Shown piece by piece: positions 1-64,000 of a DNA stretch of 64,000 nucleotides. Positions within the stretch are counted from its first letter, which is position 1. The number at the start of each line of letters is the position of its first letter. This DNA comes from a phage. Location of the stretch: sequence record PZ357121.2, one strand, 5' to 3'. The translations under genes were made by a program, and so were the position numbers. The notes below the pieces were generated by a model, which did no database searches, was not told the DNA's origin, and saw nothing but the letters and a program-made list of their open reading frames with translations.

Positions 1-270
1 ATCAATTAATGAATCAACCACAAATTCATTTTCAGACCAGAAATATTTACGAGTGTTATATGCGTTATCTTTATACCATAATGGAACAAACTTAAATTCT
101 GGGAAAAGACGTTCGCATTCTTTAATATCAGATGCATTACGTGGATATGTAATCACATCACCCGGATTAGCACGGTGCAAATGAAGTTGGAAGTTGCCAT
201 CCTTAAGGATAGCATACTGTCCAGTTTCATAAGACCGCATACTCAAGATAGGTACGCGGAAAATAGCCAT
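1..270 (-). CDS. hypothetical protein, 5' part only (gene runs off window start); sits where T4 has beta-glucosyltransferase
   Basis: Manual minus-strand translation from ATG 270..268: MAIFRVPILSMRSYETGQYAILKDGNFQLHLHRANPGDVITYPR...; SD AAGGA upstream; TAATG overlap with stop of upstream gene. Confidence 0.5.
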   Translation of the reverse strand, partial: MAIFRVPILSMRSYETGQYAILKDGNFQLHLHRANPGDVITYPRNASDIKECERLFPEFKFVPLWYKDNAYNTRKYFWSENEFVVDSLID

Positions 271-986
271 TAGTCAAGGAATCCTTTAACATAATCAAAA
301 TCACGGTCAAACACATGGGCACTTACCATGGTATGAGTATAATCACCAACTTCTACACCACATTCTTTAGCGATATAATGAAGTAATTTTCCTTGGAGAT
401 AAAAATCCAACTGCATAACAACAGCACAGTTCTGAGAACGCATATGACAGTGGGTATAAAGCTTACCATCACGAATATAATAAGTCACTGAGTCAGTACA
501 TGGATATTCAAGTGTTTCGTCCGAATCAAGCAAAGCCTGATCTGAACTTTCAAGAATTTGAAACACAACTCTTCGTGAATTAGGTTTCTCTTTAAGTTCT
601 TTGAGAAGAGCTGGTAACTGGGCCGCAATTCGTGGACCATAGAAAGTGTTGAAGTTTGCAGGCAAAGCGTCTGATTTAGGTTTAGAAATAAATTTAGCAA
701 CGTTAGGATATGCCTTAAATGCTTCTTCTGCGTCGGTACCACCAGAAATCATAAATTTCCAGAAGTCTTCGGCATATTCATAAGAGATGCGGTTAATACG
801 TGGGTCGGTCATTTTGAATGATGATGGAGTGTCAACAACTACTGTCATAGACCCAATTTCATTACAACGTCCAATACGAGAATCAGTTACGAATTCCGGG
901 TTTTCTAAAATTTCACGATTGACTGCTTTAAATGCGGATTGAAAATCTGCGGCTTTGATATATTTCATTGTGTTATGTTTTCCCAT
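270..986 (-). CDS. thymidylate-synthase-fold pyrimidine hydroxymethylase (dCMP hydroxymethylase, gene 42 position)
   Basis: 238 aa; TS/dCMP-HMase motifs NSRRVVFQI, catalytic Cys in YPCTDSV, HMRSQN; SD GAGGT 5 nt before ATG. Confidence 0.8.
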   Translation of the reverse strand: MGKHNTMKYIKAADFQSAFKAVNREILENPEFVTDSRIGRCNEIGSMTVVVDTPSSFKMTDPRINRISYEYAEDFWKFMISGGTDAEEAFKAYPNVAKFISKPKSDALPANFNTFYGPRIAAQLPALLKELKEKPNSRRVVFQILESSDQALLDSDETLEYPCTDSVTYYIRDGKLYTHCHMRSQNCAVVMQLDFYLQGKLLHYIAKECGVEVGDYTHTMVSAHVFDRDFDYVKGFLD

Positions 987-1004
987 GTTTACCTCAATAC
1001 AGTT

Positions 1005-1030
1005 ATTATATACTCAATTCATAAAGCTTA
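1005..1030 (-). promoter_or_regulatory. candidate MotA-type middle promoter for the hydroxymethylase gene
   Basis: Minus strand reads AAGCTTTA (MotA-box-like) then 11 nt then TATAAT, about 20 nt upstream of ATG at 986. Confidence 0.3.
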
Positions 1031-1106
1031 TTTGAATTTCTTAGCGATGTTGATATAACGTAAAGCTTCAGCATCGATACTTCCAAGAACACTATGAAGA
1101 AATGCA

Positions 1107-1265
1107 TCAGCGTAGTATTCTAGTTGAACAGGTTTTAATCACTTTAGCCGCTTTAGTTTCAAACAGGCCCTTATGGGCCTTTTTAAGAATTTGTTCGTTG
1201 CTGTTAATTTTCGTAGTCAAAATCTCTTCGTTAAGTTGGTGGTTAAAAGTTTTTCTAGAAATCAT
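1107..1265 (-). CDS. small hypothetical protein (52 aa), below ORF-track cutoff
   Basis: ATG overlaps stop of upstream gene (ATGA); SD GAGGT 8 nt upstream; manual translation MISRKTFNHQLNEEILTTK... Confidence 0.3.
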   Translation of the reverse strand: MISRKTFNHQLNEEILTTKINSNEQILKKAHKGLFETKAAKVIKTCSTRILR

Positions 1266-2422
1266 TCTGGGTACCTCAAAGCGTCGTCAGAGTTAGTTAT
1301 ATCAATAATAGATATAGAATTTTCTGATAACCCATTTTTAGATAACTGACGTTTATAATATCTTTCACAATATGTACACGTCGTCCCGCAGATTTCATTA
1401 GCACAATCGAAATCTGGATGTTTGAACCACCTTTTTTCTAAAAAGCCATCTAACAAAGAGGTTTCAATATTTACCGTATGTGAAAACTCAGTTTCGTTTT
1501 CAAGAGTGAAAATGGTCTCTAAAGGCTTCCACAATTCCAACAAATTACCTTCAAATTTTTCAGAAGCATAAGCTTCAAGAACTTTCAAAATGTAGTCTGT
1601 GCTACCTGTACGTCCCGAAACTTTAAATTGGGTGATACCAATATCGTTATAAAGTTTCAAATCTTGTGGACGAACAAAACGAGTTCTCAACCAGTTAAAT
1701 GGGTCTGTATCACGAGCTTTAATACAGTGCTGCATTGGATATCCATTTAAGGATTTGGCATCATCTACTGTAACATCGGTGCTATGGAAAATATAGCAAG
1801 AGTCACGATAACTACAATGTGTTGTATACCCTTTACCAGCATTAGAACAGAACTCATTTACAAGAACTTCAAATATTATATTGTTCTTATTGCAAAACTC
1901 TGCTGCACGCTTCAGGAAAGAAACTGAACGGTTCTTATGAATTCCACAGCAGACCTTTTTGATATTATATTGGTCATGCAAGTATTTGATTTGAGTTACA
2001 GCATCGACATGTAGAATTGTTGAAACTTCAATCTCAATGTCTTTATTGACTTCACGAACAATTTCCATAACAACAGGGTTAGCGATAGTAATACGCCATA
2101 CGCCTATTGACCAAAGATACTGAACATAATCCTGAATAGCTTTCTTCTTCCACTCAACTAGTTCTCTTTTTGAACCAGGATTTATCGTGTTGAGTGTATA
2201 GTTAAAGCAAATACCTAATTCGTTACAACGTTTAACGTAATCTTCTAACATCTTTTTGTCAACGTCGGGAAGCCTAAAATCAGGTCTGGCTGCTACAAAA
2301 GCCATTTCTCTTGTAGAGCCGTATACTTCGTTTATCAAGCTATTAGGATAAGTTTTATTGAGCTCTACGATTTTATCAAGAAGAGCTAAATCAAAATTCG
2401 TTCCGATTTTAAAGGTATTCAT
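1262..2422 (-). CDS. peptidase-U32-like TIM-barrel protein with Cys cluster (putative Fe-S enzyme), function unknown
   Basis: 386 aa; U32-like segments (KIGTNFDLALLDKIVEL, FNYTLNTIN, EVLVNEFCSNAGKGYTTHC); C-terminal CANEICGTTCTYC. Confidence 0.75.
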   Translation of the reverse strand: MNTFKIGTNFDLALLDKIVELNKTYPNSLINEVYGSTREMAFVAARPDFRLPDVDKKMLEDYVKRCNELGICFNYTLNTINPGSKRELVEWKKKAIQDYVQYLWSIGVWRITIANPVVMEIVREVNKDIEIEVSTILHVDAVTQIKYLHDQYNIKKVCCGIHKNRSVSFLKRAAEFCNKNNIIFEVLVNEFCSNAGKGYTTHCSYRDSCYIFHSTDVTVDDAKSLNGYPMQHCIKARDTDPFNWLRTRFVRPQDLKLYNDIGITQFKVSGRTGSTDYILKVLEAYASEKFEGNLLELWKPLETIFTLENETEFSHTVNIETSLLDGFLEKRWFKHPDFDCANEICGTTCTYCERYYKRQLSKNGLSENSISIIDITNSDDALRYPE

Positions 2423-2476
2423 TTTTGCATCTCGCGTTAATTGTTGCGATGGTTTTTGCAGGTCTTACTTAAATTA

Positions 2477-2863
2477 TTATAGATTCGGTTTATATGATTT
2501 AAATGTTTCGAATTCGCCTTTATTCATAAGAGCTTTGAATTCGTCAGGACGCATAGCTTTGTCGTCGATAATCCAATCATATACTGGTTTATGTGTTAGC
2601 AAATTATGGTACTTCAATCCAATGTTTGCCAAGTTCTGAATCAGACTTGGGAGAATGTCAATTGCTATACGACCAGGACCGACTGACTTCATACCGCGAG
2701 CAGTGTAAAGCGTTATGGTATGCCCTGCATCATACAGGGCATTAATGGCAGACACCATTTCGACGTCTGGTTTGAAGTTCACGTAATCACGATTGTTATT
2801 CCACTCTGTTATACAATCATCGACATCAAAACAAAGATTAAGCATGTTTTCTACACGGTGCAT
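2477..2863 (-). CDS. HAD-superfamily phosphatase (small, GmhB/HisB-N-like)
   Basis: 128 aa from ATG 2863 (TAATG overlap with upstream stop); HAD motifs FDVDDCI, TLYTARG, HKP, IIDD. Confidence 0.75.
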   Translation of the reverse strand: MHRVENMLNLCFDVDDCITEWNNNRDYVNFKPDVEMVSAINALYDAGHTITLYTARGMKSVGPGRIAIDILPSLIQNLANIGLKYHNLLTHKPVYDWIIDDKAMRPDEFKALMNKGEFETFKSYKPNL

Positions 2864-4548
2864 TAGATTCGTTCCCATTGATGAGTGATATCGCCACCGA
2901 TTGGACGATAAGAAACACCAGTTTCTTTATCAGTTAGTACCCATTTACCAGGATTTTTTGTAATCAGAGTAGCCGTTACAGGTTCTGCTACATCATAACT
3001 AATAGTGCCGTCCTGAAGTACACGGCCCATGTTACGTAATTGCTTAGTCAGAAGTTCCATACCTTTATAATATGCGGCTACCGCTTTAAGTGGATTATTC
3101 TTGAAATAACCACCTAATGCAATCCAGATAATTGCCACTGCCAAATGATGATACTCGTTAAACGAACTCATCTTTCCATATTTGTAAACTAACGGATTGA
3201 TGTTAATAGTCACATTACAAGTTGTTTCATCAATAGTAAACTGTCCCCAAGTCGGATTAGCGTTGAATTCATCATAACCTGAAACAGCGTAAAGCACTTT
3301 AGCTTCATCATACAATTTTGGCCCATAAATCTTGGTTTCACCAAAATATCCACGAGGGTCGATAAACTTGACTTCACCATTATCAGTAATCATAGTATTA
3401 CTGAAGTTCGGGTCACCATGAATAACAGAGTACTGTCCCTGAGAACGGTTATGATAACGAATAAGGTGTTCTAAAGCTTGTTTCAACATTGGCTTCAGAC
3501 GCCCAATCTTAGTGTAGTTCACATGTGTGATTTTACCAAATGAATCAATCAATGGTTGAATACTTTCACAACGATCAATAACTTTAGTATAGAATTCTTT
3601 AGTGAAATCACGACGAACAGTTTCAGGACTTACAAAATAAGTGTCTGTGCTGAATTTCAGTGCATCTAAAATTGCATCAACAATTTGTGGACGAGCAAGA
3701 CTTGATTTGGATTTAATATATTCAAATGCCGGCTTACCTTTAATGCGTTCCATTTCAAAGTTATTTTCATTAACAGAAACTAACTGAGGAACTGAATCTG
3801 ATTTCACTTTAAGATACCATGAAATCTCATCTTTCTGAAGAGCTCGGCCCTGTTCGGTTAATGCGAATTTAGTTACAGTTTCTTCACCAATTTCAACTGC
3901 ATTAAAACTACGATTAAGTTCACGAACTTCATGAGCTTTTTCAAGTTTAGGCATATCACCTAAATCAATTAGATTCATAAGCTCTGATTTATTGAATGCG
4001 CTGCCGTAAAGGAATTCTACGAAATCACGTCCTTTGCAGTATTCATGAATTTCCTCATCAGTAGAACCCATATAGAATTCCCAGTCTTTGAACTGATAAA
4101 TTCCTACAACATTACCACCTGTTGAACCTACATTAGTGATATTTTCACCGTCGAAATTATATCGACATTCGTCACCCTTAACATAGATTGCGTTAACATT
4201 CCAAGACCACGAACCAAAATCAGGAATAATATCACACCAGTTAACAATTACATTATGGCCGTCTAAATCTTTGTGCAATTTAGCAAGAGCATAAGCAGAA
4301 CCATACGCTTCATCAACTGTACGAATAGTCACATTGAACCCTTCTTGCTCACAATAAGCTCGAACAGTTTCAGCAAATTTTGAATGAACTACTACAATAA
4401 TTTCATCTGCGCCAAGGTCAGAATAAATTGTATACAAATTGCTCAGAATAGTGTCTTGTTTATAGTTAACAAGCACCTTAGGAATATGATGCGTTATTGG
4501 ATACAAACGAGTTGCCAGTCCAGCACCAAGAATAACAGCTTTTTTCAT
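2863..4548 (-). CDS. bifunctional sugar-1-phosphate nucleotidyltransferase / sugar kinase
   Basis: 561 aa; N-terminal NTP-transferase motif ILGAGLATRLYPIT..PKVLV; C-terminal APH/choline-kinase-fold motifs IHGDPNFSN and FIDPRGY; SD GAGGA. Confidence 0.85.
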   Translation of the reverse strand: MKKAVILGAGLATRLYPITHHIPKVLVNYKQDTILSNLYTIYSDLGADEIIVVVHSKFAETVRAYCEQEGFNVTIRTVDEAYGSAYALAKLHKDLDGHNVIVNWCDIIPDFGSWSWNVNAIYVKGDECRYNFDGENITNVGSTGGNVVGIYQFKDWEFYMGSTDEEIHEYCKGRDFVEFLYGSAFNKSELMNLIDLGDMPKLEKAHEVRELNRSFNAVEIGEETVTKFALTEQGRALQKDEISWYLKVKSDSVPQLVSVNENNFEMERIKGKPAFEYIKSKSSLARPQIVDAILDALKFSTDTYFVSPETVRRDFTKEFYTKVIDRCESIQPLIDSFGKITHVNYTKIGRLKPMLKQALEHLIRYHNRSQGQYSVIHGDPNFSNTMITDNGEVKFIDPRGYFGETKIYGPKLYDEAKVLYAVSGYDEFNANPTWGQFTIDETTCNVTININPLVYKYGKMSSFNEYHHLAVAIIWIALGGYFKNNPLKAVAAYYKGMELLTKQLRNMGRVLQDGTISYDVAEPVTATLITKNPGKWVLTDKETGVSYRPIGGDITHQWERI

Positions 4549-4729
4549 GTTGTGGTCCTCATTGGTAAGTAGGAGTATTGTACACTATTCTAGTTAAAGC
4601 ATTCATACTTTGCTTGTAGTCCAATCATAATCCATCCGATTATAAGAGTCGGAATCATTACTGGAGCCGTTAAGCTCCAGTAGATAGTCATGACAAGCAT
4701 CAATAGTAAAAGTCCTATTGTTATTGCTT

Positions 4730-5365
4730 TCATTGTTCGCCTCGTAACATGGCACCTAGTGCACCACCAGGGTGGAACTTAAGGAAGTCATTAGAGGTAA
4801 ATCCACGTTCAGACGAAAGGTTGATAGCAAACGTATCGATAAGCGCTAACAACAATGTAGTGGACATGGTCGGAGCCAGAGAATTCTCATCAACCTCTAC
4901 TGCGATGCCTGTACAGAACGTATAATCAAAAAGAGCTTCGTATTCTTGTGGAATGTCCGGGTTACAATGCAACAGAATCTGTTTGACGTTCGGACGAATC
5001 ATTTTAAGATGCTTAGCCACGCCTATCATTTCTTCAGTTTTACCAGAACGACTAATATGAATCAACACATCATTAGGCGCAATGAATCCTGCATCACCGT
5101 GAGAATAATGCCCAGTGTTCAAGTACATACTCGGGATACCAAGTGAAGCAAATGTCTCAGAAGCTTTAGTTGCAATATTAGCATTCTTACCAACACCTGT
5201 AATAATTACTCGGCTTTCATAATTACTAAGTCCTGGGCGTCGAAGAGTTTCTAGAATAGCATTATAACGAGCAGGGTTTTGACTAATTACTTTGGCCATA
5301 GCGGCCAAAGAAGAAGCTTGTTTTATGATTGCGTCAATAGCGATAGTAATAGGAGTAGTTTTCAT
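4730..5365 (-). CDS. SIS-domain arabinose-5-phosphate isomerase (KdsD/GutQ/KpsF type, no CBS domains)
   Basis: 211 aa; motifs GVGKNANIA, HGDAG, ISRSGKTEE, LAPTMSTT, FHPGGALG parallel E. coli KdsD. Confidence 0.85.
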   Translation of the reverse strand: MKTTPITIAIDAIIKQASSLAAMAKVISQNPARYNAILETLRRPGLSNYESRVIITGVGKNANIATKASETFASLGIPSMYLNTGHYSHGDAGFIAPNDVLIHISRSGKTEEMIGVAKHLKMIRPNVKQILLHCNPDIPQEYEALFDYTFCTGIAVEVDENSLAPTMSTTLLLALIDTFAINLSSERGFTSNDFLKFHPGGALGAMLRGEQ

Positions 5366-5405
5366 ATTTCTCTCATTTAATTAGTTTACCGTCCATGTCA
5401 TTATA

Positions 5406-8117
5406 TCAAAAATCGAACATATCGAACAGAGATGCTTTCTTCTCGTAATCGAGTTTCGCTGCTGATGTGAATCCTTCAAGTGGTTTAATAAATGTCTTCT
5501 CAAGGAGAACAGTGTAGTCCATCCAATGAAGTACATCGTCTTTAATTAAATCTGTGATTTCAGTACCAGAAGGCCATGCGATACATTTATCACCGAATGG
5601 GTTTCCTTCACGTAAAGGCAGAACATATACTTTTTCACCTTCTACAACTTGCGGTGCATCGATATTACCTTTGATAGCCCGGTTATACGTCAGAATTCCA
5701 CGAATATGGAACGGGCATTTAGGACCAGGGAATCCACCTACATCATATTTAGCAATGTTATTCGCAGAAGATACCGACGCGATGCTAATATAATTCAATT
5801 GACGGAATTCTTTTTCAAACTCTTTAAAATATTCTTGTAATGATTCTTCACCTTCTTGAAGCATACGACGAATACATTCTTTAAGAGCTTTCTGTACTGC
5901 TTTAGGAGTCGAAGATTTCTGAGTCTCTAGACCCATGATTTTGAGTTTAGGCTCAGCGTATCTGGTTCCTTCCATATCCCACACGTTTAATGCATAACGT
6001 TTCTTACCAGTCCAGAATCCACCAATACCTTTAGAACCGAGTGGAGGACCAGCGATAGCTTCTCGGTCCATGAACATTAAGTGTTGTTTATTGTTCATGT
6101 ATTCACACATTTCACGGAAACCTCTATCAATAGCAGGTTCCATACGTTCACGTGCAAACTTATCTAAGAAGTCTACCCAATGGTTGGTATCACGGAATTT
6201 AGATTCACCAACCTTATCGATAATTTTATCAGCAGATACGTAAATAGAGTCCGTATCACCATAAAGAACGAAAGCTTCACCTTCCGTACCACAAACTTCA
6301 TTCAGATATTCATTAACTTTACGTTCAATCCACTGTAAAGCCATTTGACCAAATGTTGTGATTGCAGTAGCATTACGCAAATCATAATAACGGAACCAAA
6401 CGTTGCCAAGTGCACCATAAAGTGAGTTGATAAGCAATTTACGGTTAATTTGGGCAGTCATACCTGCAACTTCAGTACGTTGAGCTCTAAACAACATTTC
6501 GTTAAGAGATTTAGCGGACAACTTTTTAATCTTTTCTTTAATCTCATCACTGAAGTCGAAACGATAATCAACATCTAATGGTTCGTCAACAGAAAGATTA
6601 GGATTATGCAATGCCTCTTTAATTATTTCACCATTACGTTGAGCTGCAAGCATGTAACCTTTATGTTCTTTACGTTGATTAAAGACCTTAGTGATTTCAG
6701 TTGGAACAACACCGTCACGGTCTTTATAATACATCATGCCGTTAGGAGAGCAACTATACACATCTGAAGGACGTTCAGCAACAGCGTTAATATAATCATG
6801 CAATGGAGCTACTTTAAACGTTCCTGCTATTGTTTCTGGGCTAATATTCACTTGGCGAATAATACTTGGATACAGAGATGTAAGGTCGAAACTCATTACA
6901 TATTTGTATCGATTTGGAATAGGTTCCTTAACAAAAGCGCCGGGATAAGGTTGAACCGGGTGAGAACGACCTTGTGGAATCACCTTGTTCTGCTCTTTAA
7001 GGCTATTAAAAATAATAGCATCCCATGTTTTAATTGGGCTAAACACAGATTGAATCTGAATTTTAGCATAATAACCCATGTCCAAACTCAAGTTGATGAA
7101 CTGACGCTTAGCATCAATTTGCAATACACGATACACGTCGATAATGTTATAAGAAATATATCGTTGGTGATTGCTTTCACGAAGCTTAGAAATAGGGCCG
7201 TCATATTTCAGTTTACCAACGTTCAATTCAAATTCTGAAATGTAATCCAGAGAATATGATGGTTGATTGGTAAAAGAGAATTTTTTGTAAAGGTCAATGT
7301 AATCAAGAACAGAGATACCGAACAATGTAATGATTTCACGAGAACCATACATGTTTTCGATAACTTTAACACGAGTTTTACGATGTGGTGACAAACGTTT
7401 CGCAGTAGATTCGCCAAAAATATTCTTGATTCGGTTATACACATATGGAATATCAAATGACTCAACGTTCCATCCAGTCAAAATGACAGGAGTTTTTTGT
7501 TGCCAGAAGTTGAGATATTCCATCAACAATTCTTTTTCGTTATCGAACGGCATATAAATGATTTTATCGATAATTTCGGATGGAACTTCATCACCACCTT
7601 GTTCTTGAAGCTTAGCCGCAATTTCAATAGACCATTCTTCTACATTACCATATGGAGAATTCAATAGATCAAATACGTAGAACCTGTCATCAATTGAGTC
7701 ATAATGGGTGATAGCATCAATTGGATGTTTTGCTTGTGACGGCTCAGGGAACCCATCTGGAGATGTTACTTCGATGTCGAAGTTAGCCACACGAATTTTT
7801 GTATGGTCGTATTTAATTTCATAGTTATAAGTGTCAGACAAATACGCCAATTTGAAATCGTCCATGCCAAGTGCTTCAAGTCCGATATCTTCCATGCGTT
7901 TAATCCATTGGGAGGCATCACGCATATTAGCGAACAACTTACGAGTACACGGCTTACCATAGATATCGAAATATTTCGTAGCCTGACTTTCCGGACAATG
8001 AGCAAACAGTGATGGTTTATATTCTACTTCACGAGTACGTTCACGGCCGTTAGAATCGATGTAACGTTCAAAAATTGAATCACCAATCTGTTCAACCGTT
8101 AAGTAAAATTCTTTCAT
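5406..8117 (-). CDS. 43: DNA polymerase gp43 (family B, with 3'-5' exonuclease)
   Basis: 903 aa; N-terminus MKEFYLTVEQIGDSIFERYIDSNGRERTREVEY; exo motifs FDIE, YNIIDVY; pol motifs DLTSLYPS, YGDTDS; matches RB69/T4 gp43. Confidence 0.97.
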   Translation of the reverse strand: MKEFYLTVEQIGDSIFERYIDSNGRERTREVEYKPSLFAHCPESQATKYFDIYGKPCTRKLFANMRDASQWIKRMEDIGLEALGMDDFKLAYLSDTYNYEIKYDHTKIRVANFDIEVTSPDGFPEPSQAKHPIDAITHYDSIDDRFYVFDLLNSPYGNVEEWSIEIAAKLQEQGGDEVPSEIIDKIIYMPFDNEKELLMEYLNFWQQKTPVILTGWNVESFDIPYVYNRIKNIFGESTAKRLSPHRKTRVKVIENMYGSREIITLFGISVLDYIDLYKKFSFTNQPSYSLDYISEFELNVGKLKYDGPISKLRESNHQRYISYNIIDVYRVLQIDAKRQFINLSLDMGYYAKIQIQSVFSPIKTWDAIIFNSLKEQNKVIPQGRSHPVQPYPGAFVKEPIPNRYKYVMSFDLTSLYPSIIRQVNISPETIAGTFKVAPLHDYINAVAERPSDVYSCSPNGMMYYKDRDGVVPTEITKVFNQRKEHKGYMLAAQRNGEIIKEALHNPNLSVDEPLDVDYRFDFSDEIKEKIKKLSAKSLNEMLFRAQRTEVAGMTAQINRKLLINSLYGALGNVWFRYYDLRNATAITTFGQMALQWIERKVNEYLNEVCGTEGEAFVLYGDTDSIYVSADKIIDKVGESKFRDTNHWVDFLDKFARERMEPAIDRGFREMCEYMNNKQHLMFMDREAIAGPPLGSKGIGGFWTGKKRYALNVWDMEGTRYAEPKLKIMGLETQKSSTPKAVQKALKECIRRMLQEGEESLQEYFKEFEKEFRQLNYISIASVSSANNIAKYDVGGFPGPKCPFHIRGILTYNRAIKGNIDAPQVVEGEKVYVLPLREGNPFGDKCIAWPSGTEITDLIKDDVLHWMDYTVLLEKTFIKPLEGFTSAAKLDYEKKASLFDMFDF

Positions 8118-8176
8118 TTAATTTCCTTTAGACGAGTTATTGTCTTTTGTTTGTTGATGAACTTATTATACTCCAA

Positions 8177-8194
8177 ATGGGACCGAAGTCCCAT
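8177..8194 (-). promoter_or_regulatory. stable hairpin with UUCG tetraloop between regA and gene 43; TATAAT follows on minus strand
   Basis: Plus atgggaccgaagtcccat (7-bp stem); minus strand reads ATGGGAC-UUCG-GUCCCAU then TTGGAGTATAAT. Confidence 0.35.
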
Positions 8195-8198
8195 TGCT

Positions 8199-8567
8199 TT
8201 AATTACCAATTGTATATTTTGCTTTCAAAGTCCAGTCATCTTTCTGTTTAAAAGAGATAACACGGAAGTTATTAGTCAGGCCAAACAGATCTTCACGAGC
8301 AGAGTCTTCAATAACAATCAACCCCCAGTCTTCAAGCAACTGAGCAATCGAATCACGTCGCTGATAGTCTTCACCATCAATATCAACCTGACGTCCGTCC
8401 ATACGCAGCATTTCTTTAAAGTGGACGATGTAGTATTTACCTTGCTTTTGGAGGATATGACAGGACTGATAAAGAACTTTATCCTTGTTATTAGCGATGC
8501 CCATACGGGTCAAAGTCTCTTTGACTTTCAGAAAATCTTCAGGGTTCTTCAATTTAATTTCAATCAT
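8199..8567 (-). CDS. regA: translational repressor RegA
   Basis: 122 aa from internal ATG at 8567 (MIEIKLKNPEDFLKVKETLTRMGIANNKDKVLYQSCHILQ), matches T4 RegA length and sequence. Confidence 0.9.
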   Translation of the reverse strand: MIEIKLKNPEDFLKVKETLTRMGIANNKDKVLYQSCHILQKQGKYYIVHFKEMLRMDGRQVDIDGEDYQRRDSIAQLLEDWGLIVIEDSAREDLFGLTNNFRVISFKQKDDWTLKAKYTIGN

Positions 8568-8569
8568 TT

Positions 8570-9133
8570 TTACCATTCCAATGCTAATTTTTTAAATTGT
8601 TTTTGTTCTTTCACATTTTTTGTAACTTCTTTGAGAAACTCATCAGTGACCATGGCCTTCAGCTCTTTAAGGACTATTGGCAACTTGTTATTTTTTTCAA
8701 GGAGCCGCTTATACTCGGTAGCATCATTCATGTTGATTGTGTAATGTTTCATCAACAGTTTGATAACTAGTAACTCTGAAGTGTCTTCGACTAGTTTAGC
8801 CCATTTAGAGAATCGACGACCACGCGGAATTGCCGCCATCATATAGTTGAAGTGCGCTTCATCACTTAATTCAGAACCTACTAAGTTCATCATGTAAACA
8901 GCTGGCATACATTCCGGGAACTGGGATAATGAGTTCTCAACCATAAATTTTGAGTAGTCGACCTGAGCAATTGACATAGATTTCTTTTCATTAATAGCAT
9001 TAATGATTTTAAAGAATTCATTCTCAGGTTTTTCTTTAAACATGTCAGCACATTTTTGAATCGCATCAGCGTCATTAGACTTCCATGCAATTTGGTGCTC
9101 GTTAAGTTGGACGTCATCATCAAATAAGTTCAT
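8570..9133 (-). CDS. 62: clamp-loader small subunit gp62
   Basis: 187 aa; [17 protein letters not shown]...KKLALEW matches T4 gp62 end to end. Confidence 0.92.
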
Positions 9134-9134
9134 A

Positions 9135-10097
9135 TTATTTCCAAGTCAGTTCGCAGGTCAGTTGAAGAAGCATATACATAACATGTAATTCAATATTACT
9201 TGCTAATCCATGAAACTTATTATTTTCGCCTGCAATTTCATAAAGCGAAATAATACTTTTACCTGGTGCAACTTTGTCATAACACTCAGAAACTAATTTA
9301 TCGATGAACCATGAATAATCAGCGGCATATTTTGGAGCTAATGCACGAAGTTGTTTGATATCTTTATTCTTCATTGCTTCGATAACGTCAGAGACTGTGC
9401 CACGATCATTGGTTACAATCGACAAAATACCTGCATCAAGAACACCTTTAGACGAGTACTGGTCTAATTGGCCAATTGTACGACGAAAGTCTGGGAAGTT
9501 CTTTTTAACCAGAGCTGCAACAACTTTCATATCAGCGATTTCGATATTTTCGTTCTTACAGATTTCAACCATGCGATGAATCATTTTCTTCATCATTGAG
9601 ATTTTATCTTCTTCGGTTGGACGTCCGAATTCGATAACTCGACAACGACTACGTAACGGTTCAATAATTCCATCGATGTTGTTAGCAGTAATAATAATAG
9701 AACAGTTACTAGAGAATTCTTCCATAAATGTACGAAGGTGTCGTTGTGATTCAGCAAGGCCACTACGGTCAAATTCATCGATAACGATAACTTTCGGCTT
9801 GCCTTCCATTGAGACTGAACGAGCGAATGCAGTTAACGGACCGCGTACAAAATCAATCTTACAATCAGAACCGTTGACGAACATCATTTCGGCGTTGATA
9901 TCGTTACATAATGCTTTTGCTACGGTTGTTTTACCGGTACCAGGAGATGGAGAGTGTAAAATAATATGAGGAAGTTTTCCTTTAGATACTAAAGACTTGA
10001 ATGTTTCATGGTCATACGCAGGCAGAATACATTCGTCAATGGAAGAAGGACGATATTTCTGTTCCAGAATGTGTTCTTTAGAATTGATAGTAATCAT
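9135..10097 (-). CDS. 44: clamp-loader ATPase gp44
   Basis: 320 aa; Walker [16 protein letters not shown], Walker B VIVIDEFD; position between 62 and 45. Confidence 0.92.
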
Positions 10098-10172
10098 GTA
10101 ATTTTCCTCATTGTCATTAAACTGGAGGATTTCTCCTCCATAATCATACTACATTAAACGTAAAGCTTTGTC

Positions 10173-10859
10173 TTAGAAGTCGTGGGTAGAATCAGCTTCC
10201 ATTGCAATAACATAACTTACTTGAGAGCTTTCAAACTTAGCTGCAACTTTATCACCAGCTCCCCACAACATTACTTTATAGTTACCTGGCTGGATTTTCA
10301 TATTAGCCATATTGATTACGAAGTTAAAGTTGTTAGAACCATCATAATCGGTAAGAGTCAAAGAATACTTAGGACGAGTTAGTCCGGAATCTTCAACTTT
10401 ATTATAGCCATTGATAACAATTTTACCATCTTTATTTGTAATAGCAATTGTATCAATCTGAAGACCACGTGAAACTCGAAGCAATTGTTGAAGGTCTTCA
10501 GCTTTAATTTCAGTAATCACAGAAGCCACTGGGAATTGAATTGGCTTATTAGGAAAAACAATGGTGCTCTTGTCAGCGGCAGGCCAATAAACTGTGGAAC
10601 GTGTATCTGCAATTTTAATATTGCCATCAGTGTGCATTGAAATTTCAGCATCATCAGACACTAGACTCAAAATGCTTAAGAAGCTATTCAAATCATAAAG
10701 TGCTACGTCAAAATCAATTTCATCAGAGATATTTGCTTCCGCATAAGTGGTGCCATTAACTGCACGAGTCATAATAAATTTACCTTGACTCAGCAGAATA
10801 CCAGAGTTAATAGAGGCAAAGTTTTTCAGAATAGCGATAGTATCTTTAGACAGTTTCAT
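10173..10859 (-). CDS. 45: sliding clamp gp45
   Basis: 228 aa from ATG 10859 (MKLSKDTIAILKNFASINSG...), SD AAGGAAA; matches T4 gp45. Confidence 0.92.
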   Translation of the reverse strand: MKLSKDTIAILKNFASINSGILLSQGKFIMTRAVNGTTYAEANISDEIDFDVALYDLNSFLSILSLVSDDAEISMHTDGNIKIADTRSTVYWPAADKSTIVFPNKPIQFPVASVITEIKAEDLQQLLRVSRGLQIDTIAITNKDGKIVINGYNKVEDSGLTRPKYSLTLTDYDGSNNFNFVINMANMKIQPGNYKVMLWGAGDKVAAKFESSQVSYVIAMEADSTHDF

Positions 10860-10901
10860 TTTATTTCCTTTCAAGACAATTCAAAGTTTATAACAAATTT
10901 A

Positions 10902-11318
10902 TTATGCAGCAACCATCTGCTTTTTAATAGCTTCAGGCAGTGATTCAATATATTCTGGAATTTTAGAAGCAACAATTTCGCCAGCTGCAATTAGTTGTTC
11001 GTCGGCATCAACACAGTAAAAATCTTCAAGGCGCTCAGAACCGTCTTTATCAAGAACGATTTTAGCACCTGCTTCGATAGAATCTTTATAGTGTTTACGC
11101 ATCAGATGAATCCACATATCAGATACATCGTTATCAATAAAACCATAAATCATAAAACGAGTTTCTTGCGGCAAAGATTGGAGTTTTTTAGCACTTGCGT
11201 CATCACAATGCAGGACCCATGCTTTACGAACACGATTATGGTTATGTGGGTTAGCGTCAGTACGGATAGAAGTAACTTTCAGATCAGCAGCAGTGAAACC
11301 TTTAGCAGTAGTAAACAT
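10902..11318 (-). CDS. rpbA: RNA polymerase-binding protein RpbA (by position and size)
   Basis: 138 aa ORF immediately upstream of gene 45, as in T4. Confidence 0.65.
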   Translation of the reverse strand: MFTTAKGFTAADLKVTSIRTDANPHNHNRVRKAWVLHCDDASAKKLQSLPQETRFMIYGFIDNDVSDMWIHLMRKHYKDSIEAGAKIVLDKDGSERLEDFYCVDADEQLIAAGEIVASKIPEYIESLPEAIKKQMVAA

Positions 11319-11330
11319 ATTATTTCTCTC

Positions 11331-11522
11331 TTATTCGTAGAAGTCGGTAACTGTCCATGCGGAATTGCGATTAGACATTATTTTATTATACTCATCTTTA
11401 AAAGCAGATTTGAGCATTTGTTCAGTAACAATATGTTCTTCACCTGAAAACGTATTGGTCAAAACATATTTTTTAATTTCAGGGACAACGAGAAGATGTT
11501 GTCCGGTTGAATACTCCGCCAT
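11331..11522 (-). CDS. hypothetical protein (45.2-like)
   Basis: 63 aa ORF in T4 45.2 position. Confidence 0.55.
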   Translation of the reverse strand: MAEYSTGQHLLVVPEIKKYVLTNTFSGEEHIVTEQMLKSAFKDEYNKIMSNRNSAWTVTDFYE

Positions 11523-11546
11523 TATAAATCTCCGTGTTTAAAGCAA

Positions 11547-11554
11547 TATAAATA
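11547..11554 (+). promoter_or_regulatory. T4-type late promoter (TATAAATA) upstream of the HNH endonuclease gene
   Basis: Exact TATAAATA on plus strand about 45 nt before ATG 11600. Confidence 0.4.
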
Positions 11555-11599
11555 GGTTTATCAATTTATCTGTTGCTGTATCAAATAAGGATTTAGTAA

Positions 11600-12316
11600 A
11601 TGAATTATAACTCAATATACGAAAAGCTTATCACCAATGCTAAATCAAGAAGTTTAGATGGTTATACAGAACGTCATCACATTATACCACAATGTTTAGG
11701 TGGAAGTGATGATGCTTTAAACTTAGTAGACTTAACACCAGAAGAACATTATTTGGCACATCAACTGTTGGTAAAAATCCATCCAGATAATGCCTCTTTA
11801 ATATATGCTGCTCGTATGATGACTATCTCATCTCCTAAAGCAGATAGAAGCAAAAACAAATTATTTGGATGGCTTCGACGTAAGAATCAAGAAGTTCAAA
11901 AGAACAAAGAATTCACTGCTGAAACCCGTAAGAAAATGTCCGAGTCTGCAAAAAATAAACCAAAGATTACATGTCCACACTGCGGTTTAACCGGCACTGA
12001 AGGAAACATGAGACGTTGGCATTTTGATAACTGTAAACAGGGCCCTACGCCTAAAATAGTAAAACTTGATCAAGAAACAAAGGATAAAATAATTAAAACC
12101 ATGGCCACGAAAATTTGGAAAGAAGATTCTTGCCCGTTTTGTGGCTTAACTACTAAGTTATCGGCGTTAAAGCCGCATATAAAATTCTGTAAATCAAATC
12201 CTAACAGAAAGAAAAAAGAGGACAAGAAAATTAAATGTCCTCATTGCGATAAAATAGGGATCCCTGCTAATATGCATCGTTGGCATTTTGATAACTGTAA
12301 ACATAAGCCTCATTAA
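11600..12316 (+). CDS. HNH homing endonuclease with three tandem zinc-finger modules
   Basis: 238 aa; HNH motif ERHHIIPQCLGG..N; repeats CPHCGLTGTEGNMRRWHFDNCK / CPFCGLTT..KFCK / CPHCDKIGIPANMHRWHFDNCK; only plus-strand gene among minus-strand replication genes. Confidence 0.85.
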   Translation: MNYNSIYEKLITNAKSRSLDGYTERHHIIPQCLGGSDDALNLVDLTPEEHYLAHQLLVKIHPDNASLIYAARMMTISSPKADRSKNKLFGWLRRKNQEVQKNKEFTAETRKKMSESAKNKPKITCPHCGLTGTEGNMRRWHFDNCKQGPTPKIVKLDQETKDKIIKTMATKIWKEDSCPFCGLTTKLSALKPHIKFCKSNPNRKKKEDKKIKCPHCDKIGIPANMHRWHFDNCKHKPH

Positions 12317-14001
12317 GAGGCTTTCATTACAGTAAATCGTCCAACTTTGCTCATTTGCAAATGTTGTCCATAAGCTTGTGGGTCATGGTCTCTGTGGCTA
12401 ATTATAAACACGTTTGCATCGGTTAGAGAGTTAAGAATTGTTGAAATAGCTTTAATACCTTCAGAATCAGTCGCGGAATCCATGACTTCGTCCATAATTA
12501 ATGTATTGATTCTAACACCAGAAACCTTTTCAGCAATATCTCGCCATGTAAACAACAGTGCGATATCGATACGTGCCTTTTCACCTTGACTAAATGAAGC
12601 ATAACTAAAGTCTTCACGACCACGTGATTTTATAGATTCATTGAATTCTTCGTCAATAGAAAACACGTAATCAGCTTCCATGATTTTAAGATAATGGTTA
12701 ATCTGCTTATTAAACAGAGGCACATATTTTTTAATGATAGCACCTTTAATACCAGAATCTTTTAACATATCTGTGATAATACCACGATGGTATTTTTCAA
12801 GAACGATATCCGATTTTGTTTTAATGATTTTATCAAGTTCTTTTTGAAGCAAAGCTATCTCATCGGCATGGTCGATAAATTCTGCTGAGGCTTGCTCTAT
12901 TGCAGCTTTAACTTTCTTAGCTTTATCAATAGTGGCAATCATTGCTTGTTTCTTGGTACGAATATCAGATGCAAGGTCCTGCTTAGTCTTAACATTAGCT
13001 CTATATTCATCAACTAGGACACTCAGATTATCTCTGTGACAGGTAAGTTGCTCGAATGAGTGATTACATTCATGAAGCTTATCGGTAATCTTAGAGACAA
13101 TAGGGTCACCCTGGTGCAACTGTGATGCACAAGTAGGACATGTCCCGCCATCATGATACATCTTAATAACTTTGTTGTATGAGTCAATTTTAGATTTAAT
13201 CAAGAATGCTTCTTGTCCTATCTTGTTGAATGCCTCAGTAGGGTCTTCATCAAGAACGATATTAAGTAGACGCTCATTAGCTTCTTCGATTTCTGCTTTT
13301 AATGAACGAGCTTCTTTGGCTAGGTCGTCATACATATTCTGTAGACGCGCTACATTATCGCCAGATAATTTCTTTTGACGTTCGATATTCTCGTTATAAA
13401 TCTTAATTTGTTGGATAATACCATCTTTCTTGGCATCAAGAACTTGTCCCTGAGAATTAAGTTCTCGAACTTGAGACTTATTGATTTTATCCATTTCAGC
13501 GAGTGTGCCGACTTCTAAAAGGTCTTCGACAAGTTTTCTACGAGCAGGGGTGCTAAGAGCCATGAAAGGGGTATACCCTGCCGTCCCAAGCACAACGATC
13601 TGTTTAAAAGACGCGTATGACATTCCGATGCTACGTTCAAATTCTTCTTGGAAGTCACGACTGCTGGCAGATTCATCAAGACGAACACCGTCAACGGAGA
13701 TTTCGAAAATATTGGGCTTTTGGCCACGTTTAATGAAGTATTTTTTATCATCGAATTCCATCCAAAGCTCAACTAAGAGCTCTTTCTTGTTCGTGCTATT
13801 AATGATTTGTCCTTTCTTAACATCACGAAATGGTTTACCGAAAAGTCCGAAAGTAATGGCTTCTAACATCGTAGATTTACCACCGCCATTTTTACCAGTG
13901 ATTAATGTCTTTTGGACTTTATCTAATTGGATATCAATAGGATTCCCACCTACCGACATGATGTTTTGATAACGAACACGATTTAATTTAAATGATTTCA
14001 T
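12313..14001 (-). CDS. 46: recombination endonuclease subunit gp46 (Rad50-like)
   Basis: 562 aa; Walker A GKNGGGKST, long coiled coil with CPTC zinc hook, C-terminal signature/Walker B; T4 gp46-like N-terminus. Confidence 0.92.
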   Translation of the reverse strand: MKSFKLNRVRYQNIMSVGGNPIDIQLDKVQKTLITGKNGGGKSTMLEAITFGLFGKPFRDVKKGQIINSTNKKELLVELWMEFDDKKYFIKRGQKPNIFEISVDGVRLDESASSRDFQEEFERSIGMSYASFKQIVVLGTAGYTPFMALSTPARRKLVEDLLEVGTLAEMDKINKSQVRELNSQGQVLDAKKDGIIQQIKIYNENIERQKKLSGDNVARLQNMYDDLAKEARSLKAEIEEANERLLNIVLDEDPTEAFNKIGQEAFLIKSKIDSYNKVIKMYHDGGTCPTCASQLHQGDPIVSKITDKLHECNHSFEQLTCHRDNLSVLVDEYRANVKTKQDLASDIRTKKQAMIATIDKAKKVKAAIEQASAEFIDHADEIALLQKELDKIIKTKSDIVLEKYHRGIITDMLKDSGIKGAIIKKYVPLFNKQINHYLKIMEADYVFSIDEEFNESIKSRGREDFSYASFSQGEKARIDIALLFTWRDIAEKVSGVRINTLIMDEVMDSATDSEGIKAISTILNSLTDANVFIISHRDHDPQAYGQHLQMSKVGRFTVMKAS

Positions 14002-14249
14002 ATGTATTCTCTTCGAATGAAGTCCTCTACATATTTTAACATGTCATCCCTATCAGCAAAATATTCATCTAGTTCTGCATACATAACAACACCTGGTGCG
14101 TACTCACAGGTAACATACATTGTTCCGAAGAAACGAGGAGATGATTCCTCGTAATTCTCAGTCCATTCAACGATACCAATATAACCGTCACCAATACTAA
14201 ATTCATGACGATGGATTTCATAGTCAGTCTTCGTAGTCATTATAAGCAT
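13998..14249 (-). CDS. hypothetical protein (46.1-like)
   Basis: 83 aa ORF between 47 and 46; ATGA overlap with gene 46. Confidence 0.55.
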   Translation of the reverse strand: MLIMTTKTDYEIHRHEFSIGDGYIGIVEWTENYEESSPRFFGTMYVTCEYAPGVVMYAELDEYFADRDDMLKYVEDFIRREYI

Positions 14250-14484
14250 CCTCGATGCAGGCTTCAGCCATTTTCAGAAGAGAACCAGGAGTATCACCGT
14301 CCATTACATTGAAACTGAATTCCACAGCCCAGTCTGTACAGACACGAACTGCTTTAACTTCACCGTCTTCAACTCGTAATGGTTCAATCCAGTATTTCAC
14401 TGTGTTCTCGAATCCGTCGTCGTCAATAACGTCTATTTCAACTTCAAGCCCGAGCCCAGCATTGTTAAATTCATCTAAAGTCAT
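14224..14484 (-). CDS. hypothetical acidic protein (46.2-like)
   Basis: 86 aa ORF between 47 and 46. Confidence 0.55.
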   Translation of the reverse strand: MTLDEFNNAGLGLEVEIDVIDDDGFENTVKYWIEPLRVEDGEVKAVRVCTDWAVEFSFNVMDGDTPGSLLKMAEACIEDAYNDYED

Positions 14485-15500
14485 TGTGTTGCCTCAATAT
14501 AAAGTTCGTTGGAATATTTGACCAGCGCTTCTCTGTCTTCGTCTGAGATATCTGGAATCGCGTCAATATATTCTTTAATGATATCTTGAAGTGATTTAAT
14601 CTCGATTTCCTGGTCGTCATCAGATTCAACACTGTTATCAACTTTAGAAACCATACGAAGAGAGTGAACTACTTTTTCAAGTTCAGATTCAAACTTAGTC
14701 AAATCTGAATCAATTTCTGATACTATAACACGTACGGCTAGATTAGTATAATCAGAATAATTGATTTTGCCTTTAAACGGATAAGTGATTCGTCGATGCC
14801 ATGTTGTTTCATTAGGAATAAATTCCATACGTTCGACATCAGTGTCAAATACCCAGAATCCGCGCGGGTCGTTCTCATCACCTGCAGTAAGAGTCCATGG
14901 TGTCCCAATATATTTGACGTTAGCAGCTTCAGAGATTGTGTGGAAGTGGCCGGACCAGACTTGTTTATAGGTCTTTAAGAAATCAGGTTCAAGCCCATGA
15001 GACTTCATTCCTTTATAGAAATAAAAGCCGTTCAGTTCCCAGTGACCAACACAATATGCAGCAGAAGAAGTCTTGATGTGCTCTAAGATTTCACCTGTAT
15101 TTTCTTCACACATCCATGGAACGATATCAATCAGGCATCCGTCAAAATCTACAGTAGTTGGATGTTCGTAAATAGTAAAGTTTTCAAATTGAGTTAACAA
15201 TTCAGAAACAGTGTTAGGTGTTATTGTATTCTTAAACGCCATGTCATGGTTTCCTATCGTGACATGAACGTGAATGCCTGCTTTAGAAATCATATCAACG
15301 ATTTCACGATTGAATTCCATTGTACGATGTGTTATTGCTTTACGGACGTCAAACCAATCACCGTACTGAATCCAAGTTTTAATCCCGTGTTTCTTAGAGT
15401 ATTCAATTGCTTGTCGAATACCATCACGTTGAATATCTTGAACCCATGGGTCGTCTTGTTTGACTCCGATATGGAAGTCGCCTAAGTGCAAAATTTTCAT
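14481..15500 (-). CDS. 47: recombination endonuclease subunit gp47 (Mre11-like)
   Basis: 339 aa; phosphoesterase motifs LHLGDFH, GDWFD, GNHD; SD GAGGAAA. Confidence 0.92.
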   Translation of the reverse strand: MKILHLGDFHIGVKQDDPWVQDIQRDGIRQAIEYSKKHGIKTWIQYGDWFDVRKAITHRTMEFNREIVDMISKAGIHVHVTIGNHDMAFKNTITPNTVSELLTQFENFTIYEHPTTVDFDGCLIDIVPWMCEENTGEILEHIKTSSAAYCVGHWELNGFYFYKGMKSHGLEPDFLKTYKQVWSGHFHTISEAANVKYIGTPWTLTAGDENDPRGFWVFDTDVERMEFIPNETTWHRRITYPFKGKINYSDYTNLAVRVIVSEIDSDLTKFESELEKVVHSLRMVSKVDNSVESDDDQEIEIKSLQDIIKEYIDAIPDISDEDREALVKYSNELYIEATQ

Positions 15501-15551
15501 ATTATTTCCTCATTAGTTAATTCATTCTATCATCCGTTTATAAAGCAAAAA

Positions 15552-15569
15552 AGGAACTCCGAAGAGTTC
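15552..15569 (-). terminator. rho-independent terminator (minus strand)
   Basis: Stem GGAACTC/GAGTTCC with 4-nt loop, followed on minus strand by TTTTTTGC. Confidence 0.5.
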
Positions 15570-15743
15570 CTATCCACATAGTACACCGTACAGAGGCTCA
15601 TTTGAACTTTTAAATCGAATGGGCTTGTACGTAATAGTTCCTTCGGCTTTAGCTTTATCATAAGACTCTTTAAAACGTCTCATTCTTTCTGCTTTGCCTT
15701 TACGGATTTTATCAAAATTTTCAGAAGTCGGGATGTTCGTCAT
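15570..15743 (-). CDS. small hypothetical protein (57 aa), below ORF-track cutoff
   Basis: Manual translation MTNIPTSENFDKIRKGKAERMRRFKESYDKAKAEG...; SD GAGAGGTG; stop abuts terminator hairpin. Confidence 0.45.
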   Translation of the reverse strand: MTNIPTSENFDKIRKGKAERMRRFKESYDKAKAEGTITYKPIRFKSSNEPLYGVLCG

Positions 15744-15782
15744 GCATAAGCACCTCTCAGAAAATGCCTAAATCGATTTCTC

Positions 15783-15989
15783 TCATCGTTTCCACCATTT
15801 CTTAACTTGAAATGAATCAACCCACACGAGTTGTTTTGGATCTGCCTTTACAATAGGCGGACAAATTTCTGTAATAGAACCGTCGTGATATTCCTTTTCG
15901 GAAATTTTAACACAAAGAGGACCACCCAATTTAACGGTGAACCCTGCGTTCAGCTTCAGACGTTTAAACTTTGTTTGAACTAGCGCCAT
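15783..15989 (-). CDS. hypothetical protein
   Basis: 68 aa from internal ATG (MALVQTKFKRLKL...) with SD GAGGA; ORF-track start is a TTG extension. Confidence 0.5.
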   Translation of the reverse strand: MALVQTKFKRLKLNAGFTVKLGGPLCVKISEKEYHDGSITEICPPIVKADPKQLVWVDSFQVKKWWKR

Positions 15990-16287
15990 TAATGATGTCC
16001 TCAATAGCCTGACGAGTAGTAACCCACTGGATTTTAATTAACTTGTCATTATACGGTTGTCGTAGAATATCCCGAGATTTCTTAATAGCATATTCGTAAG
16101 CTTCGAAGTTGTTTTGAATTGCTGCTTCTTGAGCATGTGCATAAAGACGGTTTAGTTCAAAACGATTCTTTTTAAGAATCTTTTCGGATTTTTTACGTGC
16201 TTCAGCTTCATTTTTCTTTTGGATTTCTTGTAGCATTTTAGCTACTGCATCTTCTGCTTCTTTATTTTCAATAATCTCGGTAGTCAT
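15964..16287 (-). CDS. hypothetical protein
   Basis: 107 aa ORF, charged/helical. Confidence 0.55.
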   Translation of the reverse strand: MTTEIIENKEAEDAVAKMLQEIQKKNEAEARKKSEKILKKNRFELNRLYAHAQEAAIQNNFEAYEYAIKKSRDILRQPYNDKLIKIQWVTTRQAIEDIINGASSNKV

Positions 16288-16288
16288 A

Positions 16289-16504
16289 TTATCTCATTAA
16301 ATTAAAATAAAAACGTCCATCCTCTTCAATACAGAACTCATACTCAACTGGAGTCCCATTTATTGAAAATGACACGTCATGTGGGTTCAAAGGGTCGATG
16401 TCAAAATTAATTTTAAATTCACGACCCAACAGTTTTACCAAATAAGGGATTGCTTCGTCAAAAGGTTCTTCTAAGTAGTTAGAGATGTCAATTGTCATCC
16501 TCAT
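16289..16504 (-). CDS. hypothetical protein
   Basis: About 71 aa from internal ATG ([15 protein letters not shown]...); upstream part of ORF overlaps the gene 55 3' end. Confidence 0.45.
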
Positions 16505-17045
16505 ATAAAAAATCCAAACTAGGCGAATCGCTAACAACTTCCTTCTTTTCAGCCCCAGGAGCTTTATAAGCGGATTCTTCATAATGCGTCATTTTATCGT
16601 AGATGTCTTGAATAAACGTTTCATCTACCAACGCTACCATATCATCGTCATGACTGTCGTAGACATTATGAACGAAGTAACTATATTTCTTTGCAACTTC
16701 CTTACGTTCTTTTTTGATACGTTGGACAAAAGCATTAAAACAAGCTCGAGTTATGTATGCATGTGGGTTATTGTACTTAGTTTCGTCGAAATTATGAAGT
16801 CCCTTAATAGAGGCTTCAATCCCATCTGCAATCATCTCCTGCTTCCAAGACTGGGTATATCCTGAAAAGTTGAAACGTTTGGACAGGCCTTCGGCGATAA
16901 GCATAATTGCTAAACCGATGGTATCATTCTGACGAATAATTTTGTTTGGGTCTTTATTATTTAAGAGCTCCTTTTTCCACTCGATTATAGCGGCGAGAAG
17001 CTCTTTATTATTCACATAGTTATTTTTAGGTTTTTGTTCAGTCAT
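16488..17045 (-). CDS. 55: late-transcription sigma factor gp55
   Basis: 185 aa from ATG 17045 ([20 protein letters not shown]...), SD AGAGGT; matches T4 gp55 length and sequence. Confidence 0.9.
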
Positions 17046-17074
17046 AAGTACCTCTTGGCTCAATTCATAGGTCT

Positions 17075-17110
17075 ATTATATCATAATATTTAGAGACCTA
17101 TCTTAAAGCA
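17075..17110 (-). promoter_or_regulatory. candidate promoter for gene 55 (extended -10 TGnTATAAT; TGCTTTA MotA-box-like upstream)
   Basis: Minus strand reads CGTGCTTTAAGATAGGTCTCTAAATATTATGATATAATAG about 30 nt upstream of ATG. Confidence 0.3.
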
Positions 17111-17117
17111 CGAGATA

Positions 17118-17387
17118 CTATCGGAGCAAACAATAAGCCTGAAACACTTTTTCCATTAAACGTTTGAACTCATGGATATCGATATAAAGCTCAGTAAGAC
17201 CGGCATTATAAAGAAAATCTAAAAAGTTCTCATGTGTTTCGTTATAGTCGCCTTCGTTTAATTGAGATACATGAGTTTCCCAAAAACCAACACCTTTAAC
17301 AAATGGAAAATACGTAACTTTCATAAAGTTGTCGACGTAAAATTCACCCAGCTTTTCTTCAGTTATACTGATTCGAGTTAATTTCAT
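17118..17387 (-). CDS. hypothetical protein
   Basis: 89 aa ORF in minus-strand gene array. Confidence 0.55.
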   Translation of the reverse strand: MKLTRISITEEKLGEFYVDNFMKVTYFPFVKGVGFWETHVSQLNEGDYNETHENFLDFLYNAGLTELYIDIHEFKRLMEKVFQAYCLLR

Positions 17388-17611
17388 TCTAGTTCCTTTG
17401 CTGCTTCAAGAGCAACATCCAGCGAATCAAATTGGTCTACGAAATCAATATTCAACGCATCATCAACCGTAGCATATAACCACCATTGTTTGAATTCGTA
17501 TTCTAGAATAAATCCAGGACCTTCAATCTGAGGAAGACCTAGGCTATTTGTACCAACTTCGTAACCAGCTAGACGCAGGTCATTAATCAAAGTTTCTGTT
17601 AATACGCTCAT
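17384..17611 (-). CDS. hypothetical acidic protein
   Basis: 75 aa ORF; start/stop overlaps with neighbours. Confidence 0.55.
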   Translation of the reverse strand: MSVLTETLINDLRLAGYEVGTNSLGLPQIEGPGFILEYEFKQWWLYATVDDALNIDFVDQFDSLDVALEAAKELE

Positions 17612-17988
17612 TTTGCCGCCTTAACAATTTTCAGGTCAACGAATTTTTTCTTACGTTGATTTTTCATACGACGGATAGTCTTTTCAGAGATTTCATGTTT
17701 CTGATAAGCTTTAGATTCAACACCAAATGCAGCAACGTCAAATTCAGAAAGAATATATTGTACTAGAATTTCACGAATAGAATTACGTCCAATTTTCTGG
17801 TCGTGTTTTTGCATGATTTCATAAAGACGGAATTCCCACGCATCAAGAACTTGAGGAGTAACAATATTGCCAGATTCCAGAAGAGCAACAACTTTATCGA
17901 AAGCGAAAGAATTAACTACGTTTTTGATTTTAGTAGACATATTATTTTCCTCGGTTATTTTATTATCCAACGAGAGAATTATACTCAT
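17608..17988 (-). CDS. hypothetical protein
   Basis: 126 aa ORF. Confidence 0.6.
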   Translation of the reverse strand: MSIILSLDNKITEENNMSTKIKNVVNSFAFDKVVALLESGNIVTPQVLDAWEFRLYEIMQKHDQKIGRNSIREILVQYILSEFDVAAFGVESKAYQKHEISEKTIRRMKNQRKKKFVDLKIVKAAK

Positions 17989-18006
17989 CTCTCAAGAGTT
18001 TGTATA

Positions 18007-18246
18007 CTATTTTTTAAGCATGAAAAGTAAGTAATTTGTATCACGTGGAGTAATATCAACACCCATATCAAAGATGCCTTTATAGATTGGGTATTTGTTT
18101 TCGGTTGTATCGAAGCTGAAACTATTTCCATCACAACTAACAGTAATAGCATCTGTTAAAATGTCATACTCAATCCTAACAATTGAATCCCCAATTTTAA
18201 CGTCGAGGTGTTTTTTGAATTTGATAAAATCTAATTCTTGGGCCAT
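18007..18246 (-). CDS. hypothetical protein
   Basis: 79 aa ORF. Confidence 0.55.
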   Translation of the reverse strand: MAQELDFIKFKKHLDVKIGDSIVRIEYDILTDAITVSCDGNSFSFDTTENKYPIYKGIFDMGVDITPRDTNYLLFMLKK

Positions 18247-18309
18247 GATATTTTCCTCATTTTAAGACGATAGGAAGATAATAACATGTCTTCCTATCGT
18301 TGTACATTA

Positions 18310-18510
18310 TTAACCGAACTTTTTAGCGCCTTTCCAGCCTTCGTACATAACTGCACAAGTCAGTAGTACAGCGTGCTGGCATTCTTTGTATTTGTAAATC
18401 CAGAACCAGCGTAAGAAGTCTTCATCCTCAACGCCGTTGAGTTTCATATTGGCAAAGAATTCGGCACGTTCTTCACGAAGCTTTTGCGATAACATAGATT
18501 CAGGATTCAT
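18310..18510 (-). CDS. hypothetical protein
   Basis: 66 aa ORF. Confidence 0.5.
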   Translation of the reverse strand: MNPESMLSQKLREERAEFFANMKLNGVEDEDFLRWFWIYKYKECQHAVLLTCAVMYEGWKGAKKFG

Positions 18511-18641
18511 TTTGTGTTCCAGGCCCCATTTTCATCGATGAACTTAATCCAGTCATTTACAGACCATTTAGTTGTATCACCCTTTGGATTAACATTTAAA
18601 GTATATAATCCCTGCTTAAAAAGCATTCGTTTGATATTCAT
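18507..18641 (-). CDS. small hypothetical protein
   Basis: 44 aa from internal ATG 18641 with strong SD GAGGAAA; ORF-track start overlaps the upstream gene. Confidence 0.4.
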   Translation of the reverse strand: MNIKRMLFKQGLYTLNVNPKGDTTKWSVNDWIKFIDENGAWNTK

Positions 18642-18648
18642 AATTTCC

Positions 18649-18942
18649 TCAACTGTAACGATAACATTCGTTAGCTTTACGTTTGGCTTCAGTATGAGAA
18701 GTATTATAATCATACTCTTCTTTACTGTAAACATCTTTTTTCAACTTACGAACTTCTTTGCGGAGTTGTCGATTCATTTCATTCTTGACTTCAGAATCAA
18801 CGCCTTTCATACGCTTCCATTTATCAGAGCGGAATATGTTTTCAACCATGTCTTTGTGGCTAACACCGTCAGGAGCTTTACGCTTACCAAAATAGTCGTA
18901 ATCGCGAACTTTCAAATCTTTACGACGATATGTTTTACCCAT
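18649..18942 (-). CDS. hypothetical basic protein
   Basis: 97 aa from ATG 18942 (MGKTYRRKDLK...), SD GAGGT. Confidence 0.5.
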   Translation of the reverse strand: MGKTYRRKDLKVRDYDYFGKRKAPDGVSHKDMVENIFRSDKWKRMKGVDSEVKNEMNRQLRKEVRKLKKDVYSKEEYDYNTSHTEAKRKANECYRYS

Positions 18943-18949
18943 AAGTACC

Positions 18950-19198
18950 TCAGAGGTTGATTGATACAACGCGTTTGATAAAATTCACTTCACTTACTGA
19001 AAGGTCTTTAAGACCGATTGATTCTAAACGCTGAGTAAGCGTCAACATCGGGATATAATCCCAATGAGTTTTATTTGCTTGATAAGTACGAACGCCATTA
19101 GCAATTTCAACGTTCAAATCAGAAATGGTAATGAATATCGGACGTTCGTCATTAACTTTAAGGGTTAGAACAACTTTCTTTGAATCTAAACTAATCAT
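18950..19198 (-). CDS. hypothetical protein
   Basis: 82 aa ORF. Confidence 0.55.
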   Translation of the reverse strand: MISLDSKKVVLTLKVNDERPIFITISDLNVEIANGVRTYQANKTHWDYIPMLTLTQRLESIGLKDLSVSEVNFIKRVVSINL

Positions 19199-19377
19199 GA
19201 CTTAATTTCCTTCGCAATTGAACAGAAGATACCACGGTCACAAAGCATTTCACCAATTTCTGGATATTTGATTGAACGGTACCAAACATCCAGGTTTGAA
19301 ACTTTGGTTATCTGTACTGCATTACCGTTGACAGAATAGTACTGGTCAACCTTAATTTCTTTATCTTCAATTGTCAT
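19195..19377 (-). CDS. small hypothetical protein
   Basis: 60 aa from ATG 19377 (MTIEDKEIKVDQYY...), SD GAGGAAAA; early promoter GTTTAC..TAAGAT upstream; longer ORF-track form is a non-ATG extension. Confidence 0.45.
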   Translation of the reverse strand: MTIEDKEIKVDQYYSVNGNAVQITKVSNLDVWYRSIKYPEIGEMLCDRGIFCSIAKEIKS

Positions 19378-19526
19378 TTTATTTTCCTCTATAGTAGATG
19401 GTTTAATCTTAACACATTTATTGAGGATGTAAACTGTTTTATGAAAATATTTTTTGATTTGAGAGGGGCACAAGGAGATAGTGAAGTGAAGATTCCAATG
19501 GATTATATTAGAAATGAGATAAAGAA

Positions 19527-19545
19527 GACCAGGCGGCACCTGGTC
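19527..19545 (-). terminator. rho-independent terminator (minus strand)
   Basis: Stem GACCAGG/CCTGGTC with 5-nt loop, followed on minus strand by TTCTTTATCTC. Confidence 0.45.
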
Positions 19546-19867
19546 AATCTTCTATGATATCAGAGTCATATCCTAATGAAATCAAGGACTTTTTAAACTC
19601 TGCAATATTCTTTTGTTTCTTATCATTTAAAAATATGACAGGATAACGAATATTAAGTGAAGTGAATCCTGCACGTTTAGCAAGAGATACGATTAAAGGA
19701 CGGTCATATTCAATCTTACCATTATTAGTGAGGACTTTATAAAATGTATAAGGAGCATTGAGCTCCTTTAAAAGTTTTGTAACAGTATAACATCCTGGAC
19801 AACGTCCAACTTCTTCAGGGATGCCATAAATTTCAATCTTGTTCTTTAAGTTCGAGTTTTGTTCCAC
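19544..19867 (-). CDS. thioredoxin/glutaredoxin-fold protein (NrdH-like); start uncertain (GTG proposed)
   Basis: CPGC redox motif in IEIYGIPEEVGRCPGCYTV; candidate GTG start with SD AAGGA. Confidence 0.45.
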   Translation of the reverse strand: MEQNSNLKNKIEIYGIPEEVGRCPGCYTVTKLLKELNAPYTFYKVLTNNGKIEYDRPLIVSLAKRAGFTSLNIRYPVIFLNDKKQKNIAEFKKSLISLGYDSDIIED

Positions 19868-20150
19868 GAGAAATAATTCCTTGGTAAGCCCAATAAGGAG
19901 GATTAACAGAATCCTCGCCAGAGTTTTCTTCAGGAAAATAAACCTGGATAACGAAGCCGGATTCATCAAAGGTAAAATAAACCGTAGGCAGTTCACCTAA
20001 CAAATCGGCACGAGCGTTGATTTCTTCGAGGTCTTGTTCACGTCCAGCCCAGAAGCTTGGGTTCAGACTACATTCATAGAAATAATAGTCATTACCGAAC
20101 ATATCAAAACCATTCCAACTCTCTACTACATACCGCTCAAAACTAATCAT
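19833..20150 (-). CDS. hypothetical acidic protein
   Basis: 105 aa ORF. Confidence 0.5.
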   Translation of the reverse strand: MISFERYVVESWNGFDMFGNDYYFYECSLNPSFWAGREQDLEEINARADLLGELPTVYFTFDESGFVIQVYFPEENSGEDSVNPPYWAYQGIISRGTKLELKEQD

Positions 20151-20152
20151 AA

Positions 20153-20368
20153 TTAAGCCTTTTTATCAAGAACAGAGTTCAGTTTATTAGTAATTTTGTC
20201 CAAACGTTCATTGAATTCGCTGGAGGATAAACCCTTTTCTGGAGAAATTAAACTAATCACGAAAAATACACCAGTAAAAGGAATAAGAAAAATAGCTCCA
20301 ACTGCCATAAACAAAAAGAACGTTACAGTTGTAAGAAAATCAGCTAAACCTTTACGAAATTTGTACAT
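20153..20368 (-). CDS. small membrane protein
   Basis: 71 aa; hydrophobic segment FLFMAVGAIFLIPFTGVFFVISLI. Confidence 0.5.
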   Translation of the reverse strand: MYKFRKGLADFLTTVTFFLFMAVGAIFLIPFTGVFFVISLISPEKGLSSSEFNERLDKITNKLNSVLDKKA

Positions 20369-20478
20369 ATTTACCCTTAATTAACTAAGCATTGATAATC
20401 ATTAAACTATATTGCGAATAAAATTCTGGACCAAAACGAAAAATCATATCATTTATAGTATCCATAATGTAATTCAAT

Positions 20479-20949
20479 TTAATCATGTTTCCACACCCCA
20501 TCGGTATTTGACCAAAGTCGCTGATTATCTGATCCTCGCCACAGCTTTTTAGTCGGAAGATTTTTCTCATACTTCCCATCAATAATAACATCAACATATT
20601 TAAGCATTTCTAGTTGTTTAATATCTTCAAACTTATATCCTGTCCACAACCAAATGCTTTTATTGGGATAAAGATTTTTTACTGTTTGAGCAATGCAATG
20701 AATAACATCTCGGTTATCAGGATAGAGAGGGTCACCTCCGGTTATAGTTAATCCTTCTATATAATCATTATTCAAACATTCAATTAATTGTTCTAGTGTT
20801 TCACCAGTGAATGGAACACCATTTCTAGCATTCCATGTTGATTTATTATAACACCCTTCGCATTTATGCAAACAACCTGTAACGAAAAGAACGACCCTGC
20901 ATCCAGGACCATTCACAAAATCGCAAGGATAAAATCTATCATAATTCAT
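20479..20949 (-). CDS. nrdG: anaerobic ribonucleotide reductase activating protein NrdG (radical SAM)
   Basis: 156 aa; CxxxCxxC motif CLHKCEGC; directly downstream of nrdD. Confidence 0.9.
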   Translation of the reverse strand: MNYDRFYPCDFVNGPGCRVVLFVTGCLHKCEGCYNKSTWNARNGVPFTGETLEQLIECLNNDYIEGLTITGGDPLYPDNRDVIHCIAQTVKNLYPNKSIWLWTGYKFEDIKQLEMLKYVDVIIDGKYEKNLPTKKLWRGSDNQRLWSNTDGVWKHD

Positions 20950-22237
20950 TGGTGTTTAACCCTATGCATGATTTCTTTATTTTTACCGAGATTAAATCCG
21001 CGTTCGTTCGGATTTCCCAAATAACCACATGTTCTTCTTATTGTGTTCATCTTTTTAGGATCAGTTTCTCCACAAACTGAACAAACAAATCCGTTTTCAG
21101 TAGGAGTCATTTCATGGGTACTTCCGCATGTAAAACATTTATCTACTGGCATATTAACACCAAAATAATCTAAATGTTGTGCAGCATAATCCCATACGGC
21201 CTCAAGACCTTTTAGGTTATTTTTCATATCAGGAAGTTCAACATAAGAAATGTGACCGCCGGTCGCTATGAAATGATATGGCGCTTCACGAGAAATCTTT
21301 TCAAACGGAGTAATATTTTCTTCTACTGAAACGTGGAAACTGTTAGTGTACCAGCCTTTATCGGTAACATCCTTTACACTTCCATATTTTTCTGTATCGA
21401 GTTTACAGAAGCGATAACAAAGGTTTTCAGCAGGAGTCGAATATAAACTAAAAGCAAAACCGGTTCTTTCAGTCCACTGCTTAAGATGAGCATTCATTTT
21501 AGTTAAAATTTCTTGTCCAATATCACGACCGACAAGAATATTCAATTCGTGAATACCAATGTATCCTAAGGACACTGAACTTCTACCGTTTTTAAATAAC
21601 TCAATTATATCGTCATCAGGTTTAAGACGAACCCCGAATGCACCTTCTTGGTAAAGAATAGGAGCAACAGTCGCTTTAACACCCTTTAAAGAACTAATTC
21701 TACACATCAAGGCTTCAAAACACAGATCCATTCGTTCATTAAACAACTCGATAAATTTCTGTTCATTGAACTGTGTTCCAATATAAGAATCTAATGCGAT
21801 GCGAGGAAGATTCAGCGTTACAACACCGAGATTATTACGTCCATCAAGAATTTCATTACCAGTCGAATCTTTCCATACGCTCAAGAAACTACGGCAACCC
21901 ATTGGAGAAACTGGAACTGAAGAACCGGTAATAGCTTTATTATTCTTAACCGAAATAATGTCAGGATACATTCTTTTGCTTGCGCATTCTAACGCAAGTT
22001 GTTTAATATCATAGTTCGGATCATCTTTATAAAGATTAACACCTTCTTCAACAAACATAACAAGTTTAGGAAAAATAGGAGTTATTCCATCACGACCAAG
22101 ACCTTTAATGCGGTTTTTAAGAATTGCCTTCTGAATAATTCGTTCAGTCCAGTCAATTCCCGTACCAAATGTAATTGTCACAAAAGGCGTTTGTCCATTA
22201 GAGCTGAAAAGTGTATTTACTTCATCATTATATTCAG
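20946..22237 (-). CDS. nrdD: anaerobic ribonucleoside-triphosphate reductase NrdD, exon 2 (5' boundary inferred)
   Basis: Glycyl-radical motif RRTCGYLG, C-terminal Zn site CFTCG..CSVCG; joins exon 1 to give about 607 aa; junction chosen by alignment to E. coli NrdD (DAFQ..EY..VNTL). Confidence 0.8.
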
Positions 22238-23276
22238 CATGAGTCGCAAATTCATGCCCGTTTATATGAAACAACAAAATTTGGATAGTCCATAGATATG
22301 CAACGTTCTTTTATAGTGCTAGGATGAAAATTTAGCGCTTTAGCTGCTTCTATATAAGACGTATACTTAATACCGTCAACAACCACATATTCAGGAACTT
22401 TATGAATAGTAGTCTTAATACTCAAAACAAGAGGATGAGTTTCGACTTCACTTTCAGTGCAATTTAAATATTCCGCTGCTTTTTTAAAACTTCTAAAAGT
22501 TTTATTTTTAAGCTTTATCGATACTTGTTTTTTACTTTTTCGACTATTGATATTATTTTGCACATGTTCCTTAGATCTTCCGTTTTTAGCATAATATTCA
22601 GCTACAGAAGATTTTATATTGTTTTTATGAGATTCGGATAACACTTTACCCTTATGAGCATCTCTTAATTTTTGAATATGTTCTTCAGTATCCGGATGCT
22701 TATAAAACTTTTTACCGCCTATGGATTTATTTAAACATTTTTTGCTATAAAAATATTTACGTATGACCTCTTCTTCATGTTTTAATGCATCTTTATAACT
22801 ATCAAATGTTTTTAAAATTATCCATTTAGTAGGTGTATCAGTTTTTAAGCGTTCATTTATATACTTAGATGACGTTGTGTAAGTTTTCCAGTTTGTGGGC
22901 TTGTTTTTAATTGTTCTAAATTTTTTATAACCGATATAAATGTCACCATTAGAAAACTTAACTAAGTATGTAAATGCGTCTTTATCTTTTATTTTAGTAC
23001 AACGTCTTTTTATCCATTTCATTGTTTCACCTCGTATTCATAAGATAATCTTATTTATACAAGATGACTGCTGCATGTCGCCATGCAGATTAGACTATAT
23101 CTTCATCTTTCGATGCCGGCCGTTTCGAATAGCATTAGCTTCTATTCTACACCGCTACATTCATCACGGTTAGTCGTTAGGCATTTAGTTCAAAAGAACA
23201 TTTAGCACGGGATTGTCTACTAGAGAGGTTCCCCGTTTAGACCGGTTTTACATGAGCCTGAATTAAATTAACTCAT
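22238..23276 (-). mobile_element. group I self-splicing intron in nrdD (boundaries inferred, about 1039 nt)
   Basis: Minus strand carries the T4-intron core CTAAACGGGGAACCTCTCTAGTAGACAATCCCGTGCTAAAT just after the exon-1 end; proposed exon 1 ends in U, intron ends in G. Confidence 0.7.
22252..23022 (-). CDS. intron-encoded GIY-YIG homing endonuclease
   Basis: 256 aa; GIY-YIG core FTYLVKFSNGDIYIGYKK, NUMOD3-like SESHKNNIKSS, C-terminal HTH; sits 3' of the intron core. Confidence 0.8.
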   Translation of the reverse strand: MKWIKRRCTKIKDKDAFTYLVKFSNGDIYIGYKKFRTIKNKPTNWKTYTTSSKYINERLKTDTPTKWIILKTFDSYKDALKHEEEVIRKYFYSKKCLNKSIGGKKFYKHPDTEEHIQKLRDAHKGKVLSESHKNNIKSSVAEYYAKNGRSKEHVQNNINSRKSKKQVSIKLKNKTFRSFKKAAEYLNCTESEVETHPLVLSIKTTIHKVPEYVVVDGIKYTSYIEAAKALNFHPSTIKERCISMDYPNFVVSYKRA

Positions 23277-23808
23277 ACGCCTGGAATGCATCGTATACGT
23301 CTTTTTCTGTTTTAGATTGGGCATAATTCAACGCATCAGCGATTTGCCATTTTTCTGCATCCTCAATATGTTTTGCATAGGTGCGTTTAACATAAGGAGA
23401 AAGAACTTTATCGACATTCGCAAATGTAGTTCCACCATACTGATGCGAAGCAACTTGTGCAGTAATTTGTGCCATAATTGCAGTAGCAACACCAATAGAT
23501 TTAGGCGTTTCAATTTGAGCATTGCCGAGCTTAAATCCGTTTTCAAGCATTCCTTTTAAATCTACTAAACAGCAATTAGTAAAAGGCAATGATATACTGT
23601 AATCTAAATCATGAAAATGAATTAATCCAACATTATGGGCATTTACAATATGACTTGGAAGAATACGACAAGCGATATGTTTAGAAACAATACCGGCCAT
23701 TAAATCTCTTTTTGTTGGAAAGACGCGAGAATCTTTGTTGGCGTTTTCTGTATTTAATTCTTTATCTTTATTTGAAATAAAATTTAAAACATCTTTTTCT
23801 AAAGACAT
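23277..23808 (-). CDS. nrdD: anaerobic ribonucleoside-triphosphate reductase NrdD, exon 1
   Basis: ENANKDSRVFPTKRDLMAGIV...AQVASHQYGGTT aligns with E. coli NrdD after its ATP-cone; ORF-track stop at 23263 lies in the intron. Confidence 0.8.
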
Positions 23809-24620
23809 AATTCTAATTTATCCTTTTGAAATTCTTCGTCTAAATATGGGTTCCAACCCATTTTAAACCTTTTGATGAAATTATCAATTCTAAATTTCGG
23901 TAAGTTTAAATCCGCAAAAATAGATGATTTACTTTTAAAATCTGGACTTAAATAATCATATAAAATTTCTGCGTATTTTAACCATAATATACAAGTACCA
24001 GATTTAATTGCTCTCGGAGTTTTCCAAGGTTTTACACCATACATCGGATTTCCACTTCCTTTATGCCTGATAGAAGATGAAATTCCAATTTTAATTTTAG
24101 CTTCCTTTGTATGCGAAAATCCACGATGTGGATTTTCTTTCCAGTATTTTTTAGAAGCTTCTGATATTTTCTTTCTGGCTAAATTAGTATGATGCTTTCC
24201 ATAAAATCCATGATTTTTGCCTTTATTACGATTTCTTTTAATCATGGTTATTGATTGCTTTTCTCTAGTTTCTTTAGAAGGAGAAATACCATATGTCGTA
24301 AATTGGCCATCAGCATATGCTAAATTAAAATACTCTTTATTCCATACATCTTTTTCTATATTCTTTTGAAATTCAGCTTCAATGCTAGTTATTTGTTCAT
24401 CTCCGACTAATTGAAAATATAATATCTCAACTTTCGGCGTTTCTTTCAATAAGGCTTTTTGAAATTCGGAAGATGACGAAGACGAATAATAAAATTTACC
24501 ATTTTTATCAATAATATTCGTTCCGTCAAAAGTGCAATTGGTTTTACTTCCAATGTAATAATATGGCGGGGTTTTAGCATTAATTCTACTAATAAACGAT
24601 AGTTTATATACTACATTCAT
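23799..24620 (-). CDS. free-standing GIY-YIG homing endonuclease (Seg-like)
   Basis: 273 aa; GIY-YIG core VYKLSFISRINAKTPPYYYIGSK; NUMOD3-like repeats (HTKEAKIKIGISSS). Confidence 0.75.
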   Translation of the reverse strand: MNVVYKLSFISRINAKTPPYYYIGSKTNCTFDGTNIIDKNGKFYYSSSSSSEFQKALLKETPKVEILYFQLVGDEQITSIEAEFQKNIEKDVWNKEYFNLAYADGQFTTYGISPSKETREKQSITMIKRNRNKGKNHGFYGKHHTNLARKKISEASKKYWKENPHRGFSHTKEAKIKIGISSSIRHKGSGNPMYGVKPWKTPRAIKSGTCILWLKYAEILYDYLSPDFKSKSSIFADLNLPKFRIDNFIKRFKMGWNPYLDEEFQKDKLELCL

Positions 24621-25090
24621 TTTAAACTCTTTCTAAGCTGCTTTTTGAATGAAGCTATTAATTGTGTTTTAGTATCAGATTCATTATATTCAAATCCTCT
24701 TTGAAGCATCTCGGCCATCATTTCCTCTTTACCTAGTCTCGAGAACTCTTTAGTTTTGTCTGGAACAAAATTAGGATGGATATTATTATCAGAATAATCT
24801 TGTTTCAAATAAGCAAGAAGAGCTTCAAGCCATTCGAGGTAGTTGACATCACGGCCTTTAAGACCGGAACGGTTGAACTTATGCTTCATTTGACCTTCTG
24901 CTGCGTTGCACAGATTACAGAGTAACCCACGAACTCTACCGGCTTTTGGCCCGTTTAATTCGTGGTCGTGGTCAAGATGGTTACCTTGAACATCAGGGTC
25001 TAATTCACGGTGGCAAATAGGACACTTACCGTTCTGTGCATCATAAAATTTTTGTTTTTCTTCTTTATATTTTGCGCCTGATAATAACAT
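24617..25090 (-). CDS. 49: endonuclease VII (Holliday junction resolvase) gp49
   Basis: 157 aa; zinc site CPIC..C..C and HLDHDHELNG motif; T4 gp49 length. Confidence 0.9.
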   Translation of the reverse strand: MLLSGAKYKEEKQKFYDAQNGKCPICHRELDPDVQGNHLDHDHELNGPKAGRVRGLLCNLCNAAEGQMKHKFNRSGLKGRDVNYLEWLEALLAYLKQDYSDNNIHPNFVPDKTKEFSRLGKEEMMAEMLQRGFEYNESDTKTQLIASFKKQLRKSLK

Positions 25091-25125
25091 GATAAACCCT
25101 TACCTTAAATAGATAAGGGTATTTA

Positions 25126-25551
25126 TTAACTTAAACGTCTTTCTAAATATTCAATGTATTCTGCGGCTGCTTGCATCAGGTTACCTTCATAGCCGTCGTT
25201 ATTTTCTTGTCCAGCTAATTTAGCTAATGCATAAGAAATTCGTTCACCTTCGAATTCACCAAGTTTACTACCTAGCACATCCGCAATATCAGCCGAATCA
25301 ATTTCTTCGAGTTCATCTATTGAATGTGATTCCCAGAAGCACCAAAGAGAAGTATCACGGTCATAGATGCAAAGTTTCTCACCAGTGTTCAACATCACTT
25401 CAATAATGCCATGGTCGCCATAACCATCTTCGGTCGTAGTACCAATTACCTTGATGATTGTTCCTTTCTTTAATTCAGGAAACTTGACTTGTAGTTCTTC
25501 ATCTTCTTTAACAATCTTGAACCATTTACCACGTGTGTCAGAAATATTCAT
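25126..25551 (-). CDS. hypothetical acidic protein
   Basis: 141 aa from ATG 25551 (MNISDTRGKWFKIV...), SD GAGGA; longer ORF-track form overlaps the upstream gene. Confidence 0.55.
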   Translation of the reverse strand: MNISDTRGKWFKIVKEDEELQVKFPELKKGTIIKVIGTTTEDGYGDHGIIEVMLNTGEKLCIYDRDTSLWCFWESHSIDELEEIDSADIADVLGSKLGEFEGERISYALAKLAGQENNDGYEGNLMQAAAEYIEYLERRLS

Positions 25552-25552
25552 A

Positions 25553-25723
25553 TCAATATCCTCTATAAAAGTTACGATGAGAACGTTTAGCTTTGCGAAG
25601 CTGACGTTTAGTAGGACGAACTGTAAATGGTTGTCCAGAGAAAAAATTCGGATCTGTTTTAATAAGCAAATACCAATCATGCTTGCCATTTTTTAATAAA
25701 CGGTACAATAATTTAACTTGCAT
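25553..25723 (-). CDS. small basic hypothetical protein
   Basis: 56 aa from ATG 25723; ORF-track start is a TTG. Confidence 0.4.
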   Translation of the reverse strand: MQVKLLYRLLKNGKHDWYLLIKTDPNFFSGQPFTVRPTKRQLRKAKRSHRNFYRGY

Positions 25724-25851
25724 AATAATCTCTTCCCATTTCCATATCAATCATATCGTTTACTGTAGGTTCATCATAACACGTTTCTTCGTCGTTGTAA
25801 ACTGTTTCGACGTCTGGCTCGACAGTTTCCCATCGAGCCGAATACCATGGC

Positions 25852-26208
25852 TTAACCCCGGAGTTTATTGAGCTCTTCATAATCAATCCAGGATTCTAGC
25901 CCTGACGGCAGGTCACATTCAATGTTCCACAGAAGCTCTTCAATGGCTTGCAGGCGATTATATTCTTCAACGGTAATGGTAACCATTGGTGTAACCGGTT
26001 CTGCCTTTTTAACCATCATGTCGTTCATCAGGACGTAAAGGTCATCACGAACGACAGTGTCGTTCCAACCCCATGATTTGGCTTCGTAAGCTAATGATGA
26101 AGGGAGCACATTTAAAACTTCAATAATAGTTGGAGCATCAGGACCAAGTTCATTGGCACAAACTTCGTATACATCTTGGAAATCTTTAAGATTTAATGAA
26201 TATGTCAT
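25852..26208 (-). CDS. hypothetical protein
   Basis: 118 aa; start region is one copy of a 22-bp direct repeat. Confidence 0.55.
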   Translation of the reverse strand: MTYSLNLKDFQDVYEVCANELGPDAPTIIEVLNVLPSSLAYEAKSWGWNDTVVRDDLYVLMNDMMVKKAEPVTPMVTITVEEYNRLQAIEELLWNIECDLPSGLESWIDYEELNKLRG

Positions 26209-26227
26209 TTAAAATATTCTCGCAGTT
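26206..26227. repeat. 22-bp direct repeat, copy 1 (CATTTAAAATATTCTCGCAGTT)
   Basis: Identical to 26521..26542; covers start codon and RBS of gene 25852..26208. Confidence 0.7.
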
Positions 26228-26523
26228 TATTGTTCTACACATGCACAGGAAACTTCGAAATCAGGACCGTCGTACTTCCAGTGATATTCACCAACAGGAA
26301 TCCAGTCACCATGCTCGTTTTCTTCATAGTCCTCAGGCTCAAGGCCAACGAATCGCCATTGGACACCGATGATTCTATTACCCATCATTACTCGAAATTC
26401 GCCCCATGGATTATCAATAGCATACTGAATATCGTTCTTAGCACGAGAACACATTTCTTGATATAACAAAGTTTCTAATTCGTCCTGGTCATAAGGGCCT
26501 GGGAAAGTTAAATCGATATTCAT
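26227..26523 (-). CDS. hypothetical acidic protein (cassette flanked by 22-bp direct repeats)
   Basis: 98 aa ORF lying exactly between the two repeat copies. Confidence 0.55.
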   Translation of the reverse strand: MNIDLTFPGPYDQDELETLLYQEMCSRAKNDIQYAIDNPWGEFRVMMGNRIIGVQWRFVGLEPEDYEENEHGDWIPVGEYHWKYDGPDFEVSCACVEQ

Positions 26524-26783
26524 TTAAAATATTCTCGCAGTTGGTCAAATCCACCAATGTGACTTCCGTCAGGAGCAAACACTTGAGGCATCGTCAATCC
26601 AACATGTGTTTCACGTCCAAGCTTAGCCAGAAGCTCAGCAATTTTTTCTTCATCGAATACACCTTTTTCTGGCATAACATTAATGAATTCGAACGGCTGT
26701 TTCTTAACAGTCAGCAATCGTTTCGCATTATCACAATAAATGCATTTATGAATAGTAGAGTCATACCCGTACACTTTAAACAT
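26520..26783 (-). CDS. nrdC: thioredoxin/glutaredoxin NrdC
   Basis: 87 aa from ATG 26783 (MFKVYGYDSTIHKCIYCDNAKRLL...), SD AAGGAAAA; matches T4 NrdC. Confidence 0.9.
   Translation of the reverse strand: MFKVYGYDSTIHKCIYCDNAKRLLTVKKQPFEFINVMPEKGVFDEEKIAELLAKLGRETHVGLTMPQVFAPDGSHIGGFDQLREYFK
26521..26542. repeat. 22-bp direct repeat, copy 2 (CATTTAAAATATTCTCGCAGTT)
   Basis: Identical to 26206..26227; covers the nrdC 3' end and the start of gene 26227..26523. Confidence 0.7.
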
Positions 26784-27189
26784 TATTTTTCCTTTCATCA
26801 ATTAAATATGCAATGCCAAATACAATACATGTAATAAAACCTGTGATACAGATAGAAACCAACAACACTGTACCAAAGAACCAAATCAAGTTATCTTTAG
26901 TAGTTTGTTTGATATCCATCTCACGAATTTCTATAGCTATCGTATCACCTTTATTCAGAAGCGTATAAAACGATGGCGATACACGCCTGTCAAAAACTCG
27001 TCCTTGCTCATCTTTATAGACTGCAATAAATTCTAATTTAGAATATTTTCCTGTAGATTGACCTGAGATTAGCTCTACTACCTCCACAGGAATTACTTTA
27101 GTTTCCATGTAAGTATTCTGGCTGTTCCAAATGAATGGAATGATGGCAAAAACTAAAGCTGCAATAAAGCAACGAAGGCTATATCTCAT
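26776..27189 (-). CDS. membrane protein (N- and C-terminal TM segments)
   Basis: 137 aa; hydrophobic N-terminus and C-terminal FFGTVLLVSICITGFITCIVFGIAYLI. Confidence 0.5.
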   Translation of the reverse strand: MRYSLRCFIAALVFAIIPFIWNSQNTYMETKVIPVEVVELISGQSTGKYSKLEFIAVYKDEQGRVFDRRVSPSFYTLLNKGDTIAIEIREMDIKQTTKDNLIWFFGTVLLVSICITGFITCIVFGIAYLIDERKNNV

Positions 27190-27494
27190 TATAATGTTCT
27201 CTCAAATTTGTGGAAGCATTTACGGCATTTCAATTTCAAGTTATCAGTGGTCCAGTTAACCAGTTGGACTTGGATAGTTCCACATTCCGGACATGGATGT
27301 TTTGCTGCCGATTTGGCAGCATTTTCACGTCGTTCAACCATTTTCATGATTTCGTTCCATGCCGGAGGAACGAACTCTTCTTCACTGTGGATTTTATCTC
27401 GCTGAACAAATTCAATCTTTGAACTATCGTCAATAAACTTAACCAAGCCGTGATTAGTGCTCATATCAATATCCTCTAAAAGACGTAGTTTCAT
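27189..27494 (-). CDS. zinc-ribbon protein
   Basis: 101 aa; CPECG...CRKC four-Cys ribbon. Confidence 0.55.
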   Translation of the reverse strand: MKLRLLEDIDMSTNHGLVKFIDDSSKIEFVQRDKIHSEEEFVPPAWNEIMKMVERRENAAKSAAKHPCPECGTIQVQLVNWTTDNLKLKCRKCFHKFERTL

Positions 27495-28444
27495 TATAAA
27501 ACCTCAATGGCATTTCGTAAACCGTCCGCTTTCGCATTCAGAGCTTTTAACGATTTAGTTTGTTCTGCAATCTGGGCTTCGACTTCTTTCAGACGAGATT
27601 TGAGATATTCGCGTTCTTCTCTTAAGTTATCAACTTTTTCTGCTTTAGGCTCTTTAATAGGCTTAGGCTTATACTCGTTAGGGTTCTTCAGCTTAATTTG
27701 AATACGAGAACTGAATAACATTGAACCGTTATCTTCGGTTTCATCATACATTTCTACCACGTCCATGATTCTTAACATCATGCGAAGTTTATAAGACAGC
27801 GAACGAATGGTTTTGTTGCGCTTATTAATTTCTTCGGCTTTCATGGTACCGAGATTACGTGAGTAGTAATAAGGAACCTGGATATCAATTGTCAATGATG
27901 CGTTACCATTACCGGTTGGTTTGAATACTGCAGTAACCCAATCTTTAACATGAACTTTATTTGTACGACCATCGCCGCCTGTGAATAATTTACGTGAATG
28001 TTTAAAAAGCATATTCACTTGGTTATTGAATTCACAAGCAAATTTATCGGCAAATTTAGTTTCAGGAATGGTAGATAACCAATCAGCCAAATGAGTCTTT
28101 TTAACATCGTTAATAATAGTAAATTCAACTAAATCAGTTTTAGGTGTCACAGATTTAATAAAGCTCGGCTTCATAAAGTTTTTAATGTTATCACGAGCTA
28201 CAGTAGAAGATAATAAACGAGAACGTTTGAACCATTGAAGCAGTGTCCCTAATGAATGAGAATACGCATTCTGAGTATCTTTACAGATATGATTTTCTTG
28301 GCCTGTGTATGTACCAAAATCGCGAAGAATACCACTTACTACAACTCGGTGTGGAACATCAAATCCTAATGAACCAGAAGCACGTTGGGCATGAACGTTA
28401 GCGATAAGACCTGCAAAATAATCAATGTAATGTGAACGTGTCAT
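27494..28444 (-). CDS. hypothetical 316-aa protein with C-terminal coiled coil (early gene A)
   Basis: Own promoter and SD GAGAGGAAAA; C-terminal heptad-rich tail. Confidence 0.65.
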   Translation of the reverse strand: MTRSHYIDYFAGLIANVHAQRASGSLGFDVPHRVVVSGILRDFGTYTGQENHICKDTQNAYSHSLGTLLQWFKRSRLLSSTVARDNIKNFMKPSFIKSVTPKTDLVEFTIINDVKKTHLADWLSTIPETKFADKFACEFNNQVNMLFKHSRKLFTGGDGRTNKVHVKDWVTAVFKPTGNGNASLTIDIQVPYYYSRNLGTMKAEEINKRNKTIRSLSYKLRMMLRIMDVVEMYDETEDNGSMLFSSRIQIKLKNPNEYKPKPIKEPKAEKVDNLREEREYLKSRLKEVEAQIAEQTKSLKALNAKADGLRNAIEVL

Positions 28445-28472
28445 AATATTTTCCTCTCGTTAAGATAGAAAG

Positions 28473-28501
28473 ATTATACTCCAACCGTCCTTGGTTGTAA
28501 A
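28473..28501 (-). promoter_or_regulatory. sigma70-type early promoter (TTTACA, 17 nt, TATAAT)
   Basis: Minus strand reads GTTTACAACCAAGGACGGTTGGAGTATAAT about 30 nt upstream of ATG 28444. Confidence 0.55.
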
Positions 28502-28506
28502 CTGAT

Positions 28507-29439
28507 TTATGATTTTAATGCATTCATTGCGTTAAAAAGTTTAGAGTACTGCAACTGGAGCTTGGTAACTACTTGTTGAGCATCACGAAGCTTAGCTTGT
28601 GCTTTGTCAAGTTCAACAGACAGTTGGTCCACAGTGGCTTTGATTTGATTATAATAGTAATCTTCTGCAGGAAGAAGACCGTTAGAGATTTCCAGTTTAG
28701 ACGACGGTGTGCCGTTAAACATAACAGGTTGTGCTGAAGCTGAATTAATCTTACCGATAGTCGGGGCGACAATAATTGACGCTTCGAACGTTGCATTTTC
28801 CTTTTTAAGATTTTTATAATATTCAGAGTCTTTGTGCCACCATGGCGCAGGAACCTTTTTACCAATAGATACACGAGCCTGGATAGCGATATGGCCCTTA
28901 TTCTTGATAACGTCGATAATATTAAGCTCACGAGAATAAATTGCTTTAATCTGGTGAATATTATCACCTAACACTTCCAACGCTTGGTGGAATACACGAG
29001 CAACGTTATCATTCTTAGGTTTATACGTAAGAGTGAACTCGTTCTCACTGATAACCATGATTTCCAACTTATCGTAAGTATATTTCAAATGTTTCATGTT
29101 AATTGCTTGAGGACGAATACGAGAAGCAATGGCCATCAGATTGTTAAGGTTATTCCGGAACTGCTTAGCGAAATATTGTCCTTCACCACCAATACAAAAA
29201 TTACGAAGTTTCTGTTTGGCTAATAAACGGCTGAACTCACCATTTTTAATGAACTCTTTAACGGGGGTGTTAGTAACGCATTCAAATTGAGTAAACTTAC
29301 GAGAAGTAATTCCATAATACGAACAGATTTCCTCAATCTCTTCAGGAGTCTTTACAGGCATACGGATAGGATTAGGACCTGGGGTATATGCGTTCGAGGT
29401 AAATTCTTTGATAAGTTCTCTACGTGTAATAAAAGCCAT
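28507..29439 (-). CDS. hypothetical 310-aa protein with C-terminal coiled coil (early gene B)
   Basis: Own promoter; C-terminal coiled coil KLRDAQQVVTKLQLQYSKL. Confidence 0.65.
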   Translation of the reverse strand: MAFITRRELIKEFTSNAYTPGPNPIRMPVKTPEEIEEICSYYGITSRKFTQFECVTNTPVKEFIKNGEFSRLLAKQKLRNFCIGGEGQYFAKQFRNNLNNLMAIASRIRPQAINMKHLKYTYDKLEIMVISENEFTLTYKPKNDNVARVFHQALEVLGDNIHQIKAIYSRELNIIDVIKNKGHIAIQARVSIGKKVPAPWWHKDSEYYKNLKKENATFEASIIVAPTIGKINSASAQPVMFNGTPSSKLEISNGLLPAEDYYYNQIKATVDQLSVELDKAQAKLRDAQQVVTKLQLQYSKLFNAMNALKS

Positions 29440-29465
29440 TTTATATTCCTCATGTTGAAAAATTT

Positions 29466-29494
29466 ATTATACTCCAACCATCCTTGGTTGTACA
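29466..29494 (-). promoter_or_regulatory. sigma70-type early promoter sharing its spacer with 28473..28501
   Basis: Minus strand reads TGTACAACCAAGGATGGTTGGAGTATAAT; spacer differs by 1 nt from the neighbouring promoter. Confidence 0.5.
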
Positions 29495-30490
29495 TCATTC
29501 CTTAAGAAGTTTTACTACCTGAATAAGATTAGCTCGTTCTGTTTTATTTTTACCGTTTAAGCCTGCTAATCGTGAGATTTCATCGTCAGTCTGTTGAATA
29601 GTTACATTAAGTTCGTTAATCAAAGCTTCAAAGTATTTGATTTGCTCAGCATGTTTTGATTCAAATTTCTGAACTGGAATAACGTCTTGGTTTAGTTCAT
29701 CAATAAGGTCTTTAAGAGCATCTTCTTGGTTGATATCATATTCAACTTCTTTTATTTCTTCAATGAGCTCGTCTTTATATCTAACGTCTTTTAGTCCTGG
29801 TGCTGGTCCTGAAATCTCTTCTTTAGGAGTACAAACATATCCAATACGGTATCCAATGCCGTCTCGCTTGATATCAACTTCGTCAATAAATCCACAATGT
29901 TTAAGACCAGAGCCGATTAGGTCAAAATATCCTTGACGTCGTCCTTCAAACGTTACACGAACTACTAAGACAGTTTTACCTGCAACCTTTTGAAGCTCAC
30001 ATTTATAAAAGTCTGTTGAACCTGAATAACGTGGATGAGTTTTAAAGTTCATCTGACGATCTAGGCCCATTTGTAAGCGTGCTGATACGGCCATAAAACG
30101 TGTTTGGTTCTCGTTAAGATGAGCAACAATCCATTTCAAAGGCATTTTACACTGTTCACGACCGAACAAATCAGTATATCCTAGATTACGCAGAATGTTG
30201 TTAGAGTTAATCATCGACAGAACGTTAAGTTTATTCAGCGCGCTGAAGATTCCATCGGCCATTGATTTTCCGTAACCTTTACACGCTTTAATAAGCGCTC
30301 GCGGTAGATTAGTATAGATTTCAGACGGCATATGAAAATCAAATTTACTAGTCAGTAATTGATGAACTTGGATAGCAATTTGCTCATAATTAAGCGCTCT
30401 GCGATCATTATGGTCTTTAAACCACACTTTAATCTGTGAAGCACATAAACCGTTAATTTCATGTTTTACCGCATCAGATGTAATGCTCAT
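29495..30490 (-). CDS. hypothetical 331-aa protein with C-terminal coiled coil (gene C)
   Basis: Own promoter; acidic coiled-coil C-terminus. Confidence 0.65.
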   Translation of the reverse strand: MSITSDAVKHEINGLCASQIKVWFKDHNDRRALNYEQIAIQVHQLLTSKFDFHMPSEIYTNLPRALIKACKGYGKSMADGIFSALNKLNVLSMINSNNILRNLGYTDLFGREQCKMPLKWIVAHLNENQTRFMAVSARLQMGLDRQMNFKTHPRYSGSTDFYKCELQKVAGKTVLVVRVTFEGRRQGYFDLIGSGLKHCGFIDEVDIKRDGIGYRIGYVCTPKEEISGPAPGLKDVRYKDELIEEIKEVEYDINQEDALKDLIDELNQDVIPVQKFESKHAEQIKYFEALINELNVTIQQTDDEISRLAGLNGKNKTERANLIQVVKLLKE

Positions 30491-30525
30491 AACTATTTCC
30501 TCAGATTGAATTGGAACTCAAAACC

Positions 30526-30551
30526 ATTATAACCCGTCCTTGGGTAAAGCG
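30526..30551 (-). promoter_or_regulatory. candidate MotA-dependent middle promoter
   Basis: Minus strand reads CGCTTTA then 13 nt (CCCAAGGACGGGT) then TATAAT; shares the CCAAGGACGG element with the two early promoters. Confidence 0.4.
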
Positions 30552-30552
30552 T

Positions 30553-31080
30553 TTATGCGTGAACCGTCTTTAAACGTTCTTCAAATTTCCGAAGAGTACT
30601 AATACGTTCTGCTTTCTGTTTTGTATAGTTTGCAATACGTTCTGAAGTGAGAGCGTATCGTTCGTTTACTGTTTCTTTCATGAAGTCAGGGATTTCACGA
30701 GAAGCTTTAATTTCATCAAACTTATCGAGTACTGCCTGGTCTTCAGCGATTAAATTTTCGTACATCTCGATATCTTTCTTGATAAACTCGATATCTTCCT
30801 GGGTTACTTTGGATAAACGAGATGCTTTATCCTTTTTGTACTGCTCGTTAGTTTCACGAGACCAGAATAATGTACGTTTTTTGTTAGTGTTTTTGTAGAC
30901 TTCCACAATTCCAACTGAATCGATGATAGCAATCCAATTCCAGCGAGATTTGAAAATCTGACCTCCGTCCACGGTAATCTCGTTACCATAAGCAACGTCA
31001 TTAAAGAACTTGCTTTGTGCTTCAGATTTAAATTTACCGTCGTTATAATTTACCAGGTTGAAAATATCTTTAGCGTTCAT
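30553..31080 (-). CDS. hypothetical protein
   Basis: 175 aa ORF; early promoter GTTTAC..TATTAT with inverted repeat upstream. Confidence 0.6.
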   Translation of the reverse strand: MNAKDIFNLVNYNDGKFKSEAQSKFFNDVAYGNEITVDGGQIFKSRWNWIAIIDSVGIVEVYKNTNKKRTLFWSRETNEQYKKDKASRLSKVTQEDIEFIKKDIEMYENLIAEDQAVLDKFDEIKASREIPDFMKETVNERYALTSERIANYTKQKAERISTLRKFEERLKTVHA

Positions 31081-31138
31081 GTTTTACCTCCAGTAGTTGA
31101 TAGGTCTATAATAACATAACCATAGACCTTGTAAACAA

Positions 31139-31426
31139 CTAAAAGAAACTTTTTTCGGTATTTTTTCCACTGAACCAAACCGATTTCGGAATTTTCTGTA
31201 ATTTTTCAGATTTAAGTTTCTCTTCCTGTTCTTTCTTATATGCATCCTTGTCGTACCGGAACAACTCTAGGGCATTCTTTTGTAGACGGTCTAAGGTAAT
31301 TAAGGCTTTAGTTTTTCCTTTCAAGGAAGAGTCCTGGCGAACCTCCTCGCTATATTGCATCGTAGAACTAACCATACGATGAGCATAGAGTTCGACTGCG
31401 GCTTTAATTTTTTGCATAAAATCCAT
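31139..31426 (-). CDS. hypothetical protein
   Basis: 95 aa ORF. Confidence 0.55.
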   Translation of the reverse strand: MDFMQKIKAAVELYAHRMVSSTMQYSEEVRQDSSLKGKTKALITLDRLQKNALELFRYDKDAYKKEQEEKLKSEKLQKIPKSVWFSGKNTEKSFF

Positions 31427-31564
31427 AACATATCCTCTTTGATTTGTACATCATTATTTTTAAATATTTCTATGCCCTCAGTAGGTTCCTGGTGTCCTTA
31501 TTTGAGGTAAGCCATATGATTATTCATCTTTATGGCTTTTGTTACCTCAGAACTTCCTATAAGC

Positions 31565-32566
31565 TTATTTCAGTAAAGTTACTTCAGAGATTTCCTCCCA
31601 ACCATCTTTGTCAGTTGAAATAAAATCTGCTACGTAAAGAGCCGTACGTAATGATACATTGCGAAGACGAGATACGTTAGCCTTCATCCAGGACAAGGCT
31701 TTATACGTTTCTGCATCTGTCAGACCACGTTTCTGCATCATGTCAGTAGATAATATTACATCTTCAACTCGAACCATAATCTCTTCATTAGAGTGTACTC
31801 CAAGGTCGAGATACACTGAACGAGATACTAAAGCTTGAAGGTGTGGGGCAAGTTTCGAACCGCGTTCTAACTCTTTATCGATATCAACGTTTGTAATGAA
31901 AACGATAGTACCTTCAAACTCAAATTCTTTATCAATACCCTTATCATCGAGATAAGATGACGCAGTGCTCCAGCAAACTTTGCGTTTATCTCCAGTATCT
32001 AATGCTGCTTTAAGAAGGTTCAAGATGTCCATATCTGAGAATACGTCAACGTCGTCGATTAAGAGAACGCTGTCTGCATCACGGTTGAGCCAAAGTTGTT
32101 CGTAAAGGCCGATACCAGAGATTTTACCATTAATGCTTTTGTATTTGATGAAACCGTTATCATTAGCATTATTAAGTGCTTTATCCAGAGAATACGTCTT
32201 ACCAATACCAGCTGCACCTGAAATAATGAGTGAACGAATTTTACCATCGATAATGCCATTCGTCATCATGTTCATTACTTTAAAGCGTTTGTTGATACGA
32301 GTTTTCATATCTTCAGTGCTTTCAACAACTGCAACTGGTGATGTCTCAACTCCTTCCATTACGATGTCTGATTTGAAGACCCATACTCCACGTTCAGAAC
32401 CATCAATCATAACGAAAATTTTACCATCACCTAAGTGGGAACATTCAGGATTAAGCTTTGCCGGGAACCAGGTCTTTGTGGCAACATAAGAACCAGAGAT
32501 TTCGTTATTACGATAGATACCTTTTTTGATTTGAACGTTGAACATTTTATTCTCCAATTTACTCAT
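31565..32566 (-). CDS. P-loop ATPase (AAA-like)
   Basis: 333 aa; Walker A ISGAAGIGKTYSL, Walker B VLLIDDVD. Confidence 0.7.
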   Translation of the reverse strand: MSKLENKMFNVQIKKGIYRNNEISGSYVATKTWFPAKLNPECSHLGDGKIFVMIDGSERGVWVFKSDIVMEGVETSPVAVVESTEDMKTRINKRFKVMNMMTNGIIDGKIRSLIISGAAGIGKTYSLDKALNNANDNGFIKYKSINGKISGIGLYEQLWLNRDADSVLLIDDVDVFSDMDILNLLKAALDTGDKRKVCWSTASSYLDDKGIDKEFEFEGTIVFITNVDIDKELERGSKLAPHLQALVSRSVYLDLGVHSNEEIMVRVEDVILSTDMMQKRGLTDAETYKALSWMKANVSRLRNVSLRTALYVADFISTDKDGWEEISEVTLLK

Positions 32567-32663
32567 TTCGTTTCGATAGGTCTATAGTATCATATCCTAA
32601 AAGCATGTACACTACTTTTTTAAAATATTTTAACCCCCTAAAGGGACCCGAAGGTCCCCACAT

Positions 32664-32945
32664 TTACTTATCGCACTTAGCAACATAATTAGGCATATCA
32701 CAGAATACGGAGCGAGTAACTACTCGGCCCTTTGACCATGCTTCAGTTGCTTGTCCGGCCGTGCTATTAATATAGCTTGATCTAATGTTCTCAATACCCT
32801 GAGAATGTGATGCATTTACCGAACCATTAGAAGACCCAGAAGACTGGTTACCACCAGCTCCTGCACTACCGCCAGCAGCACCCGTGGTAGCACCAACAGA
32901 GAATGCCATCATTACTGCGAATAAACCAATTACTAATTTTTTCAT
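32664..32945 (-). CDS. secreted Gly/Ser-rich small protein
   Basis: 93 aa; signal peptide MKKLVIGLFAVMMAFSVGA then G/A/S-rich region and C-terminal Cys pair. Confidence 0.6.
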   Translation of the reverse strand: MKKLVIGLFAVMMAFSVGATTGAAGGSAGAGGNQSSGSSNGSVNASHSQGIENIRSSYINSTAGQATEAWSKGRVVTRSVFCDMPNYVAKCDK

Positions 32946-32976
32946 ATTTACCTCAAGTTAATGGTTATTTATCTAC

Positions 32977-33966
32977 TTATTTATAGTAAGAATTATGATT
33001 TTCGAGATAGACTTGTTCAAGGAAGTCATCCCAGAAACTCATATCTACTTTTTGTTGCATGCCGTTCTTGGCAGCTTGTTCTGATGCTTGTTCAACTTGG
33101 TCAACGATATCTTCTAGGAATTCTTGTACAGTTTTAAATGTATGTTTACCAAGCTTAACATCGAGAATAAATGGAGCATCCTGAAGTGGGTAAACCAGAT
33201 CGCCTGTTTTGTAAATTTCCAATAATTGAAGTCCACCACGACATGCATGACTCAATGCTTTCCAGTCAATACCTTCGTTAGCTTCTGCCTTACGAGCACG
33301 TTCACCATAGTTCTCTTCCAGTTTAACCAGGATGGCATTGAACTCTTTATTGGTTAATGTGTCTTGGAATTTACGGTCTAACAGATTATAGAATGTTTGC
33401 TTACCTGTTTTCTCGTTTTCAGTTTCAACCCACGAAGCAAATTCACCTACAGGCAGAACATTCTTCATATGTGATAAACGAATTACTGCACCATTATCAA
33501 AGTATTGTCCCCATTCATTAGAACGTTTAAGGGCTTGACGAAGAACAGCCAGTCGAGAACCCTTGACACCGTATTTAGAAGCTTGCTTACGGACGTACCC
33601 TAAATAAGATTTCATGTTAGTGGTATAGAAACGAGACCTGTTGTCTTGAATATACTTCCATACATCAGGCAAATCAGATTTAACTACTAAACTTGGTGGA
33701 GTGTGAAGCATATCTAATGCGACGGTTTCACCATCTGCAGCTAGTTTAAAGAAATATTTGAGACTATACAACTCATGGTCCACGTCGTCTTTTGTGTTCT
33801 TAGAAGATGTGTTATTCGTGTTCTTGCTCACGTGTTCTTTAACGTTACCGGTCAAGATATCACGAGCATGAGGGACATAAATTTCTTTAAAATCGACGTC
33901 GGATTCAGGAGTAGACGTTCCATAAAGGTGGCTACCAAAGTAGCCTTTCATAATTGTTTTCATCAT
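32977..33966 (-). CDS. putative nucleotidyltransferase (Pol-beta superfamily fold)
   Basis: 329 aa; N-terminal GSHLYGTSTPESDVDF (G-S...D-x-D) motif. Confidence 0.6.
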   Translation of the reverse strand: MMKTIMKGYFGSHLYGTSTPESDVDFKEIYVPHARDILTGNVKEHVSKNTNNTSSKNTKDDVDHELYSLKYFFKLAADGETVALDMLHTPPSLVVKSDLPDVWKYIQDNRSRFYTTNMKSYLGYVRKQASKYGVKGSRLAVLRQALKRSNEWGQYFDNGAVIRLSHMKNVLPVGEFASWVETENEKTGKQTFYNLLDRKFQDTLTNKEFNAILVKLEENYGERARKAEANEGIDWKALSHACRGGLQLLEIYKTGDLVYPLQDAPFILDVKLGKHTFKTVQEFLEDIVDQVEQASEQAAKNGMQQKVDMSFWDDFLEQVYLENHNSYYK

Positions 33967-34436
33967 TTAGCCTTATATTCAAGAGTAGGACAAACTTTTT
34001 CTTTACGAGCTTTAAGGTATTCGCCTATTAATGATTTCTTACGTTCAATAGGCTCAAGTCCATTTTTAATTCGTTCTTGGTTTTGCGCAATGAGCTCAAT
34101 TTCTTTATAATATTTTCTGTCGTTATATTTGTCTAACAACCAAGACGGACCAATTACCAATCCAGTAGCAATAAAAGCCATGACTGCTACCATTAAAATG
34201 CCTACGCCAATTGAGGCCGGAACTAATGTCCATAGACTGCTAAAAACAAAGAATCTAGTTAAAATTTCCTGGCCAATGATTGTGACTGCTGCTAAAATCG
34301 CAAATCCAATAATTGAAACAGACAATACCGGGATTAACGTTTTCCAAAAATAAGCACACAACGTTTTCGGACGATTCCATGTACTATTGAACGCGGCATA
34401 AATTTTAAAGTGCCAAGAGTTTTCATTGATAATCAT
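33963..34436 (-). CDS. membrane protein
   Basis: 157 aa; three predicted TM segments. Confidence 0.55.
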   Translation of the reverse strand: MIINENSWHFKIYAAFNSTWNRPKTLCAYFWKTLIPVLSVSIIGFAILAAVTIIGQEILTRFFVFSSLWTLVPASIGVGILMVAVMAFIATGLVIGPSWLLDKYNDRKYYKEIELIAQNQERIKNGLEPIERKKSLIGEYLKARKEKVCPTLEYKAK

Positions 34437-34445
34437 AATAATTCC

Positions 34446-34976
34446 TTATTTCAAAGTTGGGATAATAGAATCGAGATAAGCTTTAAGAGCAACTGCTTCA
34501 TCTTTGTCTAATGTAATGATATGTTGACGAAGGTCATCAATTTGGCGAATAACTACGACATCACCGTCTTCATAAGAAGGATTAACGCCTAGGACTGTTG
34601 TATAGTCAGGGCGGTCCTGATTTGTAATAAAAGCATTACGGCATTTAGCCCATTGAAGCTTGGCCTTTTTGGCAGTTTCAGATTCTATGAATTCTTTCAC
34701 CTTAGTGACGAATGTTTTCCAATTATTGATAGAAAGGCATTCATCTTCTGTTTCGATATTAACCCCACTATAAAGACCGTGATAAAAACGAACTTGAAGG
34801 TCTTCATCAATGTTAATTACAGATGCATGTCCCGGTGGATTGAGTTTCAAAATCTTGTCCAGTTCCATAGGAAGAATAGTAGCAGCATCATCTTCTTGTG
34901 TCAGAACATACACATAACCACGTTTTTCGATACATAAATCACCAAACAACTCGGTTGTTTCAATTACAGTTTTCAT
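34446..34976 (-). CDS. hypothetical protein
   Basis: 176 aa from ATG 34976 (MKTVIETTELFG...); ORF-track start is a TTG. Confidence 0.55.
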   Translation of the reverse strand: MKTVIETTELFGDLCIEKRGYVYVLTQEDDAATILPMELDKILKLNPPGHASVINIDEDLQVRFYHGLYSGVNIETEDECLSINNWKTFVTKVKEFIESETAKKAKLQWAKCRNAFITNQDRPDYTTVLGVNPSYEDGDVVVIRQIDDLRQHIITLDKDEAVALKAYLDSIIPTLK

Positions 34977-34977
34977 A

Positions 34978-35157
34978 TTATTCACCAATTAAAGTTTCAA
35001 CAAAATTCACCAAAGCATTCTGGCAAACATCAACCTGATTTTCATAAAAGTCTTCGTTATCATTTACTGCATGATAAGCTACATCATTTAAATCTGAATC
35101 AGCTTCACGTAAGTCATGGATAAGGTCCATCAATTTATTAGCTTGTTCACGGGTCAT
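34978..35157 (-). CDS. small hypothetical acidic protein (59 aa), below ORF-track cutoff
   Basis: Manual translation MTREQANKLMDLIHDLREADSDLNDVAYHAV...; coupled to a further 36-aa ORF upstream (35154..35264). Confidence 0.35.
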   Translation of the reverse strand: MTREQANKLMDLIHDLREADSDLNDVAYHAVNDNEDFYENQVDVCQNALVNFVETLIGE

Positions 35158-35283
35158 TTTACCATACTCGTTTCAATAAGATTCACTATGCCATTTACCA
35201 TGTTATAAGTAAACATCGGATAATTGTATTGTACTACAACATAAGAGATAAGCAAAAGTTTCATTTTGTTCTCCGTTTGTTTT

Positions 35284-35322
35284 GATAGGACTACTATAAC
35301 ATAGTCCTATCAAGATGTAAAC
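35284..35322 (-). promoter_or_regulatory. early promoter with 28-bp perfect palindrome (PeSL-type cassette)
   Basis: GATAGGACTA-CTATAACA-TAGTCCTATC followed by tgtaaac (GTTTACA on minus strand); identical palindrome at 53660 and near-identical at 45274 and 46568. Confidence 0.55.
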
Positions 35323-35558
35323 TACCGATTGTGTTTTAAATGTTGATAAAGTTCTTCAACTTGTTTAGGGTCCAAAACAATTAAGTCATTTTCTTGACGA
35401 AGATAAATCCATCCCTTATCCCCAGGGCCATTTTTACAAAACATCACCGTCGTCATATCGTCATCTTCAGCGCTTTCAGGTAAAAGTTCAAGTACACCGT
35501 CTTCAGATTTTCCAGTATAATCGTAAAGCATAATATCCTCACATAATCTCGTTAACAT
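35322..35558 (-). CDS. hypothetical acidic protein
   Basis: 78 aa ORF. Confidence 0.55.
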   Translation of the reverse strand: MLTRLCEDIMLYDYTGKSEDGVLELLPESAEDDDMTTVMFCKNGPGDKGWIYLRQENDLIVLDPKQVEELYQHLKHNR

Positions 35559-35787
35559 ACATTTGCAATTCGGTGTGGGCTTCAGCCATCTTTTTCATAG
35601 CTCTGTTAATGTCGATGTCTCCATCTTCGCAACCATGAGCATTTTCCCAATCAGATACCGCATTAGCGTACTCTTCAATCAAAAACATTAACTTTGAAAT
35701 CTTTTCTTTACGCGTCATAATGTTCTCCTCTAGTAAGTAAGGACTACTATAACACAACCTGAGGAGAAGTAAACTGATAGATGCCAA
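35539..35787 (-). CDS. hypothetical protein (rI.-1 position)
   Basis: 82 aa ORF downstream of rI. Confidence 0.5.
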   Translation of the reverse strand: MASISLLLLRLCYSSPYLLEENIMTRKEKISKLMFLIEEYANAVSDWENAHGCEDGDIDINRAMKKMAEAHTELQMYVNEIM

Positions 35788-35790
35788 AAA

Positions 35791-35812
35791 GCCCCAACCA
35801 TAAGGAAGGGGC
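35791..35812 (-). terminator. rho-independent terminator after rI (minus strand)
   Basis: GCCCCAACC..GGAAGGGGC hairpin followed on minus strand by TTTTTGGC; same stem sequence as terminator at 50539. Confidence 0.55.
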
Positions 35813-35819
35813 TAGTAAA

Positions 35820-36122
35820 TTAGATAGATGTAGGCTCTAATTTTATTTTCATGAACTCAGCAAATTGTCTGGCAGTTTTTATGCCTTGTTCATGACATTC
35901 AAATGCATCATCACAGGGGCTATTTTTGTAATGCTTTGCCATATACTTATAGAATTTTTCAGAATTCTCGACATTTTGAATTTCAAACAAAGTATATACG
36001 TTTTTAATCCCTGATTCCATAAAGTTATCAAAATATGGGTCGATATATGCAGTACCAACGATAGGAGTTGTTGCTGCAAAAAACCCCAGCATCGCCATGA
36101 CAGCTATCGCTCTTAAGGCCAT
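35820..36122 (-). CDS. rI: lysis-inhibition regulator RI
   Basis: 100 aa; signal anchor MALRAIAVMAMLGFFAATTP then conserved DPYFDNFMESGIKNVY and CDDAFEC; matches T4 RI. Confidence 0.8.
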   Translation of the reverse strand: MALRAIAVMAMLGFFAATTPIVGTAYIDPYFDNFMESGIKNVYTLFEIQNVENSEKFYKYMAKHYKNSPCDDAFECHEQGIKTARQFAEFMKIKLEPTSI

Positions 36123-36134
36123 ATAGGCCTCCTG

Positions 36135-36347
36135 TTAATTTTGGCCAGTATTTATTTTTCGCCTTTGGACGGCCTTAACATCTGTGAGGTATTTTTCCAG
36201 CTTGCGCTTGCGTGTATAATCAGCTTTAGAACCAGTTTGACGGATATCCTCGTTTAAATGAGAAATAGAATGACCTAATTCTCTTCGGATTTCATCCAAT
36301 TGGGTTACAGTAAGATTACGAAGTTGTCTTTCGTTTAATTGCTGCAT
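36135..36347 (-). CDS. hypothetical basic protein
   Basis: 70 aa ORF between tk and rI. Confidence 0.55.
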
Positions 36348-36374
36348 ATATACCTCTTGGTTAGATATTAGTAT

Positions 36375-36956
36375 TTATAACAACCCTGTCAAATCGTTCC
36401 AATGCTTCCGGCATAATGACACATATCTATCGGTATCACCAATTTCAATTTGACTGCCATCTGTAATTGGAAGTCCGTCTTCCGTGACTCTAGCTACCAT
36501 TGTGGCCTTTTTACCACAATGACAGACACCTTTAAGTTCAACAAGCTTATCGGCAATAGCCATTAATGCTTGAGAACCTTCAAATAGATTACCTTTAAAA
36601 TCTGTTCGTAGTCCATATGCCATTACCGGCACATTGTATACGTCAACAATACGACTAAGTTGATACACCTTTTCAGTAGTTAAGAACTGAGCTTCATCAA
36701 CAAATACACAGTGAATATCCTTTTGTGCTGCAGCCCATTTATAGAATTCAAAGATATCCATGTCTTTTGTAATTATATTGGCATCCTGACGAATACCAAT
36801 ACGAGAGACTATTTCACCTTTTGAATCACGAGTATCAATAGCCGGTTTAAGAACTAATACACCCATGCCACGTTCTTTATAGTTATGTGCGGCAGTAAGT
36901 AATGAAGCAGACTTACCAGCGTTCATAGCGGCATATGTAAAAATTAAACTAGCCAT
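36375..36956 (-). CDS. tk: thymidine kinase
   Basis: 193 aa; P-loop AAMNAGKSASL, C-terminal Zn site CHCGKK...LCRKH; T4 Tk length. Confidence 0.9.
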   Translation of the reverse strand: MASLIFTYAAMNAGKSASLLTAAHNYKERGMGVLVLKPAIDTRDSKGEIVSRIGIRQDANIITKDMDIFEFYKWAAAQKDIHCVFVDEAQFLTTEKVYQLSRIVDVYNVPVMAYGLRTDFKGNLFEGSQALMAIADKLVELKGVCHCGKKATMVARVTEDGLPITDGSQIEIGDTDRYVSLCRKHWNDLTGLL

Positions 36957-36964
36957 AAGAGTCC

Positions 36965-37150
36965 TTATTCGGTAATTCGTTCTAAATAATCATCCAATGC
37001 TTTTTGAGCATCTTCCAATTCTTGTGTTGCAAGTTGTTTTGCCAGTTTAGACGAGAAATACGATGAATGTTCCCATTCATAAGCTTGTTCTGCTAACCGT
37101 ATTTCATTAGACAAATAAATTATTTCTTCTTTCTGTTGGCGAGTAATCAT
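36965..37150 (-). CDS. hypothetical protein
   Basis: 61 aa ORF. Confidence 0.5.
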   Translation of the reverse strand: MITRQQKEEIIYLSNEIRLAEQAYEWEHSSYFSSKLAKQLATQELEDAQKALDDYLERITE

Positions 37151-37329
37151 AACGAATTCACATAGTTAATGAGTTCTTGCTCTTTCCTGTCAAATGATTC
37201 CATCAATGCTTGATATTCTTCGTCTGATAACGGGGCGTATTCGTCGTATGTGGCTGTACCCGCCTGCTCATCCAAAAGGTCGTGAATGAGTTCAAATAAT
37301 TTAGCTTTTTCTTCTTTAGTCAATTTCAT
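37147..37329 (-). CDS. hypothetical acidic protein
   Basis: 60 aa ORF. Confidence 0.5.
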   Translation of the reverse strand: MKLTKEEKAKLFELIHDLLDEQAGTATYDEYAPLSDEEYQALMESFDRKEQELINYVNSL

Positions 37330-37553
37330 TTAGGTTCGCCTTCTTTAACGAAATCTGGATAAGGGCAAAATCCTGAGTAAAACCCTTCACCTTTATGATT
37401 GTTACAACCCTTGTTCGAGCAATAGCACCAATAATCAAAATCACAAGCCATTTCGTCATTGCATAGAGCAAATACTACAGGCCATTCGCACTTTTCGCAT
37501 TTAGCGCCTAGAAGAATTTTTGTTTGACTCATAACCACGTCACCTGCATGCAA
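37326..37553 (-). CDS. Cys-rich small protein (putative metal-binding)
   Basis: 75 aa with 10 Cys (CEKCEW...CNDEMACDFDYWCYCSNKGCNNH...FCPYP). Confidence 0.55.
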   Translation of the reverse strand: MHAGDVVMSQTKILLGAKCEKCEWPVVFALCNDEMACDFDYWCYCSNKGCNNHKGEGFYSGFCPYPDFVKEGEPK

Positions 37554-37741
37554 TATTCTTCGACATGCTTTTTACGACCTTTCTTATCGATAAAGGTGTA
37601 TTCCATAAAGCGGCCATGATAACGACGTTCAACATCATGTGGGGTATTAATAGGACACTTAGTCTGGCGAATTTCTTCCCATTCACGAATAATGACTGCT
37701 TTATTCTTCGGGTCATACGGGTGAGGATAATGTACATTCAT
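37529..37741 (-). CDS. hypothetical protein
   Basis: 70 aa from ATG 37741 (ATGA overlap with the macro-domain gene stop). Confidence 0.45.
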   Translation of the reverse strand: MNVHYPHPYDPKNKAVIIREWEEIRQTKCPINTPHDVERRYHGRFMEYTFIDKKGRKKHVEEYCMQVTWL

Positions 37742-38235
37742 AACAATGGTTCCCAATCAACAATCACAATTTCTAGTTTAGTGGAATACGTATCAAGAAT
37801 TTCTTCAATGATATCCCAGTTTCCACCACCTATACCTGCACCAATTCTCGGCATATAAATCACAGGCTTTGTTATTTTATTCTTTCCGAATTCATTTAAT
37901 TCTATTATACAATTCATTAAAGCATAGTACTCGAAATTAGGTCCCGGCTCAAACTGTGTATAAAGATTAAAGCAATAAGCTTTATGGGTCTTAAAATATT
38001 TTTCATAAACCGAATAAGTCCCGAGTTTAGTCTCATCACCGAATTCGGTTTGAAGTTTATCTGCTTCTAAAATTTTTGGATAAGCCTTTGCTAATTGTCC
38101 TGCTACACCGGAACCCATTGTATGAAAACAATTACACCCATGAGCAATATTATTACCTTTAGAAAACAGGGCGACAATATCGCCCTTGATATAGTTTTTA
38201 ATCACTTGCTGCAAGTCCTCTATTATAAGAGTCAA
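37738..38235 (-). CDS. macro-domain protein (ADP-ribose binding/hydrolase fold)
   Basis: 165 aa; KGDIVALFSKGNNIAHGCNCFHTMGSGVAGQLAKAYP and C-terminal IYMPRIGAGIGGGNW resemble macro-domain motifs. Confidence 0.6.
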   Translation of the reverse strand: MTLIIEDLQQVIKNYIKGDIVALFSKGNNIAHGCNCFHTMGSGVAGQLAKAYPKILEADKLQTEFGDETKLGTYSVYEKYFKTHKAYCFNLYTQFEPGPNFEYYALMNCIIELNEFGKNKITKPVIYMPRIGAGIGGGNWDIIEEILDTYSTKLEIVIVDWEPLL

Positions 38236-38545
38236 CTAGACGGTCCACCATAGAATTGCATGCTGCCTTATCTTTAGGTTCCGCCACCGAGCATTCTAAT
38301 ATTTGCCATTTTTTATAGTATCTTTTAATTAAGGTAGACGCCTTGAACCTACTAGACGCCCCATCTTTTTCTCCGTCTTTATACGCATATAACAATTTTT
38401 GTGAAAAATCTACTTTACACTCTTGACTTTTACCACAATAATCAGACGCCGTTCTGTTTGTATACTCCGTTACATCAGTATATGTAGTATTAGCAAGAGC
38501 GCTAAATGAAACCAAGCCAACTATTAAAGCCAACATTTTGGTCAT
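38198..38545 (-). CDS. secreted Cys-containing protein
   Basis: 115 aa; signal peptide MTKMLALIVGLVSFSALA. Confidence 0.55.
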   Translation of the reverse strand: MTKMLALIVGLVSFSALANTTYTDVTEYTNRTASDYCGKSQECKVDFSQKLLYAYKDGEKDGASSRFKASTLIKRYYKKWQILECSVAEPKDKAACNSMVDRLVDSYNRGLAASD

Positions 38546-39084
38546 TCTTTTATTTCCAGTAGTTTATTTGATTTAAGGTAATTAGCCTTTTCTAGGACTT
38601 CAGAAGCATATTTACTTCCAGCACTTGTCTTCCATCCCGCATTATATGAGGATATAGCTTTTCTTATATCCCCATTATGTATATTTAACCAATAAGAAAA
38701 TTCGATATAAGCCCATCTGGCTGAATTAGACCGCTTAGATAGCATTTTCTTAATTTGGGCATCAGTCATATTATAACCAAGTTGGTTAATTCTTGCCCTC
38801 ATTGTTGGTAGATAATTTTGGAACATTCCATACGCATGGTGACCTTTCTTATCTTTAAGATTAATACCGGCAGATGATTCCTGCCATAGTATTGCGGCCA
38901 TTATGTATCCAAGTCCTTTCTTATGCATATTTTCATGCGTTTTAAATTTTCCGTCCTTAGAAAACTGTTCCCCAAACTGATAAGCATAATTCAAGTTATC
39001 GAGTTGGACATTACTAAAAGTATGCTCGGAGCTATGTGCTGATAATGAAAGAGCAAATAGACCAGCGAGTAGTGCTTTTCTCAT
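38542..39084 (-). CDS. periplasmic lytic-transglycosylase-like protein (SLT domain)
   Basis: 180 aa; signal peptide; SLT motifs ILWQESSAG, YGMFQ, AISSYNAGW. Confidence 0.65.
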   Translation of the reverse strand: MRKALLAGLFALSLSAHSSEHTFSNVQLDNLNYAYQFGEQFSKDGKFKTHENMHKKGLGYIMAAILWQESSAGINLKDKKGHHAYGMFQNYLPTMRARINQLGYNMTDAQIKKMLSKRSNSARWAYIEFSYWLNIHNGDIRKAISSYNAGWKTSAGSKYASEVLEKANYLKSNKLLEIKE

Positions 39085-39092
39085 GTTTACCT

Positions 39093-39551
39093 CTAGATTT
39101 TAATCACTGCTTTAGAAGCTTTTCCTGGTAGTCGTTTACTGTTAATAATAGCCATTCTGCATTGAAGAGTCTTCATTTTGAATGCTGGATTTTCGCGACA
39201 AACTGTAAGTCCTAACCAAAGATTTCCATCAGTTATTTCTAAACGGCCTGGGCGATATTCGACACCTTCGACAAAATCTTCATCAACATCTGGACGTGCC
39301 GGCATTGATAAAAATTCTGCAACTTCTTTAACATGATTTTTTACTTTACGAAATAATTCAAAAACGTAATTCTCATCTATTTCTCTCTGGATGGCACGAT
39401 CTAAGAGATGTTGAGAATACTTGATATGAAAGCCTGGTAGTCCAAGAGACTTTGCAGCATCTTTTATACTGGCATTTATTTTGCGGAACTCCGTTTCAAA
39501 GATTCGACGGAGTTTATTGCGGCGGATAAAAACGTCTGAATTGATAGCCAT
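39093..39551 (-). CDS. regB: endoribonuclease RegB
   Basis: 152 aa; MAINSDVFIRRNKLRR...HLLDRAIQREIDENYVFELF...RLEITDGNLWLG...CRMAIINSKRLPGKASKAVIK matches T4 RegB. Confidence 0.85.
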   Translation of the reverse strand: MAINSDVFIRRNKLRRIFETEFRKINASIKDAAKSLGLPGFHIKYSQHLLDRAIQREIDENYVFELFRKVKNHVKEVAEFLSMPARPDVDEDFVEGVEYRPGRLEITDGNLWLGLTVCRENPAFKMKTLQCRMAIINSKRLPGKASKAVIKI

Positions 39552-39558
39552 TTTGATT

Positions 39559-39608
39559 TCTCCTCTAGTTGACAGGTCTATAGTAACACAACTAGAGGAG
39601 AAGTAAAC
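39559..39608 (-). promoter_or_regulatory. early promoter (GTTTAC..TACTAT) inside a 13-bp-arm inverted repeat whose downstream arm carries the regB SD
   Basis: TCTCCTCTAGTTG ... CAACTAGAGGAGA; on the minus strand the proximal arm contains GAGGAG 8 nt before ATG 39551. Confidence 0.5.
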
Positions 39609-39907
39609 TACTCTTTGAAAGGAATTAACTTTTTAACTGCTTTAGATACTTCGTCACGAACCTGGTGGAAGTTCTTGAGCTGTTCAAGGCGTTGTTCGTA
39701 ATACGCAATCTCATCTTCTTCAAGACAATCGTCAGCGTCTTCTTTCAGATATGCCTTGTACTCATTAAAGAGGGCCCATAGGCGGTTCTCAAAGTCATCA
39801 AGGCTTTGAATTTTCTTGTGCTTCGGAACAAGGCCAAAAGGATTGCTTTCAGTTATGCGTCTAGATGCTTCATAATGAGTTCCAAAGCCTGATAGGATTT
39901 GAGCCAT
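39608..39907 (-). CDS. hypothetical protein
   Basis: 99 aa ORF. Confidence 0.55.
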
Positions 39908-40173
39908 TAGTATTTTTCCTCAGGTCGAAATACTGCACGACAGGCCCACATGCTGGCTTCTTTTAGATGTTGCTTAGCATACTTAAGAGCCTGTACTGCA
40001 TCCATATCTTCTTTGGTTTGTTGCTCTGTTTCATTTTCTTTCAAGATATATGCTTCTTCAATCAGAGCATCAAACAACAATCCAAGACGGACTTCTGCAT
40101 CTTTAATAGCGTTCACTTTACCGATTTTATCATCGGTATGCGGCTTGTAGCCTTTGATGTCTTCAATCGACAT
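39907..40173 (-). CDS. hypothetical protein
   Basis: 88 aa from ATG 40173 ([12 protein letters not shown]...), SD GAGGAAA; ORF-track N-terminal extension rejected. Confidence 0.5.
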
Positions 40174-40387
40174 AAGGAATTTCCTCATCGGTGGCAAGGT
40201 CATATTCGACCAATTGGATAGGCTCATTAATACCATATCCACGTACAGTGATATCAGTTGTCGGATAGTTTCCAGTAATATCACCCATTCTAAATGATTC
40301 AATGAATGATTGCTCGCCTGAGCAACTAAACCAGGCGGCAAAACATTTTAAAACATCTTCAGACCCTTCTATAATCAATTTAGCCAT
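40163..40387 (-). CDS. hypothetical acidic protein
   Basis: 74 aa ORF. Confidence 0.5.
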   Translation of the reverse strand: MAKLIIEGSEDVLKCFAAWFSCSGEQSFIESFRMGDITGNYPTTDITVRGYGINEPIQLVEYDLATDEEIPYVD

Positions 40388-40749
40388 TATAGACTCTCAG
40401 TAAAGGTGCGAGCGATAACGTCACGCTGCTGTTCCGGAGTCAGAGAGTTAAAGCGAACTGCATAACCGGATACACGGATGGTCAGCTGCGGATATTTTTC
40501 CGGATGCTTAACTGCATCTTCCAGAGTTTCACGACGCAGAACGTTAACGTTCAGATGTTGACCACCTTCAATTTTAACTTTAGGTTGATGTTCAATTTCA
40601 ATTTCACGGGCATTCAAACCGTAGAAAATTTCTGGGTCTACAATAGCGTCTTCTTTAAAAGTCTTAGAGACAATAATCCGGGCTTGAGTACCGTCTTCAA
40701 AATAAATAGTGCCTTTGTGTGTGCCTTCAAGAATTTGATATGCTTTCAT
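40387..40749 (-). CDS. autonomous glycyl-radical cofactor (GrcA/YfiD-like)
   Basis: 120 aa; C-terminal glycyl-radical domain ...[32 protein letters not shown] as in E. coli GrcA (from memory). Confidence 0.85.
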
Positions 40750-40755
40750 ATAACC

Positions 40756-41064
40756 TCAATTAGAAAATAAATTTATCCAAGTTTTTTCTTTAATCAAAAA
40801 TGGGTTGGAATTAAACACCATTAAACTTTGAGTGATTAATCCCTTAAATGGCCCATCAATAAATTCCATTTTGAAATGTGGAATACTAGTCATCAACCGT
40901 GCATTAGGAGCAGTACAAAGAACCTGCTGACCTGCGAACGGACCTTTAGTCAAACGATATCGTTTAGGTTTAAAATGGTAAATCTCATAATTTTCTACAA
41001 GAGCCCTTTTATTGCATACCGGGCTATTATAACAATATTCAAAAACTTCAATAGTGGTCATCAT
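40756..41064 (-). CDS. hypothetical protein
   Basis: 102 aa from ATG 41064 (ATGA overlap with upstream stop). Confidence 0.45.
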   Translation of the reverse strand: MMTTIEVFEYCYNSPVCNKRALVENYEIYHFKPKRYRLTKGPFAGQQVLCTAPNARLMTSIPHFKMEFIDGPFKGLITQSLMVFNSNPFLIKEKTWINLFSN

Positions 41065-41600
41065 TGCATTCCAATCACAAAAAATTGAGGACGAGCAATA
41101 CCGCCGTTGCAATATTTGCTTTTGCAACAGTGTTGGACTGTTTTAATATGTACATTGTAAATCTTATCCATATCAGGAGCTTTAATAGGCTCGTCAATTA
41201 TATACAGAATACGAGAAAGCGTTAATCCACGGAATTTAGAACCTTCATTGCCAATAAAACTACGAACAGAATCAGTAAATAAACGGAATCGAATATCGTC
41301 GCTAGAATAACGAGAAAATTCTTTTTCAATGTTGCCAGCAGAAATTTTAGCATAAGCTGAAGTATTAGAAAGAACAATAACCGTTCCACCATCATACAGC
41401 CAATTAGCAGCAAAGTTAGTCACAGCAATTGATTTACCTGATTGTCGGCCACCGTCTAAACGAAGTGTACAGTACTGCTTGAGTACGTCTTCAAACGGTG
41501 GGACATAACCGTTCTTACAAATTTCTTCTACTCTAGCATCAGAATGGTGTGTAAAAGCATTCATCAGGGATAGATAAGGTCCAGTTAAAAATGTTCTCAT
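41061..41600 (-). CDS. P-loop NTPase (Walker A/B), start uncertain
   Basis: Walker A GGRQSGKS, Walker B LYIIDEP; early promoter GTTTAC upstream. Confidence 0.55.
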   Translation of the reverse strand: MRTFLTGPYLSLMNAFTHHSDARVEEICKNGYVPPFEDVLKQYCTLRLDGGRQSGKSIAVTNFAANWLYDGGTVIVLSNTSAYAKISAGNIEKEFSRYSSDDIRFRLFTDSVRSFIGNEGSKFRGLTLSRILYIIDEPIKAPDMDKIYNVHIKTVQHCCKSKYCNGGIARPQFFVIGMQ

Positions 41601-41776
41601 ATTATTTCTCTTAAGGTTTGGGCCATTCCGTGGCACATGTTAGGTCCTTCGACTCGCTATGTAAACCCATTACCGCATTGCGCTCGACCTTATTACAGGT
41701 TGGAAAAGGTACATCACTCAGAGGACTCGACGTTCATGAGGAGAGGTTGCGTTCCCCTTTATTAGACAGGAATTAT

Positions 41777-42037
41777 TTAAGCTTTACCACCAGAAACAAT
41801 TCCAAAGTTATCAAAATCGTATTCAATATCATCAGCATCCACTTTAGGTCCCGCTACGATGTATGCGATTTCGCGGCGCTTTGCATAGGTATTGATTTCT
41901 TTACCGTCACCACCTAAGAAAGAATATCCATTACGTTTTAATGAGCCAAAGTCTTCAGCATCACCTGCGAATGCTTTAACTTTAAATTTAGGGCCTTTAA
42001 CGACTGCTTCTGTGATAAATTCTTGATACGTTTTCAT
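41777..42037 (-). CDS. internal (capsid-injected) protein with capsid-targeting sequence, ipII-like
   Basis: Starts MKTYQEFITEA (T4 CTS consensus MKTYQEFIAE); 86 aa; adjacent to denV. Confidence 0.7.
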   Translation of the reverse strand: MKTYQEFITEAVVKGPKFKVKAFAGDAEDFGSLKRNGYSFLGGDGKEINTYAKRREIAYIVAGPKVDADDIEYDFDNFGIVSGGKA

Positions 42038-42052
42038 TTTTATGTCCATTAG

Positions 42053-42466
42053 TTAGTAAATTGATTTGCCATAATATTTGTACCAAGACGGCCGTTGAGC
42101 AATTTTTTCATCTAAGCGTGCTTGACTTATCGCAATGGACGCTTCGGACGGGTCATAATTATTACGAAATTCGGCAGGGATGTCGGAAATATCCTGGACT
42201 GTCGTGTCCTTGATTTTGAAACCACGTTTCAAGCATTCAGCGATTAGCTCGATTTGACGTAAACGTAAAAATTCGAGTTTGTCGTAAAAGAATGTTACGT
42301 GACCTGTGCCTAAGATAAATGTTGGAGAGATTTTAAAATCCTTTACACGTTTACCGTTTTGAACATGTTTACGGACTGCACCAAATACGCGTGGTAATTC
42401 ACGATACTCAGCCATAAGATGTTGGTCGGCCAGTTCAGAAACAAGTGTTAAATTGATACGGGTCAT
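42053..42466 (-). CDS. denV: endonuclease V (pyrimidine-dimer DNA glycosylase) DenV
   Basis: 137 aa from ATG 42466 ([34 protein letters not shown]...), SD GGAGG; matches T4 DenV. Confidence 0.92.
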
Positions 42467-42524
42467 AATTTCCTCCAAGTAGTTGATGAATGTATAGTAT
42501 CAAAGTCCTTGGAGGAAGTAAACA

Positions 42525-42806
42525 CTATTTTTCTGAAGCGCCTGAAATATATTTTTCAAGACGTTGTTTCATTAGCGAGCCGTTCTTAGCGATTTCTTCC
42601 GGTTTATCGCACATACGTAACAAGGCTTCAAGCTTAGCGATATCGCTGGTACGTTCAAATTTGCGAGTATCTATCTTACTAGCAAGTTCAGAAATACGTG
42701 CTAATAGACTTTCAGCTTCAACCAAAGCTGCACCTAGCTTAGTTGCAAATGTGTCAGTAGCTTCGTTAAGAATAGATTCTGATAAAAATTCACTATATGT
42801 TTTCAT
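42525..42806 (-). CDS. internal (capsid-injected) protein with capsid-targeting sequence, ipIII-like
   Basis: From ATG 42806 starts [11 protein letters not shown]; ATGA overlap with e stop; 93 aa. Confidence 0.7.
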
Positions 42807-43291
42807 ATATACGCTTTCCAAGTTCCTGTTTTAAATGTTGAGATTACGCGTTTCGCGCGATTAGGTGTCTGACGATACCATTTAGATTGGGCTAGATTTA
42901 CTGCCGCTTCATCCCAACGTTTCTGTTGAAGCATACGAAGAGAATTAGTAAAACCGGCGACTCCTGCTACACCCATTTGGAAGACCATATTGACCAATGC
43001 ACACCGACGAACTGCATCTAAAGAATCATATACCGGTTTAAGTTTAGCATTACCCAAGATTCCGCGGACGGCTTTATCAACGTCTTCATTAAATAGCTTT
43101 TCAGCCTCATCAAGGGTAATTGTACCGTTGCATTTACGTCCGATCATTCTGTCAAGTTCAGCTTTAGCTACGGCTAAAGACGGATTCTTTGTTACTAAAT
43201 GACCTATGCCAATCGTCCAAAAGCCTTCAGTGTCTTTGTATAAAGTCAGTCTAAGACCTTCGTCATTACGAAGCATTTCAAATATATTCAT
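42803..43291 (-). CDS. e: endolysin (T4 lysozyme e)
   Basis: 162 aa from ATG 43291: [32 protein letters not shown]...; SD GGAGG; near-identical to T4 lysozyme. Confidence 0.95.
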
Positions 43292-43325
43292 AATACCTCC
43301 CACGTTTATAGGAGGTATTTATTAC

Positions 43326-43784
43326 TTATAGGAGGGTAGTGAGCACCTTATATAATGATTTGCCCATTACATATTCCCATTGAGAAGGTTTAATTAAAGC
43401 GAATGCATCAAATTCAGGAATCTGTCGTCCGTCTGGGAACGTATGATAGGAATTACAAACACTGTTTCTGAATTGCTCGTGCTCTACAGGGATGGTATAT
43501 AAGAACAGATGAATATTCTTATTGTCTGAGTAACGATGTTCACCTAGGTCTTTCAGGAAGGCAGGGTCATATTGTGTAAACCCAGTTTCTTCTTCGCATT
43601 CACGAATAGCGGCTTCGATAGGAGATTCACCGGGCTCGACACGGCCTTTAGGAATATCCCACCGATGAGCTAAAGAACCTTTAGGACGAGAACCAGTTAC
43701 ACGGCCCATGAATAACTCTTTATCTTTTGTCATGAAGATAATACCAGCTGATAGCTCTTTCACTTTATTTTTCTTACTCATCAT
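43326..43784 (-). CDS. nudE: Nudix hydrolase NudE
   Basis: Nudix box GRVEPGESPIEAAIRECEEETG; next to e as in T4. Confidence 0.85.
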   Translation of the reverse strand: MMSKKNKVKELSAGIIFMTKDKELFMGRVTGSRPKGSLAHRWDIPKGRVEPGESPIEAAIRECEEETGFTQYDPAFLKDLGEHRYSDNKNIHLFLYTIPVEHEQFRNSVCNSYHTFPDGRQIPEFDAFALIKPSQWEYVMGKSLYKVLTTLL

Positions 43785-44260
43785 CTCAAATTCCTGCATT
43801 CGGTAATAAAATGTTCAACTTCATTATTCTTGGCCTTTATCTTGTCTTTATGATCTTGTAAACTACTTTTAATAAGATTAATAATGATGGCGGCGGTACC
43901 GCCGCCAATGATGCCACCAACAACACTTATGATACTAGATGCTAATAAGATAGCAATAATATCAACAAAACCGAAAGAACTCACCTTAGTACTGAAAAAC
44001 CATATAGACGGTACAAATATAATCCATCCTGTTATCCATTGGCACTTATTGAAAAACCTTTCAAGCTCAGCTTGAGTTGTTCGTATTACTTCATCGATAG
44101 GTTGATATCCATTAATGTATCTGTTCACGATAATACCTGCTGGCTGGTCGATTTTAAATTCTTGACAAATATGTTTCACTAAGTAGGATGGACAGGATGT
44201 CCAATCTACTGAATAGTATGAAATACCTTCATTGCCATCGTCTATATTATTGTTAATCAT
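43781..44260 (-). CDS. membrane protein (C-terminal FITECR junction motif)
   Basis: 159 aa; TM segments; ends ...EHFITECRNLR. Confidence 0.55.
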   Translation of the reverse strand: MINNNIDDGNEGISYYSVDWTSCPSYLVKHICQEFKIDQPAGIIVNRYINGYQPIDEVIRTTQAELERFFNKCQWITGWIIFVPSIWFFSTKVSSFGFVDIIAILLASSIISVVGGIIGGGTAAIIINLIKSSLQDHKDKIKAKNNEVEHFITECRNLR

Positions 44261-44946
44261 TACCAGCCTTCCATAGGGAATTCCAGATAAACTTGAGCAT
44301 TGACACGAATTTCATTGGTAATCTTTTTAACTCGGTCTGTATTACGAGATACACGTCCGAACCAACGCCATCCATTACTAATTGCACGAGAACCAGTGTG
44401 CCATGTTTGCCAATCAAACTGAAGAAGAGTACGATCTGGAGCTTCCCATTTCTCTAGTTCACCTTTTTCGATTTTTTCGAGGACTTCTTTGTGCCACTGG
44501 CGATAGATAAGTTCGCCATCAGGAATCTGACCGAACTCTGCAGTTCCTGTTGCAAAATGAGTAGGACACACATCAGCGTTAACAAGACCAAGAATATGTT
44601 CAGAATGGTAACGAGGGTTGTCATAATCAGGTTGTCCTGCAGTAATAAAGTGTTGACCGGCTGGAATATCAGGGCGTGGTACGTCATCATGGTGATATCC
44701 AGGAATAGCAGGATACCAACCAGGCATCAACATGTGAACTCGTGAATCAAATACTACATCCGAGTCTTTCCAATCGCCAGGAAGATTTTGGATAAAGCTA
44801 CGAGTAATTGGACCGCCATTATCAAAAGCAAAATTCAAATCGCAGTTAAAGAACATAGGCTCGTTTTTAATCTGGTCGTTTTTAATCGCGTGAGCAAAAC
44901 CACCTACTGCACGAGCTTGGCTATTAAACACTTTAGAACTATTCAT
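44260..44946 (-). CDS. hypothetical protein
   Basis: 228 aa ORF; SD GAGGAAAA. Confidence 0.6.
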   Translation of the reverse strand: MNSSKVFNSQARAVGGFAHAIKNDQIKNEPMFFNCDLNFAFDNGGPITRSFIQNLPGDWKDSDVVFDSRVHMLMPGWYPAIPGYHHDDVPRPDIPAGQHFITAGQPDYDNPRYHSEHILGLVNADVCPTHFATGTAEFGQIPDGELIYRQWHKEVLEKIEKGELEKWEAPDRTLLQFDWQTWHTGSRAISNGWRWFGRVSRNTDRVKKITNEIRVNAQVYLEFPMEGW

Positions 44947-44947
44947 A

Positions 44948-45253
44948 TTATTTTCCTCGACATTCTTTAATGAAATTTTCTAGATTGGTAGATTCAATAG
45001 CTTTTTTACGAGCTTCTGCGTGTTCTTCTTCAGACAATTTACATTTATAATTGACCCAGACATTATGGTCGAAACTAGTCGTGGCATATAATAACAATGC
45101 TCCAACGAATAGCAAAAACGGCGATAAGAATACAAAACCAGGAACACCATCCATATCGTAAGCCTTTTGTAATACTGCAACAGAAAGAGCTGCGTAAAAA
45201 GGTGATGCAAATATTGTTAAAAGACCAATTCGGTTGGTTTCGCCTAATTTCAT
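44948..45253 (-). CDS. membrane protein (C-terminal FIKECR junction motif)
   Basis: 101 aa; two TM segments; ends ...ENFIKECRGK; PeSL promoter upstream. Confidence 0.55.
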   Translation of the reverse strand: MKLGETNRIGLLTIFASPFYAALSVAVLQKAYDMDGVPGFVFLSPFLLFVGALLLYATTSFDHNVWVNYKCKLSEEEHAEARKKAIESTNLENFIKECRGK

Positions 45254-45273
45254 AATATTCTCCTCATGTTTTA

Positions 45274-45311
45274 ATAGGACTACTATAACATAGTCCTATC
45301 ATGTTGTAAAC
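45274..45311 (-). promoter_or_regulatory. early promoter with palindrome (PeSL-type cassette)
   Basis: ATAGGACTA-CTATAACA-TAGTCCTAT then tgtaaac. Confidence 0.55.
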
Positions 45312-45323
45312 AGTTTTGCGAAA

Positions 45324-46280
45324 CTATTTGAAAGGTTTTACCATATGGAAATTTTGTTTGAAACGTTTGACGTAATCATCATGTCCTAAGCTTTGATACA
45401 TACTTACTACTTTGCTGTAGTTTTCCCAGGCATACTCACGGAACCAGCCGGAGGTTATGCTTGTGCAGACTTTTTCTAATGCTATCATAAAACTGGCTTC
45501 AGGGTTAATTTTAAAGTCATTAGGAATCTGAGAACGTTCTAATGCTAGTACACATGATTCTTCGTATACGCCGGCCAATTTGACCATTTCTGGCAATGAT
45601 TCAAACTTCTCGCGTGAGGTCATGACTTCAGAACCGTCTTTCATATAAAATGTATACGCTGGACGGTCTGTTAGTGCAATGGCTTCATGAATAGTATCAT
45701 GGTCGTATGTATAGATGTCATCTTTAAAGAACGCACTTTTAGAAGTGTCAAGAACTGGGTGAGCATAGTTCAAGGTTTCTTTCTGGCGTTTCAGCATAAT
45801 TTCAGTAAGTTCATCGTTCAGTGTAACACCTTTACCACGAAGATACTGAATATGGTTCATAGTCTTTAAAAAGAACGGATTATTTTTCTTGAAACGATGA
45901 GACATCTTAATTGCAAGACATATCTCAGGAGTTGCCCAGTAAAACCCATTCAAACGGTCTTTAGACAAATGTTTCTTGGCGTATTTTAAAAGGTCATAAG
46001 AAGACGTGAAATCTTCAGGAGTGAGTTCACCGACTAATTCACGGACATTAGTGATTGCCGGAACAATATACGCTTCAAAATGAGTTTCGCGTCCGTTATG
46101 GAAGCATTTGAAAACTTGGACATCAGGGTTATCTTGATGAACATATACACCCATCATTTGATTTTTGAATGTATTCCAAGAACCTTGGTCTGCAATAAAG
46201 TCCCAGTCACTATTTTTGATAGCGTTAGAATCAATAAGACCATGATAGTGAAGTGCACGAGAACCAATAACTAACATCAT
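45324..46280 (-). CDS. hypothetical protein
   Basis: 318 aa ORF. Confidence 0.65.
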   Translation of the reverse strand: MMLVIGSRALHYHGLIDSNAIKNSDWDFIADQGSWNTFKNQMMGVYVHQDNPDVQVFKCFHNGRETHFEAYIVPAITNVRELVGELTPEDFTSSYDLLKYAKKHLSKDRLNGFYWATPEICLAIKMSHRFKKNNPFFLKTMNHIQYLRGKGVTLNDELTEIMLKRQKETLNYAHPVLDTSKSAFFKDDIYTYDHDTIHEAIALTDRPAYTFYMKDGSEVMTSREKFESLPEMVKLAGVYEESCVLALERSQIPNDFKINPEASFMIALEKVCTSITSGWFREYAWENYSKVVSMYQSLGHDDYVKRFKQNFHMVKPFK

Positions 46281-46308
46281 AATATTTTCCTCGGATTAAT
46301 TCATTAAC

Positions 46309-46548
46309 TTAAATTTCACGACATGCGATATCATATTCATCCCAGAGGTCATCGTGTGAAGCCTCTACCAATGGAACGATTGTACCATTTATGTCTTCAT
46401 TATAAGGGCAAATTGTACAGTGCGCATCTTCGAATCGAATGCCTTTGTGTTCAGATTTTTTATAACGCATATCGAATATCTTTGCAAACTTTTCACGAGT
46501 AATGGTTTTAGCAACCACTTCGGTTCCAACACTTTCGTAATAAATCAT
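46309..46548 (-). CDS. hypothetical protein
   Basis: 79 aa ORF; PeSL promoter upstream. Confidence 0.55.
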   Translation of the reverse strand: MIYYESVGTEVVAKTITREKFAKIFDMRYKKSEHKGIRFEDAHCTICPYNEDINGTIVPLVEASHDDLWDEYDIACREI

Positions 46549-46567
46549 TGTGGACTCCGTTTAATTT

Positions 46568-46606
46568 GATAGGACTACTATAACATAGCCCTATCTTGTT
46601 GTAAAC
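46568..46606 (-). promoter_or_regulatory. early promoter with palindrome (PeSL-type cassette, one mismatch)
   Basis: GATAGGACTA-CTATAACA-TAGCCCTATC then tgtaaac. Confidence 0.5.
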
Positions 46607-46610
46607 TGTT

Positions 46611-46808
46611 TTAGCAAGAATAACTAGATGATACCCAGCCTTGAACAGTAATACTATTATTTGATACCGAGATCGCGTTCTGGAGATTCAGGCCTGCGTT
46701 ATCTTCAATCCACAATGTAACTTCTTCGCGTTCTTCTGTTGCAATTTGGAACAGGTTTTCTAGGGCAGCTACTGCCGTACGTACAGCACAATCTAATTCA
46801 CGAGACAT
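46611..46808 (-). CDS. small protein, paralog family member 3 (C-terminus GWVSSSYSC)
   Basis: 65 aa; shares MS(K/R) start, TTAAGGAA RBS junction and W-[VI]-[SA]-S-S-x-x-C terminus with two upstream paralogs. Confidence 0.55.
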   Translation of the reverse strand: MSRELDCAVRTAVAALENLFQIATEEREEVTLWIEDNAGLNLQNAISVSNNSITVQGWVSSSYSC

Positions 46809-46817
46809 ATGGTTTCC

Positions 46818-47090
46818 TTAACAAGTGTGAGAAGATGCGATCCAACCACCAGTTTCGAGGCTCAGGTTGTAGTCGTATTGGTAAACATCAGCCCATTCAG
46901 CATAGCCGTTTTTTGTACAACGTTCAAGATCGGCTTTAAGTTGTCCGGGTGAATGATAGGTTCCACCCATACCATAAGCTGGACACAAGTCGAATGTTGT
47001 GTTTTGTTTATCAGCAATTTCTTTGGCAGCCTCAATAGCTGCATAGATTTTTGCTACGGCTTCAGCCAGTTCGGTTTGTTCTTTAGACAT
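46818..47090 (-). CDS. small protein, paralog family member 2 (C-terminus GWIASSHTC)
   Basis: 90 aa; see paralog family. Confidence 0.55.
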   Translation of the reverse strand: MSKEQTELAEAVAKIYAAIEAAKEIADKQNTTFDLCPAYGMGGTYHSPGQLKADLERCTKNGYAEWADVYQYDYNLSLETGGWIASSHTC

Positions 47091-47099
47091 AATGATTCC

Positions 47100-47405
47100 T
47101 TAGCACAACGCAGAAGACGAAACCCAAGCACCTTCAGTAATAACGTAACCATTACCTTCACGCTTAACATCGCCACCATTATTTTCAATTTCATCTTTCA
47201 TCCACTGGGATACGATTTCACCCTTAGGATAATAAGTACGACCGCTACCATAATCACCTACAGAAAATGATACGGCGTATTGGTCTGCGATCTTTGTTGC
47301 TTCTTCTTCGATACGTTCAGCTTGATTCAGAAGTTTATAAATTGCATCTGAAGCGGATTTGGCATCATTAAACTCTGGTACTTTAATTTCAATAATCTTA
47401 CTCAT
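47100..47405 (-). CDS. small protein, paralog family member 1 (C-terminus AWVSSSALC)
   Basis: 101 aa; see paralog family. Confidence 0.55.
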   Translation of the reverse strand: MSKIIEIKVPEFNDAKSASDAIYKLLNQAERIEEEATKIADQYAVSFSVGDYGSGRTYYPKGEIVSQWMKDEIENNGGDVKREGNGYVITEGAWVSSSALC

Positions 47406-47761
47406 TTTCTACATTCCTTAATAAAGTTTTCTATTGTTTCATTTTCACGTCTAGCTAGGAGTTCATTATAACTAATCATTTGAGAAGCGTAAACCTTTTT
47501 ATTTTTCTTGTTATGGTTTATAAAATCGTAGTAAAAATAGACTACAGTACAAAATGATGCGATGGATGCAAAGGCTTGGGTATACCGTAAGTCCTGCCAT
47601 TGGTCTGTGAATCCACCAGTGTTCCCTATAAATCCTAACACAACGCCGTCAATAAGAAATCCAACTAATCCAAAGGCAAATCCCATGCCAATACTCATAA
47701 TAAAAATTAGAATGTTCTCACCAAGAGAAGGCCATACGGTTAAGAGTTGAGGCTTTTGCAT
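47402..47761 (-). CDS. membrane protein (C-terminal FIKECR junction motif)
   Basis: 119 aa; TM segments; ends ...ENFIKECRK. Confidence 0.55.
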   Translation of the reverse strand: MQKPQLLTVWPSLGENILIFIMSIGMGFAFGLVGFLIDGVVLGFIGNTGGFTDQWQDLRYTQAFASIASFCTVVYFYYDFINHNKKNKKVYASQMISYNELLARRENETIENFIKECRK

Positions 47762-48135
47762 CTTATTTCCTTAACGAATTCCATAGCTTCTTCATATTCA
47801 TACTTTTTAACAGCTTCGTCATACTGAGCTTGGGCTTTTGCGCACTGAACTTTCCATTCTCTTAATCGGGCTCTGTGATGACGTCCTTGGTGCCAATATC
47901 CTGCCCAATTAATAGGCATTAATAAAAATGGTACAATAAACGACCCGGCTATAATAAGTAAAAACACTGCATCAGACGATATAACTTCACTAGAATCTAA
48001 AATAGCTCCTATAATCATAAAGATTAAAAATGCTAAAGCTAAAATAGGGCCAAATAGTACTTCATTTGGGATTAATTTACGCTTGTATTCATACGCCCAG
48101 GGCTTACTTGGCATGTATAGGGTTGGCTTTGACAT
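47740..48135 (-). CDS. membrane protein
   Basis: 131 aa from ATG 48135 (MSKPTLY...); RBS lies in the FIMECR-coding junction of the upstream gene. Confidence 0.5.
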   Translation of the reverse strand: MSKPTLYMPSKPWAYEYKRKLIPNEVLFGPILALAFLIFMIIGAILDSSEVISSDAVFLLIIAGSFIVPFLLMPINWAGYWHQGRHHRARLREWKVQCAKAQAQYDEAVKKYEYEEAMEFVKEIRCKSLNS

Positions 48136-48700
48136 ATTCTCTACATTCCATAATAAATTGCTCAAGGATTAAATTGTTAGTGAAATTAGGACTAACAACC
48201 ATGGTTTCATAAAGCGCATCAATAGCACTTAAAGCATCAACTCTTTTAAGCAAAGGCTTGCCTTCATACATAGTTTCAGAATCGACGATTAACGTAAAGT
48301 AATATTTTTTATTATCGACTAGAACTTCAGTATCGATATAAAACATGTTAGACCTTAAGAGCTTATCTCTAAAACCATAATAATCTTCAGAGCGTTCGCT
48401 GATATAGTCCCGTTCAGTGTTTAAACAACAAACAGACCATGTAGGAGCAACAAAATCAGTGAATCTAATATCATGGTCTGCAACTAGTTTAGCAATAGCT
48501 CCGATATCATGAATCATAATACCTGGGGCTAATAAAGATTTTCGGCGATTTGCATATTCAGTTGTCTCATAAGAAGACGACCAGTACCATTTACGTCCAG
48601 TTGCAACATATCGTAATGAATCAACTAAAGAAGTAGGTGGATTTACCTTATTTCGGAACTCTTCGAACATTGAGTCAATATCATTATTTTGGTTTCGCAT
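48104..48700 (-). CDS. hypothetical protein
   Basis: 198 aa from ATG 48700 (MRNQNNDIDS...), SD AAGGAG. Confidence 0.6.
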   Translation of the reverse strand: MRNQNNDIDSMFEEFRNKVNPPTSLVDSLRYVATGRKWYWSSSYETTEYANRRKSLLAPGIMIHDIGAIAKLVADHDIRFTDFVAPTWSVCCLNTERDYISERSEDYYGFRDKLLRSNMFYIDTEVLVDNKKYYFTLIVDSETMYEGKPLLKRVDALSAIDALYETMVVSPNFTNNLILEQFIMECREYVKANPIHAK

Positions 48701-48748
48701 GTTAACTCCTTTATTATCCAAAGGAGGACCGGAGTCCTCCGTATTATT

Positions 48749-49342
48749 TTATTTCAAAGAGTTAATATATTCTTGTACATCAGCAGAAGTGGTTTCGACA
48801 CCAGCTGGAGCGCCATTGAACGTTTCAACACGAGTCAGAGTGTCTTCGATATCAACCTTAGTCAGTGCAGCGATTTCAATTACATCGTCAGCCGTAGAGA
48901 TACCAAGGGCATTAGCTGCTCGAGTTTCACGAATGTATTCGAGTTTGATTGCCAGATTCTGACGAGCATCGTCAAGTTCAACAACCTTACGAGCAATTTC
49001 AATTCGCATAGCGGCATACCCGTCAGCTTTTGTATTAAGTTGTTCAGCCGTTCGACGATACAGAAGACCAAGCTTAGCATGCATGGTAACATCTTGACCT
49101 TCAGCCAGGAGCTTACGAATTTCACGTTCCTTAGAAGCGGCTTGCTTATTCTTTTCATTAACAAGTTCGCGAATACGTTTTTCTTCATTAATAGATTTAA
49201 CAGAAGCCGTTTTTAGTTCTTTGATTTGGGTAATCAACTTATCTGCAGCTGCGTTATACTGTTCTTCGACAGTCAGATTTTTAGCCATAGCAGTACCCAG
49301 TTTAGTGCGGATGAATTCAACAAGTTTCTTCAGTGTGTTCAT
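48749..49342 (-). CDS. coiled-coil protein with PspA/IM30-like features (tentative)
   Basis: 197 aa from ATG 49342; amphipathic N-terminal helix then long charged coiled coil in a PspA-like arrangement. Confidence 0.5.
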
Positions 49343-49412
49343 ATTATTACCTTTCAATTGGTGGTTTATTATCCAATGAGAGCATTATACTCTGCTCTCA
49401 AGAGTTTGTAAA

Positions 49413-49640
49413 TTATTTTTTAATCAAATTGACATAAAACTCGGCGTCTTCCGGGTGCATGCCTTCGCAGTATTCTTCAACCATGAACTTCTTAACAGCT
49501 TCATAAGGACCACTCAGATTAAGCTCAGTTGTCCAGAACTTGGAATCTTGGACTGAATCGATACGAACTTCAGGGTGGCGGTTGCGAATAACTTCTTCGG
49601 TGTATTCATAATCAACGACATCAATACTAACTGTAGCCAT
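49413..49640 (-). CDS. hypothetical acidic protein
   Basis: 75 aa ORF; early promoter with inverted repeat upstream. Confidence 0.55.
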   Translation of the reverse strand: MATVSIDVVDYEYTEEVIRNRHPEVRIDSVQDSKFWTTELNLSGPYEAVKKFMVEEYCEGMHPEDAEFYVNLIKK

Positions 49641-49707
49641 TTTGTTTCTCCTCTGTAGTTGATAAGTCTATAGTATCACCATCTTTGGTGCTTGTACATC
49701 ATTATTT

Positions 49708-50013
49708 TTAATTTTTCCAACTTAACAACTTGTAGTGTCCTTCATTCATACGTGGTTTATCCCAAGAAATACTAATATATGATTCGCTGTCAATAGAAGT
49801 CGCCGGGTTTTTCTCTACCGTAAGACCTTCACTTTCCAGCCATTCAATAGTATTTGCGCATAAATCGGAAGAACACCTCATTGGAAACCGGCAAGATTTT
49901 TCACCTTTAGCTGCAGTGTTATACATCTTTTCTAAAATACGCTTTTGCACGTTTTTAAAAATAGTTTCAGCAGATTCTTCAGATTTTTTATTCAGTTCAG
50001 TATAAAGATTCAT
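49708..50013 (-). CDS. hypothetical protein
   Basis: 101 aa from ATG 50013, SD GAGGAG. Confidence 0.5.
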   Translation of the reverse strand: MNLYTELNKKSEESAETIFKNVQKRILEKMYNTAAKGEKSCRFPMRCSSDLCANTIEWLESEGLTVEKNPATSIDSESYISISWDKPRMNEGHYKLLSWKN

Positions 50014-50070
50014 AATATTCTCCTCATTAATAGGGCTCATAATATCTCAATCATAAGCCCGTGTAAACAA

Positions 50071-50346
50071 TTATTTCATATTATTGAAATAATCTTCCGC
50101 ATCAAAATCGTTATCATGGTAAACTTTGGTAGACGATTTGGCGTAACCTTCAGCTGAGAACATATTAATCACAACTTTAATTGTATACCACTGTCCGTCT
50201 TCATTACCCATTACTGCATAGGTTTCATACACTGGGTGTTCAGGTCCAATAACTTTAATATCATTCACCGTACGTCCGAAATCTTCTGGAACGCATTTCA
50301 TAAAGAAGTTGAACAGTTCACCGTAATTATCCATTTCATTCTCCAA
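50071..50346 (-). CDS. hypothetical acidic protein
   Basis: 91 aa ORF. Confidence 0.55.
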   Translation of the reverse strand: MENEMDNYGELFNFFMKCVPEDFGRTVNDIKVIGPEHPVYETYAVMGNEDGQWYTIKVVINMFSAEGYAKSSTKVYHDNDFDAEDYFNNMK

Positions 50347-50538
50347 GTTTTTTCTGTATTGGTAGTTGATAGTTGTATAGTACCACGGAAGAACAGGGAT
50401 GTAAACAGTTTTGTGAAAAAAAGTTTTTGTGGAATTCTAGGGCAGGGAGAGGAAATTAAAAAGTAGGATAATATATTATAAAGGGTATAAACTAAATGAT
50501 GTGCCTAGAGAGGTCCAGAAAGGCCTAGATACCAAAAA

Positions 50539-50560
50539 GCCCCAACCTTTCGGAAGGGGC
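50539..50560 (-). terminator. rho-independent terminator closing the RNA-gene cluster (minus strand)
   Basis: GCCCCAACC-TTTC-GGAAGGGGC hairpin followed on minus strand by TTTTTGGT. Confidence 0.55.
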
Positions 50561-50600
50561 TATACCTTGTCGGGGTTCCACCTGCAAGGCAAGTGTTTGT

Positions 50601-50692
50601 ACGAAACGCCGGGATTCGAACCCGGTTATTAAGCAGTTGACGCTACTCAATATTTTTAAAAGGCCATATCTCGACCATATCCGAACGTTCCG
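50601..50692 (-). ncRNA. tRNA-like element / candidate small stable RNA (canonical T-arm and acceptor pairing, no clean cloverleaf)
   Basis: Minus strand has CCGGG-TTCGAAT-CCCGG T-arm and 7-bp acceptor-like pairing CGGAACG/CGTTTCG, but D and anticodon arms do not fold canonically. Confidence 0.35.
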
Positions 50693-50860
50693 TCAAAAAC
50701 GCTACTCGGCTTACGGCAAAGATATTTCCTCGAATCGATAATTCTGTGCGCTGTTTCTGCTGTGATGTAAGGGGATATTAACGAATCATAAAGATTTATT
50801 AAGACCAGTCCTTACGCAGGGAACATCAGTCCGACGACTTACCGGTAGCGACCCGGCTTC

Positions 50861-51205
50861 TTATTTTGGCATATCATCAATTTGCTCTCGACGCCGACGC
50901 CATAGATTAATCGCTTCATAAACACATTCTGCGTTTGGTATATGACGGCAATAATATAATGATTCGCGTTTCTGGAACCGATGTTGCAACGGGATTTCGT
51001 TTAAAAGGTCTTTACGGTCAAAGTATTCAAAACTAGTTAACCCAGAACGATTTTTAATGAACTTCCAATGCCCAAATTCATTTTGAACATAGATGTAATC
51101 GGCATGCTGATACAGCGAATTAATCAATCGATGAGAAATAACTGTATCATATTCGTTAAAATAAAACGTTAAATCATGAACTACCAGATAAATATTGCCT
51201 TTCAT
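50861..51205 (-). CDS. hypothetical protein
   Basis: 114 aa from ATG 51205 (MKGNIYLVVHDL...), SD GAGGAAAA. Confidence 0.5.
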   Translation of the reverse strand: MKGNIYLVVHDLTFYFNEYDTVISHRLINSLYQHADYIYVQNEFGHWKFIKNRSGLTSFEYFDRKDLLNEIPLQHRFQKRESLYYCRHIPNAECVYEAINLWRRRREQIDDMPK

Positions 51206-51284
51206 ATTTTCCTCACTTAAAGTTGGTGCCTCTAGAAAGATTTGAACTCTCACCATTAACCTTAGAACGATTATATGCTATCCA

Positions 51285-51956
51285 TTACACTATAGAGGCA
51301 ATTAAATTATTTACAATATCTTCTTTATAAACTTCAGCATAATGAAGTTCATATATTTCCCATCCTAATGATTTTATAATATCATGGCGTTCTTTATAAT
51401 AAGGGGCCAAAATCTTTTTCTTAGGATTGGAGTAATGTTGGTTTCCATTAACTTCAATAATAATCTTTTTATCTATTAAAGCAATATCCGTGCAATACGC
51501 TCGGTTTTTAACCGGTTGGTATTCTTCAATAAATGAAATTCCGTTTTCTATTAATTTAGATTTCAAAAATTCACAAGGCACAGATTTAAATTTTGTATTT
51601 TTCTTCCAAGGATGTTTATCAGGGTTTTCATTCAACCATTTTTTCCGAGCATTAGATATTTTTATTCTAGATTCCTCAGAGTGTTCTCTACCTAATGAAG
51701 CGGCTGACAATTTTTGTCTAGTCTCTTCCGAAATTACTACAGGGACACCAGTCTTTTTAGATACAACATACTGGTTTAAATTACCTGAAGCTATACGTGC
51801 TTTATTCATTGCTGCAATGGCTGATTTAGAACTTTCTTTATACAATTCCAATTTAGGGTTGGATTTACACCATCTAGTGTGGTTAGCCATCCATCCTTTA
51901 GGTTTATTAGAAATATCAAATTCCATATTACAATGTTTACAAATGCTCATTACCAA
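51285..51956 (-). CDS. homing-endonuclease-like protein with N-terminal zinc finger, NUMOD3 and C-terminal Vsr/DUF559-like nuclease domain
   Basis: 223 aa; CKHCNMEF..HTRWCK finger, LGREHSEESRIKIS (NUMOD3-like), C-terminal IIIEVNGNQHY...RHDIIKSLGWEIYEL; in tRNA region where T4 has segB. Confidence 0.7.
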   Translation of the reverse strand: MVMSICKHCNMEFDISNKPKGWMANHTRWCKSNPKLELYKESSKSAIAAMNKARIASGNLNQYVVSKKTGVPVVISEETRQKLSAASLGREHSEESRIKISNARKKWLNENPDKHPWKKNTKFKSVPCEFLKSKLIENGISFIEEYQPVKNRAYCTDIALIDKKIIIEVNGNQHYSNPKKKILAPYYKERHDIIKSLGWEIYELHYAEVYKEDIVNNLIASIV

Positions 51957-51960
51957 TTAT

Positions 51961-51979
51961 CTCCTATAAAATATAGGAG
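51961..51979 (-). promoter_or_regulatory. perfect hairpin sequestering the SD of gene 51285..51956
   Basis: CTCCTATA-AAA-TATAGGAG; on the minus strand the proximal arm TATAGGAG is the RBS 5 nt before ATG 51956. Confidence 0.45.
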
Positions 51980-52024
51980 TATTTATTATTTGGATAGAGC
52001 ACTTAATTTACTTCGTTTAAATTA

Positions 52025-52096
52025 CTGGCGCACTTGGACTCGAACCAAGATAAAGGAGTTAACAGCTCCCCGTAATAACCTTTATACGATGCACCA
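52025..52096 (-). tRNA. tRNA-Asn (anticodon GUU), CCA not encoded
   Basis: Manual cloverleaf: acceptor UGGUGCA/UGCGCCA, anticodon stem GGGAG/CUCCU with loop CUGUUAA, T-arm CUUGG-UUCGAGU-CCAAG, discriminator G; U1-A72 as in E. coli tRNA-Asn. Confidence 0.75.
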
Positions 52097-52102
52097 TTTG
52101 TT

Positions 52103-52177
52103 TGGTGACCCTGGCTGGTTTCGATCCAGCTACCTATCAGTTATGAGCTGACAGCTCTCCCATTGAGCTACAGGGCC
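52103..52177 (-). tRNA. tRNA with CAU anticodon (Met or AUA-decoding Ile2-like), CCA encoded
   Basis: Manual cloverleaf: acceptor GGCCCUG/CAGGGUC, D-stem GCUC/GAGC, anticodon loop CUCAUAA, T-stem GCUGG/CCAGC, 3' ACCA; resembles E. coli tRNA-Ile2. Confidence 0.75.
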
Positions 52178-52256
52178 TAAATAACTTTCTATTATGAAAG
52201 GCACTTTAGAGCACCTTTGGTAATAGAGGGTATGAATTAATAATAACACATAATTC

Positions 52257-52772
52257 TTAAAGCAAATCAATCATTTTAACAGTCGGCAAAACAATTTCTT
52301 CTTCAATATAAGCGAATTCAACACGTTCAACTACACGCAAGAAATCATAGTCGTAGTATTCAGAAGCATAGCCAAGAATATCAATAAGGCCTTGGGATAT
52401 CTCATCGCCTTTCACAAAGAACAGGTCGAATACACGCGATTCGTCTTCTTCAGATTTATTACCAAGGTCGACTTCAATATCAAAGACCTTTTTAATGAAT
52501 TCTGGATAAAGCTGGTCTGAGAACAGTCCTTCAACCAAGTATTCATAGATTAAAAGCGAGCAATCACTGAATGGTGTATTACCACAGTAACGTTCAACTT
52601 TAGTGCTAGAATGACGACTCTTAAATTTCTTCAAGAGATATTTAAACTGTTGGAGCTCATGCTCTTCTACACCAAATAATGTTTTGGTTTTATAGTTGTC
52701 GCCGTCATTTTCCCAAGTAGTGACATCAATTACGTAACCTTTAGGAATTGTACTGCCTAAACAAATATTCAT
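52257..52772 (-). CDS. hypothetical acidic protein
   Basis: 171 aa ORF. Confidence 0.6.
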   Translation of the reverse strand: MNICLGSTIPKGYVIDVTTWENDGDNYKTKTLFGVEEHELQQFKYLLKKFKSRHSSTKVERYCGNTPFSDCSLLIYEYLVEGLFSDQLYPEFIKKVFDIEVDLGNKSEEDESRVFDLFFVKGDEISQGLIDILGYASEYYDYDFLRVVERVEFAYIEEEIVLPTVKMIDLL

Positions 52773-52776
52773 TTAC

Positions 52777-53067
52777 TCACCGTACCATATTAATGTAATT
52801 ATATTCAATGCAACATAATTTCAAAGGATTCTTGAAAATATCATATTCAAGAGGACCTTTTTCTGTTTCAATAAAGAAATCAAAGTTCACACTATTAAAT
52901 TTGCGGTCTTCCCAAAGTAATTTAACCTGTGAAGATGAACGGTCGACGTAAACCTTTTCAACTTCAAAACATGTTAAAATGCCATAATCATCAATCAAGG
53001 CTTTAGCTGCTTCTTGATCATATTTATATCCATTTTCAATGGATGATACTTTCGCATAAAGAATCAT
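52777..53067 (-). CDS. hypothetical protein
   Basis: 96 aa ORF. Confidence 0.55.
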   Translation of the reverse strand: MILYAKVSSIENGYKYDQEAAKALIDDYGILTCFEVEKVYVDRSSSQVKLLWEDRKFNSVNFDFFIETEKGPLEYDIFKNPLKLCCIEYNYINMVR

Positions 53068-53069
53068 TA

Positions 53070-53453
53070 TTAACCTTTATCAACAATAGTATGTGTATGG
53101 GCATTTACGATTTGCCACCAGTCAAAACTATCGCCAAATCGTTTTGATTTATTGTCTTCAATAATTTGGCGTAATTCATCTTCAGTAGCGGCTTTCGCGA
53201 TTAAATCAGCATATCCACCACGAGGATAATAATTATCACCTGCAAAAAGTAAAAAGTTTGGTTTAATATTATTAAACTCTTCAAGAGTAATAACTTTTCC
53301 TGTCGGTTGAACAATCTCTACATATTTATATCCTAATTTTTGAGCAGCATCTACTGCTTCAAGCAAAGTATCATGAGCCCATCCAATTTGACAACCTGGC
53401 TTTTCAGATGGATTAGCCTGATAATCCGCGTACACTTTATACATTCTATTCAC
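53070..53453 (-). CDS. hypothetical protein
   Basis: 127 aa ORF. Confidence 0.6.
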   Translation of the reverse strand: MNRMYKVYADYQANPSEKPGCQIGWAHDTLLEAVDAAQKLGYKYVEIVQPTGKVITLEEFNNIKPNFLLFAGDNYYPRGGYADLIAKAATEDELRQIIEDNKSKRFGDSFDWWQIVNAHTHTIVDKG

Positions 53454-53652
53454 CTTTAGAAATTTTATCCATAACGATAGCGATTAAGCCGATTAGAAAT
53501 GCTACTACCAATGAGATAGAATTTTCGGTTGTTGTCAGTAGTCCGCAAATGAATCCTACAAACATCGAAAAACTAAAAGCCATTGAAGCAATTACTACAG
53601 CAACATTACGAATCAGTTCAGCGCGTTTCATTTTATTTCTCCATTTACTCAT
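53446..53652 (-). CDS. small membrane protein
   Basis: 68 aa; two hydrophobic segments; PeSL promoter upstream. Confidence 0.55.
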   Translation of the reverse strand: MSKWRNKMKRAELIRNVAVVIASMAFSFSMFVGFICGLLTTTENSISLVVAFLIGLIAIVMDKISKGE

Positions 53653-53659
53653 TTGTTTT

Positions 53660-53698
53660 GATAGGACTACTATAACATAGTCCTATCATCATGTAAAC
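53660..53698 (-). promoter_or_regulatory. early promoter with 28-bp perfect palindrome (PeSL-type cassette)
   Basis: GATAGGACTA-CTATAACA-TAGTCCTATC then tgtaaac; identical to the 35284 copy. Confidence 0.55.
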
Positions 53699-53700
53699 TA

Positions 53701-53964
53701 TTAAATACCAGCTTCGCGTTTAACATAATCGACGTAAGCTTGGATAGCTTTCTTGCTGGTAATTTTTACCTGACCACGACCATTGCCTTCTTTAGAGTTT
53801 TTCTTAACAACTACATTACCATCTTTAACACCCCATACATGGACGTAAGTACCGATGTTTCGGTCGTAGAACATTGCATGGTCGTTGTTGTAAGAGAATG
53901 ATTCGTAGTTCTCTGTCAGAGTAGAAGATTGAGATTCGGCGATAAATTCTTTATAGGTTTTCAT
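53701..53964 (-). CDS. ipI: internal protein I-like (capsid-injected, CTS-bearing)
   Basis: 87 aa; starts MKTYKEFIAES (capsid-targeting sequence); T4 ipI position next to 57B; early promoter with inverted repeat upstream. Confidence 0.75.
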   Translation of the reverse strand: MKTYKEFIAESQSSTLTENYESFSYNNDHAMFYDRNIGTYVHVWGVKDGNVVVKKNSKEGNGRGQVKITSKKAIQAYVDYVKREAGI

Positions 53965-54041
53965 TTTATTTCCTTGAGGCTGTTTATTTGATAGGATGAT
54001 AGTAACACACCATCATCCTTATGTAAACTGTTTTGTGAAAA

Positions 54042-54727
<686 letters not shown>

Positions 54728-54731
54728 TTTA

Positions 54732-55466
54732 TTACCTTAAGATTGTTTCAATTTTAGAATAAAGCTCTTCTAAAGAGCCGTCGTTTGTAATAACTAAATC
54801 GCCTTCTTCAATAGGCAACCCAGCTTCTGTAATATGTTTATCAGTGGATTCCGTACCAGAGCGAACCACATGAATAACTGTAGCACCCATCGCTCTAGCG
54901 GTTTCCATTTCATGGACTTGGCGTGTATCGGTTACAACATAGTAATCGAAATCACTTCCAATATAATCCATATAGTTTAATGCAAAAAGTTTAACCCAAT
55001 ACATACGGTCAAATAAATTAACGACAACATCCGTACCGAGGGCTTGCATAAGACGGCGGATTGACCATGTGTCGTTGATATTATTTATAGCTTCACGCAG
55101 GGCTTCATATGGTTTAATATCTAGATATGAATACCCACCTTCTAATGATGATAATACTTTAACATTATTAATTGGTAAATATTGACTTTGTAAATAAATT
55201 AGCGCTTCTTCCAATAATTCAATAACATCCAACTTATTGAGATTTAATGGTGTTTCACGGTCGTATCCAACACCTTCGAAGTATTCATATTTCAACTCAG
55301 TGAATACATCAGGATTTTCAGCATGCCTACGTCCCCAGGCTATTGCTAGAGCGTCTTTAATCGGATATGCCAATTGGTATTTTACGGATTTAAAGTTTGA
55401 ATTGATGTAATCGGCAGTAGTGTCTTTACCACTACGTTTGATGCCGCTTAAAAAGATTAGCTCCAT
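54732..55466 (-). CDS. 1: deoxynucleoside monophosphate kinase gp1
   Basis: 244 aa; P-loop GIKRSGKDT; ...RRLMQALGTDVVVNLFDRMYWVKLFAL...ARAMGATVIHVVR matches T4 gp1. Confidence 0.92.
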   Translation of the reverse strand: MELIFLSGIKRSGKDTTADYINSNFKSVKYQLAYPIKDALAIAWGRRHAENPDVFTELKYEYFEGVGYDRETPLNLNKLDVIELLEEALIYLQSQYLPINNVKVLSSLEGGYSYLDIKPYEALREAINNINDTWSIRRLMQALGTDVVVNLFDRMYWVKLFALNYMDYIGSDFDYYVVTDTRQVHEMETARAMGATVIHVVRSGTESTDKHITEAGLPIEEGDLVITNDGSLEELYSKIETILR

Positions 55467-55519
55467 AGGTTTTCCTCATATAATTTATGAATGATTATAA
55501 CATACGGAGCTAGAAGCGA

Positions 55520-56104
55520 TTAACGCAAGGAAGGGTGTCTAGAAATGGATTTAGATTCGACCGCTTGACGTGGCTGTTGAGATACAATGACTTCGCCATC
55601 CTTTTCTATCGTCATATACGCGTAGTGAATAGTTGCTACGCACGTAACGGCAGGGTCAGAGTCTTCGGTGTAACTAAATTCAATTTCACTCAAATCAGAA
55701 ATCCATGGTTTATAGAAATTTGCCGTCAAAACTACTTCGGTCTTATTGTTGTTTAAAATGTGCAAAGTAACAAACTCAGGACCATCTGAGTGGGCCGTAT
55801 TATGTCCGGTTATATAGTTATTAGTGCTGAGCATCCATTTATACATGTTCATCCAGGACGTCATGTCTTCATCAACTATAAATCGTACAACAAAAGGGTC
55901 ATATTCAAATGTGGTGCCTGCACGCATTGCACGTCCTAACCCCATTGTGCCTGTCACAGTTTCAACAACAGGAATTCTCACACCTGGTAATGGAGCCGTT
56001 TGGGCATTGAGCACAAAACCTGAAGTTCGTGTACTATCTGGGATATCCACAACAAAGTTTGTTATATTTGTTTGGTTAAAAATCTGTCTCGCTGGACGAG
56101 TCAT
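55520..56104 (-). CDS. 3: tail completion / sheath stabiliser gp3 (by position)
   Basis: 194 aa from ATG 56104, SD GAGGTG; lies between genes 2 and 1 as in T4. Confidence 0.65.
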   Translation of the reverse strand: MTRPARQIFNQTNITNFVVDIPDSTRTSGFVLNAQTAPLPGVRIPVVETVTGTMGLGRAMRAGTTFEYDPFVVRFIVDEDMTSWMNMYKWMLSTNNYITGHNTAHSDGPEFVTLHILNNNKTEVVLTANFYKPWISDLSEIEFSYTEDSDPAVTCVATIHYAYMTIEKDGEVIVSQQPRQAVESKSISRHPSLR

Positions 56105-56206
56105 AAGCACCTCAAAAACGCTTTAATAAAAATGCAGTATAATGGTTTTAGGTCTCTTCCATTAATCCGGTTCAACAGAATATCAGAAGAACGGAAGAGA
56201 ATAGAA

Positions 56207-57028
56207 TTAAGATTTCCAAACAGTATTCGCAGAGAAACGTTTTCCTTTTGACATAAACTGCTGAGTAGGTAACATGATTATGTTAGCCCAGTCTTTAGGA
56301 GCTATTTCTGTTATTGTTCCTCTAATGTGGCCTGGCAGGTATGCTTTAATCATTTTGTCAGCACCTTGAAATCCTTTCACCTTGCTCCAGTCTATCTTAA
56401 ACTTTGTGTTATTAGTAATAGTAGTTGTGCTAGCATATTGCTTCAGCAATTCTTCAAGAAACTGTTGTCGTGCTTTAGGTGGGATATAGTGCAAGTTTAA
56501 CCCATACATCAAATTATGTTTACCTAATCCTAAATAAATAATCAAAGGATATCGGTCCCAGTATGGCAAAGTATCTTTATGTTTAGCATCATACACGTAA
56601 GTATAAATTTTGCCTGGCGTAGGCTTGACTACTTTATGACCTTTTACACTTTTCTTAATTGTTTCAACAAACCACTTAGATGATTTGTTGTTTACTGCTG
56701 CGCCTTCATTTCTAATCTTTTCTCGTATTGAACTGCGAAACGAGTTTATCATCAGAAGTTGACGTTCTTGCTTATTGAGTTTATTTTTAGGTTTAGATTC
56801 AAGCGTTTCAATTTTCTGTGCAGTCTTAATAGATGATGCATATCTAGACATTGCAGATGTAAACGACGAGTATTTTATTCCTTTTGATTCTGCAAATGCT
56901 TTTGCAGTGATTCCTTTCTCTTTAGCTTTCTTGTATTCTAATCCTATCTCAATCCATTTTCTTTCATTCATAGACTGAGCAATCTTAGTGGCTTGTACGC
57001 CTTCAGATATAATTTGGAATATGCTCAT
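56207..57028 (-). CDS. 2: DNA end-protector protein gp2 (by position and size)
   Basis: 273 aa basic protein; between gene 4 and gene 3. Confidence 0.7.
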
Positions 57029-57675
57029 TCAACTTTCCTCATTTTACAATTATCACCATGCCAACGTTTATAAGGCGCAGGTTTACATTCTATACCGCAG
57101 TATTGGCATATCTTATTATGAGTATTTAAGTATCCTAATCTCATGTTTTCCTTTTCTTCAGGAGTTCTATTTCGTCCTGTAAGAGTATTTTTTATTTTGT
57201 CTCTAATCTCTTTGGGCATTATCCTGCCTCGGCCTGCTTTACCTATTTTAGCTTTATGCTCTTCGGATAATTTCTTACCCTTCTTAGCTAAACTCATTTT
57301 CTTTTTAGATTCTTCGGAAATAGGACCTAATTTTCTACCTCTGGATGAATCGCCTATTCTTTTTCGCACATCAATAGAACGGCCTCGTCCTCCCTTTCCT
57401 CCTAGGTCTATATTATATGTATCTTCTCTATCCACAAAAGATTGATCAACTAATTCTGCTTCCTTTTGGAAAGCCATTTCTTCATTTAGTAATTCGTCAC
57501 CGGTATCATACACATATAATACTTCTTTTACAAAATTATCTAATCCGTATTTAGCATGGGCTTTTAAGATAATTTTACCTGTTCCTTTATAAGAATCATC
57601 CGGATTATTAGTTTTATGAACACCTATATAAATTTTATTATTTACGATGTTAGTTATTTTATATACAGTATACAT
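57025..57675 (-). CDS. GIY-YIG homing endonuclease with C-terminal zinc finger (inserted between genes 4 and 2)
   Basis: 216 aa; GIY-YIG core [16 protein letters not shown]; C-terminal [22 protein letters not shown] matches the finger module of the HNH protein at 11600. Confidence 0.8.
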
Positions 57676-57676
57676 A

Positions 57677-58126
57677 TCATCCCTTATATCCTAAACGACG
57701 TAAACCGTCTTCTGTGAGAATTCTGAATTTTATATTTCTCTTTTCTGCGACAGCAGAAGCAGCTTTCCATTTATCACAGTTCACAGACCACACGTAGATC
57801 TCGTTCATATAACGTTTCTTTGCTGCGGTCGTAAGATTTGCAGGCTTAATAGGTGGCTGAGTTTCTTTCTTTGGTTTTATTTCTACAAAGAACTCTTGAC
57901 CTGATGCATCTTTCATCCATATGTCCATATAGTATCGACGTTTCTTACCTTCGGCATTACAAAAATATGGAATTACTGCTGTTTCACTACCCCATGCAAT
58001 AATTTCTGGATTTTTATCTAACCATTCGAAAAAGAATTTTTCCCAGTTTGAACGATACGTTATTTTGGTATGGTCTCCACGGTATTTTTTTAAATTTTTT
58101 GGGACCCATTTACCAGAGTAGGCCAT
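57677..58126 (-). CDS. 4: head completion protein gp4
   Basis: 149 aa from ATG 58126 (MAYSGKWVPKNLKKYRGD...), SD GGAGGA; late promoter TATAAATA on minus strand at 58160..58153. Confidence 0.8.
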   Translation of the reverse strand: MAYSGKWVPKNLKKYRGDHTKITYRSNWEKFFFEWLDKNPEIIAWGSETAVIPYFCNAEGKKRRYYMDIWMKDASGQEFFVEIKPKKETQPPIKPANLTTAAKKRYMNEIYVWSVNCDKWKAASAVAEKRNIKFRILTEDGLRRLGYKG

Positions 58127-58137
58127 GTTGTCCTCCT

Positions 58138-58145
58138 TATAAATA
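58138..58145 (+). promoter_or_regulatory. late promoter (TATAAATA) for gene 53
   Basis: Exact T4 late consensus about 43 nt upstream of the gene 53 start. Confidence 0.5.
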
Positions 58146-58152
58146 GTATTAT

Positions 58153-58160
58153 TATTTATA
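58153..58160 (-). promoter_or_regulatory. late promoter (TATAAATA on minus strand) for gene 4
   Basis: Plus tatttata is the reverse complement of TATAAATA; about 27 nt upstream of ATG 58126; divergent from the gene 53 promoter. Confidence 0.5.
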
Positions 58161-58187
58161 CCAATTTCATATTGGAAGGAGACTATC

Positions 58188-58763
58188 TTGTTATTTACAT
58201 TCTTCGACCCAATAGGATACAGTGCTAAAACAGTTAATAAGAATGCACCTACTATTCCTATGACAGACATATTTCGTAACTATAAAGAGTACTTTAAGCG
58301 TGTTGCTGCCAATTATAGATTACGTTCTTATTATATTAAAGGCTCTCCGCGTCCTGAAGAACTAGCAAACATAATTTATGGCAACCCTCAATTATACTGG
58401 GTCCTTTTGATGTGTAATGACAACTATGATCCGTATTATGGTTGGATTACATCTCAGGAAGCAGCGTATCAAGCTTCTATTCAGAAATATGCTAATGCCG
58501 GCGGCGACCAAGTTCTTTATCATATTAATGAAAATCATGAGAAATTTTACAATTTGGTTTCATATCCAGACGAGCCTTTAGTGTGGTACGATAAAGGTGA
58601 TGAAGCTCGTAAGTATCCGCAATATAAAGGACCTTTAGCTGCAGTAGATACTTATGAAGCTGCAGTATTAGATAATGAAAAACTTCGTAAAATAAAAATT
58701 GTTGCAAAAGAAGATATAAACTCGTTTATCACAGATTTGATTCGTGAGATGGAGATTGCATAA
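58188..58763 (+). CDS. 53: baseplate wedge protein gp53
   Basis: 191 aa; MLFTFFDPIGYSAKTVNKNAPTIPMTDIFRNYK...; apparent TTG start after SD AGGAG. Confidence 0.88.
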   Translation: MLFTFFDPIGYSAKTVNKNAPTIPMTDIFRNYKEYFKRVAANYRLRSYYIKGSPRPEELANIIYGNPQLYWVLLMCNDNYDPYYGWITSQEAAYQASIQKYANAGGDQVLYHINENHEKFYNLVSYPDEPLVWYDKGDEARKYPQYKGPLAAVDTYEAAVLDNEKLRKIKIVAKEDINSFITDLIREMEIA

Positions 58764-60499
58764 TGGAAATGATTAGCAGTAGCCTTAATTGGTTCGTGGG
58801 TGTTGTCGAGGACAGAATGGACCCGTTAAAACAAGGGCGAGTTCGAGTTCGAGTCGTTGGTCTTCATCCGGCGCAGAGAACACAAGGTGATGTACAAGGT
58901 ATTCCTACAGAAAAACTTCCATGGATGACTGTTATTCAACCTATTACGTCTGCATCAATGTCAGGTATTGGTGGTTCTGTTACAGGTCCTGTTGAAGGAA
59001 CTCGAGTATATGGTCATTTCTTAGACAAATGGAAAACAAACGGGATTGTACTTGGTACATATGGCGGAATAGTACGTGAAAAGCCTAATAGACTTGAAGG
59101 TTTTTCAGACCCGACAGGTCAGTATCCGCGACGTTTAGGTAATGATACGAACGTATTAAACCAAGGTGGTGAAGCTGGTTATTATTCGAACTCTAACGTA
59201 ATTCAAGATAACAACTTGGATTACGGTATAAACCCAGATGATACAGATTTAGCAAATATTCCAGAAGATGACGACCCTAATTTTACAATAACAGAAATGT
59301 TACGTCGTGATGAAGGTCTTCGTGATAAAGTGTATTGGGACCATCTCGGGTATCCTACAGTAGGTATTGGACACCTTATCGTAATGGAAAAGACCCGAGA
59401 TATGTCTCGAATTAATAAATTGTTATCTGATCAAGTAGGGCGTGAAGTAACAGGAAATCCGGGAACTATTACATTAGAAGAAGCAACAGCGTTATTTGAG
59501 AAGGACCTTTCTAAGATGCAGAAAGACATTCGTTCTAATTCTAAAGTAGGTCCTGTTTATGCTAAAATGAACAGATCTCGCCAAATGGCATTAGAAAACA
59601 TGTGCTTCCAAATGGGCGTTGGTGGTGTAGCAAAATTCAATACTATGCTTAAAGCAATGGCCACAGGTGATTGGAAAACCGCATACAAATCTGGACGCGA
59701 TTCGTTATGGTTCCAACAGACTAAAGGGCGTGCTTCACGTGTAACAACAATTATTTTAACTGGTAACATGGAATCATATGGCGTTCCTGTTAAAACACCA
59801 CCTTCACCAGGAGTTGGTGCTGATTTAGTTACTAGAAATACCGATCCAGAAGACCCAGCTGGTCCTCCTGTTCCGTTAGATTCGCGTATCCTTTTTAAAG
59901 AACCGGAATCAAGTTATCGTGGTGAGTATCCATACGTTCATGCTATGGAAACAGAAAGTGGTCATATCCAAGAATTTGACGATACTCCAGGTAATGAACG
60001 TTATCGCTTAGTTCATCCAACAGGGTCATATGAGGAAGTTTCTCCGTCTGGGCGTCGTACTCGTAAAACTGTAGAAGACCTTTTTGACATCACTAATGGC
60101 GATGGGAACTTCTTGATTTCTGGTGATAAACTTGTTAACGTTGGTGCTAACGAAATATATTATAACATGGCAGACCGCCTCCATCAAATAGATGGCAATG
60201 ACACAATCTTTATTCGTGGTAACCAATCTAAAACTGTTGAAGGCGATGGAACTCTTTACGTTAAGGGTAATATCAAAATAGTTGTTGACGGAAATGCAGA
60301 TATTCTTGTTAAAGGTGATGCTAAAACTCAGGTCGAAGGGAATCATGATTACACCGTCAATGGAAACGTTAAATGGACTGTTAACGGTAATGTTGATATG
60401 ACTGTTGCCGGGGATTGGGCAGAAACAATGTCTACAATGAGCTCAGTAGCTTCAGGACAATACACAATTGATGGTAGCCGTGTGGATGTCGGGTTATAA
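58763..60499 (+). CDS. 5: baseplate hub / tail lysozyme gp5
   Basis: 578 aa; N-terminal OB domain, lysozyme domain with LGYPTVGIGHL, C-terminal beta-helix repeats (VxGxxxxx). Confidence 0.93.
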   Translation: MEMISSSLNWFVGVVEDRMDPLKQGRVRVRVVGLHPAQRTQGDVQGIPTEKLPWMTVIQPITSASMSGIGGSVTGPVEGTRVYGHFLDKWKTNGIVLGTYGGIVREKPNRLEGFSDPTGQYPRRLGNDTNVLNQGGEAGYYSNSNVIQDNNLDYGINPDDTDLANIPEDDDPNFTITEMLRRDEGLRDKVYWDHLGYPTVGIGHLIVMEKTRDMSRINKLLSDQVGREVTGNPGTITLEEATALFEKDLSKMQKDIRSNSKVGPVYAKMNRSRQMALENMCFQMGVGGVAKFNTMLKAMATGDWKTAYKSGRDSLWFQQTKGRASRVTTIILTGNMESYGVPVKTPPSPGVGADLVTRNTDPEDPAGPPVPLDSRILFKEPESSYRGEYPYVHAMETESGHIQEFDDTPGNERYRLVHPTGSYEEVSPSGRRTRKTVEDLFDITNGDGNFLISGDKLVNVGANEIYYNMADRLHQIDGNDTIFIRGNQSKTVEGDGTLYVKGNIKIVVDGNADILVKGDAKTQVEGNHDYTVNGNVKWTVNGNVDMTVAGDWAETMSTMSSVASGQYTIDGSRVDVGL

Positions 60500-60501
60500 A
60501 T
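60494..60501 (+). promoter_or_regulatory. late promoter (TATAAATA) upstream of the GIY-YIG endonuclease gene
   Basis: Exact TATAAATA overlapping the gene 5 stop, 18 nt before ATG 60519. Confidence 0.45.
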
Positions 60502-60518
60502 AATTCCAGAGGTAAATT

Positions 60519-61382
60519 ATGAAGAAATCCAAAACCATACAATTCCGTTACATTTATAAATCAACAGTAACCAACCCAAAGGGGTTGGTTCGAATATATA
60601 TAGGAAAGCATGAATCCAGATATTTTAATCTAGAGGATGATAATTACGTAGGAAGCGGGGATTATATACAAAAGATTAAAAACAAACCAGGCTATGCTAT
60701 AGATTTCGAAATTATCGAATTCGTTTCAACACTCGATGTTTTAAATGAAAGAGAAAAATTTTGGATATCTGAATATAGAAAAACAGGCCAGTGTGTTAAT
60801 ATAAAAGACGGTGGAGATGGATTTTCTTCAAACGATTTAAAACGAATGTGGTCTAATCCTGAGTATCGAGAAACTCAACTTAAAGCTTTGGCAAAAGGAA
60901 AATCTACAAAAGAATTTTCAGAAAAAATTTCAAAAATTAATAAACTTAGATGTTCGGAATCGGAATATCGAAAGAAAATGAGTAATGCGATGAAAACTGC
61001 TTTTGAAAATGATCCCACATTAAAAATTCGTATTTCTAATACTGTCAAATCTTTATGGAAATCCGATGAATATAGAAACAAATTAATTAATCATCCAGGA
61101 AAAATAGAAGGAACGAAAAAATCCTGGAATAATCCTTTAATAAGAAAATCAAGATTAGATACTAGAAATAAAAAACTAAGATCAGTTGAACCTTGGATTA
61201 GTATTGAAAAAGTCAAAAAACTTTGGGAGGATTTGGGAAAACCTCATCCGCAGAAATATAAATGGTTTAGAGAAAAAGCAATTGAACATAATCTACCGGA
61301 TGTAAGTTATAACGCAATTTTAAAAGCATTGAAAAAATGTGATTATAAATTTACACCATTGGAGAATTCAGTAATTGGCTAA
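60519..61382 (+). CDS. GIY-YIG homing endonuclease (Seg-like) between genes 5 and 5.1
   Basis: 287 aa; FRYIYKSTVTNPKGLVRIYIGKHE core; multiple NUMOD3-like repeats. Confidence 0.75.
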   Translation: MKKSKTIQFRYIYKSTVTNPKGLVRIYIGKHESRYFNLEDDNYVGSGDYIQKIKNKPGYAIDFEIIEFVSTLDVLNEREKFWISEYRKTGQCVNIKDGGDGFSSNDLKRMWSNPEYRETQLKALAKGKSTKEFSEKISKINKLRCSESEYRKKMSNAMKTAFENDPTLKIRISNTVKSLWKSDEYRNKLINHPGKIEGTKKSWNNPLIRKSRLDTRNKKLRSVEPWISIEKVKKLWEDLGKPHPQKYKWFREKAIEHNLPDVSYNAILKALKKCDYKFTPLENSVIG

Positions 61383-61890
61383 TATACTTCCTTTAAATAC
61401 CGACTTAGGAGAAGACATGGAAGGGGCGTCTATTGACGTCCTTTTTACTCCACAGTTAGAAACAACCGAAACTTTAGTGTCAATAAATATAACAGATTAT
61501 GAACCGACACAAGGCATTACGGTAGATGGTAATCGTTTATATGGAACATATGAAAGTGTGTTTAGTTTTTCTTCGGATGCATTGAAATACCGATTAAATG
61601 ATGATTTTGAAACTGCATCTTCATGGGATGATTTACCAAAAGATGAATCCACACAGTTATATTTGTGGAGAGCTCCTCAGAATCTTCGTAAAGTGTTTAG
61701 TTATACGGTTGAAATGATTTATAACTACCAAGAAGAAAGTTCATCAGGCGATTCTAGAAGTGCCTCTGGTACAGAACCTCCACCGGCTCCAGTACAAAAA
61801 ACTCTTACTAAGGTTTATACAAAAACTATAGTAGGAAATTGGAGCAAATGGGCTCAACAATTACGAAACTATGTTTATGTGAGGCCGTGA
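61375..61890 (+). CDS. hypothetical protein (5.1-like)
   Basis: 171 aa ORF between the endonuclease and 5.4. Confidence 0.6.
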
Positions 61891-61892
61891 AA

Positions 61893-62186
61893 ATGTCTGG
61901 TTTAAGTTACGACAAGTGCGTTACAACAGGTCATGAAGCATGGCCTCCTACTGTAATAAATGCTTCCCAATCTAAAGTATTCACCGGCGGTATTCCTGTT
62001 CTTGTGGCAGGAGACCAAATAACACCTCATACAGAAATTAAAAAACCATACGAGACTCATGGAGGTGTTACTGAACCTCGTACATCTAAAGTATACGTCA
62101 CCGGTAAAAAGGCCGTTCAAATGGCTGACCCAATTTCATGCGGGGATACTGTTTCTCAGGCCTCGTCAAAAGTCTTTATAAAATAG
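61893..62186 (+). CDS. 5.4: PAAR-repeat spike-tip protein gp5.4
   Basis: 97 aa from ATG 61893 ([41 protein letters not shown]...), SD GAGG; matches T4 gp5.4. Confidence 0.85.
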
Positions 62187-62194
62187 GAATTAAA

Positions 62195-64000
62195 ATGGCA
62201 AACACTCCTGTAAATTATCAATTAGCCCGAACAGCGAATGCTATTCCCGAGATTTTTATCGGGGGCACATTTGCCGAAATCAAACAGAATATTATCGAAT
62301 GGCTTAATGGGCAGAATGAATTTCTTGATTATGATTTTGAAGGTTCGCGTTTAAACGTATTGTGTGACCTTTTAGCATATAACACTCTTTACATCCAACA
62401 GTTCAGTAATAGTGCAGTGTATGAAAGTTTTATGCGTACTGCAAACTTGCGTAGTTCTGTTGTACAAGCGGCTCAAGATAACGGATATCTGCCTTCATCT
62501 AAATCAGCAGCACAAACAGAAATTATGCTCACATGTACGGATGCATTAAATAGAAACTATATCACCATTCCACGCGGCACTCGTTTCTTAGCATACGCTA
62601 AAGATACTTCTGTTAACCCGTATAACTTTGTTTCTACTGAAGATGTCATTGTAGTTAAAGACAAAAATAACCAATATTTTCCACGTCTTCGATTAGCTCA
62701 AGGACGTATTGTTCGCACTGAATTAACATTTGATAAATTAAAACCTATCATTATTCGTGATAAGAATATTGACCGTAATTTGGTTAAGTTGTATGTTGAC
62801 GGAGCAGAATGGATTAACTGGACTCGTAAGTCGATGGTTCACGCTGGTTCTACGTCAACAATCTATTATATGCGTGAAACAGTTGATGGGAACACCGAAT
62901 TTTATTTTGGTGAAGGCGAAATCTCTATTAACACATCAGAAGGTGCGTTAACATCTAACTATATTGGTGGCCTTAAACCTGTTCAGGGTTCTAAAATCGT
63001 AATTGAGTATATTTCTACTAATGGTGCAGATGCTAACGGAGCTGTAGGATTTTCTTATGCTGATACATTAGCTAATATCACGGTAATCGATATTAACGAG
63101 AACCCTAGCAATAACCCAGACTTTGTTGGGGCAGACGGTGGTGGTGACCCTGAAGATATTGAACGTATCCGCGAATTAGGCACAATTAAACGCGAAACTC
63201 AACAACGTTGTGTAACCGCTTCCGACTATGACACATTCGTCTCTGAGCGGTTTGGTTCTATTATTCAAGCGGTTCAAACATTCACAGATTCATCTAAACC
63301 AGGGTACGCATATATTGCTGCTAAGCCTAAATCTGGATTGTATTTGACTTCTGTCCAACGTGATGATATCAAAAACTATTTGAATGATTATAACTTAGGG
63401 ACTATTACACCTGTTGTTATTTCGCCTGATTATTTGTTTATCAAAATGAATATCAAAGTTACATACGCGTTGAATAAACTCCAAGAATCAGAACAATATC
63501 TTGAAGGGCAAATTATTAATAAAATTGACCGATATTATATTGAAGATGTAGAAATTTTTAACTCATCGTTTGCAAAATCTAAAATGCTAACTTATGTCGA
63601 TGATGCAGATATTTCTATTATTGGTTCTTCTGCTACTATTCAAATGGTTCGCGAAGTACAAAACTTCTATAAAACGCCTGAGGCCGGTATTAAATACAAT
63701 AATCAGATTAAAGATAGATCGATGGAATCTAATATATTCTCGTTTGATTCGCACAGACCTAATCCAGAAAATGCAAACGAAACTATTAAATACGGTGTTC
63801 GCATAGTATCTTCTGACCGTAATGACCGTGGCATAGGTCAAGTTATTATTGGTCCATTTGCAGAAGGTGATGTTGTTGAAAACGAAAATATACAACCTTA
63901 TACAGGTAATGATTTTAATAAACTTACTGTTACTGACGGACGAAACAAATACTATTCAATTGGTGAAGTGAATTATCCTGCCGATTCGATTTATTGGAAC
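62195..64000 (+). CDS. 6: baseplate wedge protein gp6 (N-terminal about 600 codons; continues beyond window end)
   Basis: Starts MANTPVNYQLARTANAIPEIFIGGTFAEIKQNIIEWLNGQNEFLDYDFEG as in T4 gp6; open to the window edge. Confidence 0.88.
   Translation, partial: MANTPVNYQLARTANAIPEIFIGGTFAEIKQNIIEWLNGQNEFLDYDFEGSRLNVLCDLLAYNTLYIQQFSNSAVYESFMRTANLRSSVVQAAQDNGYLPSSKSAAQTEIMLTCTDALNRNYITIPRGTRFLAYAKDTSVNPYNFVSTEDVIVVKDKNNQYFPRLRLAQGRIVRTELTFDKLKPIIIRDKNIDRNLVKLYVDGAEWINWTRKSMVHAGSTSTIYYMRETVDGNTEFYFGEGEISINTSEGALTSNYIGGLKPVQGSKIVIEYISTNGADANGAVGFSYADTLANITVIDINENPSNNPDFVGADGGGDPEDIERIRELGTIKRETQQRCVTASDYDTFVSERFGSIIQAVQTFTDSSKPGYAYIAAKPKSGLYLTSVQRDDIKNYLNDYNLGTITPVVISPDYLFIKMNIKVTYALNKLQESEQYLEGQIINKIDRYYIEDVEIFNSSFAKSKMLTYVDDADISIIGSSATIQMVREVQNFYKTPEAGIKYNNQIKDRSMESNIFSFDSHRPNPENANETIKYGVRIVSSDRNDRGIGQVIIGPFAEGDVVENENIQPYTGNDFNKLTVTDGRNKYYSIGEVNYPADSIYWN

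Follow-up and report, generated by a model that had tools for sequence, protein, structure and literature searches.

A two-part phage module of small acidic proteins with an invariant Ser/Cys C-terminal tail and a downstream DUF7277+DUF7275 gene

We found that small phage proteins ending in the consensus G-x-W-x-[S/A/P]-S-S-x-x-Cys-COOH are encoded in arrays of one to six genes directly upstream of a gene with the domains DUF7277 and DUF7275 (hereafter, the enzyme gene), on the same strand, and that the tail genes together with this downstream enzyme gene form a two-part module. The linkage of the tail genes to the enzyme gene is new in this analysis. The tail family itself is a large, phage-specific family without prior study; searches of the literature for RB69ORF136c-139c, DUF7275/DUF7277, the PHROG ids and the motif strings found no paper, only general work on nucleotidyltransferases (NTases) and RlaP. 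We tentatively read the module as an enzyme-and-substrate or enzyme-and-partner pair that would work on the Ser/Cys tail, with the tail serving as the common handle.

Results

Three ancient tail genes in an RB69-like phage

The window, i.e., the whole stretch of 64,000 nucleotides from record PZ357121.2, belongs to an RB69-like T-even phage. The ORF listing places three consecutive tail genes in it, all on the minus strand (Table 1), and each of the three proteins ends in the tail motif, its final residue being Cys. The earlier note had described three consecutive genes, of 101, 90 and 65 aa, with MS(K/R) starts and W...SS..Cys ends, and the coordinates match exactly. A search of all six frames of the 64-kb window for the pattern W.[SAT]S[SAT]..C-stop returned exclusively these three ORFs. 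The enzyme gene lies on the same strand, 331 bases 3' of the third tail gene.

Table 1. Features of the tail-gene array and its downstream region in the window.
Feature	Position	Strand	Basis and remarks
Tail-family paralogue 1, 101 aa	47405..47100	(-)	ORF listing; MSK...GAWVSSSALC
Junction 1: TGC Cys codon, stop TAA, Shine-Dalgarno-like GGAA, next ATG	47088..47105	(-)	read from sequence
Tail-family paralogue 2, 90 aa	47090..46818	(-)	ORF listing; MSK...GGWIASSHTC
Junction 2: TGT-TAA-GGAAACCAT-ATG	46806..46823	(-)	read from sequence
Tail-family paralogue 3, 65 aa	46808..46611	(-)	ORF listing; MSR...QGWVSSSYSC
Early-promoter-like site, TTTACA-17-TATAGT with TG	46577..46605	(-)	consensus scan only
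Intervening 79-aa gene, RB69ORF135c, phrog_3723	46309..46548	(-)	ORF listing, PHROG match
Partner enzyme gene, 318 aa, DUF7277 + DUF7275, RB69ORF134c	45324..46280	(-)	Pfam E 1.2e-78 and 3.2e-27

The RB69 counterparts of paralogues 2 and 3 are RB69ORF137c and RB69ORF136c, respectively, and paralogue 1 corresponds to RB69ORF139c and ORF138c together, a frameshift having divided the gene in two in the RB69 reference. Paralogues 1 and 2 match phrog_899 (E 1.3e-22 and 1.1e-17) and paralogue 3 matches phrog_4882 (E 1.6e-36); the corresponding E-values against the family HMM are 1.1e-37, 1.1e-26 and 1.9e-15. The central YGxG segment is missing from paralogue 3 in the alignment. Pairwise BLASTP among the three proteins aligns local segments only, one pair matching at 28% across 54 aa (E 2e-4), another at 44% across 16 aa (E 3e-4) and the last at 32% across 37 aa (E 2e-3), which bears out the earlier observation that the central regions diverge. 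The idea of a tandem triplication did not hold as a recent event: orthologues of paralogue 1 were found, each of the other two has its own orthologue as well, and they stand in matching order in other genera, e.g., in Dhakavirus JS10 and Marfavirus Potts1. The duplications are therefore older than those genera, and the three tail genes are ancient paralogues.

The tail across the family

A family profile search yielded 171 clusters at 50% identity, and 143 small representatives were analysed for tails. The exact end W-x-[SAPT]-S-S-x-x-Cys is present in 130 of these 143, all 130 sharing the W, the Ser at -4 and the final Cys without exception; eight further representatives have one extra residue after the terminal Cys. 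A profile match of 953 aa (P0115) turned out to be a helicase with repeated HA domains, i.e., a false positive. Scans of the small proteins against Pfam, NCBIfam and PADLOC gave no match, and the PHROG matches were to unknown-function families only.

The tail proteins are short (median about 87 aa, range 65-175 aa) and strongly acidic, with a median net charge of -8 to -9. Each has one conserved Cys, with a median of 0 further Cys residues. On metal binding, a role suggested earlier, these data are neutral. Conservation is concentrated in the N-terminal helix and in the tail. The AF2 model of paralogue 1 (pLDDT 86.5) consists of a long helix and a small sheet, and no PDB analogue of this model was found. 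Since the tail proteins are predicted to fold, and W94 of paralogue 1 sits in a strand of the model, part of the tail motif may be structural instead of being a modification site.

Lipidation of the terminal Cys, another of the roles suggested earlier, finds no support: the proteins have neither a signal peptide nor a lipobox context, and they are soluble and acidic, with a predicted fold. An assignment as bacterial lipoproteins was likewise rejected, given the polar N-termini of paralogues 1-3 (MSKIIEIKVPEFND, MSKEQTELAE and MSRELDCAV), the position of the conserved Cys at the last residue and the lack of an N-terminal lipobox Cys.

It should be noted that the spacing S-x-x-C-COOH is that of lanthionine and aminovinyl-cysteine (AviCys) rings. 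The third Ser of the tail and the terminal Cys are invariant at positions i and i+3, 130 of 143 representatives end in this Cys, and several precursor-like genes adjoin one enzyme gene; these features would suit a RiPP-like special case of the enzyme-and-substrate reading, in which a tail Ser is activated and undergoes elimination, giving a dehydroalanine to which the terminal Cys then attaches and so producing a cyclised C-terminus on a folded protein. We consider this case very unlikely, however, because the module has no LanB, LanC, LanM, LanD-type or other third conserved gene, because eight representatives carry a residue beyond the Cys, and because tail proteins of 65-175 aa with a predicted fold (pLDDT 86.5) are not leader-plus-core peptides.

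Gene junctions and protein-level selection

The earlier note had pointed to a shared TG(C/T)TAAGGAA..ATG junction. The junction, TG[CT]-TAA-GGAA-N5-ATG, is present at both internal boundaries of the array, but not after the third gene, where a promoter-like site is found. This candidate early-promoter-like site separates the third tail gene from ORF135c and the enzyme gene. The 79-aa ORF135c is without the tail motif and is lineage-specific, its BLASTP counterpart in the neighbour clustering being in JS10 only; ORF135c is outside the conserved module. Junctions of the TG[CT]TAAGGAA type are confined to T-even-like phages. A neighbouring, unrelated C-terminal motif, FIKECR, overlaps the Shine-Dalgarno sequence of the next gene.

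The junction common to two of the three genes, and an unrelated protein end such as FIKECR that overlaps a ribosome-binding site, are what would be expected if the shared ends were a DNA-level by-product of a conserved junction of stop codon and ribosome-binding site. Conversely, the tail stays constant in spite of combined differences in junction, Ser codon family and stop codon. Among 38 distinct tails, TCN and AGY codons are both in use at the Ser positions, the Cys codon is TGT in 21 and TGC in 17, and the stops TAA, TGA and TAG all occur. Mixed codons and stops, combined with an invariant tail across representatives, show that the tail is under selection at the protein level. Together with this variation in codons and stops, the invariance of the tail over the 143 representatives of 50%-identity clusters refutes the by-product explanation, and similarity limited to the DNA junction, which the earlier note had named as the result that would speak against a protein family, is ruled out.

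Linkage of tail genes to the enzyme gene

Co-occurrence was sampled through loci and one complete phage genome. At least one tail ORF is present in 77 of the 80 IMG/VR loci retrieved via the enzyme; three loci are tail-less, one of which (L113) has its upstream flank truncated where the contig stops. The 80 loci contain 197 tail ORFs, all of them on the enzyme strand, 194 upstream of the enzyme and 194 within 2.5 kb, and the tail pattern is missing from every one of the 2,880 opposite-strand ORFs in these loci. A tail ORF also adjoins the full-length enzyme in 12 of 12 loci from named phages and MAG contigs. Four distant representatives of the small proteins (P0060, P0093, P0190 and P0072) are encoded 0-2 genes upstream of a DUF7277+DUF7275 gene; a fifth, P0114, lies directly upstream of a truncated DUF7277+DUF7275 gene, and P0137 comes from a 3-kb contig on which no enzyme gene is seen. 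In Pseudomonas phage phiPsa347, whose complete genome measures 99.7 kb, there are four tail ORFs, all within 2.2 kb on the upstream side of the enzyme gene, and none elsewhere in the genome outside this equivalent cluster. In unbiased neighbour clustering of 22 enzyme loci, only the enzyme and the tail family recur broadly, and a third conserved module gene was not found in these loci. Short forms of the enzyme occur without any tail protein.

The earlier note had looked to T4-like phages for further members. The family is present there, but this range is too narrow, as Phapecoctavirus, Otagovirus, Menderavirus and many uncultured phages have the module too. The enzyme gene occurs in 734 phage records of GenBank and in 209 stretches of IMG/VR, and the family is present in AlbertHofmann (BASEL phage Bas47). 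The genomic position of the module varies: in RB69-like phages it is flanked by e.3 and e.2, in Aeromonas phage 31 it adjoins nrdD, and in CC2 it is close to rnlA. At all differing genomic positions examined, the module stays together. At the equivalent locus of T4, e.3 abuts e.2 directly, with no module between them. A search of 185,579 bacterial species genomes yielded eight enzyme loci, all on MAG contigs with tail ORFs, and thus these loci are probably phage DNA.

Small acidic proteins from early-gene regions are typical phage host-takeover genes. The tail proteins are small and acidic and come from an early-gene region with promoter-like sites, and they could be independent early effectors, similar to acidic anti-restriction proteins or DNA mimics, with a tail that would bind a host target or a metal, the enzyme gene being merely co-inherited or co-regulated. 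This explanation appears unlikely, since the linkage persists across very distant phages and at varied positions (197 of 197 tail ORFs on the same strand, 194 of 197 upstream), the complete genome has no stray tail ORF, and no other gene is so linked. In addition, a metal site within one monomer would be hard to build on a single conserved Cys.

The partner enzyme

Homologues of the enzyme are in general roughly 310 aa long and have the N-terminal signature GS...DxD...E. In the alignments, G6, S7, D25 and D27 are invariant, save for E at position 25 in 2 of 26 sequences; position 69 is E or D in every long form, and the short forms are without this third acidic residue. Pol-beta NTases are characterised by the motif hG[GS]...Dh[DE]h, followed on a later strand by a third acidic position. 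The spacing from GS to DxD is 17 residues in the phage enzyme, versus the classical 9-13. The assignment of the enzyme as a putative NTase is based on this short motif and on the depositors' label "putative nucleotidyltransferase".

Profile comparisons gave the following results. Pfam hmmscan of the enzyme and 10 homologues, with E-values up to 10, found no match to an NTase family, including 0 of 11 matches to PF10127 (RlaP); for the enzyme, Pfam gave only the two DUFs, and NCBIfam and PADLOC gave no match. Alignment with hhalign to E. coli Cca and GlnE resulted in probabilities below 1%. The full-length enzyme profile compared with PDB sequences retrieved just the RNase L KEN domain, at a non-significant E of 0.076, and the N-domain profile retrieved nothing relevant. 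The single-sequence AF2 model of the enzyme has a pLDDT of 37, which is too low for a fold assignment. An MNT/HEPN toxin-antitoxin pair was considered and rejected, as neither the enzyme nor the small proteins had a corresponding match in Pfam, NCBIfam or PADLOC; the non-significant KEN-domain hit was the single related result.

Further invariant residues of the enzyme are K125, H128, H194, D195, H198, E240, E241, E248 and R249. HD-domain phosphohydrolases have the metal-binding motif H...HD...D in an all-helical domain. For DUF7275, the invariant H128, H194-D195, H198 and E240/E241 are candidates for such residues, and the Pfam search gave no HD match. The residues C272, S277 and R281 are present in 22 of 22 partner-linked forms and replaced in three short partner-less forms, a covariation that is based on one short-enzyme clade and could simply reflect phylogeny.

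An alternative that has to be weighed here is that the enzyme acts on RNA or nucleotides, like RlaP or the CCA-adding enzyme, and that the tail proteins are its non-covalent regulators, inhibitors or specificity adaptors; with their strongly negative median net charge, they could mimic nucleic acid and dock via an unmodified tail. Homologues of the enzyme lie close to RNA ligase genes in CC2 and DSS3_PM1, and the existence of short enzyme forms without a tail protein implies that the catalytic core is independent of the tail proteins. There is also precedent in phage Pol-beta NTases tied to RNA repair, which are known (PMC7824862, PMC12776372). However, proximity to RNA ligase genes is not general among the enzyme loci, and the enzyme has no match to PF10127 or another Pfam NTase family. 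Furthermore, regulators and antitoxin-like partners are usually single-copy, whereas the module has one to six divergent copies with the tail alone in common. We regard this alternative as rather unlikely.

Discussion

The near-constant siting of the tail genes upstream of one enzyme gene suggests that the enzyme recognises or modifies the tail. We infer that divergent small genes with one invariant terminus, next to one enzyme gene, represent the layout expected for multiple substrates, and the near-obligate linkage to the enzyme provides indirect support for the tail as a putative processing or modification site. In the proposed scheme, the enzyme would recognise all members of an array via the common C-terminal tail and would probably modify the tail of each member covalently, while the divergent bodies would give each member a separate target or role in early infection. 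The GS/DxD/E pattern of the enzyme N-domain resembles that of Pol-beta-type NTases, which transfer NMP-containing groups onto hydroxyl groups. From this resemblance, the hydroxyls of the tail Ser residues (or the thiol of the Cys) would be the likeliest acceptors. The modification might consist of nucleotidylylation, the addition of a nucleotide-derived group or a cyclisation, resulting in enzyme-activated, "tail-tagged" effectors. A previously unrecognised pathway of this specific type in large lytic phages, with covalent modification by the enzyme of the Ser-Ser-Ser-x-x-Cys end of a diversifying array of acidic effectors in early infection, is possible but somewhat doubtful.

If the tail is a mark written by the enzyme, the module would represent a new and widespread post-translational system in phages. 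It would also provide a role for two Pfam domains of unknown function and for PHROG families listed as "unknown function", and offer a reason for T-even relatives having kept their arrays of very small early genes. Even without modification, an invariant tail with an obligate enzyme neighbour constitutes a clean two-gene module for work on anti-defence, RNA repair and host takeover.

Comparison with known systems

RlaP (PF10127) is a phage and bacterial RNA-end NTase (PMC7824862, PMC12776372). It is a Pol-beta-type enzyme, widespread in large phages and for a long time uncharacterised, and in this it would resemble the putative NTase of the module; the differences are that RlaP has no associated array of tail proteins and that the phage enzyme is without a PF10127 match. 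The module resembles lanthipeptide and aminovinyl-cysteine systems in having multiple precursor-like genes per enzyme gene and a Ser and a C-terminal Cys at i and i+3. In contrast to lanthipeptides, the phage proteins are folded, acidic and conserved at the N-terminal helix and the tail, not in a leader, and a Pfam scan of the window genes from 43329 to 49357 found no lanthipeptide synthetase, dehydratase, cyclase or decarboxylase families.

LysW is a small acidic protein with a conserved C-terminal EDWGE, which is the point of covalent attachment, and the terminal Cys of HypE is a swinging arm. A functional, conserved extreme C-terminus, Cys-ended in the case of HypE, is thus the common feature; however, neither protein is homologous to the phage tail proteins, LysW has a zinc ribbon and works with ATP-grasp ligases, and the terminal Cys of HypE is part of the enzyme itself. 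To our knowledge, neither system occurs as a diversifying phage array. CitX and MdcG are NTase-fold enzymes that put a nucleotide-derived prosthetic group on a Ser of a small acidic carrier (CitD/MdcC). Here the likeness is in the carrier, which is small, acidic and encoded near the enzyme, whereas in that system the Ser that is modified lies close to the N-terminal end of a helical ACP, and the accompanying genes of citrate lyase or malonate decarboxylase have no equivalent in the phage module.

GlnD, which acts on PII, and GlnE, which acts on glutamine synthetase, are Pol-beta-type NTases that modify a partner protein. MntA, which modifies HepT, is another Pol-beta-type NTase with a partner protein (PMC7641770). 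The target in these systems is Tyr on a single partner, compared to one to six divergent Ser-Ser-Ser-x-x-Cys partners in the phage module; furthermore, the phage enzyme has no sequence or profile match to these enzymes and no HEPN, PII or GS-like partner. The architecture of GlnD, an NTase domain with a His/Asp-rich (HD) domain, is one that DUF7277+DUF7275 may resemble. What the phage module has in common with GlnD, GlnE and MntA is an enzyme with a GS/DxD-type signature, encoded beside a small protein that in the phage case is a putative partner, with hydroxyl side chains as the expected acceptors.

Three tail genes and their phage relatives

We examined the ORF listing of the window for the small acidic proteins that end in W-x-S-S-S-x-x-Cys (the tail family). 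It confirmed three consecutive genes, at the positions and with the C-terminal ends that an earlier note on this DNA had reported, and the common junction described there, TG[CT]-TAA-GGAA-N5-ATG, was found at both internal boundaries. When all six frames of the full window were searched, the pattern W.[SAT]S[SAT]..C-stop occurred in these three ORFs only. Similarity among the three proteins is weak (BLASTP E 2e-4, 3e-4 and 2e-3); the aligned stretches are local and include the tail every time, and W94, S97, S98 and C101 are among the invariant positions of the three-way alignment. The tandem triplication proposed in the earlier note does not hold as a recent event, because JS10 and Potts1 have an orthologue of each gene in the same order; further tail members are present in the arrays of both phages. 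The 101-aa protein is confidently modelled (AF2 on a 12-sequence alignment, mean pLDDT 86.5, pTM 0.72) as one long helix (residues 15-43), one short helix and four short strands; W94 falls in the last of these strands, and the chain ends in a short turn.

The region shares 97.8% identity with Escherichia phage RB69 and as much as 99.2% with other Mosigvirus phages. The RB69 genes (RB69ORF139c/138c, 137c and 136c, all annotated as "hypothetical") are located in the e.3-e.2 interval, on the early/middle-gene strand. In T4, e.3 immediately adjoins e.2, and neither the tail genes nor the adjacent enzyme gene were found in the e-to-tRNA region; thus, relative to T4, RB69-like phages carry about 3 kb of additional DNA at this position.

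In the RB69 reference (NC_004928; 4801-5107 of the fetched locus L001), the 101-aa gene is represented by two ORFs, ORF138c of 33 aa and ORF139c of 71 aa, and the matching stretch exceeds the query by one base, consistent with a 1-base indel. The gene is uninterrupted in 127 records at >=99% identity, and the split reflects either a sequencing error or a mutation in the stock that was sequenced. In the part of RefSeq HX01 (NC_018855.1) matching window 46300-47800, small genes are called "major capsid protein" and "tail completion protein" (for example YP_010246901.1, an 83-aa homologue of ORF135c), which are evident misannotations. The homologue of e.4, a small membrane protein, is called "sulfurtransferase" in some records (phage vB_Eco_F27, locus L002, 2941-3336), and Pfam gave no match in the window e.4 protein backing this label.

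Features of the region (window positions unless a fetched locus, L, is named)
Feature	Position	Strand	Details
Tail gene 1	47405..47100	minus	101 aa, MSK...GAWVSSSALC
Tail gene 2	47090..46818	minus	90 aa, MSK...GGWIASSHTC
Tail gene 3	46808..46611	minus	65 aa, MSR...QGWVSSSYSC
ORF135c	46309..46548	minus	79 aa
Enzyme gene (RB69ORF134c)	46280..45324	minus	318 aa; DUF7277 E 3.2e-27, DUF7275 E 1.2e-78
e.2	43781-44260	minus	ends HFITECRNLR
ORF133c	44948-45253	minus	ends NFIKECRGK
e.3	47402-47761	minus	ends NFIKECRK
e.4 homologue	47740-48165		looser FI-x-EC variant
e.5 homologue	48104-48721	minus	looser FI-x-EC variant; GRKWYWSSSYE at 48575-48589
Promoter-like site, past tail array	46577-46605	minus	TTTACA-17-TATAGT, TG before
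Promoter-like site, past enzyme gene	45282-45310	minus	TTTACA-17-TATAGT, TG before
Sister-subfamily examples	L003 5012-5236; L004 4294-4527; L005 2148-2372; L006 4286-4504; L007 4250-4477; L019 2413-2631

Conservation of the tail at the protein level

By word-indexed search, each paralogue has orthologues in Mosigvirus, Dhakavirus, Karamvirus, Marfavirus and Aeromonas phages. When 18 sequences were aligned, W, both S and the terminal C did not vary, and the middle differed in length and sequence. A 12-sequence profile, searched against 1.84 billion cluster representatives (E up to 1e-3), matched 171 proteins, nearly all of 73-175 aa and with alignments that extend to the profile's extreme end. 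The exact end W-x-[SAPT]-S-[S]-x-x-C is present in 130 of the 143 small representatives, and a further 8 have one extra residue; this conservation is partly circular since the profile itself includes the tail, a circularity that the enzyme-anchored retrievals described below avoid. Among the 130, W, Ser(-4) and the terminal Cys occur in 130/130 each and Ser(-3) in 127/130. In the 143, Gly predominates at positions -9 and -8, 134 contain a [YFW]GxG segment, and the medians are 0 for other Cys residues and -8 for net charge.

Similarity confined to the DNA junction, which the earlier note had named as the finding that would undo its claim, is excluded at the DNA level, because 38 distinct tails use both the TCN and AGY families at each Ser position, either Cys codon (TGT 21, TGC 17), all three stops (TAA 28, TGA 8, TAG 2) and differing downstream sequences. 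The "TAAGGAA..ATG" junction is found in T-even-like phages only, and an artefact of it as the source of the shared ends is refuted.

A sister subfamily of about 75 aa, "...SSCYGEG...W-x-(S/P)-S-S-C", has a second conserved Cys, and its terminal Cys directly follows the Ser run; it occurs in the same arrays in many phages and not in the window.

Linkage to the enzyme gene

In RB69, JS10, a Karamvirus, a Marfavirus and Aeromonas phages 31 and CC2, the tail genes are followed by a same-strand gene of 300-320 aa, the DUF7277+DUF7275 enzyme, while the setting of the block varies (adjoining nrdD in phage 31, near rnlA in CC2). Starting from distant small proteins matched by the profile, P0060, P0093, P0190 and P0072 are each 0-2 genes upstream of a DUF7277+DUF7275 gene, and P0114 is immediately upstream of a truncated one; no enzyme gene was found on the 3-kb contig of P0137. 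Searching from the enzyme, tblastn gave 734 phage records from many genera, and 2-4 ORFs ending W..SS..C adjoin it in Phapecoctavirus anhysbys, Pseudomonas phage phiPsa347, Acinetobacter phage Apostate and Stenotrophomonas phage Mendera. Among 185,579 representative prokaryotic species genomes there are only 8 enzyme loci, all on MAG contigs, with a tail ORF directly upstream in 7/8 and a degenerate version in the eighth.

We also retrieved 80 IMG/VR loci via the enzyme; these are the best-scoring ones, hence tilted to relatives of the RB69 enzyme (identities down to 38%), and 77/80 have at least one tail ORF (1-6 copies). The 197 tail ORFs comprise 141 strict, 44 of the shorter "...SCYGEG...W.SSC" (sister) subtype and 12 HMM-only; 197/197 are on the enzyme strand, 194/197 upstream and 194/197 within 2.5 kb, and no tail match was found among 2,880 opposite-strand ORFs of these loci. 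In the complete genome of phiPsa347 (99.7 kb; 950 frames >=45 aa), there are four tail ORFs only, ending at 83429, 84502, 84828 and 85517, and the enzyme gene starts at 85598.

Unbiased clustering of the same-strand neighbours of 22 enzyme loci showed that only the enzyme (22/22) and the tail family recur broadly, and revealed no third universal gene; ORF135c, located between the window array and the enzyme gene, has no tail and is lineage-specific. Two loci with complete upstream flanks, L060 (Enterobacter phage CC31, ~3515-4576) and L099, have no recognisable tail ORF, and in CC31 the stretch where a sister Karamvirus carries its tail genes contains no same-strand ORF >=45 aa. The tail genes form arrays with near-obligate, oriented adjacency to one enzyme gene. 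That they encode independent effectors merely co-inherited with that gene is improbable.

Enzyme residues and relationships

The enzyme is known as two DUFs only. In 26 homologues G6, S7, D25, D27, K125, H128, K139, H194, D195, H198, E240, E241, E248 and R249 are (nearly) invariant, and an acidic residue at 69, R129 (K in one), C272, S277 and R281 are kept in 22/22 tail-partnered forms. No tail genes lie near three short forms (~250 aa), those of Streptomyces phage Wakanda, Gordonia phage Cucurbita and KVP40. In these the position-69 segment is missing, residue 272 is V or I and residue 277 is K; the DSS3_PM1 form is intermediate.

Judged by sequence, the N-terminal hhhGSxA ... DhDhh ... hEh resembles the Pol-beta nucleotidyltransferase signature, and the C-terminal H...HD..H...EE is reminiscent of a metal-dependent phosphohydrolase; depositors of Acinetobacter phages labelled the enzyme "putative nucleotidyltransferase". 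Pfam NTase, HD and RlaP models gave no match at E up to 10, PDB sequences gave none (best, RNase L KEN domain, E 0.076), and hhalign probabilities for E. coli Cca and GlnE stayed below 1%. Single-sequence structure prediction gave no usable model (pLDDT 37).

Other local motifs

A second C-terminal motif, [E/N]-F-[I/V]-x-E-C-[R/K], is unrelated to the tail and closes the membrane-protein genes e.2, ORF133c and e.3, with many copies in Karamvirus, Marfavirus and Dhakavirus loci (e.g., EEFITECRGK, RFIKYCRGK, ETFIKECKS). It may be partly DNA-shaped, since its codons in e.3 (ATT AAG GAA) include the Shine-Dalgarno sequence of the next gene. The internal string in e.5 is tail-like without the Cys; the tail-family HMM did not match the e.5 homologue, so the string may be due to chance. 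Two near-identical early-promoter-like sites, just past the tail array and just past the enzyme gene, suggest that early transcription of ORF135c and the enzyme gene has one start and that of ORF133c another.

A putative substrate-enzyme module

The tail family is phage-specific, folded and acidic, with an invariant Ser/Cys-rich C-terminus and arrays of divergent members, and its partner has invariant acidic and His residues. Neither a paper nor a Pfam family nor a solved structure was found for the tail family, and its linkage to the enzyme appears undescribed in the literature searched. The tail finding is real and broader than the earlier note supposed, and the mechanism is directly testable.

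We tentatively propose, with somewhat less than even confidence, that the tail is the common element by which the enzyme would recognise each array member, and that the enzyme probably modifies it. Should the nucleotidyltransferase-like signature prove genuine, a Ser hydroxyl or the Cys thiol would act as acceptor, and the variable bodies could confer differing specificities. Several divergent partners to one enzyme fit substrates better than antitoxin-like inhibitors. Cyclisation of the S-x-x-C end, lanthionine- or AviCys-like, is quite improbable. Alternatively, the enzyme might be directed at RNA or a nucleotide, as in the RlaP family (PMC7824862, PMC12776372), and the acidic proteins would serve as adaptors or inhibitors that act non-covalently; we consider this rather unlikely.

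For recognition and modification of the tail, we liken the window module to known systems as precedents, claiming membership in none. GlnD-PII and CitX/MdcG, the latter acting on acidic carrier proteins, are such precedents, and LysW and HypE are precedents for C-terminal reactive arms. A further precedent for an enzyme and its partner is MntA-HepT (PMC7641770).

Follow-up and report, generated by a model that had tools for sequence, protein, structure and literature searches.

The question raised by this locus is what kind of gene a T-even-type phage carries within its tRNA cluster at the place where T4 carries segB, and how the expression of such a gene is fitted to that of the tRNAs around it. 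The window, i.e., the whole stretch of 64,000 nt that was analysed, is nearest to the Mosigvirus (RB69/JS09) T-even group, and the region of interest was matched by 846 phage records at 80-98% identity. All relevant features of the locus lie on the minus strand. In the order of transcription they are a tRNA with the anticodon CAU (52177-52103), tRNA-Asn(GUU) (52096-52025), a 74-nt leader, the open reading frame (ORF) under study (51950-51285) and tRNA-Arg(UCU) (51299-51224). The tRNA-CAU was called as Met and is the positional equivalent of tRNA-Ile of T4. In T4, segB occupies the identical slot, between tRNA-Ile(CAU) and tRNA-Arg, and the comparison with T4 thus agreed with a preliminary description of this DNA, which had put the gene at the segB position. 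The explanation that we regard as probable, on the strength of sequence comparison, a predicted structure and analogy with T4, is that the ORF is a mobile and selfish Vsr-like endonuclease gene residing in the tRNA cluster and expressed late by means of a promoter-plus-hairpin arrangement.

The ORF called by program extended over 51285..51956 (-), encoded 223 aa and started at TTG 51956. Its homologues all begin with MSICKHC or M..CKHC at an ATG and the alignments start at that point, so the true start is probably ATG 51950-51948 rather than the TTG. The reading frame proposed before was thus retained and its start was replaced, giving a protein of 221 aa (51285..51950, minus strand, stop codon TAA at 51285-51287). 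The distance from GGAG to this ATG was 10 nt in the window and 6-8 nt in the relatives. A Shine-Dalgarno (SD) spacing of 10 nt is long, and we count it against the main explanation. An antisense ORF at 51490-51969 (+) had no family match and was treated as spurious. In dozens of T4-type phage genomes the gene currently has no label, is labelled "hypothetical", or is wrongly named "HNH endonuclease".

The protein is composed of three parts. The N-terminal part contains a C2HC zinc finger (C4, C7, H24, C28; 51867..51941, minus strand), which had been noticed in the preliminary description; its CxxC...HxxxC pattern was kept across 47 homologues, AlphaFold modelled the region as strand-strand-helix with a pLDDT of about 95, and the relatives from Rhizobium phages matched zf-C2H2_jaz above the cut-off. 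The middle part contains two NUMOD3-like repeats (residues 74-105, SEETRQKLSAASLGR and SEESRIKISNARKKW; 51636..51731, minus strand), presumed from Pfam to be a DNA-binding region. The NUMOD3-like motif suggested earlier was therefore seen, in two stretches, but with 18.9 bits it stayed just under the Pfam cut-off of 20.4, and in the relatives it was sub-threshold too (17-20 bits). The C-terminal part (residues 109-221; 51288..51626, minus strand) is a Vsr-like, or EDxHD, nuclease domain with the candidate active site E143, D155, E166, N168, H172 and D190. Pfam DUF559 was matched with 21.4 bits, above its cut-off of 20.6, and the nuclease-type Pfam matches all belong to PD-(D/E)xK-type families. 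Both motifs quoted for the suspected Vsr/DUF559-like PD-(D/E)xK signature were present, IIIEVNGNQHY as residues 163-173 and RHDIIKSLGWEIY as residues 188-200. In the alignment of 47 homologues E143, D155, E166, N168, G169 and H172 were invariant, the RHD motif with D190 was nearly invariant, and the block NPDKHPWK..KFKS.PCE was kept as well. The AlphaFold model of the protein had a pLDDT of 89.4, and the Foldseek comparison agreed with a Vsr/DUF559-type PD-(D/E)xK fold, so that a nuclease fold was detected both by Pfam and by structure.

Searches of solved structures by sequence, with the 47-sequence profile and with the catalytic domain alone, gave nothing significant, and the family link had to come from structure prediction. 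The assignment is accordingly based on the predicted structure, on the DUF559 match just above its cut-off and on motif matching by order and spacing. The family itself is large: 131 homologues were found by database search, and a profile search of 1.84 billion representatives gave 2,065 clusters at E <= 1e-3. In many homologues the likeness is confined to the C-terminal 60%, and the N-terminus bears a different DNA-binding domain, for example of the HTH or MerR type. Such modular swaps of the N-terminal DNA-binding part are typical of homing endonucleases. Other assignments were not supported. No HNH family was found among the Pfam matches even at E <= 10, and the "HNH endonuclease" labels on the relatives L010 and L011 are probably annotation carry-over. 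BLASTP against T4 SegB gave an E value of 2.1 and Pfam gave no GIY-YIG match; NCBIfam had no match for the protein. PADLOC returned one meaningless weak match, which leaves the reading as a defence system unsupported.

As judged from the model and from the order of its motifs, the protein belongs to the described EDxHD/Vsr-like homing-endonuclease family, which is a more exact placement than "Vsr/DUF559-like". The prototype of this family is I-Bth0305I (Taylor et al. 2011, PMC3239194). The defining residues of the family are Asp, His and Asp, equivalent to D51, H69 and D97 of Vsr, and an Asn at the position of H64 (PMC3239194); an invariant Glu at the position of Vsr F62 is a further mark, and tandem NUMOD3 motifs occur in part of the members (Dassa et al. 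2009, PMC2677866). The composite motif Glu-Asp-x-His-Asp with an extra Glu is present in the window protein as E143, D155, E166-V-N168, H172 and D190. These residues were matched to D196, N208, H213 and D222 of I-Bth0305I by order and spacing; the spacings are 13, 4 and 18 in the window protein and 12, 5 and 9 in I-Bth0305I, and there is no detectable sequence similarity to the solved I-Bth0305I chain. The likeness to the family extends to putative N-terminal DNA-binding modules, with NUMOD3-like stretches below the Pfam cut-off, to the existence of free-standing phage members and to hairpins in the 5' UTR. I-Bth0305I is encoded by an intron in recA and carries NUMOD2/HTH repeats, whereas the window protein is free-standing, lies in a tRNA cluster and combines a C2HC zinc finger with NUMOD3-like repeats. 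With E. coli Vsr and with DUF559 proteins (3hrl) it has the fold and the type of active site in common. The zinc site and the mismatch-recognition residues of Vsr are not evident in it; beyond Vsr, it has added DNA-binding modules and the genomic behaviour of a mobile element. Hef of the T-even phages belongs to the same Vsr-like family according to Taylor et al. (PMC3239194). Hef is free-standing in T4-type phages, sits between nrdA and nrdB, targets nrdB and replaces the unrelated mobE at one locus, which parallels the replacement of segB here; the two are likened by description, and Hef was not among the tblastn matches at E <= 1e-3. The first 50 kb of Acj9 gave no match to the family profile.

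In organelles, RAP domains, which have the Vsr fold, serve to bind RNA, and a RAP-like domain in this place raises the alternative that the protein acts on the tRNA precursor, by processing or binding this RNA, and is not a DNA endonuclease. RAP was matched with 23.9 bits, just under its cut-off of 24.2, in the window protein and above it in several relatives; RAP-domain mitoribosomal proteins were among the structural matches, and the gene is part of a tRNA operon and shares sequence with a tRNA. Nevertheless, the best structural match of the model was a proven DNA homing endonuclease, the Vsr-type catalytic positions are all conserved, and NUMOD3 repeats and zinc fingers are modules with which homing endonucleases typically bind DNA. 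A factor needed in tRNA processing would also not be expected to be missing from most sister phages with the same tRNAs. We regard this alternative as very improbable.

The distribution of the gene is that of a mobile element. It was carried by about 12 of about 846 matching phage records, all of them of E. coli phages, i.e., HY126, F2 (two records, one genome), AV111, WFK, WFL6982, Mizar, ZQ3, PTE-Eco05, ELT1, PSD2001 and DCP548. Most Mosigvirus genomes, such as that of JS09, are empty at this place, where 3 nt separate tRNA-CAU from a tRNA-Arg of another allele, here called "a", which is 60% identical to allele "b" of the window. Allele b was restricted to phage records carrying the ORF. The same comparison could be made in Klebsiella phages. 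The gene-free KpV477 has tRNA-Leu, 4 nt and tRNA-Arg, and compared with it the cassette of Shark_ER15 enters exactly at +1 of a near-identical tRNA-Arg. In another Mosigvirus, VIPECOMC06, the same slot holds a SegB that is 76% identical to that of T4, and tRNA-Arg is absent.

The unit that has been transferred is 954 bp long (51224..52177, minus strand) and consists of tRNA-CAU, which forms the left homology arm of the cassette, tRNA-Asn, which is missing in JS09-type relatives, the leader, the ORF and tRNA-Arg b. From tRNA-CAU to tRNA-Arg the window and phage ELT1 were 99-100% identical, and the flanks were 75-92% identical. ELT1 is labelled Tequatrovirus and has a T4-like array of nine tRNAs; near-identical copies in two genera indicate, on this comparison of sequences, that the cassette was transferred between genera recently. 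In DCP548 the ORF is followed by a chimeric tRNA-Arg, with allele b in its 5' two-thirds and allele a in its 3' third, which Aragorn no longer calls; judged from its make-up, the chimera is a recombination junction inside the tRNA gene. Ordinary recombination between conserved tRNA genes, without a nuclease, could in principle move a cassette. The dN/dS between lineages was 0.06-0.2, a sign of purifying selection, which suggests that the protein is functional. The preliminary description had called the gene homing-endonuclease-like, and the patchy presence, the empty sites, the mosaic identity of the cassette and the linked tRNA-Arg allele all speak for that name. Presence/absence polymorphism and cassette transfer support marking it as a homing-endonuclease gene, and the same mobile behaviour has been shown experimentally for SegB (PMC2330249).

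The leader of the gene can fold on the SD sequence. A perfect 8-bp hairpin with a 3-nt loop, CTCCTATA-AAA-TATAGGAG, lies at 51961..51979 (minus strand), exactly where it had been reported. Its 3' arm, which reads UAUAGGAG on the mRNA (51968-51961), contains the SD sequence AGGAG (51965-51961). A perfect 8-bp hairpin by itself is not rare, as 28 were counted in the window and 11 +/- 5 in shuffled sequences. What is non-random is that it sits on the SD, that the leader as a whole folds so well and that it recurs with different sequences in relatives. The whole 95-nt leader folded with -22 kcal/mol, against -10.6 +/- 2.65 in shuffled sequences (z -4.31), and 0 of 200 shuffles folded as well. The earlier idea of a hairpin occluding the ribosome binding site (RBS) needed to be enlarged rather than given up: the hairpin is real, but it is the inner part, the tip, of a two-tier structure (51940..52005, minus strand) that covers the AUG as well as the SD. 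In the outer stem 52005-51997 is paired with 51948-51940, i.e., with the G of the AUG and the following 8 nt, and in the middle CCAA (51993-51990) is paired with UUGG (51956-51953). The outer-stem pairs persisted through wobble changes among close relatives. Covariation among these relatives was modest and mostly of the wobble type, the inner stem being constrained by the SD itself, and the modest value is explained by the alignment, since RNAalifold with five close leaders recovered the outer stem alone, the inner arms having been misaligned by MAFFT. Analogous structures of different sequence were found in the leaders of Acinetobacter and Providencia lineages and of T4 segB; the same structure with different sequences in distant lineages argues for selection on the structure, and does so more strongly than wobble covariation.

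A T4-type late promoter element, AATAAATA, lies between the 5' strands of the outer and the inner stem (51980..51987, minus strand, positions -13 to -6). The predicted start of late transcription, near 51974, falls within the 5' arm of the inner hairpin, and a late transcript beginning there would be without both 5' strands. AATAAATA departs from the T4 consensus at -13, a base that is commonly A or T in the late promoters of RB69-type phages (PMC1524935). At the same position seven related lineages have the perfect T4 late promoter TATAAATA, and AATAAATA followed by an SD-sequestering hairpin also precedes gene e (lysozyme) and two further genes of the window. Over eight lineages the read-through leaders folded with -17.6 to -28.9 kcal/mol and the predicted late transcripts with -1.2 to -4.2 kcal/mol. 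The likely source of the read-through transcripts that could form the hairpin, to judge by its sequence, is an early-type promoter (TTTACA, 17 nt, TG-TATAGT) at 53669..53697 (minus strand), upstream of the tRNA operon; the stretch from this promoter to the ORF was free of predicted minus-strand terminators. On such transcripts the two-tier structure would hide the SD and the AUG, and with the late promoter located within the structure, the late transcripts should be translatable. The conserved leader stretch from 52002 to 51990 was also considered, on inspection by eye, as a MotA-type middle promoter, since its TGCTCTA resembles a MotA box, and was rejected because no -10 element was present at 11-13 bp.

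Instead of a working switch, the locus might hold a homing-endonuclease relic that has lost its activity and persists only through its place among useful tRNA genes, with the hairpin as a leftover or as a transcription terminator. Decay is common among free-standing endonuclease genes, the gene of the PTE-Eco05 record is in two pieces, the promoter of the window is one base off the consensus, and the hairpin with its T-rich tail was flagged as terminator-like on the plus strand. On the coding strand, however, the hairpin has no U-run, and no plus-strand gene needs termination, which led us to reject the terminator. The dN/dS values given above, the intact state of all candidate catalytic residues and the recent transfer implied by near-identical copies in two genera are likewise at odds with an inactive gene, and a relic seems to us hardly credible.

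Late expression controlled by a leader of this kind is known from T4. The switch by late promoter and RBS hairpin has been documented for I-TevI, I-TevII, I-TevIII, gene e, soc and mobE of Aeh1, and the same switch has been predicted for segB (PMC2988022). In the T4-type switch the late promoter is placed such that late transcripts lose the 5' strand of the RBS hairpin, and the leader in the window appears, by its sequence, to be built alike. Hairpins were reported for 15 of 16 Vsr-like endonuclease genes, ten of those including TATAAATA (PMC2677866). The likeness to T4 segB goes further, as SegB has the same slot and the same size (221 aa), and the segB leader combines an ATAAATA element with a hairpin burying the SD and the AUG, as at the window gene. 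The two proteins themselves are unrelated, SegB having another catalytic fold (GIY-YIG) and another order of domains. The target of SegB is a T-arm motif of tRNA genes (PMC2330249).

The end of the ORF is also joined to the tRNAs. Its final four codons, together with the stop codon, are shared with tRNA-Arg (51285-51299), where GCC TCT ATA GTG TAA codes for A-S-I-V-stop and at the same time forms nucleotides 1-15 of the tRNA. The same overlap was found in PSD2001, ELT1 and two Klebsiella phage lineages, and a metagenomic relative running into tRNA-Arg(CCU) has an independent one. In T4 the segB ORF ends at the processing site of tRNA-Arg; it leaves 5 nt between its stop and the tRNA, whereas the window ORF enters the tRNA by 15 nt. 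An RNase P-type cut at the end of segB has been proposed as a brake on SegB expression (PMC2330249). At the window locus an RNase P cut at 51299 would remove the stop codon and leave a stop-less message, which would limit expression further. In the case of I-TevI, translation into the intron core harms splicing unless it is blocked by the hairpin (PMC2988022). By analogy with I-TevI, the hairpin may protect the folding of tRNA-Arg, in that a block of translation on the precursor transcripts would keep ribosomes from unfolding this tRNA.

The association with tRNA genes holds for the family wherever it was examined. All 19 contexts, i.e., 11 phage loci (Straboviridae genera and Rhizobium phages) and 8 metagenomic contigs, had a tRNA gene no more than about 500 nt away, and in most cases no more than 200 nt. 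The SegB family is associated with tRNA genes likewise; a limited search of the literature gave no report of such an association for the Vsr-like family. The homing target is likely to lie in or beside the tRNA-Arg gene or its upstream junction, as indicated by the sequences through the insertion at +1, the replaced tRNA-Arg allele and the junction in DCP548. The conserved 13-mer of the leader, GTGCTCTATCCAA (52002-51990), matches, in reverse complement and without any mismatch, the D-arm of an allele-a-type tRNA-Arg from phage CkP1 and has two mismatches with the D-arm of the JS09 tRNA-Arg. This 13-mer may mimic the target in the manner of the I-TevI operator, or may be merely a strand of the outer stem.

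Taken as a homing endonuclease, the protein would bind DNA through its N-terminal C2HC zinc finger and the two NUMOD3-like repeats, and would cut it through the C-terminal Vsr-type PD-(D/E)xK domain with the candidate residues listed above. If a related phage without the gene infected the same cell, its tRNA region would be cut by the enzyme, and recombinational repair would copy the gene together with neighbouring tRNA genes into the cut genome, the gene bringing its own tRNA-Arg allele along. Early read-through transcripts would double as tRNA precursors, and with the leader folded on this RNA the nuclease would not be made. Late transcripts, predicted to begin inside the hairpin, could not fold in this way and would be translated.

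The nuclease might also have been domesticated by the phage, its breaks in the tRNA array leading to duplication or turnover of tRNAs against tRNA-cleaving defences; this is compatible with homing. The protein is under strong purifying selection, the examined contexts of the family adjoin tRNA genes without exception, and SegB, in the same slot, amplifies tRNA-Tyr and thereby allows escape from Septu (PMC13096335). But the patchy spread combined with recent transfer between genera is the signature of a selfish element, and the loci examined showed no amplification of tRNA segments. Domestication is accordingly held to be unlikely, and a selfish endonuclease gene is retained as the main reading.

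A wider proposal, which we put forward tentatively and consider the less probable outcome, is that the Vsr-like lineage is a second, independently evolved specialist of tRNA arrays that is convergent with SegB, with four properties taken jointly. It would recognise features of tRNA genes, in which case the leader 13-mer could act as an I-TevI-like operator; it may insert exactly at the +1 position of a tRNA, whose D-arm supplies the stop codon; it may carry a resistant tRNA-Arg allele as cargo; and it may drive the turnover or amplification of tRNA genes used against tRNA-cleaving defences. The overlap of ORF and tRNA may then couple translation and tRNA maturation mechanistically.

The preliminary description was upheld both in what it observed and in how it read the locus. 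The endonuclease family, the regulatory mechanism and the locus as a hot spot of endonucleases are already known. What is new is secondary and comprises a branch of the family specialised on tRNA arrays, a stop codon inside a tRNA, a linked tRNA allele and the competition with SegB for one slot. A gene that is unlabelled or mislabelled in T4-type phages, some of which are therapeutic candidates, thereby gains a name and a testable function. The stop codon in the tRNA offers a simple system for the competition between translation and tRNA processing, and the family may yield new DNA-cutting enzymes with long targets. Two unrelated endonuclease families compete for one intergenic slot of the T-even tRNA cluster, and a Vsr-like branch of about 2,000 sequence clusters has tRNA genes as neighbours in every context examined. 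SegB has recently been shown to remodel tRNA arrays against tRNA-targeting defences, which makes another nuclease family that shares its niche a natural candidate for such a role.

The arrangement at the endonuclease gene is found again elsewhere in the window, where four further genes carry a late-promoter element (AATAAATA or TATAAATA) and, immediately after it, a hairpin in which the Shine-Dalgarno sequence is paired (43270-43335, 25080-25135, 36110-36165 and 58110-58165, all on the minus strand). The lysozyme gene e (MNIFEMLR..., minus strand, start near 43291) is among them. Judging from these sequences, the predicted switch at the four genes is the same as that of the endonuclease gene. 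A second repeated element is the perfect palindrome TAGGACTA-N8-TAGTCCTA, three copies of which are present in the window (35286-35309, 45275-45298 and 53662-53685). Each copy lies within a promoter of the early type (GTTTACA ... TG-TATAGT), and the start of a minus-strand gene follows about 30-40 nt downstream. The palindrome may mark an early promoter that is repeated in the window, possibly with an operator.

The leader of the endonuclease gene has likenesses of its own. The leaders of T4 (locus L015, 1919-1960) and VIPECOMC06 (L003, 2880-2925) were compared with those of loci L008 and L009 (1960-2003, L009 being Escherichia phage DCP548), and the segB leader CATAAATACTCTTAGAAATAGGAGATATTTATG was similar to the leader TATAAATACTCTTATAATATAATAGGAGTATTTTGATG of the unrelated Vsr-like gene. 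Both leaders are preceded by the same tRNA and then the same TATTTTNAGAA spacer in PSD2001, which carries the Vsr-like gene, and in T4, which carries segB. The two endonuclease ORFs may have been exchanged behind a common regulatory leader; alternatively, the likeness of the leaders may reflect promoter and Shine-Dalgarno constraints only. In addition, the 13-mer GTGCTCTATCCAA (window 51990-52002, minus strand), located upstream of the late promoter, is conserved in four lineages. Its reverse complement matches the tRNA-Arg D-arm of Citrobacter phage CkP1 exactly and that of JS09, a relative lacking the gene, with two mismatches. The 13-mer may be a target-site mimic or an operator, or it may simply be the strand of the outer stem that is paired with the region of the start codon.

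The T-arm of the tRNA-Asn in the window (52025-52096) contains GGTTCGAGTCC, a match to the core of GGTTCRANTCC, the motif published for SegB recognition, and SegB supplied by a co-infecting carrier phage would probably cut directly beside the rival endonuclease gene. Behind the endonuclease gene of DCP548 lies a chimeric tRNA-Arg (L009, 2652-2730), with nt 1 to about 50 of the cassette allele and a 3' end identical to that of the JS09 allele. Pairing between its acceptor strands is gone, and Aragorn made no call for it; therefore, a working tRNA-Arg seems to have been lost from this phage through the recombination event.

The endonuclease gene lacks any annotation in several GenBank/RefSeq records, namely HY126 (L001), AV111 (L004), F2 (NC_054913) and 17-11, where the space from tRNA-Arg to tRNA-Asn is left empty. 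The Pharokka-annotated loci L010 and L011 label it 'HNH endonuclease', contrary to the absence of an HNH domain from the protein. The match in PTE-Eco05 (PQ306573.1) is split into two pieces annotated as two hypothetical proteins, which suggests a frameshift, caused either by genuine decay of the gene or by an error in sequencing.

A distant family member on a metagenomic contig (L027), which has a different C-terminal extension, also stops 15 nt inside a tRNA-Arg (CCU, 2287-2361; CTC GCT GTA AGA TAA). Ahead of this gene lies a perfect hairpin of 28 bp (-48 kcal/mol) that abuts the ATG. The CkP1 protein (L014, 1998-2633), whose gene also lies within a tRNA cluster downstream of a Shine-Dalgarno hairpin containing AATAAATA, has the zinc-finger and NUMOD3 N-terminus in common with the window protein and carries, in place of the Vsr-like domain, one resembling T7 endonuclease I (27.1 bits for Pfam Phage_endo_I, against a cut-off of 29.1). 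On this predicted domain composition, the CkP1 protein illustrates the shuffling of domains between such endonuclease genes.
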